Positions 1 through 4,401 of a stretch of 4,401 nucleotides of DNA are shown piece by piece. The stretch lies in the IMG/VR virus record IMGVR_UViG_2529292907_000005. One strand, given 5' to 3'. Position 1 is the stretch's first letter; every line of letters starts with the position of its first letter. The position numbers were made by a program, and so were the translations under genes. The notes under the pieces were generated by a model. That model saw only the letters and a program-made list of their open reading frames with translations, searched no databases and had not been told where the DNA came from. Origin of the DNA: a virus (taxonomy: Duplodnaviria > Heunggongvirae > Uroviricota > Caudoviricetes).

Positions 1-1
1 A

Positions 2-2182
2 TCAGCCAGCGAGGCGGCAACTCATGCGACTGATGCTGCAGGCTCAGCACGTGCAGCCAGCACGTCAGCCGGACAGGCCGCGTCGTCGGCTCAGTCAGCG
101 TCTTCCAGCGCAGGAACGGCATCGACAAAGACCCGTGAAGCAGCAAAAAGTGCTGCTGCTGCAGAGTCATCAAAAAGCGCGGCAGCTACCAGCGCCAGTG
201 CCGCGAAAACGTCAGAAACGAATGCCGCAGCATCACAAAAATCGGCAGCCACTTCTGCATCCACAGCGACCACGAAGGCGTCAGAAGCTGCCACCTCGGC
301 ACGGGGTGCGGCGGCCTCAAAAGAGGCAGCGAAATCTTCAGAAACGAATGCATCATCAAGTGCCAGTAGTGCAGCTTCCTCGGCAACGGCGGCAGGAAAT
401 TCCGCGAAGGCGGCAAAAACGTCCGAGACGAACGCTAAGTCTTCTGAAACAGCAGCGGGACAGAGCGCCTCAGCTGCGGCAGGTTCAAAAACAGCGGCTG
501 CATTATCTGCCAGTGCCGCGTCAACAAGTGCCGGGCAGGCCTCAGCCAGTGCCACCGCCGCCGGAAAATCGGCAGAAAGCGCCGCATCATCCGCTTCAAC
601 AGCCACAACGAAGGCTGGCAAAGCCACTGAGCAAGCCACTGCAGCAGCGAGGTCTGCTTCTGCAGCAAAAACCTCTGAAACAAATGCAAAGACTTCAGCA
701 GACAATGCTGCTTCCTCTAAGGCGGCAGCCGCATCGTCAGCCAGTTCAGCGGCGTCATCGGCATCATCTGCGTCTGCTTCAAAAGATGAGGCGACCAGAC
801 AAGCGTCAGCAGCGAAAGGTAGTGCCACGACAGCAACAACGAAAGCATCAGAGGCGGCAGGCAGTGCGACGGCTGCATCTCAGAGCAAAGTTGCTGCTGA
901 ATCCGCGGCAACGCGCGCCGAGACAGCAGCAAAACGGGCAGAGGATATTGCATCCGCCGTGGCGCTGGAGGATGCGAGCACGACGAAAAAGGGGATAGTA
1001 CAGCTCAGCAGTGCGACCAACAGCACTTCCGAGTCACTGGCGGCAACGCCAAAAGCGGTTAAGGCGGTAATGGATGAAACGAACAAGAAAGCCCCATTAA
1101 ACAGCCCGGCACTGACCGGAACGCCAACAACACCAACTGCGCGACAGGGAACGAATAATACCCAAATCGCAAGCACGGCTTTCGTTATGGCTGCGATTGC
1201 CGCCCTTGTAGATTCGTCACCTGATGCACTGAACACGCTGAACGAGCTGGCTGCGGCGCTGGGCAACGACCCGAATTTTGCGACCACCATGACTAACGCG
1301 CTTGCGGGTAAGCAACCGAAAGATGCCACCCTGACGGCGCTGGCCGGACTTACTACTGCGGCAGGCAAGTTTCCGTATTTTACGGGGAATGATGTCGCCA
1401 GCCTGGCAACCCTGACAAAAGTCGGGCGGGATATTCTTGCGAAATCGACCGTTGCTGCCGTTATCGAATACCTCGGTTTACGAGAACTCGGCACAAGCGG
1501 GGAGAAAATACCGTTACTCAGTACAGCGAATACCTGGACTAATCGACAAACATTCAGCGGTGGCCTTTCAGGTGAACTATCCGGCAATGCTTCTACAGCT
1601 GCAAAATTAAAAACTGCCAGGAAAATAAGCAATGTGGCTTTTGATGGTTCCTCCGATATCACATTAAAAGCAAGTCATGTTGGTGCGTTTGCCTTAGGGA
1701 AAACAGGAAGCACCGTTGCGAATGATAAAGCAGTTGGATGGAACTGGAGTAGCGGAGCCTATAACGCAACTATTAGTGGTGCATCAACGTTAATTATTCA
1801 TTTTTATATGGGAGAAGGAAGTTGTCCTGCAGCTCAGTTTCGGATTAATTATAAAAATGGCGGTATTTTTTATCGTTCAGCCCGTGATGGTTATGGTTTT
1901 GAAGCCGACTGGTCAGAGTTTTACACCACGACCCGCAAACCCTCTGCGGGAGATGTTGGTGCATACACGCAGGCAGAATGTAACTCAAGGTTTATTACAG
2001 GTATTCGCCTTGGCGGTCTGTCATCTGTTCAGACATGGAATGGTCCCGGCTGGTCTGACAGGTCAGGTTATGTCGTTACGGGTTCAGTTAACGGAAACCG
2101 TGATGAATTAATTGATACAACTCAGGCAAGGCCAATTCAGTATTGCATTAATGGGACGTGGTATAACGCGGGGAGTATTTAA
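2..2182 (+). CDS. stf: Side tail fibre protein, 5'-partial: Ala/Ser/Thr-rich repeat shaft followed by a variable C-terminal (receptor-binding) domain; the start codon lies upstream of the window
   Basis: Frame 2 is open from the window edge to TAA at 2180..2182. The ORF track shows only 959..2182 because there is no in-frame ATG/GTG/TTG before the GTG at 959. My translation of 2..958 gives low-complexity repeats (...SAAKTSETNAKSSETAAGQSASAAAGSKTAAALSASAASTSAGQASASATAAGKSAESAASSASTATTKAG...), which I recognise as the lambdoid Stf-type shaft. The ORF continues through ...KFPYFTGNDVASLATLTKVGRDILAKSTVAAVIEYLGL and ends ...RPIQYCINGTWYNAGSI. Family assignment is from memory, not a search. Confidence 0.9.
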   Translation, partial: SASEAATHATDAAGSARAASTSAGQAASSAQSASSSAGTASTKTREAAKSAAAAESSKSAAATSASAAKTSETNAAASQKSAATSASTATTKASEAATSARGAAASKEAAKSSETNASSSASSAASSATAAGNSAKAAKTSETNAKSSETAAGQSASAAAGSKTAAALSASAASTSAGQASASATAAGKSAESAASSASTATTKAGKATEQATAAARSASAAKTSETNAKTSADNAASSKAAAASSASSAASSASSASASKDEATRQASAAKGSATTATTKASEAAGSATAASQSKVAAESAATRAETAAKRAEDIASAVALEDASTTKKGIVQLSSATNSTSESLAATPKAVKAVMDETNKKAPLNSPALTGTPTTPTARQGTNNTQIASTAFVMAAIAALVDSSPDALNTLNELAAALGNDPNFATTMTNALAGKQPKDATLTALAGLTTAAGKFPYFTGNDVASLATLTKVGRDILAKSTVAAVIEYLGLRELGTSGEKIPLLSTANTWTNRQTFSGGLSGELSGNASTAAKLKTARKISNVAFDGSSDITLKASHVGAFALGKTGSTVANDKAVGWNWSSGAYNATISGASTLIIHFYMGEGSCPAAQFRINYKNGGIFYRSARDGYGFEADWSEFYTTTRKPSAGDVGAYTQAECNSRFITGIRLGGLSSVQTWNGPGWSDRSGYVVTGSVNGNRDELIDTTQARPIQYCINGTWYNAGSI
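195..690 (+). repeat. Degenerate in-frame repeats inside the stf shaft region, built on a ~21-nt unit encoding K-[TS]-S-E-T-N-A
   Basis: Four copies of the motif AAA-[AT]C[GTC]-TC[ACT]-GA[AG]-AC[GA]-AA[TC]-GC are seen near 196, 331, 417 and 668 (gcgaaaacgtcagaaacgaatgc, gcgaaatcttcagaaacgaatgc, gcaaaaacgtccgagacgaacgc, gcaaaaacctctgaaacaaatgc). They sit within a longer Ala/Ser-rich low-complexity region spanning about 1..960. Confidence 0.6.
1222..1481 (+). repeat. Left arm of a long inverted repeat (partner 4142..4401), lying in the stf constant region just outside the crossover site
   Basis: Direct comparison of + 1222..1481 with the reverse complement of 4142..4401 shows the inner 116 bp (1366..1481 vs 4257..4142) identical and the outer 144 bp differing at about nine positions by eye. 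Homology stops abruptly at 1482 (cGAgaaCtCg vs cAGgaaAtGg). Confidence 0.9.
1461..1486 (+). other. Putative serine-invertase crossover site (gix/pix/cix/hix-like), left copy, with core dinucleotide at 1473..1474
   Basis: TTATCGAATACC-TC-GGTTTACGAGAA is an imperfect 12-2-12 palindrome matching the TTATC..AAACC-NN-GGTTT..GATAA pattern of DNA-invertase sites as I recall them. It lies exactly at the boundary between flank homology and the divergent cassette. Confidence 0.7.
2168..2175 (+). promoter_or_regulatory. Ribosome-binding site for tfa (GCGGGGAG), about 9 nt upstream of the ATG; translationally coupled to stf (stop at 2180..2182, start at 2185)
   Basis: Purine-rich GGGGAG at 2170..2175 sits at canonical spacing from the ATG at 2185..2187. 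Confidence 0.55.
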
Positions 2183-2184
2183 TT

Positions 2185-2718
2185 ATGCAGCACTTAAAAA
2201 ACATTACTGCTGGCAATCCTAAAACAAAAGAGCAATACCAGCTAACAAAGCAATTTAACATCAAATGGCTTTATTCAGATGATGGAAAAAACTGGTATGA
2301 GGAACAAAAGAATTTCCAGCCAGACACATTGAAAATGGCCTATGACCATAACGGCGTTATTATTTGTATTGAAAAGGATGTTTCAGCAATTAATCCGGAA
2401 GGCGCAAGCGTCGTTGAATTACCTGATATTACAGCAAATCGCCGTGCTGACATTTCGGGTAAATGGATGTTCAAAGATGGCGTAGTGGTAAAGCGAACTT
2501 ATACCGAGGAAGAGCAGAGGCAGCAGGCGGAAAATGAAAAGCAAAGCCTGCTACAGCTCGTCAGGGATAAAACCCAGCTATGGGACTCACAGCTACGGCT
2601 GGGCATCATTTCCGACGAGAATAAACAAAAATTAACAGAGTGGATGCTCTTTGCGCAGAAAGTCGAATCTACAGACACTTCCAGCCTGCCAGTAACGTTT
2701 CCCGAACAACCTGAATGA
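2185..2718 (+). CDS. tfa: Tail fibre assembly protein (Tfa-type chaperone), 177 aa
   Basis: Intact ORF from the track, starting 2 nt after the stf stop with a good RBS. The protein ([22 protein letters not shown]...[30 protein letters not shown]...) matches my memory of enterobacterial phage Tfa proteins, and its position immediately downstream of a tail fibre gene fits. Confidence 0.9.
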   Translation: MQHLKNITAGNPKTKEQYQLTKQFNIKWLYSDDGKNWYEEQKNFQPDTLKMAYDHNGVIICIEKDVSAINPEGASVVELPDITANRRADISGKWMFKDGVVVKRTYTEEEQRQQAENEKQSLLQLVRDKTQLWDSQLRLGIISDENKQKLTEWMLFAQKVESTDTSSLPVTFPEQPE

Positions 2719-2721
2719 GAC

Positions 2722-2748
2722 AAGGCCCGCTATCGGGCCTTAATTTTT
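2722..2748 (+). terminator. Intrinsic terminator hairpin between the convergent tfa genes (8-bp GC-rich stem AAGGCCCG / CGGGCCTT, 4-nt loop, then AATTTTT)
   Basis: Perfect inverted repeat at 2722..2729 and 2734..2741 followed by a T-run at 2744..2748, located in the 28-bp gap between the tfa stop (2716..2718) and the tfa' stop (2747..2749). The U-tract is good only for the + strand direction. Confidence 0.6.
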
Positions 2749-3273
2749 ATTCAGGCTTTTGTGGCCATTCGGGATTTGCTGTATCCACACGGCTGACCAG
2801 AACGCTGTAGCGTTCCCATGACTCCAGTCGTGCGCGCTCCTCATCCGTCGCCATGTTCAGCCTGACAGCGCGTTCCAGTGGCTGGATAACTGATTCAGCT
2901 TCGGAAAGTAATGCGGCCTTTTGTGATTTGGCCTGTTGTTGCTGTTCGTCTGCCGTATAAATCCGCTTAACTACAGCCCCGTCCTTAAACATCCACTTAC
3001 CTGAATCATCGGCACGGCGATTAGCTGTAATATCAGGAACTTCAACGACGCTATAGCCTTCAGGGTTAAGCGTGGAGGCATCTTTGGTGATGGCGACAAT
3101 AATATTATTCTCGTCATAAAGAATTTTTATTGTGTCTTCCTGAAAGTTCTTTAATTCCTCGTACCAGTTTTTCCCATCTTCTGACCACAACCAGATAACA
3201 TCAAAATTCTTTGTTAGCTGATATTGCTCTTTTGTTTTAGGATTGCCAGCAGTAATGTTTTTAAATGCTGCAT
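2747..3273 (-). CDS. tfa: Second tail fibre assembly protein (tfa'), frame-disrupted as sequenced: the ATG at 3273..3271 encodes MQHLK, then a one-base-shorter poly-A tract shifts the frame (stop at 3216..3214); the homologous frame is open from 3190 to the stop at 2749..2747
   Basis: The reverse complement of 3273..3250 is ATGCAGCATTTAAAAACATTACTG, against ATGCAGCACTTAAAAAACATTACTG in the + copy at 2185. The other frame reads ...[36 protein letters not shown]... and matches the track ORF 2747..3190, whose listed start is a TTG. The C-terminal part (...[35 protein letters not shown]...[30 protein letters not shown]) is Tfa-like. Confidence 0.8.
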
Positions 3274-3276
3274 GAT

Positions 3277-4092
3277 TTATACCTGTGCAACGTTATACCA
3301 TGTGCCATTGATGTATTTTTGTATTGGTCTGAACACAGCCGGATCATCGCCATCAACTTCGCCGACAATGCCAAGCCCCGTAATTGCATGGCCTGATTTT
3401 TCATACATCACGCCTCTTTGCATAGTTTGAACAACACGCGTGCCAAGTCTGACATCTCTCACATAGCGTGAATCAAAATTCCCCCAGTTGCTGGGTTGTA
3501 TCTGACCGTTTACAGCAAATATCACCGAGTTATCTGTATTTCGCTGACTATAGAAATGCCAGCCTGAATCATCACCAAGCTCTGCAACAGTTGGTCTTGA
3601 TGAAGCGCCCCATAAATTAAACCCTACGTTCTTCGTGGAGTTGTTGGAGCTGGATAGCGTGAATTTTTTACCATCCCCAGCCTGAATATTTTTAAAAGCA
3701 ATAGCCACTCCATTCTGAAAGCGGAATACACGCTGACTATTAGCATAAACATCAAGAATACCGTCTCCATTCTGTTTAAATCCGGTATCATTATCACCAA
3801 GAACAATAGAGCTACCACCTAACGCATTCGTCGTACCAACTCCAAGGCTGCCATTAATGACGGCATTAACAAGAATATTTAGCGCATCCCATTTCAGCGT
3901 CATCAGGTCTTTTGTTGTGGTGCTTTGTTTGCTTCTCCATTTGAAATATTCATTGCCGTTGTCGCCTGTTTCAAACCACATGTATGAATCAGTGTCACCA
4001 TCGGCATCATTTTTAAATCCAATCTTCGCCCAGTCAGTATTTCGAATCCAGGCAAGGATTGAGTCATTTTCAAAAGTAAGCCCACCGGACAA
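3277..4092 (-). CDS. Alternative tail-fibre C-terminal variable domain (inverted cassette); the frame is open upstream to 4116 but is not in frame with the fibre constant region as sequenced
   Basis: Track ORF of 271 aa, whose listed start is a TTG at 4092..4090, ending ...[17 protein letters not shown] with the same C-terminal motif as the + strand fibre. Upstream in this frame it reads RRAKNGDTL before a stop at 4119..4117. It is followed 3 nt later by the tfa' ATG. Confidence 0.8.
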
Positions 4093-4401
4093 AGTATCGC
4101 CATTTTTTGCACGGCGTTACCAGCCCTGTTTACCATTTCCTGTAAACCGAGGTATTCGATAACGGCAGCAACGGTCGATTTCGCAAGAATATCCCGCCCG
4201 ACTTTTGTCAGGGTTGCCAGGCTGGCGACATCATTCCCCGTAAAATACGGAAACTTGTCTGCCGCAGTAGCAAGCCCGGCCAGCGCCGTCAGGGTGGCAT
4301 CTTTCGGTTGCTTACCCGCAAGCGCGTTAGTCATGGTGGTCGCAAAATTCGGGTCGTTTCCCAGCGCCGCCGCTAACTCGTTCAGCGTATTCAGTGCGTC
4401 A
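3900..4401 (-). CDS. Inward-reading tail-fibre constant-region copy, 5'-partial (continues beyond the right edge); it reads through the crossover site and, because of the frame problem at 4103..4108, runs into a stop at 3902..3900
   Basis: The reverse complement of 4401..4142 encodes DALNTLNELAAALGNDPNFATTMTNALAGKQPKDATLTALAGLATAADKFPYFTGNDVASLATLTKVGRDILAKSTVAAVIEYLGL, near-identical to + strand residues encoded at 1222..1481. It then continues QEMVNRAGNAVQK and an out-of-frame tail (MAILCPVG...QQKT*). Confidence 0.65.
4137..4162 (-). other. Putative serine-invertase crossover site, right copy, with core dinucleotide at 4149..4150
   Basis: The + strand reads TTCCTGTAAACC-GA-GGTATTCGATAA; the minus strand reads TTATCGAATACC-TC-GGTTTACAGGAA. 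It has the same outer half-site and core as the left site and differs at 2 positions in the inner half-site. My recollection is that it is very close to the Mu gix sequence. Confidence 0.7.
4142..4401 (-). repeat. Right arm of the long inverted repeat (partner 1222..1481); it reaches the window edge, so its true length is unknown
   Basis: See the left arm: 116 bp identical plus 144 bp with about nine mismatches. Confidence 0.9.

What the first reader, a model, noticed from the sequence alone, without database searches (positions are those of the whole stretch)
1..1500. Mosaic fibre gene: G+C-rich Ala/Ser-repeat shaft joined to a visibly more A+T-rich exchangeable tip module
The first ~1 kb is dominated by GCN/TCN codons and reads as a lambdoid Stf-like shaft. 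From about 1500 onward, including both tips and both tfa genes, the sequence is clearly more A+T-rich with different codon usage. The composition break lies close to the crossover site. This fits tip-plus-chaperone cassettes being acquired horizontally and plugged onto a resident shaft.
Basis: partly seen in the sequence, partly recalled or inferred. Interest (0 to 1): 0.45.

Follow-up and report, generated by a model that had tools for sequence, protein, structure and literature searches.

The report
Mosaic tail fibre with invertible tips
This is the far end of a prophage tail-fibre gene whose receptor-binding tip can be swapped by flipping a DNA segment, assembled from pieces shared with phages lambda, P2, Mu and P1; it is a textbook case of modular phage evolution, and most of the shaft's high G+C comes from its alanine/serine-rich protein sequence.

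Summary
The raw G+C step is real: 0.58 before about nt 1430 and 0.45 after it, 2LLR 67 against a null maximum of 16. It has two different causes. The Ala/Ser/Thr shaft (2-958, 75% A+S+T) is G+C-rich only at codon positions 1 and 2 (GC2 0.81). Its GC3 of 0.43 is not clearly different from the tips (0.35-0.38). The only silent-site G+C-rich block is 953-1537 (GC3 0.58). That block is P2 gpH-like, not lambda-like, and it ends at a gix/cix-type crossover site (1461-1486, partner 4137-4162).

Database hits are incongruent:
- 1-958 matches only lambdoid Stf.
- 969-1486 matches P2-like gpH best.
- 1684-4162 matches the Mu G, P1 C and P2 H/G cassettes at 88-92% nt and 90-97% aa.

Prophages with the same shaft carry different distal parts, and some have the same tip in the flipped orientation, with reciprocally exchanged half-sites. 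The cassette idea is therefore right, but "resident shaft 2-1470 plus acquired tips" is too simple, because another joint lies at 1015-1051.

All of this is already known biology (Haggard-Ljungquist 1992; Sandmeier 1992, 1994).

Caveat: the window is a complete 4.4-kb draft contig and may be a chimera of two prophage loci. Both off-orientation genes carry 1-nt homopolymer deletions.

The parts
2..958 (+). Ala/Ser/Thr-rich low-complexity 'shaft' of a lambdoid side tail fibre (Stf). The ORF runs off the window start; window nt 2 corresponds to about codon 137 of the full gene.
   Evidence: Open frame 2. 75% A+S+T, GC2 0.81, GC3 0.43. Matches only lambdoid Stf genes: 88-90% to mEp460, PhiR and ev099, and 85% to lambda over 25-501. 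99.6% to the E. coli 042 'prophage tail fiber N-terminal domain-containing protein' in a J-lom-stf-tfa context.
959..1486 (+). Non-repetitive constant block of the fibre, P2 gpH-like. It is the only block with host-like silent-site G+C.
   Evidence: GC3 0.57 and fourfold-site GC 0.62. GC3 change points after nt 952 and nt 1537. Best hits are Peduoviridae gpH at 89-93%; lambda Stf reaches only 79.7%.
1015..1051 (+). Inferred homologous-recombination joint between the lambdoid part and the P2-like part. It lies inside the conserved fibre motif (..GIVQLSSATNSTSESLAATPKAVKAV..) that both lineages share over 969-1065.
   Evidence: There are no mismatches to E. coli 042 in 56-1014 and many from 1015 on. 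Mismatches to 12E115 and 15A are dense in 969-1051 and nearly absent from 1052. Lambdoid matches end at 1062-1065 and P2-like matches start at 969-998. Mu S (5yvq) shares the same motif.
1222..1486 (+). Left arm of the inverted repeat. It is the constant side of the fibre and lies outside the invertible segment except for the inner half-site.
   Evidence: 265 nt, 96% complementary to 4137-4401. 11 mismatches at 1225-1365 and 1482-1483.
1461..1486 (+). Left crossover site of Gin/Cin/Pin type: TTATCGAATACC TC GGTTTACGAGAA, with the central TC at 1473-1474.
   Evidence: Aligns with Mu gix TTATCCAAAACCTCGGTTTACAGGAA and with P1 cix. Two matches in the window against 0 in 200 shuffles. Relatives in the opposite orientation show reciprocal exchange of the half-sites.
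1487..2182 (+). Tip 1, the receptor-binding C-terminal part now fused in frame to the fibre. It is Mu S'/P1 Sv'-like (the 'G(-)' type).
   Evidence: In frame with 2-1486. Residues encoded from about nt 1685 are 91.5% identical to Mu Sv' and 89.7% to P1 Sv'. PDB 8ju3 (Mu S/S') gives E 1e-109. GC3 0.35.
2185..2718 (+). tfa1, the tail-fibre assembly chaperone for tip 1 (Mu U'/P1 U'-like).
   Evidence: Pfam Caudo_TAP PF02413, E 1.8e-36. 95.5% identical to Mu U' and 96.6% to P1 U'.
2722..2741 (+). Terminator-like G+C-rich hairpin (AAGGCCCG-CTAT-CGGGCCTT followed by AATTTTTATT) in the 28-nt gap between the convergent tfa genes.
   Evidence: It is the strongest of the terminator-like sites. The overall number of such sites is not above chance, so its function is inferred from position only.
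2747..3273 (-). tfa2, the chaperone for tip 2 (Mu U/P2 G-like), in the off orientation. Its frame is broken at codon 6 by a T6->T5 run at 3258-3262.
   Evidence: Caudo_TAP, E 2.5e-36. The 1-nt gap is seen against every relative. With one T restored it is 175 aa, 100% identical to the 12E115 tfa, 92% to P2 G and 94% to Mu U.
3277..4136 (-). Tip 2, the alternative receptor-binding part (P2 gpH C-terminus / Mu S-like, the 'G(+)' type), in the off orientation. Its frame is broken 14 codons after the crossover site by a T7->T6 run at 4103-4108.
   Evidence: The 1-nt gap is seen against 15A, 12E115, P2 and P88_4B11. With one T restored, 4400..3277 reads as 374 collinear residues, 93% identical to P2 gpH 296-669. 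PDB 5yvq (Mu S) gives E 1.4e-63. GC3 0.38.
4137..4162 (-). Right crossover site. On the minus strand it reads TTATCGAATACC TC GGTTTACAGGAA, with the centre at 4149-4150.
   Evidence: Its outer half-site is the fibre-side type (TTATCGAATACC). It is not the invertase-side type (TTATCTAAAACC) found in canonical loci.
4137..4401 (-). Right arm of the inverted repeat: an inverted second copy of the constant fibre block, running off the contig end.
   Evidence: Region 4142-4401 is 100% identical to the constant block of the P2-like fibre gene of E. coli 12E115 and 15A, whereas the left arm differs from it at 9 sites.

Best explanation
What it is. The window holds the distal 726 codons of a lambdoid side-tail-fibre gene, followed by a Gin/Cin/Pin-type invertible host-range segment of about 2.68 kb, running from the crossover centre at 1473-1474 to the one at 4149-4150. 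The segment carries two convergent cassettes, each a receptor-binding tip plus its own Tfa chaperone:
- tip1/tfa1 corresponds to Mu S'/U'.
- tip2/tfa2 corresponds to Mu S/U and P2 H-C-terminus/G.

How it works. This part is inferred from the Mu/P1 paradigm. A serine invertase encoded outside the window cuts at the central TC of the two inverted 26-bp sites and flips the segment. The constant part of the fibre is then fused in frame to one tip or the other, and only that tip and its chaperone are transcribed. In this sequence the S'/U'-type cassette is 'on'.

Why the composition looks as it does. The fibre is a patchwork of at least four pieces with different histories:
1. 2-~1014: lambdoid Ala/Ser/Thr shaft. 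Its raw G+C is high only because of GCN/TCN/ACN codons, and its silent sites are A+T-rich.
2. ~1052-1486: P2 gpH-like constant block, with host-like silent G+C.
3. 1487-1684: proximal part of the tip, found in Xuanwuvirus-type and E. coli prophages.
4. 1685 onward: cassettes shared with Mu, P1 and P2, with A+T-rich silent sites.

The sharp silent-site step at 1486 and its mirror at 4137 are the boundaries of the invertible cassettes.

How the pieces move. This is inferred from breakpoint positions. Cassettes move between lambdoid, P2-like, Mu-like and P1-like phages by homologous recombination in short conserved fibre and chaperone motifs, and plausibly also by invertase action at the crossover sites.
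For: Anatomy:
- One open frame over 2..2182.
- Inverted repeat 1222-1486 / 4137-4401.
- Crossover sites matching gix and cix, with 0 of 200 shuffles giving any match.
- Both chaperones are Caudo_TAP, E about 2e-36.
- The tips match the solved Mu S' and Mu S structures' sequences, E 1e-109 and 1e-63.
- Protein identities to the Mu, P1 and P2 counterparts are 90-97%.

Inversion in nature:
- Lambdoid prophage contigs L040, L039 and L022 have the same constant block joined to the tip2-type half-site.
- In those contigs tip1 lies 2.4-3.1 kb away on the other strand, next to a Gin-like invertase.
- Their half-sites are exchanged exactly at the central TC.

Invertase next to the segment in canonical relatives.

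Composition. Neighbouring tail genes of the carriers have GC3 0.58-0.69 against 0.35-0.45 for tips and tfa.

Incongruent histories:
- The shaft matches lambdoid phages only.
- The middle block matches P2-like fibres best.
- The cassettes match Mu, P1, P7, D108, D6 and P2.
- The shaft is present at >=80% coverage in 3631 of 5426 E. coli genomes, but the full cassette pair in only 150. The nearest relatives of each (>=99%) sit in different prophage types, 042 being lambdoid and 12E115 and 15A being P2-like.
- Of 37 prophage contigs sharing the 60-mer at 950-1009, 19 diverge at 1062 and 7 at 1963. The rest diverge at 1481 or reach a contig end.

Literature: transfer of stf and tail-fibre genes among unrelated phages is called 'well documented' and linked to invertases (PMC3945230, citing Haggard-Ljungquist 1992 and Sandmeier 1992, 1994). 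The Mu G(+)/G(-) host-range switch is described in PMC4406740.
Against: - No invertase gene, promoter or fibre N-terminus lies in the window, so a working switch cannot be shown for this DNA.
- Both off-orientation genes are frameshifted as sequenced. After inversion the fibre would stop 55 codons past the site, unless the two deletions are sequencing errors.
- The right-hand site has a fibre-type outer half-site followed by a second inverted copy of the constant block, instead of an invertase flank. This is not the canonical layout.
- The window is a complete draft contig, and no complete E. coli genome has the whole arrangement at more than 92.4%.
- Low silent-site G+C does not identify a donor. 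The direction and mechanism of each exchange are inferred.
Confidence: 0.85

Rival explanations
1. A resident, G+C-rich lambdoid shaft (2-1470) of one origin has received foreign A+T-rich tip and chaperone cassettes, with the only joint at the composition break near 1500.
For: There is a raw G+C step at about 1430-1500. The cassettes are shared with Mu, P1 and P2. Several prophages with the same 1-1481 diverge exactly at the crossover site.
Against: Shaft GC3 is 0.43, not clearly different from the tips, so its raw G+C is due to amino-acid composition. A second joint lies at 1015-1051, and 969-1486 is P2-like rather than lambda-like. Shaft GC3 is far below the neighbouring J and lom genes, and the shaft is much more conserved than J among carriers, so it is itself a mobile module.
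Confidence: 0.2
2. Assembly chimera. The particular combination in this 4.4-kb contig is an artefact. The assembler passed from a lambdoid fibre locus A into a P2-like prophage locus B lying in the flipped orientation, through the near-identical stretch 1366-1914. The two 1-nt deletions in T runs are homopolymer sequencing errors. The biology of each parent locus is unchanged.
For: - The window is the entire contig AIFW01000052.1 of draft assembly GCA_000249615.2.
- The left arm carries the alleles of lambdoid contigs L019, L032, L034 and L040, with no mismatches over 1109-1481.
- Everything from no later than 1915 to 4401 follows 12E115 and 15A. The right arm is 100% the P2-like constant block.
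- L019-type loci diverge from the window at 1915-1963.
- Both outer half-sites are of the fibre-side type.
- The same 'constant block on both sides' layout occurs in draft contig L028 with identical arms.
- It also occurs in E. coli 15A as a perfect 17,495-bp palindrome bounded by the segment. Both look like fold-back assembly at a segment present in both orientations.
- Both indels lie in homopolymers and are absent from all relatives.
Against: No reads or sister contigs could be examined. A real recombination between two prophages would give the same sequence. Both indels fall in the silent cassette, which is also what relaxed selection would produce.
Confidence: 0.4
3. A real product of recombination between prophages. 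In the source genome a lambdoid Stf gene and a P2-type H gene converge on one shared invertible segment. This could arise from invertase-mediated or homologous recombination between two prophages in inverted orientation, that is, a chromosomal inversion. Each flip would then swap the tips of two different phages' fibres at once.
For: The sequence layout is the same as in the chimera case. A convergent layout is also present in the finished genome of E. coli 15A. Pin-family invertases act in trans on sites in other prophages (PMC12529663).
Against: None of 5426 complete E. coli genomes has the lambdoid-to-P2-like convergent arrangement. The 15A palindrome has 100% identical arms and a truncated end, which suggests an artefact. 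The source assembly is a fragmented draft.
Confidence: 0.13
4. No horizontal origin is needed. The A+T-rich tips simply reflect functional constraints (beta-rich, Gly/Asn/Ile-rich receptor-binding domains and weakly expressed genes) within one vertically inherited fibre gene.
For: Amino-acid composition does differ between parts and explains the shaft's raw G+C.
Against: The step is strongest at silent and fourfold-degenerate sites (z=4.6 and 3.9). The cassettes are about 90% identical in nucleotides across lambdoid, P2-like, Mu-like and P1-like phages whose other genes are unrelated. The same shaft is joined to different tips.
Confidence: 0.03

Closest known systems
Phage Mu G segment (S, U, U', S' with Gin invertase)
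   Same: Two convergent tip-plus-chaperone cassettes lie between inverted 26-bp sites with a central TC; gix differs from the window sites at 3 of 26 positions (left site 5 of 26). Region 1684-4162 is about 91% identical in nucleotides. tfa1 is 95.5% identical to U', tfa2 94% to U, and the distal part of tip1 91.5% to S'. The window is in the Mu G(-)-like state.
   Different: The constant part is a lambdoid Stf with a P2 H-like block, unrelated to Mu Sc apart from one short motif. Tip2 is only 44% identical to Mu S and is of the P2 H type. The repeat is >=265 bp and lies outside the sites, against 34 bp in Mu. No gin gene lies in the window.
Phage P1/P7 C segment (Cin) and p15B Min region
   Same: The S'/U'/U cassettes are the same at about 89% nt. 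The inner half-site plus the following codons (GGTTTA(C/A)GAGAACTCGG(C/T)AC) are almost identical to P1 cix. Long inverted repeats accompany the sites. Relative L032 has several tfa-like genes, which recalls the multi-cassette Min region.
   Different: In P1 the 0.6-kb repeats lie inside the segment, with cix at their outer ends. Here the sites lie at the inner ends of the repeat. P1 Sc is unrelated to the Ala/Ser shaft.
Phage P2 tail fibre H and assembly protein G (no inversion)
   Same: Region 969-1481 is 89% nt identical to H, and 2747-4401 is 88.5% nt identical to H-G. With one T restored, the minus strand reads as 374 residues collinear with gpH 296-669 at 93%. tfa2 is 92% identical to gpG.
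   Different: P2 has one fixed tip and no invertase. Its H N-terminus attaches to a myovirus baseplate, whereas here the N-terminal side is lambdoid Stf.
Xuanwuvirus-type P2-like prophages (P88_4B11, 503458; E. coli 12E115, 15A)
   Same: These are the nearest relatives of everything from 1052 to 4401: 99.2-99.8% in 15A and 12E115, about 90% in the phages. They have the canonical order H-tfa-tfa'-tip'-invertase.
   Different: Their fibre N-terminal halves are P2-like, not the lambdoid Ala/Ser shaft. Their right-hand site has the invertase-side half-site TTATCTAAAACC or TTATTTAAAACC.
Lambda Stf/Tfa and lambdoid prophage Stf (E. coli 042; mEp460; Rac/Qin/e14 stf-tfa-pin regions)
   Same: The shaft 1-1062 is 98.5% identical to the 042 Stf (99.6% over 1-958), 90% to mEp460 and 85% to lambda over 25-501. 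Relatives show J-lom-stf-tfa synteny. Pin-type inversion of stf tips in E. coli prophages is described for e14 (PMC12529663).
   Different: Lambda and 042 have a single, different tip with its Tfa and no inversion. The lambda Stf middle block is only 79.7% identical. The e14 crossover repeats quoted in PMC12529663 (TTGGTTTGGGAGAAGG) differ from the sites here.

Membership tests
Gin/Cin/Pin/Hin-type invertible tail-fibre segment (Mu G, P1 C, e14 P) | Two inverted about 26-bp crossover sites matching the gix/cix consensus, with an identical central dinucleotide | tested here: met
   The sites are 1461-1486 (+) and 4137-4162 (-), both TTATCGAATACC-TC-GGTTTAC..GAA. They were aligned to Mu gix and P1 cix. 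Two matches occur in the window and 0 in 200 shuffles.
Gin/Cin/Pin/Hin-type invertible tail-fibre segment (Mu G, P1 C, e14 P) | A serine DNA invertase gene, with its internal enhancer, adjacent to the segment | not testable with these tools
   The contig ends at 4401, inside the right repeat arm. Relatives have an invertase directly beside the segment: L007, L008 and L048, and L040, L039 and L022 with a Gin-like product at 72-74%. In L002 it is truncated.
Gin/Cin/Pin/Hin-type invertible tail-fibre segment (Mu G, P1 C, e14 P) | The constant 5' part of the fibre gene lies outside the segment and is fused in frame to either of two alternative 3' parts | tested here: inconclusive
   The on orientation is in frame across the site. 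The off orientation would be in frame only if the T run at 4103-4108 had 7 T, as in all relatives. As sequenced, the frame breaks 14 codons after the site.
Gin/Cin/Pin/Hin-type invertible tail-fibre segment (Mu G, P1 C, e14 P) | Each alternative tip is followed by its own tail-fibre assembly gene, with the two cassettes convergent | tested here: met
   tfa1 at 2185-2718 (+) and tfa2 at 2747-3273 (-) are both Caudo_TAP. tfa2 has a 1-nt deletion at codon 6.
Gin/Cin/Pin/Hin-type invertible tail-fibre segment (Mu G, P1 C, e14 P) | Both orientations occur, with reciprocal exchange at the site centre | tested here: met
   This was shown in near-identical relatives, not in this DNA. L040, L039 and L022 carry tip1 flipped, with half-sites swapped exactly at the TC.
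Gin/Cin/Pin/Hin-type invertible tail-fibre segment (Mu G, P1 C, e14 P) | One site is flanked by the fibre's constant part and the other by non-fibre (invertase) DNA | tested here: not met
   Both outer half-sites are of the fibre-side type, and both are followed by >=240 nt of the constant block. This is atypical and is either a draft-assembly artefact or a real convergent arrangement.
Lambdoid side tail fibre Stf | N-terminal 'prophage tail fibre N-terminal' domain and J-lom-stf-tfa synteny | not testable with these tools
   The N-terminus lies about 136 codons upstream of the contig start. Contigs and genomes sharing the shaft at 98-99.6% have it, with J and lom upstream.
Lambdoid side tail fibre Stf | Ala/Ser-rich central region homologous to lambda Stf | tested here: met
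   84.9% nt identity to lambda over 25-501, and 88-90% to lambdoid phages over 1-958. 73.6% aa identity to Ur-lambda Stf residues 145-352.
Caudo_TAP tail-fibre assembly proteins (lambda Tfa, Mu U/U', P2 G) | Pfam PF02413 above the gathering score, with the gene immediately downstream of the fibre gene | tested here: met
   125.6 and 125.1 bits against a cut-off of 22.1. The gaps to the fibre stop codons are 2 and 3 nt.
P2 gpH-type fibre distal half | Collinear homology to gpH across the constant block and the tip | tested here: met
   After the single T is restored, 374 residues are 93% identical to gpH 296-669. As sequenced, the frame is interrupted.

The most novel reading that the evidence does not exclude
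The contig is not a chimera. It records a real arrangement in which a lambdoid Stf gene and a P2-type H gene of a second prophage face each other across a single shared invertible segment. Such an arrangement would be produced by invertase-mediated or homologous recombination between two prophages. One flip would then re-tip the fibres of two unrelated phages simultaneously and would mark a prophage-to-prophage chromosomal inversion.
Probability: 0.12. Interest if true: 0.5.

Novelty: already known. Interest (0 to 1): 0.15.

Why it matters
It matters little as a discovery. Mosaic tail fibres with invertible tip and chaperone cassettes shared among lambda, P2, Mu and P1 have been textbook material since 1992-1994, and such loci are routinely annotated in E. 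coli prophages.

The practical lessons are methodological:
1. Raw G+C steps in fibre genes should be read at silent sites. An Ala/Ser/Thr-rich shaft mimics 'G+C-rich DNA'.
2. Composition breaks and phylogenetic joints need not coincide. Here the newest joint (1015-1051) lies about 450 nt upstream of the break.
3. Short draft contigs that span invertible segments can carry fold-back or cross-prophage joins and homopolymer errors, so fine-scale mosaic claims need long-read confirmation.

For host-range engineering, the window gives a clean natural example of a lambdoid shaft carrying Mu/P2-type receptor-binding modules.

Tried and rejected
- A Pfam scan of the 726-residue fibre fragment found no family at E<=0.01, probably because of the low-complexity shaft. 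The collection's precomputed gp37_C hit for the 370-aa called gene was not reproduced, so I did not use it.
- TRF found only three tiny arrays, so I rejected 'tandem repeat' as a description of the shaft.
- The exact 60-mer search in one-genome-per-species contigs found nothing.
- The look-up of the 271-aa tip2 ORF found nothing, presumably because the gene caller used another start.
- The 1992 J Bacteriol papers of Haggard-Ljungquist and Sandmeier are not held. They are cited only through the text and reference list of PMC3945230.
- The promoter and terminator scans were not above chance overall. Only the hairpin at 2722-2741 is mentioned, as positional inference.
- I looked for a second pair of crossover sites at the outer ends of the repeat, as in the P1 layout, and found none in the window.
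- GC3 values for Mu Sv' and P1 Sv' may be out of frame and were not used.
- I did not run structure prediction, because monomer models of trimeric fibres would not bear on the question.

Full report
WHAT THE WINDOW IS

The 4401 bases are the whole of contig AIFW01000052.1 of the NCBI draft assembly GCA_000249615.2. Both window ends are therefore assembly breaks.

On the + strand, frame 2 is open from nt 2 to the stop at 2182. It is followed by a 177-aa gene at 2185-2718.

On the - strand lie a second gene of the same family (2747-3273) and a second fibre-tip ORF (3277-4136).

A 265-nt inverted repeat (1222-1486 against 4137-4401, 96% complementary) brackets these genes and runs off the contig end.

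CHECKING THE OBSERVATION

The raw G+C step exists. G+C is 0.56-0.61 up to about 1500, 0.36-0.52 from there to about 4100, and 0.55 again in the right repeat arm. The best single change point is after nt 1430 (0.583 against 0.451; 2LLR 67 against a shuffle maximum of 16).

The first 319 codons are 75% Ala+Ser+Thr.

Splitting G+C by codon position changes the picture:

| Segment | GC1 / GC2 / GC3 | Fourfold-site GC |
|---|---|---|
| Shaft 2-958 | 0.54 / 0.81 / 0.43 | 0.44 |
| Block 959-1486 | GC3 0.57 | 0.62 |
| Inverted copy 4137-4400 | GC3 0.60 | 0.71 |
| tip1 | GC3 0.35 | not cited |
| tip2 | GC3 0.38 | not cited |
| tfa genes | GC3 0.45-0.47 | not cited |

From these numbers:
- 81% of the raw difference between shaft and tip1 comes from codon positions 1 and 2, that is, from the protein sequence.
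- 72% of the difference between 959-1486 and tip1 comes from position 3.
- GC3 of the shaft is not clearly different from the tips (z=1.9 and 1.05).
- GC3 of the shaft is significantly lower than that of 959-1486 (z=-3.15).
- GC3 of 959-1486 is much higher than that of tip1 (z=4.6).

A change-point scan on third positions of the fibre ORF finds two steps: after nt 952 (0.42 -> 0.58) and after nt 1537 (-> 0.33).

The 'G+C-rich shaft' is therefore largely an effect of GCN/TCN/ACN codons. The real silent-site anomaly is a 0.5-kb G+C-rich island flanked by A+T-rich sequence on both sides. The 'repeat' is low-complexity sequence with a degenerate 33-nt motif encoding AAKTSETNA, not a tandem array.

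ANATOMY OF THE SWITCH

The inner ends of the repeat arms are 26-bp sites:
- 1461-1486: TTATCGAATACC-TC-GGTTTACGAGAA
- 4137-4162 on the minus strand: TTATCGAATACC-TC-GGTTTACAGGAA

They line up with Mu gix (TTATCCAAAACCTCGGTTTACAGGAA) and with P1 cix. A degenerate version of the pattern matches only these two places, and no match occurs in 200 shuffles.

Both small genes are Caudo_TAP tail-fibre assembly proteins, E about 2e-36.

Identities of the cassette products:

| Product | Closest counterparts |
|---|---|
| tip1, from about nt 1685 | 91.5% Mu S', 89.7% P1 Sv'; matches the sequence of solved structure 8ju3 at E 1e-109 |
| tfa1 | 95.5% Mu U', 96.6% P1 U' |
| tip2 | matches Mu S (5yvq) at E 1e-63; with the constant block, 93% collinear identity to P2 gpH 296-669 |
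| tfa2 | 92% P2 G, 94% Mu U, 100% the E. coli 12E115 protein |

This is a Mu G / P1 C-type host-range switch, and the window is in the Mu G(-)-like state. In Mu, S/U particles infect E. coli K-12, and S'/U' particles infect E. coli C, Citrobacter, Shigella sonnei and others (PMC4406740).

The mechanism is inferred from that paradigm. A serine invertase cuts at the central TC, the segment between 1473-1474 and 4149-4150 flips, and the constant part becomes fused to the other tip.

Direct support comes from relatives. Lambdoid prophage contigs L040, L039 and L022 have the same constant block, but joined to the tip2-type half-site. In them, tip1 lies 2.4-3.1 kb away on the other strand, next to a Gin-like invertase. 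It carries the invertase-side outer half-site TTATCTAAAACC. This is a reciprocal exchange exactly at the centre of the site.

SEPARATE HISTORIES OF THE PARTS

Phage records:
- The shaft 1-958 matches only lambdoid siphophage Stf genes: 88-90% to mEp460, the PhiR series and ev099, and 85% to lambda itself over 25-501.
- The block 969-1486 matches P2-type gpH best (89-93%). Lambda Stf reaches only 79.7%.
- Region 1684-4162 matches Mu, D108, P1, P7, D6 and SfMu at 88-92%.
- Region 2747-4401 matches P2 H-G at 88.5%.
- Region 1457-4401 matches the Xuanwuvirus-type P2-like phages at about 90%.
- No phage record covers more than 67% of the window.

Complete E. coli genomes (5426 in total):
- The shaft is present at >=80% coverage in 3631 genomes, and at >=99% identity in 422 records.
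- The complete cassette pair is present in 150 genomes, and at >=99% in 4 records.
- Both together in one place occur in 33 genomes, at no more than 92.4% identity.
- The nearest shaft (E. coli 042) sits in a J-lom-stf-tfa lambdoid prophage with a different single tip and no inversion system.
- The nearest cassettes (12E115, 15A) sit in P2-like prophages ordered V-W-J-I-H-tfa-tfa'-tip'-recombinase.

Mismatch maps place the joint:
- The window is identical to 042 over 56-1014.
- It is almost identical to 12E115 and 15A from 1052 on.
- Both comparisons show mismatches in 1015-1051.
- This stretch lies inside a conserved fibre motif that the lambdoid, P2 and Mu fibres share.

Among 37 IMG/VR prophage contigs that contain the exact 60-mer 950-1009, 19 follow the window to 1062 and then diverge. 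Seven follow it to 1963 and then diverge. The rest stop at the crossover site (1481) or at a contig end. Where the upstream DNA is held, these contigs are lambdoid, with J, lom and the Stf N-terminus upstream.

Exchange of tips on one shaft is therefore directly visible, with recurrent joints at about 1015-1065, at 1481-1486, at 1684 and at about 1915-1963.

IS THE SHAFT 'RESIDENT'?

Probably not in any strong sense.
- In lambdoid carriers the neighbouring tail genes have GC3 of 0.66-0.67 (J) and 0.58-0.60 (lom). The whole stf of 042 has 0.44 and its tfa 0.45.
- P2-like V, W, J and I have 0.58-0.69, against 0.35-0.45 for tips and chaperones.
- Among carriers, J identity to the 042 J ranges from 69% to 99%, while the Stf N-terminus stays at 97-100%.

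The entire stf-tfa region behaves as a mobile host-range module. The 959-1486 block is the only part whose silent-site composition is like the host's and the tail operon's.

WHAT IS ODD ABOUT THIS PARTICULAR CONTIG

1. Both outer half-sites are of the fibre-side type, and the right-hand site is followed by an inverted second copy of the constant block instead of an invertase flank. That right arm is 100% identical to the constant block of the P2-like fibre of 12E115 and 15A. The left arm differs from it at 9 positions (1225-1365) and carries the alleles of the lambdoid contigs L019, L032, L034 and L040.

2. L019-type lambdoid loci follow the window only to 1914. From no later than 1915, the window follows the P2-like loci.

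The simplest reading is that the contig joins a lambdoid locus A to a P2-like locus B lying in the flipped orientation. The join would fall somewhere in the near-identical stretch 1366-1914, which contains the crossover site. This could be an assembler's path through a repeat. It could also be a real recombination between two prophages. The sequence alone cannot tell these apart.

Two observations favour an artefact:
- Draft contig L028 has identical constant blocks on both sides of the segment.
- The finished genome of 15A has a perfect 17,495-bp palindrome bounded exactly by the segment, with a truncated gene at its outer end.

Either way, the general conclusion does not depend on this contig. 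Complete genomes such as E. coli 90-9280 show J-lom-Stf with this shaft, a Mu/P2-type cassette pair and a recombinase remnant in one lambdoid prophage.

3. Relative to every homologue, the window lacks one T in two homopolymer runs: T5 instead of T6 at 3258-3262, and T6 instead of T7 at 4103-4108. The first breaks tfa2 at codon 6. The second breaks the alternative fibre 14 codons after the crossover site. These may be homopolymer sequencing errors or real decay of the silent cassette.

COMPARISON WITH WHAT IS KNOWN, AND NOVELTY

Every element has a named precedent:
- the Mu G segment with Gin;
- the P1/P7 C segment with Cin, and p15B Min;
- the e14 P segment with Pin;
- P2 H/G;
- lambda Stf/Tfa.

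Horizontal transfer of these fibre parts among unrelated phages, and a role for invertases in it, is described as 'well documented' in PMC3945230. That paper cites Haggard-Ljungquist et al. 1992 and Sandmeier et al. 1992 and 1994; I could not read those papers themselves. Trans-acting Pin invertases on prophage stf segments are described in PMC12529663. Tail-fibre genes are enriched among programmed inversions (PMC9881135).

The finding is therefore correct in spirit but ordinary: already known. The useful corrections are these:
- The shaft's G+C is an amino-acid effect.
- The silent-site G+C-rich island (about 953-1537) is P2-like and is bounded by two joints.
- The composition break marks the cassette boundary at the crossover site.
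- The specific join in this draft contig needs physical confirmation.

VERDICT

- Observation: partly confirmed.
- Interpretation: partly supported.
- Novelty: already known.
- Interest: 0.15.
- Most novel reading not excluded: a real two-prophage convergent arrangement sharing one invertible segment. Probability about 0.12; interest if true 0.5.

Noticed in passing
window 3258-3262 and 4103-4108: Two single-base deletions in T runs (T5 instead of T6, T6 instead of T7) relative to all homologues examined. Each frameshifts one of the two off-orientation genes: tfa2 at codon 6, and the alternative tip 14 codons after the crossover site. They may be homopolymer sequencing errors or real decay of the silent cassette.
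   Followed up: partly
window 4137-4401 (compared with 1222-1486): The right repeat arm lies outside the invertible segment and is a second, inverted copy of the constant fibre block. It is 100% identical to the P2-like fibre of E. coli 12E115 and 15A, but 9 sites different from the left arm. Both outer half-sites are of the fibre-side type, so the contig looks like a lambdoid locus joined to a flipped P2-like locus.
   Followed up: partly
L050 (NZ_CP077477.1, E. coli O111:H21 15A) 6333-23827 vs 26490-43984: A perfect 17,495-bp inverted duplication of most of a P2-like prophage flanks exactly the 2.66-kb invertible segment, with a truncated replication-endonuclease gene at one outer end. It is either a fold-back assembly artefact at an invertible segment or a very recent inverted duplication.
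   Followed up: partly
L028 1-195 and 3085-3279: An independent draft prophage contig also has the constant fibre block on both sides of the segment. Its arms are identical except for the inner half-site, as expected if an assembler merged reads from both orientations of one locus.
   Followed up: partly
L032 5366-9027: A lambdoid prophage with the same shaft and constant block has an enlarged region with four tfa-like stretches and tip1 in the inverted orientation. This suggests a multi-cassette (Min/shufflon-like) inversion region.
   Followed up: no
window 91-828 (-) and 24-998 (+): Long spurious ORFs (245 and 324 aa) run through the Ala/Ser shaft in other frames. The collection's gene calls for this contig include 91-828 (-) and start the fibre only at 1070. 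This is a gene-calling artefact of the GCN-rich low-complexity sequence on a truncated contig.
   Followed up: partly
window 2194-2541 vs 2918-3265: The N-terminal two-thirds of the two tfa genes form a 348-nt inverted repeat (74% complementary) and are A+T-rich (G+C 0.40-0.43). The C-terminal thirds are unrelated and richer in G+C (0.48-0.56). This internal repeat could itself support homologous inversion or exchange of chaperone halves.
   Followed up: no
window 2722-2741: A hairpin of 8 pairs (6 G-C) followed by AATTTTTATT lies in the 28-nt gap between the convergent tfa genes. It is a plausible terminator for the expressed cassette, but terminator-like sites overall are not above chance.
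   Followed up: no
phage records PV340575.1 (PhiR68_1) and PV340576.1 (PhiR68_2): Two phages whose names suggest a common strain series carry the modules separately. The Mu-like PhiR68_1 has the tip cassettes (90.7%) and the lambdoid PhiR68_2 has the shaft (89.7%). Such co-occurrence could give the chance for exchange.
   Followed up: no
L003 (mEp460_ev081) 7838-8428: This lambdoid phage has a serine recombinase directly after a single stf-tfa pair, and no second cassette was detected by homology to the window. It may be a remnant of an inversion system or a segment with unrelated cassettes.
   Followed up: no

Follow-up and report, generated by a model that had tools for sequence, protein, structure and literature searches.

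What is the stretch of phage DNA shown above, in which two convergent pairs of tail-fibre genes lie between two inverted 26-bp elements, and which enzyme could invert it when a second fibre shaft stands where the recombinase gene is usually found? The window, i.e. the whole stretch that was analysed, corresponds to the entire draft contig AIFW01000052.1 (4,401 bp). We consider the region, with a probability of roughly 0.88, to be a homologue of the Mu G segment, which flips a tail-fibre tip by means of a serine invertase of the Gin/Cin/Pin family acting at two 26-bp sites. This kind of switch is already known and ordinary, here it lies in an E. coli prophage, and the cassette is of about 2.7 kb. 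As one more case of the textbook host-range switch of Mu G, P1 C and e14 P, common in E. coli prophages, it carries little weight on its own.

Crossover sites and gene content

The features of the window are as follows.

2..1472, + strand: shaft (constant part) of a lambdoid side tail fibre (Stf), matching PHROG tail-fibre families; incomplete at the left contig end
1461..1486, + strand: left crossover site, TTATCGAATACC-TC-GGTTTACGAGAA, core at 1473-1474, within VIEYLGLRE codons
1487..2182, + strand: variable tip 1, continuing the frame of the left shaft, stop codon at 2180-2182
2185..2718, + strand: tail-fibre assembly chaperone 1 (tfa1, U' type), intact, 177 aa, PF02413 with E 1.8e-36
2722..2741, + strand: terminator-like GC-rich hairpin between the convergent chaperone genes, T tract on the + strand
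2747..3273, - strand: tail-fibre assembly chaperone 2 (tfa2, U type), -1 deletion in the T run 3258-3262 (T6 in relatives)
3277..4136, - strand: variable tip 2, of the P88_4B11 / Shae_phiSM type and in part similar to Mu S / P1 S; T run 4103-4108 with a -1 deletion (T7 in relatives)
4137..4162, - strand: right crossover site, reverse complement TTATCGAATACC-TC-GGTTTACAGGAA, core at 4149-4150
4163..4401, - strand: final 239 nt of another fibre shaft, directed inward, of the gene H type of P88-like phages (Xuanwuvirus) and truncated where the contig stops

The sequence-only reading had proposed two inverted sites of 12-2-12 structure with a common TC core, and their positions proved to be exact. 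The two sites share 24/26 positions, differing from each other solely at 1482-1483, and their half-sites are self-complementary at 9/12 and 7/12 positions. Alignment against experimentally defined invertase sites, with the Mu gix reference taken from AF083977 at the annotated G-segment boundaries, gave 24/26 matches for the right site and 22/26 for the left. The specificity expected of the elements was also borne out: a degenerate gix-type pattern matched these two sites only in the window and was absent from 200 dinucleotide-preserving shuffles (0/200), which rules out chance palindromes. No third site was detected in the window with up to 7 mismatches tolerated, and with two sites only, a multiple-inversion system of the kind found in Min/p15B or the P2-like EPEC shufflon, which has at least three sites, is ruled out as well.

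Both sites also recur in relatives. The 26-mer of the left site is found at segment ends in loci L001, L008, L033, L063 and L120, and the right site is identical to the shaft-side site of strains ES1 and ES6, which show inversion (see below). Among 42 IMG/VR loci the core is TC in 84/84 sites, and the two inner half-site variants pair with either outer half (13 vs 3); such reassortment of inner variants with outer halves is as expected of exchange at the core.

The DNA between the sites comprises 2,650 bp and is approximately 90% identical to the Mu G, D108 and P1 C segments, in whose records the invertible segment is annotated; a P88-like prophage of E. coli strain 15A has a cassette with 99.9% identity to it. 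As had been proposed, it carries two tips and two tfa genes in convergent arrangement, and both chaperones belong to the Caudo_TAP family (PF02413). On the + strand the frame is open from 2 to 2182 and runs through the left site. The Stf shaft consists of Ala/Ser-rich repeats to position ~950 and is from ~998 of a type common to P2-family fibre shafts; it is 98.2% identical to the lambdoid stf of NCTC86, with no difference over 1109-1497. Tip 1 is of the Mu S' / P1 Sv' type in its C-terminal 165 residues, which show 91.5% identity to Mu S', and tfa1 is 95.5% identical to Mu U'. The stem of the hairpin that separates the two chaperone genes is 8 bp long and includes 6 GC pairs; AATTTTTATT follows it.

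In the sequenced state the lambdoid Stf shaft is joined to an S'-type tip, and the chaperone that comes next is of the U' type. The invertase would make staggered cuts in the 2-bp TC cores of both inverted 26-bp sites and, by a 180-degree exchange there, flip about 2.65 kb. Since both sites fall within the fibre reading frame, the inversion changes the C-terminal part of the fibre together with the chaperone: the crossover would occur inside the fibre frame (codons ...VIEYLGL, followed on the other side of the crossover by R or Q and E...), so that the C-terminal receptor-binding part and the next chaperone would be exchanged for the silent pair on the opposite strand.

Inversion in relatives and comparison with known segments

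Natural inversion is seen between strains ES1 and ES6, which have the same lambdoid prophage but with the cassette turned round in one relative to the other. The flanking sequences align collinearly (99.9% and 99.8% identity), the stretch 5457-8543 is inverted at 99.8%, and the breakpoints lie in the sites. Complete genomes covering the query at 80% or more had the native order in 33 cases and the flipped order in 28. For segments of e14 and of Mu-like and P2-like prophages, active flipping is reported from cultures of E. coli (PMC4272514). The switch may be active in the present strain. The proposal of a gix-bounded invertible host-range cassette of the Gin/Pin type is therefore supported by the sites, by homology and by inversion in relatives. 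The pair NCTC86 and IPCEC48 (L008 and L009) was rejected as an example of clean inversion; the chaperone order is reversed, but by BLAST the cassettes are different mosaics.

The region resembles the Mu / D108 G segment (Gin, gix) in having 26-bp sites with a TC core and the gix matches given above, cassette DNA that is about 91-92% identical across the aligned parts, convergent tip and chaperone pairs, and a site inside the fibre ORF; the U', U and S' C-terminus of Mu are 92-96% identical to their counterparts. It differs from Mu in that the shaft is a lambdoid Stf rather than Mu S, tip 2 is merely 47% identical to Mu S, and gin is absent from the position 54 nt outside the distal site, with the second shaft in its place. 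The inverted repeat flanking the cassette is also at least 265 nt long, while the one in Mu is usually quoted as 34 bp.

The P1 / P7 C segment (Cin, cix) has homologous central cassette DNA (89-90%) and alternative Sv/U and Sv'/U' pairs. However, the cix core is TT, and at least 5/26 positions differ from the window sites (5 positions between cixR and the right site); the long inverted repeats of P1 are located inside the segment, whereas the repeat in the window is outside the sites.

The similarity to the P2-family Xuanwuvirus phages (P88, P88_4B11, Shae_phiSM) covers 1457-4401, which aligns in one piece at about 90%, with an identical shaft-side site and a tip 2 that is 92% identical, and the P88-like prophage of E. 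coli 15A agrees with the window at 99.9-100% identity across right flank and cassette. In Xuanwuvirus the other cassette end abuts an invertase gene, whereas that of the window abuts the lambdoid Stf shaft. Lambdoid Stf shafts joined to alternative tips by a Gin-family invertase are found in the e14 P segment (Pin) and in lambdoid stf-tfa inversions, and the closest shafts, those of NCTC86, IPCEC48, ES1 and ES6, are arranged as in e14, a pin remnant being located 54 nt beyond the distal site. The P segment of e14 is 1.8 kb long (PMC12529663) and flips (PMC4272514, PMC12529663); its contents differ from those of the window cassette, and the window has no pin gene or remnant.

The absent invertase and the second shaft

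The sequence-only reading had found no recombinase gene in the window, and this agrees with the negative outcome of tblastn and blastn searches of the window with Gin, the P88 invertase and cin, which also rules out an invertase hidden in another frame; the contig reaches 239 nt past the right site. In the Mu G family, a serine invertase gene adjoins the distal site and contains a Fis-dependent enhancer in its 5' part. The invertase gene, or a remnant of it, begins 54 nt outside the distal site in 35/36 IMG/VR loci and in 8/9 further relatives, and this usual start position is here occupied by the second fibre shaft. An invertase would thus have to be supplied in trans from another part of the genome, with a P88-like prophage as its most plausible source. 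This source is favoured because the cassette and the right flank match at 99.9-100% the strain 15A prophage, which has an intact invertase of 195 aa. Action in trans between prophages is known for PinQ, which acts on e14 (PMC12529663).

Homology of the right flank to the left had been correctly recognised from the sequence alone, and it stops, as described, at the inner half-sites, identity beyond the inner ends dropping to background; its nature is that of an inward second copy of a fibre shaft. The inverted repeat so formed (1222-1486 vs 4137-4401) is 265 nt long with 11 mismatches (96% identical), and its outer end is simply the contig end. The right shaft equals the P88-like shaft of strain 15A; between it and the left shaft there are 9 differences.

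If the double shaft were real, inversion could in principle be driven by RecA-dependent recombination between the inverted shaft copies (at least 265 bp) and not by site-specific exchange. The inverted arms of at least 265 nt outside the sites, 96% identical, would speak for this, but the homology ends precisely at the inner ends of canonical gix-type sites, the breakpoints lie in the sites also in relatives without long arms, and the inner half-site variants reassort with the outer halves as core exchange predicts. We therefore regard RecA-driven inversion as very improbable, and retain site-specific exchange at the two sites.

The layout itself may reflect an assembly path, since the window is the whole of a 4.4-kb draft contig. 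The other double-shaft cases encountered were one 4.1-kb contig and one contig end (both from IMG/VR, with identical arms) and the record of strain 15A, where a perfect 17.5-kb mirror lies beside a record start that is cut inside a recombinase gene and where the double-shaft layout looks like a misassembly. Double-shaft layouts are thus limited to short or terminal contigs and one suspect assembly, and the present one is probably the result of an assembler walk through a cassette common to lambdoid and P88-like prophages, with probably no physical linkage between the two shafts.

The 9 differences between the arms set the contig apart from the simple one-locus hairpin of L033 and L076. The left arm equals the lambdoid NCTC86 shaft over 1109-1497 and the right arm is of the 15A P88 type, and as the arms trace to different shafts, two loci are involved. 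This would also be found at a real junction, in which a single cassette is positioned between the convergent fibre genes of two prophages, the lambdoid Stf to the left and the P88-like H to the right. Such a junction could have originated by invertase exchange, with the shaft-side site of one prophage recombining with the invertase-side site of the second, or else by homologous recombination inside the cassettes, and it would have inverted the chromosome between the two prophages. In this arrangement every flip would exchange the tips of the two fibres, and at the reciprocal junction a cassette flanked by two invertase genes would be expected. In agreement with this, the parentage changes within 1365-1498, an interval that includes the crossover site, both sites have the shaft-type outer half TTATCGAATACC, as core exchange between prophages predicts, and a double-shaft layout is present in the 'complete' genome of strain 15A.

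However, a graph walk through the common cassette would give an equal marker pattern, the contig is just 4.4 kb long and ends in repeats, and the combination of a lambdoid shaft to the left and a P88 shaft to the right occurred in none of 5,426 complete genomes (0/5,426). The strain 15A record and the two IMG/VR cases count against a real junction for the reasons given above, and we consider it unlikely. If it were true, two phages would exchange their receptor-binding tips in a single flip, and the junction would mark a chromosomal inversion from prophage to prophage, with Gin-family invertases shuffling tips as well as chromosome segments between unrelated prophages. On the favoured reading as an assembly path, the case illustrates that draft assemblers can put a fibre shaft on both sides of a cassette; because the shaft can be duplicated in this way, it should not be taken as biology when a short contig lacks an invertase or shows an odd inverted repeat.

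Frameshifts in the opposite-strand genes

Both genes on the minus strand carry a -1 deletion in a T run. As sequenced, the ATG frame of tfa2 ends after 19 codons, whereas with one T restored it encodes 175 aa that are 93.7% identical to Mu U; its deletion occurs in 0 complete E. coli genomes matching that stretch. Restoring one T in tip 2 gives a frame without stops from 4401 to 3277, whose product is identical (374/374) to the right-hand fibre of strain 15A, and the extra base at 4103-4108 is carried by all of about 125 complete-genome records. The two deletions are either homopolymer sequencing errors or private mutations; taken by themselves, they suit a locked switch in decay no less than they suit sequencing error.

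The suggestion that a flip joins the constant shaft to the other tip holds with regard to the junction itself, where the frame is kept (…EYLGLQEMVNRAGNAVQK); 11 codons further on, however, comes the frameshift at 4103-4108. In the modelled flip of the DNA as sequenced, Stf terminates 81 codons beyond the junction and the alternative chaperone is frameshifted too. The deletions in both minus-strand genes imply that the flipped state yields a truncated fibre, unless they are sequencing errors; if real, they would make the flipped state non-functional.

The deletions bear on whether the cassette could be a locked relic, fixed in the S'/U' state with no working invertase while the silent tip 2 and tfa2 decay by frameshift. 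Both private deletions do fall in unexpressed genes while the 2.7 kb of expressed genes on the + strand are intact, and many lambdoid relatives have invertase remnants of 60-100 aa only. Yet the two T runs affected are the longest ones, as is classic for under-calling of homopolymers, and finding two deletions within 1.4 of 4.4 kb is not significant (~0.1 by chance). The deletions aside, the cassette has just 3 substitutions relative to its strain 15A counterpart, and both crossover sites are intact. We therefore regard a locked relic as possible but rather doubtful; the relatives with truncated invertases still occur in both orientations.

Crossover sites and the cassette between them

The sequence-only reading had proposed an invertible host-range switch of the Mu G, P1 C and e14 P kind, and our data support this in every feature that can be tested on the contig, save an adjacent invertase. 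Two intact gix-type sites lie within the fibre frame, two alternative sets of fibre tip and chaperone are present, no invertase is encoded in cis, and homologous cassettes are inverted in nature. The system is of an already known kind, and its nearest named relatives are the invertible fibre region of Xuanwuvirus (P88-like) and the lambdoid stf-tfa inversions. What is added to the earlier reading is that the window is a whole short draft contig, that a second shaft takes the place of the invertase, that two private frameshifts are present, and that the layout has a probable origin in assembly.

Features of the window (closest characterised relatives by identity)
1461-1486, left crossover site, TTATCGAATACC-TC-GGTTTACGAGAA
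4137-4162, right crossover site, reverse complement TTATCGAATACC-TC-GGTTTACAGGAA
2 to stop at 2180-2182, plus strand, tail-fibre frame, one open frame, PHROG tail fibre; last 165 residues of tip 1 closest to Mu S' (91.5%)
2185-2718, plus strand, chaperone gene tfa1, intact, 177 aa, Caudo_TAP; closest to Mu U' (95.5%)
2722-2741, GC-rich hairpin 3' of tfa1
2747-3273, minus strand, chaperone gene tfa2, second Caudo_TAP gene; repaired, closest to Mu U (93.7%)
3277-4136, minus strand, fibre tip 2, second tip; repaired, closest to the P88_4B11 / Shae_phiSM tip (92%), 47% to Mu S

The two inverted 26-bp sites are located exactly where they had first been read, and share the TC core; they are identical at 24 of 26 positions, with the sole differences at 1482-1483, and the self-complementarity of their half-sites is 9/12 and 7/12. 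A degenerate gix-type pattern matched at these two sites only and in none of 200 shuffles, and a looser scan (up to 7 mismatches) detected no third gix-type site in the window. The Mu gix reference was taken from AF083977 at the annotated G-segment boundaries, where both copies read TTATCCAAAACC-TC-GGTTTACAGGAA; its core is that of both window sites, with 2 mismatches to the right site and 4 to the left, and by this direct comparison the window sites are gix-type. P1 cixR, whose core is TT, has 5 mismatches to the right site. The outer half TTATCGAATACC, which is the shaft type, is present in both window sites, whereas the invertase-side outer half of canonical cassettes is TTATC/TTAAAACC. A 265-nt inverted repeat (1222-1486 versus 4137-4401, 11 mismatches) has the sites at its inner ends, and its outer limit is simply the end of the window's sequence. 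Identity collapses immediately inside both sites, in line with the claim that flank homology ends at the inner half-sites, and the GC content is 56-61% in the flanks versus 36-52% between the sites.

The two different tips, each with its own tfa and convergently arranged, were recovered as two sets of tip and Caudo_TAP gene on opposite strands, and the annotated invertible segments of Mu, D108, P1 and P7 share about 89-92% DNA identity with the cassette over the aligned parts. A 348-nt inverted repeat of 74% identity (2194-2541 versus 2918-3265) is also found here, since the homologous chaperone genes (U' and U types, 58% protein identity) face each other.

Single-base deletions in the minus-strand genes

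Compared with its counterpart in E. coli strain 15A, the cassette has 3 substitutions (2093, 2328 and 2339) and two single-base deletions. The first deletion, in the T run 3258-3262 (T5 here, T6 in relatives), breaks tfa2 after 19 codons, and the second, in the T run 4103-4108 (T6 here, T7 in relatives), cuts tip 2 off from the junction; in a flipped model, the Stf frame passes the site in frame and then meets a stop 81 codons later. When the surrounding stretches were searched, the deletion at 4103-4108 was absent from all of about 125 matching complete-genome records, and that at 3258-3262 from all 14 full-length complete-genome matches. Either the sequencing under-called these homopolymers, or the switch is locked and its silent half has acquired private mutations.

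Inversion of homologous cassettes

A shared lambdoid prophage adjoins bioA-ybhB in E. coli strains ES1 and ES6, with flanks collinear at 99.9% and 99.8%, and between them the segment 5457-8543 is inverted at 99.8% identity, the alignments overlapping within both sites. Their shaft-side site is identical to the right site of the window. A query in window order was covered to at least 80% in 33 complete E. coli genomes and a synthetic query with 1473-4150 flipped was covered in 28, and the genomes of native and flipped order are often sister strains from the same studies. Among 120 IMG/VR loci carrying the shaft-side site, a pair of inverted sites is present in 42, with TC in 84/84 cores; CAGGAA and CGAGAA, the two variants of the inner half-site, occur linked to either outer half (13 versus 3), which is what exchange at the core predicts. 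Segments of e14, Mu-like and P2-like prophages are reported to flip actively in E. coli cultures (PMC4272514).

The lambdoid prophages closest to the window shaft keep only an invertase remnant of 60-72 aa, located at about 8570-8790 in ES1 and ES6 (loci L012 and L013) and found also in loci L002, L008 and L009. Since both cassette orientations occur despite such remnants, the inversion must have taken place in trans or before the gene was truncated.

In the NCTC86 prophage (L008), the first ~160 codons of tip 1 occur at both cassette ends (8487-8966 and 10948-11424), so that both variable parts share a proximal region, and P1 C has an internal inverted repeat like that of this cassette. The IMG/VR locus L102 has three gix-type sites (5181+, 6380+ and 9296-); the two that adjoin the invertase share an orientation and are separated by 1.2 kb, and the locus could be a multi-segment (shufflon-like) variant. 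The sites of another IMG/VR locus, L027, lie on the same strand (8650- and 11798-) with one inner half degenerate (GGGTTCTGGGAA), and it may represent a rearranged or locked cassette.

Two fibre shafts and the origin of the layout

The invertase gene or its remnant begins 54 nt outside the distal site in Mu, P88, P88_4B11, Shae_phiSM and the lambdoid relatives, with one annotated start at 30 nt; of the 36 IMG/VR loci with a Gin homologue, 35 show a spacing of exactly 54 nt. The 239 nt past the right site leave room for about 60 invertase codons. The recombinase gene had been taken to lie outside the window, and in agreement with this no similarity to Gin, P88 invertase or cin was found in the window at either protein or DNA level. 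What occupies the right flank is the last part of a second, inward-reading fibre shaft. Putting back one T at 4103-4108 opens the minus-strand frame all the way from 4401 to 3277, and its product is then identical (374/374) to the right-hand fibre protein of the P88-like prophage of O111:H21 strain 15A. The shafts do not share an origin: over 1109-1497 the left arm is identical to the lambdoid stf of NCTC86, the right arm matches the P88-type shaft of strain 15A without a difference, and 9 positions upstream of the site distinguish the two arms.

By analogy with Gin, Hin and Cin, a serine invertase together with Fis and an enhancer, which normally lies within the 5' part of the invertase gene, would pair the sites, cut around the TC core and rotate the ends, and the flip would put the tip 2/U-type set in place of the S'/U'-type one and thereby change receptor specificity. 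For the window switch, we infer that the invertase must come in trans. An intact 195-aa invertase is encoded by the P88-like prophage of strain 15A, a prophage type that is the source of the cassette and right flank, and action in trans between prophages is described for PinQ on e14 (PMC12529663).

The window is the whole of contig AIFW01000052.1 (4,401 bp) in draft assembly GCA_000249615.2, and ends in repetitive Stf sequence on the left and in a shaft repeat on the right. A lambdoid shaft to the left and a P88-type shaft to the right of one cassette were found in 0 of 5,426 complete genomes. Strain 15A is the only complete genome with two shafts, and these look like an assembly problem, since the arms mirror each other perfectly over 17.5 kb (10,333-27,832 versus 30,485-47,984) save two inner half-site bases, and since the record begins inside a recombinase gene. 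Half of the P88-like prophage is there duplicated in inverted orientation around the cassette (NZ_CP077477.1, 10333-47984; locus L011), with an abrupt stop by pgsA. Probably the invertible region caused this mirror to be misassembled; alternatively, the inverted duplication is real and very recent. IMG/VR contains two further double-shaft cases: one is a contig of 4,110 bp whose arms match at 400/400 positions, and the other, at the end of a contig of 30.6 kb, has arms that agree everywhere save in the inner half-site. Because no complete genome shows the window layout, and because the other double-shaft cases are a suspect record, a short contig and a contig end, we consider the window contig to be one walk through the assembly graph of lambdoid and P88-like prophages with near-identical cassettes (probability about 0.7-0.8). 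A true junction between prophages, in which the shaft-side site of one was exchanged with the invertase-side site of the other, would yield exactly the window structure, and the left site falls within the interval, from marker 1365 to marker 1498, in which the parentage switches; however, an assembly walk predicts the same marker pattern, and we regard such a junction as unlikely.

The left part of the window (200-694) contains diverged 33-nt direct repeats encoding an A-K-(T/S)-S-E-T-N-A motif in the Ala/Ser-rich Stf shaft, a repeat family typical of lambdoid side tail fibres, and these repeats are the likely reason why the contig ends at this place.

Follow-up and report, generated by a model that had tools for sequence, protein, structure and literature searches.

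Within the 4,401-nt stretch of tailed-phage DNA analysed here (the window), an earlier note had pointed out two tail fibre tips that end in the same motif, each followed by a tfa chaperone gene with a nearly identical 5′ end, in inverted orientation. This raises the question of whether such a junction marks the part of the fibre that the chaperone recognises, acts as a site at which tips and chaperones are reshuffled, or has a more mundane origin. The locus is the centre of a well-known kind of phage host-range switch, and the near-identity at its junction is probably the ordinary outcome of a small gene-conversion patch.

Architecture of the segment and its two cassettes

The region from 2125 to 3335 very probably constitutes the centre of an invertible host-range segment of the Mu G / P1 C / e14 P type. 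Nucleotides 1684–4162 share ~88–92% nucleotide identity with the invertible segments of Mu, D108, P1 and P7, and nt 1–4166 yielded a ~92% match to lambdoid "prophage tail fiber N-terminal domain" genes. Two paralogous cassettes, each with a fibre tip and its own Tfa chaperone gene, are arranged tail to tail, the + cassette being of the Mu S′/U′ type and the – cassette of the P2 H/G, Mu U-like type.

The side tail fibre gene of the + cassette (2..2182, + strand; 5′ end outside the window) is intact within the window, with a frame open for 726 codons from nt 2, a stop at 2180–2182 and a C-terminus reading ...TTQARPIQYCINGTWYNAGSI. It encodes a lambdoid Stf-type Ala/Ser-rich shaft, followed by a constant part up to ~1473 and then by a Mu S′-type variable tip, the last 168 aa of the fibre being near-identical to Mu S′ (PDB 8JU3). 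The C-terminal ~66-aa domain of this tip (1982..2179, +), here proposed as a Tfa-docking module, ends in RPIQYCINGTWYN (2129–2167) and is homologous to residues 433–503 of Mu S. The ATG of tfa(+) (2185..2718, +) is located at 2185, 2 nt past the fibre stop, and opens an intact gene for a 177-aa tail-fibre assembly chaperone of the Mu U′ type (Pfam Caudo_TAP, PF02413; E = 1.8e-36, 125.6 bits vs. a gathering cut-off of 22.1). Its AlphaFold model (pLDDT of 95.9) has C-terminal helices at residues 108–139 and 144–161, while the modelled N-domain superimposes on 5YVQ_B with an rmsd of 0.9 Å over 103 residues (Foldseek E = 1.3e-15, target TM-score of 0.97). As modelled, Tfa(+) adopts the TfaMu-type two-domain fold of an N-domain and a C-terminal helical domain. 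A terminator-like hairpin (2722..2741, +; found in a terminator scan, with an RNA fold of –29.6 kcal/mol and z = –5.65) separates the convergent tfa genes.

On the opposite strand, tfa(–) (2747..3273, –) is a Mu U / P2 G-type chaperone gene with its ATG at 3273, 3 nt past the stop of the – tip (3277–3279). It has lost 1 nt from an A run (A5 at 3258–3262 on the – strand vs. A6 in the + copy), and since this shifts the frame past codon 5, tfa(–) as sequenced is not an intact gene. The frame-corrected product of 175 aa matches Caudo_TAP (PF02413) with E = 4e-36 and 124.5 bits (cut-off 22.1) and is close to Mu U (chain 5YVQ_B), and the gene is intact in E. coli 15A and in the P2-like contig L011. 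The variable part of the – fibre (3277..4136, –), a P2 H-type tip that matches both Mu S and P2 H, likewise has a disrupted reading frame, through the loss of 1 nt at the run 4103–4108. Because both – strand genes are frameshifted, the – cassette may be dead in the window; alternatively, both frameshifts may be sequencing errors. The two homopolymer runs were also considered as phase-variable sites, but this was rejected because, in a comparison of 137 tfa starts and 17 fibres, the window alone has the short lengths. Further right lies a second, P2 H-like fibre gene, whose constant part (4163..4401, –) extends beyond the window, and in the related contigs L011, L078 and L001 this part leads into a full-length fibre gene of 628–716 aa.

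Both cassettes are enclosed by gix/cix-like crossover sites, i.e., a left site at 1461..1486 (+; TTATCGAATACCTCGGTTTACGAGAA) inside the fibre gene, at its constant/variable boundary, and a right site at 4137..4162 (–; TTATCGAATACCTCGGTTTACAGGAA). Homology to P2-like contigs starts at 1457. The gix-like pattern has exactly these two matches in the window, in inverted orientation, with 0 expected by chance, and the sites agree at about 23 of 26 positions with the Mu gix at the annotated G-segment boundaries (TTATCCAAAACCTCGGTTTACAGGAA). They are included in an outer inverted repeat of 265 nt with 96% identity (1222–1486 / 4137–4401), of which nt 4163–4401 form part of one arm. A serine invertase encoded outside the window would flip the entire 2.7-kb segment at these sites, and thereby join either tip to the constant fibre part with its own tfa gene downstream. 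A tblastn search found no serine invertase gene in the window, which stops 239 nt past the right site and whose right flank is the second fibre constant part and not an invertase. In the related loci L011, L078, L003 and L013, an invertase gene is situated within ~100–200 nt of a site, and both switch states are common among related loci: the invertase adjoins the B tip in 30 and the A tip in 20, and the H gene is joined to an A-type tip in L013 and to a B-type tip in L011. An invertase may act on the window's copy as well. The internal crossover sites of a multiple-inversion system (p15B Min-type) were absent: only the two outer sites fit the degenerate gix pattern, with no extra crossover site in 2100–3400 at up to 3 mismatches.

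The tip/tfa junction as part of a proposed docking module

Closer comparison of the two junctions bore out what had been reported about them. Both tips end in RPIQxxINGTWYN (2129–2167 on the + strand, 3292–3330 on the – strand), the tfa genes follow after gaps of 2 and 3 nt, respectively, and the tfa 5′ ends (2185..2250, + vs. 3209..3273, –) form the arms of an inner inverted repeat in which 63 of 66 columns are identical (2 mismatches and one 1-nt gap) and the longest exact match spans 41 nt (2197–2237 vs. 3222–3262). The ~22-codon extent given earlier holds for this near-identity, but not for the homology as such, which runs on at 74% over 348 nt (2194–2541 vs. 2918–3265). Codons for the same amino acid are identical in 20 of 22 cases in the block vs. 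38 of 65 in codons 23–115 (Fisher p = 0.008), so the block is more alike than the remaining homologous N-domain. The Tfa proteins share ~67% identity up to residue ~115 and ~29% beyond, in line with the claim that the Tfa C-termini differ; the tips, which had been said to differ too, are in fact homologous over their last ~70 aa (37% identity, E = 1e-9).

In Tfa, the 22-codon block corresponds to the N-terminal strands plus the greater part of helix a1 (residues 15–24). Every cassette in 91 sequences has RP[IVL]Q..I[NG]G[TI]WYN followed by MxHLKNI..GN[PA]KT.EQY[QE]LTK, and these motifs are present even in the case of a Tfa that is just 46% identical overall. The junction motifs are family-wide and probably serve docking.

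In the Mu complex 5YVQ, as described in PMC9608196 and PMC7291167 (citing North 2019), the Tfa N-terminal domain binds the fibre at its distal, receptor-binding end, with contributions from helices a1, a3 and a4. Among the loci compared, the Tfa N-domain type strictly followed the type of the last 210 nt of the tip in 154 of 154 cassettes, a count that is neither phylogenetically independent nor unbiased, as the set was selected by similarity to Tfa(+). The working locus set came from an IMG/VR scan; a scan of genome contigs yielded 5 distant loci only. Together, these descriptions and this linkage suggest that each Tfa binds, through its N-domain, the C-terminus of its cognate fibre. The last ~70 aa of the fibre, ending in RPxQxxINGTWYN, and the Tfa N-terminal domain, whose start (M-x-HLKNI..GN[PA]KT.EQYQLTK) spans the first strands and helix a1, would then constitute a co-inherited docking module, within which residue contacts can be presumed. 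The earlier idea that the conserved junction is what the chaperone recognises is therefore supported for this larger unit and not for the junction alone. The Tfa N-domain would bind the folded distal end of the fibre, whereas the C-terminal helical domain would serve as a generic, exchangeable trimerisation module.

Tip body and Tfa C-domain reassort among relatives. A conserved mid-tfa block (2422..2481, +; copy at 2978–3037, –), in which the copies are 90% identical, coincides with the N-/C-domain boundary, and the Tfa C-domain swaps in L003, L004 and L005 break there. In addition, the A-type C-domain is joined to other N-domains in >100 protein clusters, which were used for this purpose only and cover relatives of at least 80% identity.

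The two-domain organisation of TfaMu, with a fibre-binding N-domain and a helical C-domain, is known from its complex with the fibre (5YVQ; PMC9608196, PMC7291167). The general rule for Tfa proteins, a non-conserved N-domain and a conserved C-domain, is reversed in the pair studied here (N 67%, C 29% identical), and this reversal is likely explained by both tips sharing one docking domain.

Origin of the near-identical tfa 5′ ends

The identity of A and B copies in the 66-nt block is typically 0.80 (mean of 59 pairs) and 0.758 in Mu, and only the window and the contigs L078, L011 and L001 attain 0.955–0.97. In the window's lineage, the – copy carries a ~30-nt A-type patch (tfa nt ~18–48), and donor and recipient bases alternate patchwise in the alignment. 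This pattern is probably due to short-patch gene conversion, specific to the lineage, between the inverted tfa 5′ ends: ~30 nt of U′-type sequence was copied into the U-type copy, codon 2 was transferred in the opposite direction, and the identity of the block was lifted from the usual ~80% to ~96%. A third tfa type (L070 and L079) has an independent A-type patch, and L003 has a perfect tract of 480 nt. General concerted evolution of the block was rejected, as identity within loci equals that between loci (0.80). The homologous exchange that had been anticipated at this junction is thus seen as non-reciprocal conversion patches (in the window's lineage, L070/L079 and L003) and not as a crossover.

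Could the near-identity be an assembly artefact, with reads of the two similar tfa 5′ ends collapsed or mixed? The two homopolymer indels, possibly sequencing errors, and the unusual flanking architecture would fit such an origin. However, six complete E. coli genomes have the converted allele with 100% identity, and eight records have it with at least 99% (8 of 469 matching E. coli records, ~2%), and it recurs in the independent IMG/VR contigs L011 and L078, the latter representing an intermediate state, so that an artefact is hardly credible.

A constraint on mRNA or translation might also keep the nucleotides alike, in that the tfa start would be coupled to the tip stop within an A-rich, unstructured initiation region with fixed synonymous sites. 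Stop and ATG are indeed 2–3 nt apart, the last tip codons contain a GGAG-like sequence (in Mu, a ribosome-binding site for U is annotated at the equivalent place), and both junction RNAs are less stable than shuffled controls (z = +0.7 and +1.27). Nevertheless, such a constraint is an unlikely cause: the same 66 nt vary elsewhere at synonymous and non-synonymous sites alike (76% identity in Mu, a mean of 80% in the 59 pairs), the changes form a mosaic of the partner's bases and do not converge on one optimum, and no Rfam family matches the junction. An RNA element at the junction was likewise rejected, with no relevant Rfam match and folding no better than that of shuffled sequences.

Finally, the inner repeat could be a working second-level switch, in which a RecA-dependent or secondary-site invertase crossover in the 41–66-nt block would invert ~1 kb and exchange whole chaperone genes between tips, yielding new combinations. 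An exact match of 41 nt is longer than RecA recombination in E. coli minimally requires, homologous exchange between cassettes clearly occurs, and the Tfa C-domain swaps in L003 and L005 fit an inversion at another internal homology. Against this, neither predicted product, i.e., no chimeric tip/tfa sequence, was matched over its full length at >87.5% identity in 5,426 complete E. coli genomes, none of the 154 cassettes combines tip-end type 1 with N-domain type 2, or tip-end type 2 with N-domain type 1, and the long exact match is confined to a ~2% minority lineage. A secondary invertase site was rejected, as the block holds no gix-like site even with 3 mismatches. A switch of this kind is accordingly very improbable, and the earlier note's proposal that tips and chaperones could be reshuffled here finds no counterpart in these genomes. 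Mosaic breakpoints, which had been expected within the block, instead map to the mid-tfa block and to a position ~210 nt upstream of the tip stop, and the ~1-kb deletion that had been proposed would not be expected from recombination between inverted repeats.

Since paralogy plus conversion account for the inner inverted repeat, it is probably their by-product and not a functional site. A tentative and rather doubtful extension would be that the first ~50 nt of tfa are a recurrent, directional target of short-patch conversion between inverted cassettes, given the U′-type conversions into the U-type (window lineage) and third tfa types (L070, L079) and the 480-nt tract of L003. If so, selection could maintain one common chaperone N-terminus for different tips. 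Alternatively, template-switch repair could gradually turn inverted paralogues in invertible segments palindromic, and would so yield substrates for a second, invertase-independent layer of rearrangement.

Relation to known fibre switches

The Mu G segment (Sv-U / U′-S′v, Gin) resembles the locus in gene order, convergent layout and nucleotide sequence (~91% identity), with closely matching 26-bp crossover sites, an S′/U′ counterpart of the + cassette, a U gene closely resembling tfa(–) and the same junction motifs. It differs in that its U/U′ 5′ blocks are 76% identical, its inverted repeats measure 34 bp and gin adjoins the segment, whereas the window has a constant part of the lambdoid Stf type, a – tip body resembling P2 H (Mu S in Mu) and no invertase gene.

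The P1/P7 C segment (Cin) and the e14 P segment (Pin) are homologous invertible tip-plus-chaperone host-range cassettes, with ~89% identity over 1684–4144. In P1, the segment ends in 0.6-kb inverted repeats. P1-like plasmids in E. coli (L004) differ by a chimeric Tfa, combining an A-type N-domain with a B-type C-domain. Host-range-switching invertible cassettes of the P1/P7/e14 kind are treated in bioRxiv 10.1101/2022.07.24.501295.

Nucleotides 2747–4401 are 88.5% identical to H–G of P2, a phage whose only cassette is fixed. Identity reaches 99.7% over 1457–4401 in the P2-like contig L011, where the segment adjoins an invertase; unlike in such P2-like invertible prophages, the flank opposite the H-like gene in the window is a lambdoid fibre and not an invertase.

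The accepted picture of invertible fibre switches is unchanged by these observations, the main value of which lies in annotation and engineering. When fibres of the Mu, P1 or P2 type, or pyocins, are retargeted, the last ~70 aa of the tip and the Tfa N-domain should be moved as one unit, while the upstream receptor-binding body and the downstream Tfa C-domain are naturally interchangeable. The conversion patches, in turn, offer a small, clean case of concerted evolution between inverted paralogues in a programmed-inversion element.

Convergent fibre cassettes on a Mu G-like segment

The frame of the fibre gene on the + strand stays open between nt 2 and its stop codon at 2180–2182 (726 codons) and encodes a shaft, a constant part (ending ...AAVIEYLGL at 1454–1480) and a variable tip. 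Directly after it follows tfa(+) (2185–2718), the chaperone gene of this A-type (i.e., Mu S′/U′-type) cassette. The convergent B-type cassette on the – strand consists of a P2 H-like tip, tip(–) (4136–3277), and a U-type chaperone gene, tfa(–) (3273–2747), while a second copy of the fibre constant part, also on the – strand, extends beyond 4136 and off the window edge. The shaft of the + fibre is rich in Ala/Ser, as in lambdoid side tail fibres, and at 200–694 it contains five copies of degenerate ~33-nt direct repeats (..AAKTSETNA..; 62–100% identity, irregular spacing) typical of lambdoid Stf shafts. Three weak – strand matches to isrG (RF01390, a Salmonella sRNA family) were located at 174–935, antisense to these Ala/Ser-rich fibre repeats. 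Their scores of 18–26 bits compare with a gathering score of 100, and the matches are probably noise from the repeats, or possibly a trace of an isrG origin in the fibre gene of a prophage. Between the convergent tfa genes, a strong GC-rich hairpin with a T run (2722–2741; z = –5.65) probably terminates the + operon, and this hairpin extends to a longer stem with both flanking stop-codon regions.

A degenerate pattern for gix (i.e., the 26-bp crossover site at which the serine invertase Gin flips the Mu G segment) revealed exactly two sites in the window, at 1461–1486 (+) and 4137–4162 (–), with none expected by chance. The Mu sites at the annotated G-segment boundaries read TTATCCAAAACCTCGGTTTACAGGAA, and the window sites differ from them at 2–4 of 26 positions. 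Moreover, 1684–4162 showed ~88–92% identity to the invertible segments of Mu, D108, P1 and P7, and 2747–4401 showed 88.5% identity to P2 H-G. A PDB sequence search showed near-identity of the C-terminal 168 aa of tip(+) to Mu S′ (8JU3) and a match of both Tfa proteins to Mu U (5YVQ_B); the N-part of tip(–) matched Mu S and the remainder P2 H. Both Tfa proteins were also assigned to the Caudo_TAP family. Given the two gix-like sites and these homologies to known segments and proteins, the region 2125–3335 is the middle of a host-range switch of the Mu G/P1 C type. Both switch states are present in related P2-like prophages: in 30 loci the invertase adjoins the B tip, and in 20 it adjoins the A tip.

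No invertase gene was found in the window, and fibre constant parts are present on both flanks, which is an unusual layout. The arms of the segment (1222–1486 and 4137–4401) carry a lambdoid Stf constant part (+ strand) and a P2 H-like one (– strand), and a single invertible segment appears to be common to two convergent fibre genes of different phage types. In the left arm, lambdoid-type sequence reaches to 1365 and is followed, over 1366–1481, by sequence that does not differ from the right arm, which suggests a recombination joint within the constant part. E. coli 15A (L001/L092; NZ_CP077477.1, nt 1–50000) has the same layout; there, two P2-like halves make up an inverted duplication of ~38 kb, and two adjacent recombinase genes stand at the start of the record. 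The layout could be either a genuine inversion between prophages or an artefact of assembly.

The tip/tfa junction and its near-identical 5′ blocks

As stated in the earlier note, both tips end in the same C-terminal motif, with the tfa ATG following within a few nucleotides (after 2 and 3 nt), and the first ~22 tfa codons are near-identical: the 66-nt blocks (2185–2250 vs. 3273–3209) align with 63 identities, two mismatches and one 1-nt gap, and the longest exact inverted match is 41 nt (2197–2237 vs. 3222–3262). Synonymous identity amounted to 20 of 22 codons in this block vs. 38 of 65 in the remaining homologous N-domain (p = 0.008). Nevertheless, the similarity does not end at ~22 codons, as inverted homology runs on at 74% over 348 nt. 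Tfa(+) and Tfa(–) are identical over residues 1–22, ~67% identical over residues 23–115 and ~29% identical beyond. The tip bodies had also been described as different, but their last ~70 aa are homologous (37% identity, E = 1e-9).

The motifs RP[IVL]Q..I[NG]G[TI]WYN at the fibre end and M-x-HLKNI..GN[PA]KT.EQY[QE]LTK thereafter were found in every cassette of a 91-sequence set (80 IMG/VR contigs plus E. coli and Shigella loci and Mu), including one with a Tfa of only 46% overall identity. Across the whole Caudo_TAP family (105 full-length representatives), M1, K5, N6 and P12 are conserved and residues 13–27 are variable. At the protein level the junction is not special to this pair, whereas its near-identity at the nucleotide level is. 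Mean A–B identity in the block was 0.80, equal within and between loci, and the U/U′ blocks of Mu reached 0.758, in contrast to 0.955–0.97 in the window lineage, a level attained only by the related loci L078, L011 and L001 and by the window itself.

The gap in the block reflects a true single-nucleotide difference within an A run (3258–3262), leaving tfa(–) frameshifted after codon 5. A second 1-nt deletion, in the run at 4103–4108, interrupts the – fibre after ...GNAVQK and before NGDTLSGG.... Apart from these two deletions, 2340–4401 does not differ from E. coli 15A, and when 137 tfa starts and 17 fibres were compared the short runs were found in the window alone. Each deletion is either an error of sequencing or a recent mutation that inactivated an unexpressed cassette; both are situated in homopolymer runs and in – strand genes.

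A proposed docking module and recombination breakpoints

The AlphaFold model of Tfa(+) (pLDDT 95.9) shows strands at residues 3–4 and 8–10, a helix at 15–24 (taken as α1), a short helix at 83–86 and then two long C-terminal helices, and its N-domain fits 5YVQ_B at 0.9 Å over 103 residues. PMC9608196 and PMC7291167, each with reference to North et al. 2019, state that the Mu Tfa N-domain binds the distal, receptor-binding fibre end, with contributions of helices α1, α3 and α4, and that the C-domain is thought to trimerise. The best-conserved blocks between the Tfa paralogues (residues 1–22 and 80–99) cover both of these predicted N-domain helices, and the short one may be one of the published α3/α4 helices.

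When five modules were typed in 154 cassettes, the type of the tip's last 210 nt and that of the Tfa N-domain were linked without exception (type 1 with type 1 in 80 of 80), while reassortment was seen on either side, in the upstream tip body and in the downstream Tfa C-domain. The A-type C-domain was joined to other N-domains in more than 100 protein clusters. Given this strict linkage between reassorting flanks, the junction lies inside a co-inherited, proposed docking module. The proposal that the junction marks the part recognised by the chaperone is supported to the extent that it falls within this module, although the unit is larger than the junction.

The block had further been proposed as a substrate for homologous exchange that could reshuffle tips and chaperones, or delete or invert the ~1 kb between the copies. 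Recombination between inverted repeats leads to inversion and not to deletion. The predicted crossover products (i.e., tip(+) followed by the tfa(–) body, and tip(–) followed by the tfa(+) body) were built and searched against 5,426 complete E. coli genomes, and neither yielded a full-length match above 87.5% identity. The full-length matches that did appear had their breakpoints at a mid-tfa block or ~210 nt before the tip stop codon, rather than in the 5′ block where they had been anticipated. The conserved mid-tfa block (2422–2481 (+)/2978–3037 (–)) is situated at the Tfa N-/C-domain boundary. It is a real mosaic breakpoint in relatives (cf. loci L003, L004 and L005 with swapped C-domains), and one Tfa C-domain type occurs with many N-domain types. 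The 5′ block contained no invertase-type site, and the junction showed neither RNA structure (z = +0.7 and +1.27) nor a match to any Rfam family. Exchange at the block is thus documented as conversion only, and the junction is not a boundary of tip/chaperone reshuffling.

Probable gene conversion in the window lineage

The high block identity in the window lineage stems from partner bases exchanged between the U and U′ copies. In the alignment, the U-type copy has U′-type bases from ~nt 18 to 48 (AAC ATT ACT GCT GGC .. CCT .. GAG), and codon 11 of the U′-type copy shows the AAT of its partner; in L011 and the window its codon 2 likewise shows the partner's CAG. Such a mixed base pattern is what short-patch gene conversion would be expected to leave. 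In the protein, the conversions changed residues 2, 8, 9 and 15. Of the 469 E. coli records that matched, 8 have the converted allele at an identity of at least 99%.

Two more events point in the same direction. Loci L070 and L079 carry an independent U′-type patch (nt ~10–48) in a third tfa type, a patch absent from L018 and L055. In L003 (NZ_CP098219.1, 4200–6100; a P2-like prophage), the convergent cassettes are 100% identical over ~480 nt, comprising the final ~190 nt of the tip and the initial ~290 nt of tfa and thereby covering the tip end together with the Tfa N-domain. This inner inverted repeat is much longer than that of the window and is coupled with a swapped Tfa C-domain.

The system as a whole is already known. 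The original observation is correct, its main feature being family-wide and already explained by the solved Tfa–fibre complex, and the conversion patch, specific to this lineage, adds little to this known picture.

Follow-up and report, generated by a model that had tools for sequence, protein, structure and literature searches.

The locus raises the question of why one of two neighbouring tail-fibre assembly genes in a prophage contig loses its reading frame after codon 5, and whether the interruption belongs to the phage or to its record. The window (the whole stretch of DNA that was analysed, 4,401 bp) is the entire contig AIFW01000052.1 of the assembly GCA_000249615.2, a 2012 draft genome of Escherichia coli DEC6B (O111:H12) from the DECA collection. 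The contig is short, and prophage repeats lie at its bounds. The interrupted gene, tfa', is encoded on the minus strand and has an intact paralogue on the + strand (Table 1).

At the DNA level, the locus was 88-92% identical to Mu (G segment), D108, P1/P7 (C segment), P2-like phages, and the H-G region of P2, and the window is a tail-fibre segment of the Mu G / P1 C type. Two cassettes, the + one (1487..2718) homologous to Mu S'U' and the minus one (2747..4136) homologous to Mu SU, are placed in opposite orientation, converge, and are separated by 28 bp. The crossover sites, TTATCGAATACCTCGGTTTACGAGAA on the left and TTCCTGTAAACCGAGGTATTCGATAA on the right, were scored against the sequence at the annotated G-segment boundaries of Mu as the gix reference. 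They are inverted and form the inner ends of a 265-bp inverted repeat with 96% identity (1222..1486 / 4137..4401). Thus, the window has two opposed tip-plus-chaperone cassettes and inverted 26-bp boundary sites, as in segments of the Gin/Cin/Pin type. No open reading frame for an invertase was found in the window, which breaks off at 4401 within the right repeat arm; in relatives, the invertase gene is located beside the segment.

Table 1. Features of the 4,401-bp window, with positions counted from its first base.
Feature	Position	Strand	Remarks
Lambdoid side-tail-fibre gene	2..2182	+	Frame 2 open throughout; Ala-rich N-terminal part, constant part, Mu S' type tip
Left gix-like crossover site	1461..1486	.	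21/26 positions match Mu gix
Intact paralogue, 177-aa tail-fibre assembly protein of Mu U' type	2185..2718	+	A6 tract 2196..2201
Second assembly gene (tfa', Mu U orthologue), split as deposited	2747..3273	-	ATG 3273..3271
TTG-initiated 147-aa ORF, EHV49516.1 (E. coli DEC6B)	2747..3190	-	Full Caudo_TAP; 28 N-terminal residues missing
Rest of chaperone gene, -1 frame, ending PEWPQKPE and stop	2747..3259	-	Stop 2749..2747
ATG-initiated frame as assembled, 19 codons and stop	3214..3273	-	Stop 3216..3214 (translation)
Poly-A tract at codons 5-6 of tfa'	3258..3262	-	A5 (T5 on +); A6 in all relatives
Variable fibre-tip part, Mu S / P2 H C-terminal type, minus cassette	3277..4136	-	
Second lesion, T6 (A6 on minus); T7 in close relatives	4103..4108	-	Breaks minus fibre gene
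Right gix-like crossover site	4137..4162	.	23/26 positions match Mu gix
Fibre constant-region sequence, P2 H type, outside right crossover site	4163..4401	-	Runs off contig end

Convergent cassettes between inverted gix-like sites are shared with Mu G (Gin/gix), P1 C (Cin/cix), e14 P (Pin), P88, and Xuanwuvirus P884B11. The DEC6B contig differs from these invertible segments in having a constant region on both sides, of the lambdoid type on the left and of the P2 H type on the right, and the latter (4163..4401) is in frame with the minus cassette. A one-sided constant region, which would leave one cassette silent, was accordingly not what the contig presented: constant sequence was found outside both crossover sites. 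In two relatives (L004 and L027), an invertase leader occupies one side, unlike in the DEC6B contig, and the lambdoid/P2 hybrid arrangement was seen in no complete E. coli genome among the top matches. Two fibre genes seem to face each other across one DEC6B invertible segment. One possibility is that the assembly of this contig passed through two prophages with the segment in common; another is recombination between crossover sites of different prophages. In the first case, "silent cassette" is an unsafe label for either side and the consensus may mix two copies.

The minus-strand start of tfa' reads ATC ATG CAG CAT TTA AAA ACA TTA, with five A. The first-pass annotation of the window, made from the letters alone, had described this tract as one A shorter than that of the + strand paralogue, and a census of homopolymer runs gave the same lengths. 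It had also placed the break after codon 5, with the conserved protein resuming in the -1 frame, and both translation and in silico repair agreed with this. The conserved frame meets no stop codon from a point ahead of the tract until 2749..2747, and when one A was inserted, tfa' became a gene of 528 nt whose 175-aa product matches WP_001164140.1 from E. coli 15A exactly.

The repaired 175-aa protein was aligned over its full length with Mu U (gp50; PDB 5YVQ_B; residues 1-175 to 1-175, ~93% identity, E = 2e-108). The Pfam family PF02413 (Caudo_TAP) was matched with E = 4e-36 by the repaired protein and with E = 2.5e-36 by the 147-aa ORF, at profile positions 2-131 of 131. The broken minus-strand gene is thus orthologous to Mu U, and its intact + strand counterpart is of the U' type. 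The stop codon of the fibre gene (3277..3279) is followed by the tfa' ATG at 3273 after a 3-nt gap, and Mu, P2, and all relatives have this gene order as well. As with Mu U and P2 gpG, the repaired gene lies directly downstream of a tip of the Mu S / P2 H type; the deposited DEC6B gene differs in that a 1-base deletion interrupts it after codon 5, and no other examined copy was split in this way. The uninterrupted reading frame of a Caudo_TAP / Mu U-type chaperone is absent here, since the ATG frame ends after 19 codons, and this interruption may be an artefact of the record.

The tract had further been reported as the second homopolymer lesion of the minus cassette, beside one in the fibre tip. 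This description held: the fibre-tip run is one base shorter than the T7 of close relatives. It is located ~30 nt inside the crossover site and 845 bp from the A5 tract, and addition of one base restored 374 aa that occur unchanged within the 15A fibre protein. Together, the two lesions account for the split gene calls of the deposited contig (147 aa; 208 plus 165 aa).

For the comparison with relatives, the window was aligned with E. coli 15A, and positions 2340..4401 (2,062 bp) were identical except for two 1-base deletions, T5 against T6 and T6 against T7. The minus cassette was likewise identical to that of another IMG/VR contig (L019) except at the same two columns, and in a 1,682-bp alignment with five relatives (91.8-100% identity), the two lesions were the only indel columns. 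The two-lesion pattern is not a matter of chance. Among independent records with the same flanks, A6 was read in 9/9 (four complete genomes plus contigs, two viral and three metagenomic), and the second tract was A7 in all eight of those that cover it. The extra base was also present in all 100 inspected rows (the 40 best and 60 evenly spread) of the 629 E. coli complete-genome records that matched the 5' end of tfa'. Two rows of this survey (H161 and H200) were considered as A5 exceptions and rejected, as both read A6 and have their indels elsewhere. When the full-length cassette was used as a query, 199 records covering at least 80% of it were obtained, and in all 40 of these that were listed, the match was longer than the query by at least two bases. 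A6 is also the tract length in both paralogues outside this contig copy and in relatives down to 84% identity.

Products of the lesions were looked up as exact proteins in an index of 153 billion genes. The lesion-derived fragments of 147 and 208 aa were on no other contig in this index; the repaired 175-aa protein was present on 542 contigs. The exact + strand Tfa, like the fragments, was returned from the window contig only, and no copy of them came from the sister strains DEC6A and DEC6C. Genome contigs were additionally scanned with the pattern ATGCAGCAYTTAAAAN{1,2}CATTA, which gave 11 matches, all in unrelated metagenome-assembled genomes, and no enterobacterial copy; the 11 matches were rejected as homologues of the tract, being chance matches and uninformative. 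In the cluster table, the 147-aa product (EHV49516.1) is assigned to two contigs, the longer of 210,946 bp, and the contig look-up gave no contig other than that of 4,401 bp. Possibly the further record is a scaffold from the DEC6B assembly, in which case it would show the neighbours of the contig. In the comparison with orthologous tfa genes as a whole, A6 was found in every other copy read. The A5 lesion is derived, unique among the sampled relatives, and private to the DEC6B draft contig.

Both differences from the relatives are losses of a single base from a homopolymer, and we consider it probable that both the A5 tract and the T7-to-T6 contraction are undercalls that arose in sequencing or in consensus building, which would make their cause technical rather than mutational. 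In the accumulation of mutations in E. coli, base substitutions exceed small indels by ~10:1. Given this ratio, the two homopolymer contractions and zero substitutions in the ~2 kb of the minus cassette would be unlikely as a natural outcome and are a hallmark of homopolymer undercalling. The source, a small contig that is bounded by repeats and comes from a 2012 draft, fits with this, and so do the absence of the allele from every other sampled relative and of the fragment products from every other assembly. It is possible, but on balance doubtful, that both contractions are real and very recent slipped-strand deletions, either in DEC6B or in one of two collapsed prophage copies; the Mu S-U-type cassette would then have been inactivated, perhaps under relaxed selection, by ordinary prophage decay. 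Homopolymer runs are indeed the most indel-prone sites, and the two runs that were hit are among the longest of the contig. Both lesions are in one cassette, the one not joined to the lambdoid stf, where relaxed selection would permit decay, and the + strand stf-tfa pair is intact, a distribution that speaks for slippage and against undercalling. Lambdoid relatives with a 65-aa invertase indicate that segments can freeze, which would leave one cassette dispensable, and another tfa is annotated as frameshifted in a complete plasmid record. However, such slippage would have produced two indels yet no substitutions in 2,062 bp, and its allele is absent from other assemblies, including the 542 contigs that encode the identical intact protein. 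Moreover, the relatives with a truncated invertase retain both chaperone genes intact, and the minus cassette, being in frame with a fibre constant region to the contig end, may not be silent. Two private substitutions (2328 and 2339) in the + cassette show that there is some true divergence in the contig, which is easier to reconcile with real slippage than with undercalling. Neither substitution is shared by the five closest relatives, and at least one of them occurs in other genomes; the pair together was found in no complete E. coli genome, and the best matches to the 81-bp stretch differed by one base. Both are located in the + strand chaperone gene, with 11 bp between them; the first kind of change is synonymous in one case, and in the other Val is replaced by Ala. 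The run census (998..4401) also bears on both explanations. Two of its 18 runs of at least 5 bases were affected, namely the longest, which is T7 in relatives, and a member of the T6/A6 class, and the 16 others matched the relatives, which counts against undercalling. The first-pass annotation had argued from the intact A6 of the + strand gene that random homopolymer error was somewhat disfavoured. That tract is intact, but the argument drawn from it is weak, because 2/18 affected runs would be expected from sporadic miscalling and from slippage alike. Two errors per 4.4 kb would be a high rate even for a 454 consensus, and if the assembly were Illumina-based, errors at runs of 5-7 bases would be rare. 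A paper on E. coli drafts from the same institute and the same year describes 454 Titanium reads and the Celera assembler, for other strains, and serves here as context only. With pyrosequencing-era draft errors, the DEC6B contig shares single-base undercalls in its longest A/T runs, an otherwise perfect match, and split gene calls; it differs in that most of its runs of at least 5 bases are correct. Under the technical explanation, which we prefer, a conserved A6 in a Mu-U-type assembly gene would have been turned into A5 by an undercall in the DEC6B draft; the actual DEC6B gene would probably encode an intact 175-aa chaperone, and no biological feature would be present at the tract.

Functional explanations of the A5 tract were weighed against the same evidence. 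A -1 slip on U_UUA_AAA could restore MQHLKNITAG and the residues that follow, or the tract could act as a reversible phase-variation switch on top of the inversion switch; we regard either as highly improbable. The heptamer (CAU UUA AAA ACA in the ATG frame) is a canonical X_XXY_YYZ site from which a -1 shift gives the wild-type protein, and both paralogues have conserved an A tract at codons 5-6. Its in-frame position is nevertheless automatic, because it follows from the deletion of one A from UUA AAA AAC. A downstream stimulatory RNA structure was sought in the 89 nt past the heptamer, and this stretch folded no better than its shuffles (MFE -15.2 against a shuffle mean of -14.6 kcal/mol, z = -0.20). 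The shifted two-frame arrangement was found in no examined relative, which points to the lack of selection for it. Programmed -1 frameshifting at tfa' was rejected on these grounds: the heptamer is present, but without a downstream structure or conservation. As to phase variation, no polymorphism of tract length was detected, with A6 in all other copies read; such invariance is unlike contingency loci. Tracts of A5-A6 are shorter than those known to slip efficiently, and the second lesion would require an independent rescue of its own. Neither programmed frameshifting nor phase variation is supported. The wider proposal, in which both contractions are real and A5 is a reversible or leaky "off" state from which a -1 slip or a regained A restores the exact chaperone, is likewise given very little credence. 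A last possibility, suggested in the first-pass annotation, was that the lesion is real and that a truncated 147-aa chaperone is made from the TTG at 3190 and still works. The ORF keeps the complete Caudo_TAP domain (residues 12-147, with the E value given above), and as the TTG is located ~24 nt past the stop of the short ORF, reinitiation is conceivable. However, no Shine-Dalgarno-like sequence was found in the 12 nt upstream of the TTG (TTTGATGTTATCTGG), and the 28 missing residues include a 22-residue N-terminus that is identical in both paralogues and near-identical in Mu U. Because these 22 residues are the same in otherwise diverged paralogues, the N-terminus is likely to be under constraint, as far as conservation tells. 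The partner fibre gene is frameshifted too. The suggestion was thus judged unlikely to the point of being scarcely credible.

The lesion is most likely a sequencing or consensus error, or else trivial prophage decay, and the finding matters little in either case. If it is an artefact, EHV49516.1 and the neighbouring split calls of this draft contig should not be taken as pseudogenes. If it is real, it would be the routine decay of one cassette in a well-known invertible tail-fibre system of a prophage, and the phage would be locked out of the Mu G(+)-type host range. Novelty for phage host-range variation would come only from the improbable reading of the tract as recoding or phase variation: were the "off" state true, a second and stochastic layer of control would be set on an inversion-switched host-range cassette.

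Some observations on the relatives were made in the course of the comparison. In the E. coli NCCP15648 plasmid p15648-1 (L025, ~97 kb), a U'-type assembly gene at 1498..2032 is annotated as "frameshifted"; the shift is at another homopolymer, in mid-gene, with A5 where the window has A4. This shows that lesions or errors recur in this assembly-gene family. In two lambdoid relatives, the invertase is reduced to 195 bp (65 aa; L007, 1244..1438, and L027, 7100..7294), and their segments are presumably frozen. In these two records, the annotation nevertheless shows both chaperone genes and both tips as intact.

The E. coli 15A record (L028, NZ_CP077477.1) contains, at 10,300..48,000, half of a P2-like prophage mirrored about an H-G-G'-H' centre, with ~18 kb to either side. 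The two arms carry identical protein accessions, and two recombinase genes abut at the record origin. The mirror resembles the pair of reciprocal products expected when two P2-like prophages recombine gix by gix, or else a long-read assembly artefact.

What the first reader, a model, noticed from the sequence alone, without database searches (positions are those of the whole stretch)
4142..4401. Right flank is a second inward-reading fibre constant region under apparent coding constraint, not an invertase gene
In the textbook systems the invertible segment is flanked on one side by the fibre constant region and on the other by the invertase. Here the right flank (4401 down to 4142, minus strand) is an open reading frame encoding the same fibre segment as the left flank. 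Of about nine nucleotide differences between the two arms, I read seven as synonymous (only T->A and G->D change the protein). That pattern suggests the right copy has been maintained as coding sequence. This would mean two convergent fibre genes sharing one invertible cassette pair, so that each orientation gives each gene a different tip; the alternative is a constrained partial duplicate. I do not recall this layout being the standard one.
Basis: partly seen in the sequence, partly recalled or inferred. Interest (0 to 1): 0.8.

Follow-up and report, generated by a model that had tools for sequence, protein, structure and literature searches.

The report
Draft-contig join of two prophage fibre genes
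The right flank really is tail-fibre coding sequence, but it is an ordinary piece of a second prophage's fibre gene, and it most likely ended up opposite the first fibre gene because a 4.4-kb draft contig was assembled through a flip-flopping DNA segment, not because the phage has a new two-gene design.

Summary
Positions 4401-4142 read on the minus strand encode the same fibre segment as 1222-1481, with 9 differences outside the crossover site: 7 synonymous, plus T->A and G->D (dN/dS ~0.10). The interpretation mostly fails.

- The window is an entire 4401-nt contig of the E. coli DEC6B draft assembly, so nothing exists beyond 4401.
- Each arm is 100% identical to an independently sequenced gene: the left to a lambdoid prophage Stf (NCTC86), the right to gene H of a P2-like (P88-type) prophage. 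The synonymous bias is therefore divergence between two functional phage genes, not maintenance in place.
- In 59 of the 60 best-matching complete E. coli genomes, and in P88-like phages, this segment has one constant region and an invertase on the other side, in either flip state.
- Two-armed versions occur only in short contigs or chunks that end inside the arms, and in one demonstrably misassembled record.
- As sequenced, the right-hand frame is broken 40 nt inside the segment by a 1-nt homopolymer deletion. tfa' is broken in the same way.

The likeliest explanation is an assembly path through an invertible, shared segment of a standard Mu G/P1 C-type system. A real exchange between the two prophages remains possible (~15%).

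The parts
2..1460 (+). Constant part of a lambdoid side-tail-fibre (Stf-type) gene, Ala/Ser-rich, running off the left contig end. Positions 1222-1460 form the left arm of the long inverted repeat.
   Evidence: Open frame 2 through to 2182. 97.8-98.1% identical to the Stf of the NCTC86 lambdoid prophage (J-lom-Stf context), with 1109-1497 identical.
1461..1486 (.). Left 26-bp invertase crossover site (gix/cix/pix type), TTATCGAATACCTCGGTTTACGAGAA.
   Evidence: 22/26 identical to Mu gix, whose centre is the annotated G-segment boundary. Identical to the EC958 Phi1_5prime crossover site (PMC4134206 Table 3). It is the breakpoint between flip states in complete genomes.
1487..2182 (+). Sv cassette: alternative C-terminal tip, fused in frame to the left constant region; stop at 2180-2182.
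   Evidence: ORF 959..2182. Precomputed Pfam gp37_C on the called gene. 99.9% identical to the 15A P2-like prophage.
2185..2718 (+). Tail fibre assembly gene tfa, of the Mu U' type.
   Evidence: Pfam Caudo_TAP, E = 1.8e-36. 95.5% amino-acid identity to Mu U'.
2722..2741 (.). GC-rich hairpin with T/A runs on both sides, between the two convergent tfa genes (terminator-like).
   Evidence: Terminator scan: 8-pair stem with 6 GC pairs. Consensus match only.
2747..3273 (-). tfa' (Mu U type), broken as sequenced by a 1-nt deletion in a T-run (T5 at 3252-3256; T6 in relatives).
   Evidence: After adding one T it is identical to the 175-aa protein of 15A, and 93.7% identical to Mu U.
3277..4136 (-). 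Sv' cassette: second alternative C-terminal tip, broken as sequenced by a 1-nt deletion in a T-run (T6 at 4097-4102; T7 in 23 of 23 relatives).
   Evidence: After repair, the frame from 4400 to 3277 is 374/374 identical to residues 255-628 of the 15A H protein.
4137..4162 (.). Right 26-bp crossover site; its reverse complement reads TTATCGAATACCTCGGTTTACAGGAA.
   Evidence: 24/26 identical to Mu gix. Identical to EC958 Phi4_5prime. There are only two such sites in the window.
4163..4401 (-). Right arm (the finding): an internal fragment of a second fibre gene's constant region, best matching gene H of a P2-like (P88/Xuanwuvirus-type) prophage. It reads inward and is cut by the contig end.
   Evidence: 100% identical over 260 nt to the H constant region in 15A. 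In P88-like phages and CUVET20-PYO2 this stretch is part of the single full-length fibre gene that follows gpV-W-J-I.

Best explanation
The window is a standard Gin/Cin/Pin-type invertible tail-fibre module: two 26-bp crossover sites in inverted orientation, around Sv-tfa and the mirror-image tfa'-Sv'. Window 1487-4401, read backwards, is the ordinary 3' part of a P2-like prophage's fibre region in its flipped state (H constant region, crossover site, Sv', tfa', then the silent tfa and Sv). Window 1-1486 is the constant region of a different, lambdoid prophage's Stf gene, which naturally carries the same crossover site and the same first ~430 nt of Sv.

Shown: each junction exists separately in nature; the arms carry the alleles of two different, independently sequenced genes; the synonymous bias comes from divergence between those two gene lineages.

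Inferred: the two flanks were put on one 4.4-kb contig by the DEC6B draft assembler. It would have walked through sequence shared by two prophages and/or present in both orientations in the sequenced culture. The contig stops at 4401, which is where the right arm becomes identical for 92 nt to the reverse complement of the contig's own positions 1133-1224. In the cell, each fibre gene most likely has its own segment with an invertase (or invertase remnant) on the far side. The two frameshifts are most likely homopolymer undercalls.
For: Whole-contig status: AIFW01000052.1, 4401 nt, E. coli DEC6B.

The arms match two different genes: left arm 0 differences to the NCTC86 lambdoid Stf; right arm 0 differences to the 15A H; the 9 arm differences are exactly the differences between those alleles. 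Window 1366-4401 differs from the 15A P2-like prophage by 3 substitutions and 2 homopolymer indels. After repair, the products are 374/374 and 175/175 identical.

Synonymous bias is not local: omega is 0.05 in 998-1219, compared with the external H gene.

Standard layout elsewhere: P88-like phages, lambdoid prophages, and the same prophage in both flip states with the same invertase WP_000905058.1. Of the 60 best complete E. coli genomes, 59 have one arm only, covering query 1-2945 or 236-3180. None of the 25 best hits to the whole window runs past 4166 with the left flank attached. In IMG/VR, 29 loci have a distal site followed by an invertase against 2 with a second arm.

Two-armed cases are short contigs or chunks ending in the arms. 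L031 is a 4110-nt whole contig whose arms are 411/411 identical; L065 is a 3838-nt chunk whose arms are 190/190 identical. The one 'complete' record with both arms (15A) has a 17,495-nt perfect palindrome and a 27-kb end-of-record hairpin.

Contig end: no A/B differences between 1132 and 1225, and the last discriminating SNP is at 4398.

Literature: clonal cultures hold both orientations at roughly 1:1 (PMC4272514). Alternate-orientation contigs can create artefactual duplications, and a 454 draft differed from the finished genome at homopolymer tracts and at an invertible fibre region (PMC4134206).
Against: No reads, coverage data or other DEC6B contigs could be examined, so the chimeric join is inferred and not demonstrated. 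The sequencing platform is unverified. Unlike L031 and L065, the window's arms differ, so a simple one-locus flip-flop artefact is not enough; a second prophage has to be assumed. The switch from lambdoid-like to P2-like affinity falls in 1366-1497, an interval that contains the crossover site, and that is also what a real site-specific exchange would give. An assembler that bridged a 116-nt perfect inverted repeat (1366-1481 / 4142-4257) might have been expected to bridge the 92-nt repeat at which the contig stops. The right-arm allele also occurs, at 97.5% identity, in a lambdoid Stf (L006), so the P2-like origin rests on best match.
Confidence: 0.72

Rival explanations
1. The layout is physically real but accidental. 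Recombination between two prophages of DEC6B left the lambdoid Stf constant region and the P2-like H constant region converging on one segment. The route would be a trans-acting invertase acting on the left site of one prophage and the right site of the other, or homologous recombination in the shared constant/segment sequence, giving a large chromosomal inversion or a deletion. The reciprocal product would be a segment, or a junction, flanked by two invertase genes. Flipping, if an invertase still acts in trans, would swap the tips between the two genes.
For: The affinity switch (1366-1497) includes the crossover site. The two sites are near-identical to sites shared by different prophages in EC958, where action in trans was proposed. 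Movement of fibre modules between three prophages of one strain has been reported (bioRxiv 10.1101/2022.05.07.487787). Geometry (my inference): two prophages in the same chromosomal orientation, exchanging between gixL of one and gixR of the other, give exactly constant | segment | reversed constant.
Against: No credible instance in the complete genomes examined. Every two-armed case is a short contig, a chunk or a misassembly. The contig ends inside the arm, so nothing ties the right arm to a full gene in this genome. Both minus-strand cassettes are frameshifted as sequenced. The adjacent invertase gene, which in P1 also carries the annotated inversion enhancer, would be missing.
Confidence: 0.15
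2. One reading: an evolved, selectively maintained arrangement in which two convergent fibre genes share one invertible cassette pair, so that each orientation gives each gene a different tip.
For: dN/dS ~0.10 between the arms. In relatives the right-hand frame belongs to a full-length gene.
Against: The synonymous bias is fully explained by divergence between two phage gene lineages, since each arm is 100% identical to an external gene and the same omega holds outside the repeat. The arrangement is not found in any phage genome or credible complete genome. A maintained system should recur. As sequenced, the right-hand gene is frameshifted and has no tip.
Confidence: 0.03
3. A P1-style long inverted repeat, or a truncated partial duplicate of the constant region, directly followed by an invertase gene just beyond 4401.
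For: Long inverted repeats do occur in this family. NCTC86 and L031 have repeats of roughly 500 to 880 nt, and EC958 Phi1 has a 508-bp imperfect repeat.
Against: Those repeats, like P1's, lie inside the crossover sites, whereas the window's arms lie outside them. The lambdoid relatives of the left flank have no right-arm copy: their matches stop at 4166 and are followed by a recombinase. The right arm together with the repaired Sv' is identical to a complete H gene's residues 255-628.
Confidence: 0.03

Closest known systems
Invertible tail-fibre segment of P2-like (P88 / Xuanwuvirus-type) prophages of E. coli, e.g. phage P88_4B11, Citrobacter phage Shae_phiSM, and prophages of CUVET20-PYO2 and O145:H28 12E115
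   Same: Window 1457-4401 is 90% identical to the phages and 99% identical to the prophages. It has the same Sv, tfa, tfa', Sv' order, the same crossover sites, and the right arm is the H constant region.
   Different: In those genomes the other side of the segment carries the serine invertase. In the window it carries a lambdoid Stf constant region.
Lambdoid prophage side tail fibre (Stf) with an invertible segment and a pin-type recombinase remnant (NCTC86; O114:H49 90-9280; the e14/Rac/Qin type in K-12, the last from memory)
   Same: Window 1-1963 is 98.1% identical to NCTC86: the same constant region, the same crossover site and the same first part of Sv.
   Different: In those genomes the segment diverges after 1914 and is followed by a recombinase gene or fragment, with no second constant region.
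Phage Mu G segment with Gin
   Same: Crossover sites are 22-24/26 identical to gix. tfa is 95% identical to U' and tfa' is 94% identical to U. About 91% DNA identity over 43% of the window. The layout is a constant S region outside one site.
   Different: Mu has only 34-bp inverted repeats (from memory), with gin next to the other site. The constant region is not homologous over most of its length.
Phage P1 C segment with Cin (also P7, D6)
   Same: Homologous cassettes, about 89% DNA identity over 48% of the window, and the same recombinase family.
   Different: P1's long inverted repeats lie inside the cix sites and belong to the segment. Sc lies outside one site, and cin, with its enhancer, lies outside the other. 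The window's 240-nt arms lie outside the sites.
Assembly artefacts at invertible fibre segments (Forde et al. 2014, EC958, PMC4134206)
   Same: Identical 26-bp sites. The paper warns that alternate-orientation contigs can produce artefactual duplications. The 15A record shows such a mirror duplication around this very segment.
   Different: The window's arms are not identical, so two different prophages must be involved, not one locus in two orientations.

Membership tests
Gin/Cin/Pin/Hin-type invertible tail-fibre segment (Mu G, P1 C, e14 P) | Two ~26-bp crossover sites in inverted orientation that match the family consensus | tested here: met
   1461-1486 and 4137-4162 are 22/26 and 24/26 identical to Mu gix. 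They are identical to sites reported for the EC958 prophages.
Gin/Cin/Pin/Hin-type invertible tail-fibre segment (Mu G, P1 C, e14 P) | Two alternative fibre C-terminal cassettes, each with its own assembly gene, in mirror arrangement between the sites | tested here: met
   Sv 1487-2182 with tfa 2185-2718 (+); tfa' 2747-3273 with Sv' 3277-4136 (-). The two minus-strand genes each carry a 1-nt homopolymer deletion.
Gin/Cin/Pin/Hin-type invertible tail-fibre segment (Mu G, P1 C, e14 P) | Serine invertase gene, with its enhancer, next to the site opposite the constant region | tested here: not met
   There is no recombinase ORF in the window, and the contig ends 239 nt beyond the right site. The feature is present in every credible relative. 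The absence here is what the assembly explanation accounts for.
Gin/Cin/Pin/Hin-type invertible tail-fibre segment (Mu G, P1 C, e14 P) | The segment is found in both orientations relative to the constant region | tested here: met
   Complete genomes split into query 1-2945 and 236-3180 classes, with breakpoints at the sites. The same prophage and invertase appear in both states. Inversion in DEC6B itself was not tested.
P1-type long inverted repeats | The long repeats lie inside the crossover sites and invert with the segment | tested here: not met
   The window's arms 1222-1460 and 4163-4401 lie outside the sites. The P1 annotation places cixL and cixR at the outer boundaries of the C segment.
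p15B Min-type multiple-inversion (shufflon-like) fibre region | More than two crossover sites delimiting several invertible sub-segments | tested here: not met
   Only two sites within 8 mismatches of the site sequence were found in the window.
P2-like phage fibre gene H (right arm) | N-terminal tail-collar/baseplate-attachment domain, followed by fibre repeats, directly downstream of gpI | not testable with these tools
   The contig ends at the equivalent of H residue 255. In 15A-type H the missing part carries PF12571 and PF03406, and gpI/gpJ precede the gene. No other DEC6B contigs could be reached.
Lambdoid side tail fibre Stf (left flank) | Stf N-terminal domain, in the gene order J-lom-stf | not testable with these tools
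   The N-terminus lies off the left contig end. Relatives at 94-98% identity are annotated 'prophage tail fiber N-terminal domain-containing protein' and sit downstream of gpJ and lom.

The most novel reading that the evidence does not exclude
In E. coli DEC6B a site-specific or homologous exchange between a lambdoid prophage and a P2-like prophage has really placed their two fibre genes convergently around a single invertible segment. Each flip, driven by an invertase acting in trans, would then swap receptor-binding tips reciprocally between fibre genes of two different phage families.
Probability: 0.13. Interest if true: 0.5.

Novelty: already known. Interest (0 to 1): 0.15.

Why it matters
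If the layout were real, it would show that invertase crossover sites shared between unrelated prophages can rewire whole fibre genes, couple the host ranges of two phages, and rearrange the chromosome. On the evidence here it is mainly a cautionary case. Invertible phage fibre segments, together with homologous constant regions in several prophages, produce short draft contigs, and even 'complete' records, with mirror-image flanks that look like new gene arrangements. A low dN/dS between two repeat copies does not show selection at that locus when each copy is identical to a functional gene elsewhere.

Tried and rejected
- Exact 42-nt scan of genome contigs with a conserved constant-region pattern: 0 hits.
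- Attempt to extend L065, the only two-armed case inside a long (30.6 kb) contig: no more sequence is held.
- Literature look-ups for AIFW and for the DEC collection paper, to learn the sequencing platform: the accession was not found and the paper is not held. The homopolymer-error reading is therefore an inference.
- Pfam on the Stf part of the fibre and on the 165-aa right-hand ORF: no family.
- The 15A complete genome first looked like independent support for convergent fibre genes. I rejected it after finding a perfect 17.5-kb palindrome, a pgsA | truncated-gpA junction, and a 27-kb hairpin across the record origin.
- A single-locus flip-flop artefact alone was rejected for the window, because the arms differ at 9 positions.
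- A P1-type repeat and a Min-type multi-site system were rejected on site positions and site number.
- The promoter scan showed nothing above the shuffled expectation.

Full report
WHAT IS IN THE WINDOW

Frame 2 on the plus strand is open from position 2 to 2182. It encodes an Ala/Ser-rich fibre shaft followed by a C-terminal cassette. Next comes a tail fibre assembly gene at 2185-2718 (Pfam Caudo_TAP). After that, on the minus strand, lie a second assembly gene (2747-3273) and a second C-terminal cassette (3277-4136).

Exactly two 26-bp sites resemble invertase crossover sites. The left one is 1461-1486, TTATCGAATACCTCGGTTTACGAGAA. The right one is 4137-4162, whose reverse complement reads TTATCGAATACCTCGGTTTACAGGAA. 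They match Mu gix at 22/26 and 24/26 positions. They are letter-for-letter the Phi1_5prime and Phi4_5prime crossover sites reported for E. coli EC958 prophages (PMC4134206).

The assembly proteins are 95% identical to Mu U' and 94% identical to Mu U. The segment DNA is 88-92% identical to the Mu G, D108 and P1/P7/D6 C segments over 43-48% of the window. The core of the window is therefore a classical Gin/Cin/Pin-type invertible tail-fibre segment.

THE OBSERVATION

The arms 1222-1486 and 4137-4401 form a 265-nt inverted repeat. The minus-strand frame from 4400 is open and encodes the same peptide. Outside the crossover site there are 9 differences: 7 synonymous, plus T->A and G->D. Nei-Gojobori gives dS 0.117, dN 0.012 and omega 0.10, with Fisher p = 0.002. 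Two further differences (1482/1483) lie inside the crossover site.

The arms lie outside the two crossover sites. This differs from P1, where the annotated cixL and cixR sites bound the whole C segment, so that its long repeats invert with the segment.

WHERE THE WINDOW COMES FROM

The window is the complete contig AIFW01000052.1 (4401 nt) of draft assembly GCA_000249615.2, E. coli DEC6B. 'Extending rightwards' is therefore impossible in the source record, and both window ends are assembly break points.

WHAT THE TWO FLANKS ARE

The left flank is a lambdoid side tail fibre. Window 1-1963 is 98.1% identical to the Stf gene of an NCTC86 prophage that has the order J-lom-Stf-tfa-tfa'-Sv'-recombinase remnant, and 1109-1497 is identical to it.

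From 1366 to 4401 the window differs from a P2-like prophage of strain 15A by only three substitutions and two single-T deletions. The right arm is 100% identical to that prophage's fibre gene H.

The nine arm differences are exactly the differences between those two external genes. The synonymous bias also continues (omega 0.05) through 998-1219, where the window's Stf is compared with the external H gene and where no partner exists in the window. The low dN/dS therefore reflects purifying selection during the divergence of two functional phage genes. It does not show maintenance of a copy at this locus.

One caveat applies: the H-type alleles also occur, at 97.5% identity, in a lambdoid Stf (L006). 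The P2-like origin therefore rests on the 100% / 99.9% best match.

In P88-like phages and in the complete genome of CUVET20-PYO2, the stretch equal to the right arm belongs to the single full-length fibre gene. That gene lies downstream of gpV-W-J-I, and the serine invertase sits on the opposite side of the segment.

After restoring one T in each of two T-runs, the window's right-hand frame is 374/374 identical to residues 255-628 of the 15A H protein. The N-terminal 254 residues of that protein carry the tail-collar N-terminal domain PF12571 and a fibre repeat.

So the frame does continue into a real gene in relatives. There, however, it is the only fibre gene at the segment.

HOW COMMON IS A SEGMENT WITH TWO CONSTANT REGIONS?

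Complete E. coli genomes. 126 complete genomes hold at least 80% of window 1222-4401. Among the 60 best, 59 carry either the left arm plus the segment (query 1-2945) or the segment plus the right arm (query 236-3180). These are the two flip states, with breakpoints at the crossover sites. 12E115 and CUVET20-PYO2 show the same prophage, with the same invertase WP_000905058.1, in the two states. With the whole window as query, no hit with the left flank attached runs past 4166.

The one exception. Strain 15A is a misassembly. Record positions 10333-27827 are a 17,495-nt inverted copy of 30490-47984 with zero mismatches. The last 27.2 kb of the record is the reverse complement of positions 301-27497. 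In addition, pgsA abuts a truncated gpA.

IMG/VR contigs. 98 contigs carry a conserved 42-nt constant-region pattern, and 42 of them have enough room to judge. Of these, 29 show a distal crossover site followed by an invertase or its remnant, and only 2 show a second inverted constant region. Those two are L031, a 4110-nt whole contig whose arms are 411/411 identical and whose right arm runs to the contig end, and L065, a 3838-nt chunk whose arms are 190/190 identical and for which no more sequence is held.

Every two-armed instance is therefore a short assembly fragment ending in the repeat, or a hairpin artefact.

MOST LIKELY EXPLANATION

Clonal E. coli cultures carry such segments in both orientations, often near 1:1 (PMC4272514). 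Assemblers are known to mishandle them (PMC4134206).

In an assembly graph, the edge 'Sv' -> reversed constant region' is simply the reverse complement of the real edge 'constant region -> Sv'' from the flipped state. A walk of constant -> segment -> reversed constant is therefore easy to emit.

Here the two arms carry different alleles, so two prophages must contribute. One is a lambdoid prophage supplying 1 to about 1486. It shares the crossover site and about 430 nt of Sv with the other, as NCTC86 shows. The other is a P2-like prophage in the flipped state, supplying the rest.

The contig stops at 4401, three bases after the last allele-discriminating position (4398). From there the H sequence becomes identical, for 92 nt, to the reverse complement of the contig's own 1133-1224. 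That is a typical repeat-boundary break.

I put this explanation at about 0.72. It is an inference, because reads and the other DEC6B contigs were out of reach.

RIVALS

A real recombination between the two prophages, either at their near-identical crossover sites or by homology, would give the same sequence. The lambdoid-to-P2-like switch interval (1366-1497) does contain the crossover site. Exchange of fibre modules among prophages of one strain has also been reported. I give this about 0.15.

THE FRAMESHIFTS

As sequenced, tfa' (T5 at 3252-3256) and Sv' (T6 at 4097-4102) are each one T short relative to every relative examined: 5 of 5 have T6 and 23 of 23 have T7. The right-hand ORF therefore leaves the Sv' frame 40 nt inside the segment and stops at 3903.

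Because the repaired products are 100% identical to intact proteins elsewhere, homopolymer undercalls are the simplest reading. Very recent slippage mutations cannot be excluded.

VERDICT

The component parts are real and already known: a standard invertible fibre module of E. coli prophages. The proposed convergent two-gene architecture is most likely an artefact of a draft contig. Interest is low. A modest residual chance remains that a genuine inter-prophage exchange exists, and this could be settled with the DEC6B reads or a single long-range PCR.

Noticed in passing
window 3252-3256 and 4097-4102: There are two single-base deletions in T-runs (T5 against T6, and T6 against T7 in all relatives). 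They frameshift tfa' and Sv', while the plus-strand genes are intact. After repair the products are 100% identical to intact proteins of 15A. These are probably homopolymer undercalls in the draft, and less likely recent slippage mutations.
   Followed up: yes
NZ_CP077477.1 (E. coli O111:H21 15A): L005 10333-47984, L008 whole: This 'complete' RefSeq chromosome has a 17,495-nt perfect palindrome centred on the fibre segment. Its last 27.2 kb is the reverse complement of positions 301-27497. It also has a non-biological pgsA | truncated-gpA junction. This is a long-read hairpin or alternate-orientation misassembly that mimics convergent fibre genes.
   Followed up: yes
L007 (NCTC86) 7457-7963 and 9948-10454; L031 589-1465 and 3234-4110: Some lambdoid versions of this segment carry long (roughly 500 to 880 nt) inverted repeats that extend inside the crossover sites, so the first parts of Sv and Sv' are alike. 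This is the P1-style arrangement, and it gives assemblers long shared stretches.
   Followed up: partly
window 1366-1497: The switch from lambdoid-like (NCTC86) to P2-like (15A) affinity falls in a 132-nt stretch that is identical in all three sequences and contains the left crossover site. This is compatible with a join made by the assembler in shared sequence, and also with a real site-specific exchange.
   Followed up: partly
window 2185-2718 (differences from 15A at 2328 and 2339): The exact 177-aa tfa protein of the window occurs on only this one contig among about 15 billion catalogued proteins, although its 90% cluster has 2400 members. Two private substitutions relative to 15A account for this.
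   Followed up: no
window 2722-2741: A GC-rich 8-pair hairpin flanked by A/T runs sits in the 28-nt gap between the convergent tfa genes. It is a plausible bidirectional terminator.
   Followed up: no
window 200-694: A family of 33-nt direct repeats (5 copies, 64-100% identical) lies in the Ala/Ser-rich Stf shaft, giving a reiterated '...K(T/S)SETNA...' peptide motif. The left contig end lies in this repeat-rich, multi-copy region.
   Followed up: no
L083 (IMGVR_UViG_2695420708_000013) 9322-10539, with invertase hits at 4542-5126 and 6038-6325: This locus has two copies of the constant-region stretch on the same strand about 600 nt apart (one only 239 nt long), plus two recombinase matches. 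It may be a nested or duplicated fibre/invertase arrangement.
   Followed up: no
L006 (O114:H49 90-9280) 5354-5631: A lambdoid Stf here carries the same nine 'H-type' alleles as the window's right arm. Constant-region alleles are thus shuffled between lambdoid and P2-like fibre genes.
   Followed up: partly

What the first reader, a model, noticed from the sequence alone, without database searches (positions are those of the whole stretch)
4095..4120. Alternative fibre tip is out of frame with the constant region at a T6/A6 homopolymer
On the minus strand the constant-region frame reads ...AVQK through GTGCAAAAAATGGCG (+ strand T-run 4103..4108) and then continues as out-of-frame sequence to a stop at 3902..3900. 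The recognisable fibre-tip sequence [15 protein letters not shown]... is in the -1 frame. One extra A would give ...[12 protein letters not shown]..., a continuous fibre. As sequenced, the alternative fibre would be truncated. This could be a homopolymer sequencing error, real decay of a cassette that is no longer flipped into use, or slippage-dependent expression: a -1 slip on the Lys AAA codon in the tract would restore exactly the expected protein.
Basis: seen in the sequence. Interest (0 to 1): 0.6.

Follow-up and report, generated by a model that had tools for sequence, protein, structure and literature searches.

The report
One-base homopolymer loss in fibre tip
A phage tail-fibre tip in this short draft contig is out of frame because a run of seven A's, in frame in every relative examined, is six here; this is most likely a sequencing miscall or a very recent mutation, not a designed switch.

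Summary
On the minus strand the frame runs ...AVIEYLGLQEMVNRAGNAVQK into the A6 tract (+ strand T6, 4103-4108). It then reads 66 out-of-frame residues to tandem TGA stops at 3905-3900. Adding one A gives a 374-aa reading that matches P2 gpH residues 296-669 at 93% identity with no gaps.

The tract lies 41 nt inside a Mu-G/Pin-type invertible segment. Its gix-like crossover sites are at 1461-1486 and 4137-4162.

No relative has A6. Of 153 viral and metagenome matches, 106 have A7, 45 have AAAAGAA (synonymous Lys AAG) and 2 have AAAAAAC. All are in frame. No complete E. coli genome matches the A6 80-mer exactly.

The partner assembly gene tfa' carries a second -1 contraction (T5 at 3258-3262, T6 in relatives). 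These two indels are the only differences from the closest finished genome over 2,062 nt. Both truncated products occur only in this contig, a 4.4-kb draft WGS contig.

My reading is a one-off contraction: a homopolymer under-call (about 0.6) or a real recent slippage mutation (about 0.35). Programmed slippage or phase variation is disfavoured: the tract is short and not conserved, there is no tandem-slip heptamer, and there is no downstream RNA structure. Interest is low.

The parts
2..2182 (+). Side tail fibre gene (lambdoid Stf type, Ala/Ser-rich shaft), open from the contig start, with the tip in the expressed orientation
   Evidence: The frame is open from base 2 to the stop at 2182. It is 98% identical to the 'prophage tail fiber N-terminal domain-containing protein' of NCTC86 over 1-1963.
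1461..1486 (-). Left crossover site (gix/pix-like 26-mer TTCTCGTAAACCGAGGTATTCGATAA), central dinucleotide at 1473-1474
   Evidence: Pattern search gave 2 matches against 0 expected. It aligns with the annotated Mu G-segment boundaries.
2185..2718 (+). Tail fibre assembly gene tfa (intact, 177 aa)
   Evidence: Pfam Caudo_TAP, E 1.8e-36.
2747..3271 (-). Second tail fibre assembly gene tfa' (P2 gpG-like). The ATG is at 3271-3269 and the gene is frameshifted after codon 5
   Evidence: The 147-aa remnant 2747-3190 matches Caudo_TAP at E 2.5e-36. The start region aligns to relatives with one base missing.
3258..3262 (-). T5 (A5 on the minus strand) where relatives have A6, or AAAGAA in P2 G. This is the second -1 contraction
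3277..4101 (-). Fibre tip of P2 gpH type ([14 protein letters not shown]...NVAQV), open but out of frame with the sequence upstream
   Evidence: After repair it is 93% identical to P2 gpH. 1800 homologues have E<=1e-20, the best 120 at 91-98% identity.
3900..4102 (-). Out-of-frame read-through (66 codons) ending in tandem TGA TGA at 3905-3900
4103..4108 (-). The A6 tract (T6 on the + strand). It is CAA AAA AAT (Gln-Lys-Asn) minus one A
4137..4162 (+). Right crossover site (TTCCTGTAAACCGAGGTATTCGATAA), central dinucleotide at 4149-4150. The tract lies 41 nt inside the invertible segment
4163..4401 (-). Second copy of the fibre constant region, outside the crossover site and open to the contig end. 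It is the outer part of the 265-nt inverted repeat 1222-1486 / 4137-4401 (96% complementary)
   Evidence: It is 100% identical to the H constant region of the P2-like element in strain 15A. Lambdoid relatives have a recombinase remnant here instead.

Best explanation
The tract is an ordinary piece of coding sequence: CAA-AAA-AAT, Gln-Lys-Asn, in the linker just upstream of a P2 gpH-type receptor-binding tip. In this one record it is a base short. It lies inside a Gin/Pin-type invertible segment, 41 nt from the crossover point, so as written the tip cannot be joined in frame to either constant region. It is not a designed slippery site. The most likely origin is a homopolymer under-call in this small draft contig. 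A second under-call of the same kind disrupts the neighbouring tfa' gene. Shown: the frames, the repair, the A7/AAG state of all relatives, the uniqueness of the lesion, and the second lesion. Inferred: that the cause is technical rather than mutational.
For: - Over window 2340-4401 (2,062 nt), the closest finished genome (E. coli O111:H21 15A) differs only by two single-T gaps. Both are at the longest T runs of that stretch (T7->T6 at 4103-4108, T6->T5 at 3258-3262), and there are no substitutions. Length-only differences at homopolymers are the signature of flow-based or long-read miscalls (general knowledge; artefact concern stated in PMC4746626).
- The window is an entire 4,401-bp WGS draft contig, AIFW01000052.1 of GCA_000249615.2.
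- The two truncated products (208 aa and 147 aa) are encoded nowhere else in 153 billion indexed gene positions.
- All 153 viral and metagenome matches are in frame: 106 A7, 45 AAAAGAA, 2 AAAAAAC, and none A6 or A8.
- No complete E. coli genome matches the A6 80-mer exactly. Among about 68 listed records, all but two are one base longer than the window.
- 116 of 120 homologous proteins read ...NAVQK[N/T]GDTLSGGL in one frame.
Against: - I could not establish the sequencing platform or read depth of the assembly. If it is Illumina-only at good depth, a 6/7-mer miscall would be unusual, and two of them more so.
- Both lesions fall in the minus-strand gene pair, while three runs of 6 in the plus-strand genes are intact. 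This is what relaxed selection on an unexpressed cassette predicts, although by chance alone it has a probability of about 0.2.
- Frame-disrupting changes at or next to this tract do occur in finished genomes: strain 1442 and elppa5.
Confidence: 0.6

Rival explanations
1. These are real, recent replication-slippage mutations (pseudogenisation). The gene pair tfa'/tip is not under selection in this strain, either because it is a locked silent cassette or because it belongs to a defective prophage. The two longest A/T runs have each lost a base.
For: - Lambdoid relatives with the same stf carry only recombinase remnants of 59-72 aa, so their segments are locked and the silent cassettes can decay.
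- The silent cassette of strain 1442 is annotated as frameshifted, with a one-base loss immediately next to the same tract. elppa5 has A8 and a split gene.
- The indel rate rises with homopolymer length (PMC8510543).
- Both lesions are in the minus-strand genes only.
Against: - There are no substitutions in 2,062 nt alongside the two run indels. For mismatch-repair-proficient E. coli, substitutions over 2 kb should be far more frequent than indels at two particular 6-7-nt runs. This rests on my recollection of mutation-accumulation rates; the paper was not retrievable.
- The lesion is private to one draft contig.
- 1442 and elppa5 may themselves be long-read miscalls; elppa5 has another frameshifted gene next door.
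Confidence: 0.35
2. Slippage-dependent expression or phase variation. The A6 tract is kept out of frame on purpose. The fibre is made either by a -1 ribosomal slip of tRNA-Lys or by transcriptional slippage, or the tract toggles A6/A7 at the DNA level as a second switch on top of inversion.
For: The arithmetic works. Re-pairing of tRNA-Lys from AAA (4105-4103) to the overlapping AAA one base back, or one extra A in the mRNA, gives exactly ...[12 protein letters not shown].... Some background slippage on any A run is expected.
Against: - The out-of-frame state occurs in none of 153 related loci or 116 proteins. In 45 of the 153 loci the run is broken by a synonymous AAG, so the run itself is not conserved.
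- No length polymorphism was seen in short-read assemblies.
- The zero-frame codons CAA-AAA-ATG do not form an X XXY YYZ tandem-slip heptamer (read directly from the sequence).
- There is no downstream structure beyond chance: -13 kcal/mol, z -0.47.
- In most bacterial genomes, selection against transcriptional slippage appears only at about 9 A/T, and at 8 in some (PMC1088944).
- tfa' is also broken, so a rescued fibre would still lack an intact copy of its partner gene.
Confidence: 0.04

Closest known systems
Phage Mu G segment (S/U and S'/U' with gix sites and Gin); also P1/P7 C segment with Cin and e14 P segment with Pin
   Same: There are two inverted 26-bp crossover sites that match Mu gix at 24/26 (right site) and 22/26 (left site) positions. 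Between them lie two convergent pairs of fibre tip and tail-fibre-assembly gene. The crossover site lies in frame in the fibre gene (AVIEYLGL), so inversion swaps the C-terminal tip.
   Different: No invertase gene is in the contig. Beyond the right site there is a second copy of the constant region (at least 239 nt, to the contig end) instead of the invertase. One tip and its tfa are frameshifted as sequenced.
Phage P2 tail fibre gpH and assembly protein gpG
   Same: After repair, the minus-strand reading is 93% identical, without gaps, to gpH 296-669. The DNA of 2747-4401 is 88.5% identical to P2 G-H. P2 H has A7 at this very position and an in-frame gix-like sequence.
   Different: P2 itself has no invertible segment (no recombinase in the annotated region). 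Here the H-type tip sits inside one, and it is attached on the other side to a lambdoid Stf shaft.
Homopolymer frameshift artefacts and pseudogenes in draft bacterial genomes
   Same: It is a single-base length change at the longest A/T runs, private to one draft record, with no accompanying substitutions.
   Different: Nothing distinguishes it from this class. The only open question is whether it is technical or mutational.
dnaX-type programmed -1 ribosomal frameshifting (A AAA AAG) and transcriptional slippage at A9/T9 runs in IS elements
   Same: It is an A run decoded by tRNA-Lys, and a -1 shift gives the functional protein.
   Different: There is no tandem-slip heptamer in the zero frame, no stimulatory structure and no conservation of the shifted arrangement. 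The run is three bases shorter than those used for transcriptional slippage (PMC1088944).

Membership tests
Gin/Cin/Pin/Hin-type invertible tail-fibre segment | Two inverted 26-bp crossover sites with the conserved TTCNNGTAAACC-GA-GGTNTTNGATAA pattern | tested here: met
   Sites at 1461-1486 (-) and 4137-4162 (+), with 0 expected by chance. They align with the annotated Mu G-segment boundaries.
Gin/Cin/Pin/Hin-type invertible tail-fibre segment | Two alternative fibre C-termini, each with its own assembly gene, convergent between the sites | tested here: met
   Tip + tfa on the + strand and tip' + tfa' on the - strand. The second pair is frameshifted as sequenced.
Gin/Cin/Pin/Hin-type invertible tail-fibre segment | Serine invertase gene, with its enhancer, next to one crossover site | not testable with these tools
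   The contig ends 239 nt beyond the right site and holds fibre constant-region sequence there. Relatives have an intact recombinase (L002, L105) or a remnant (L005, L006, L107).
Gin/Cin/Pin/Hin-type invertible tail-fibre segment | Constant region on one side only, with a promoterless silent cassette on the other | tested here: not met
   A second constant-region copy lies outside the right site: inverted repeat 1222-1486 / 4137-4401, 96%. It is 100% identical to the H constant region in 15A.
P2 gpH-type fibre tip | Sequence similarity along the full length of the C-terminal half of gpH | tested here: met
   348/374 identities and 0 gaps after adding one A. Pfam PF21446 matches at E 1.5e-11.
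Programmed -1 ribosomal frameshift site | X XXY YYZ heptamer in the zero frame | tested here: not met
   The zero-frame codons are CAA AAA ATG. Only single-tRNA slippage on A-AAA is possible.
Programmed -1 ribosomal frameshift site | Downstream stimulatory RNA structure | tested here: not met
   For the 73 nt downstream: MFE -13 kcal/mol, z -0.47, and 60 of 200 shuffles fold as well.
Programmed -1 ribosomal frameshift site | Two-frame arrangement conserved in homologues | tested here: not met
   0 of 153 loci and 0 of 116 proteins show it.
Phase-variable homopolymer (contingency) locus | Tract length polymorphic among close relatives, with an uninterrupted run conserved | tested here: not met
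   106 A7, 45 AAAAGAA, 2 AAAAAAC and no A6/A8 in viral and metagenome contigs. Two deviants were seen among about 68 listed complete-genome records.

The most novel reading that the evidence does not exclude
The A6 (and the A5 in tfa') are real, and the strain still makes a small amount of full-length alternative fibre through background transcriptional or tRNA-Lys slippage on the run. The cassette would then be leaky rather than dead, and could revert to A7 at an appreciable rate. That would make it a crude second on/off layer on top of the inversion switch.
Probability: 0.03. Interest if true: 0.4.

Novelty: already known. Interest (0 to 1): 0.1.

Why it matters
It matters little for biology. 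Its main use is as an annotation caveat. The tip and tfa' in this record should not be counted as pseudogenes, nor as a recoding site, without read-level confirmation. The survey does give a clean negative result: the Gln-Lys-Asn A7 run shared by P2 H-type tips is not a conserved slippery element, since a third of relatives break it with AAG.

Tried and rejected
- I tried 40-42-nt megablast queries centred on the tract with T6, T8 and T7, to count tract lengths in complete E. coli genomes. All found nothing, including the T7 positive control, presumably because of low-complexity masking, so they are uninformative.
- The first genome-contig scan with the strict pattern found nothing. The relaxed second scan returned 19 matches in unrelated taxa with scattered spacings, which I read as chance matches, and I discarded them.
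- I tried to identify the strain and sequencing platform of GCA_000249615.2 from the literature (accession searches and the Hazen et al. 2012 DEC genome announcement). Nothing was held. My recollection that the AIF* accessions belong to that 2012 project is unverified and is not used as evidence.
- The E. coli mutation-accumulation paper I wanted for per-run indel rates was not retrievable. The rate argument is marked as memory-based.
- I considered that the frame assignment might be wrong, with an unrelated downstream frame. I rejected this because the repaired reading aligns without gaps to gpH and 116 of 120 homologues read straight through.
- I considered re-initiation at the TTG at 4092 (271-aa ORF) as a stand-alone product. 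I rejected it because it would lack the shaft and the attachment part, and no homologue of that form is a complete gene. The short homologues are annotated as partial or begin at the crossover site.

Full report
**What the window is**

The 4,401 bases are one complete WGS draft contig, AIFW01000052.1 of assembly GCA_000249615.2.

On the plus strand a side tail fibre gene is open from the contig start to 2182. Its Ala/Ser-rich shaft is 98% identical to the lambdoid 'prophage tail fiber N-terminal domain' protein of E. coli NCTC86. It is followed by an intact tail fibre assembly gene at 2185-2718 (Caudo_TAP).

On the minus strand lie a second assembly gene (tfa', ATG at 3271) and a second fibre tip (3277-4101). 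A further stretch of fibre coding sequence is open to the contig end.

Two 26-bp sites sit at 1461-1486 and 4137-4162, in inverted orientation, with none expected by chance. The right site matches the annotated gix boundaries of the Mu G segment at 24 of 26 positions and the left at 22 of 26. This is therefore a Mu-G / P1-C / e14-P type invertible fibre segment. The crossover point is the central GA at 4149-4150 and 1473-1474. The tract in question lies 41 nt inside the segment.

**Checking the observation**

The T6 run is at 4103-4108. The minus-strand frame coming from the constant region reads ...AVIEYLGLQEMVNRAGNAVQK. It then reads 66 unrelated residues to TGA at 3905-3903, followed directly by a second TGA at 3902-3900.

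The tip [14 protein letters not shown]...NVAQV is open one base back. Inserting one A gives a 374-residue reading that aligns to P2 gpH residues 296-669 with 348 identities and no gap, right to the C-terminus.

**What relatives have**

Four sources were compared.

- **Direct alignment.** The closest complete genome (O111:H21 strain 15A), a P2-like prophage of strain CUVET20-PYO2, and phage P2 itself all have A7 here.
- **Pattern scan.** I scanned with a pattern that allowed any tract from 4 to 10 bases.

| Tract (minus strand) | Matches (97 IMG/VR + 56 metagenome) | Frame |
|---|---|---|
| AAAAAAA (A7) | 106 | in frame |
| AAAAGAA (Lys AAG instead of AAA) | 45 | in frame |
| AAAAAAC | 2 | in frame |
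| A6 or A8 | 0 | n/a |

- **Proteins.** Of the 120 best homologous proteins, 116 read ...NAVQK(N/T)GDTLSGGL continuously.
- **Complete E. coli genomes.** None of 5,426 genomes matches the A6 80-mer exactly. Among about 68 listed records, all are one base longer than the window except two. Strain 1442 reads CAAAAAACGGCG, one base short, in a silent cassette that PGAP flags as frameshifted. Strain elppa5 has A8 and a split gene, with another frameshifted gene next door.

The normal state is therefore in-frame Gln-Lys-Asn. The homopolymer is not itself conserved, and the window is the only sequence with A6.

**A second lesion of the same kind**

Aligning the window with strain 15A over 998-4401 shows 26 substitutions, all left of 2340, and exactly two gaps: a missing T at 4103-4108 and a missing T at 3258-3262. 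The second gap turns TTA-AAA-AAC at codons 4-6 of tfa' into a frameshift that stops after 19 codons. Relatives have A6 there and P2 G has AAAGAA.

Over the last 2,062 nt the window therefore differs from a finished genome only by two homopolymer contractions, at a 7-run and a 6-run. The two truncated products that result (208 aa and 147 aa) are encoded by no other contig in the 153-billion-gene index.

**How to read this**

Three explanations were on the table.

*Programmed or regulated slippage* is the least likely, for these reasons:
- The shifted arrangement is absent from every relative, and a third of relatives break the run with a synonymous AAG.
- The zero-frame codons CAA-AAA-ATG do not make a tandem-slip heptamer.
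- The 73 nt downstream fold no better than shuffles (z -0.47).
- Runs used for, or selected against because of, transcriptional slippage in bacteria are about nine long, or eight in some species (PMC1088944).
- The partner tfa' is broken too.

The choice is then between *a technical miscall* and *a real, very recent slippage mutation*.

The pattern of two run-length changes and no substitutions in 2 kb, private to one small draft contig, is what homopolymer-prone sequencing produces. Under real mutation in a repair-proficient background, substitutions over 2 kb should greatly outnumber indels at two particular short runs. That rate argument rests on my memory of E. coli mutation-accumulation data. 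The held literature supports only the qualitative dependence of indel rate on run length (PMC8510543).

Several points weigh against the artefact reading:
- I could not find the platform of this assembly.
- Both lesions fall in the minus-strand gene pair, while three 6-runs in the plus-strand genes are intact, as relaxed selection would predict. The chance probability of that split is only about 0.2.
- Lambdoid relatives carry only recombinase remnants, so their silent cassettes are indeed free to decay.

I put the artefact at about 0.6, real mutation at about 0.35 and a functional slippage reading at a few per cent.

**A caveat on 'alternative cassette'**

In lambdoid relatives, similarity to the window stops at 4166 and a recombinase remnant follows. 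In the window, the sequence beyond the right crossover site is instead a second copy of the fibre constant region. It is 96% identical to 1222-1460 and 100% identical to the H gene of the P2-like element in 15A.

Window 1457-4401 is 99.2% identical to the whole invertible segment plus H constant region of a P2-like prophage in CUVET20-PYO2. There, this tip is the expressed one and the window's plus-strand tip is the silent one next to an intact recombinase.

The contig thus joins a lambdoid Stf shaft on the left to a P2-type H constant region on the right. That is either a real hybrid arrangement or an assembly path through a 2.7-kb segment shared by two prophages. Which gene is 'the' expressed one in this strain cannot be decided from 4.4 kb.

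**Comparison with the known, and verdict**

The segment works like the Mu G, P1 C and e14 P inversion systems, and the tip is a P2 gpH-type tip. Two membership features remain unsettled: the invertase gene was not testable here, and the expected one-sided constant region was tested and not met.

The frameshift itself belongs to the ordinary class of homopolymer frameshifts in draft genomes. Nothing here is new in kind. The finding is correct as an observation and low in interest. Its practical consequence is that this tip and tfa' should be neither annotated as pseudogenes nor proposed as recoding sites without read-level confirmation.

Noticed in passing
window 3258-3262 (tfa' start, ATG at 3271-3269): There is a second -1 homopolymer contraction. 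It is A5 on the minus strand where relatives have A6 (P2 G has AAAGAA), and it stops tfa' after 19 codons. The 147-aa ORF at 2747-3190 is the remnant.
   Followed up: yes
window 4163-4401 versus 1222-1460: A second copy of the fibre constant region lies outside the right crossover site, where lambdoid relatives have a recombinase remnant. The contig joins a lambdoid Stf shaft to a P2-type H constant region across one invertible segment. This is either a real inter-prophage hybrid or an assembly path through a repeat shared by two prophages.
   Followed up: partly
L001 (NZ_CP077477.1, E. coli O111:H21 15A) 1-4211 and 6874-11084: Two 100% identical inverted arms of at least 4,211 bp (V-W-J-I-H constant region) end exactly at the crossover sites and flank a single invertible segment, so both tips sit on full-length H genes. 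This could be a real head-to-head arrangement. It could also be a long-read assembly artefact from a culture that holds both orientations.
   Followed up: partly
L105 (NZ_CP184048.1, strain 1442) about 3040-3060; L106 (NZ_CP083503.1, elppa5) about 3040-3060: Two finished genomes have frame-disrupting changes at the same spot. Strain 1442 reads CAAAAAACGGCG, one base short, in a silent cassette beside an intact recombinase. Strain elppa5 has A8 and a split fibre gene, with a frameshifted baseplate gene nearby.
   Followed up: partly
L005, L006, L107 (lambdoid prophages of strains 90-9280, L1_E925, NCTC86): The recombinase next to the invertible fibre segment is reduced to 59-72-aa remnants, so these segments are probably locked. 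In NCTC86 the expressed stf is itself split into two CDS.
   Followed up: no
L003 (phage P2 gene H) about 3868-3893: P2 H carries an in-frame gix-like 26-mer (TTCCTGTAAACCGAGATATTCGATAA), one mismatch from the window's right site, although no recombinase is annotated in the fetched P2 region. It marks the point where fibre tips are exchanged between phages.
   Followed up: no
window 24-998 (+), 91-828 (-), 880-1662 (-): Long ORFs in the wrong frames across the Ala/Ser-rich shaft repeats were called as genes in the public gene index (245 aa and 68 aa). They look like products of the biased composition rather than genes.
   Followed up: no
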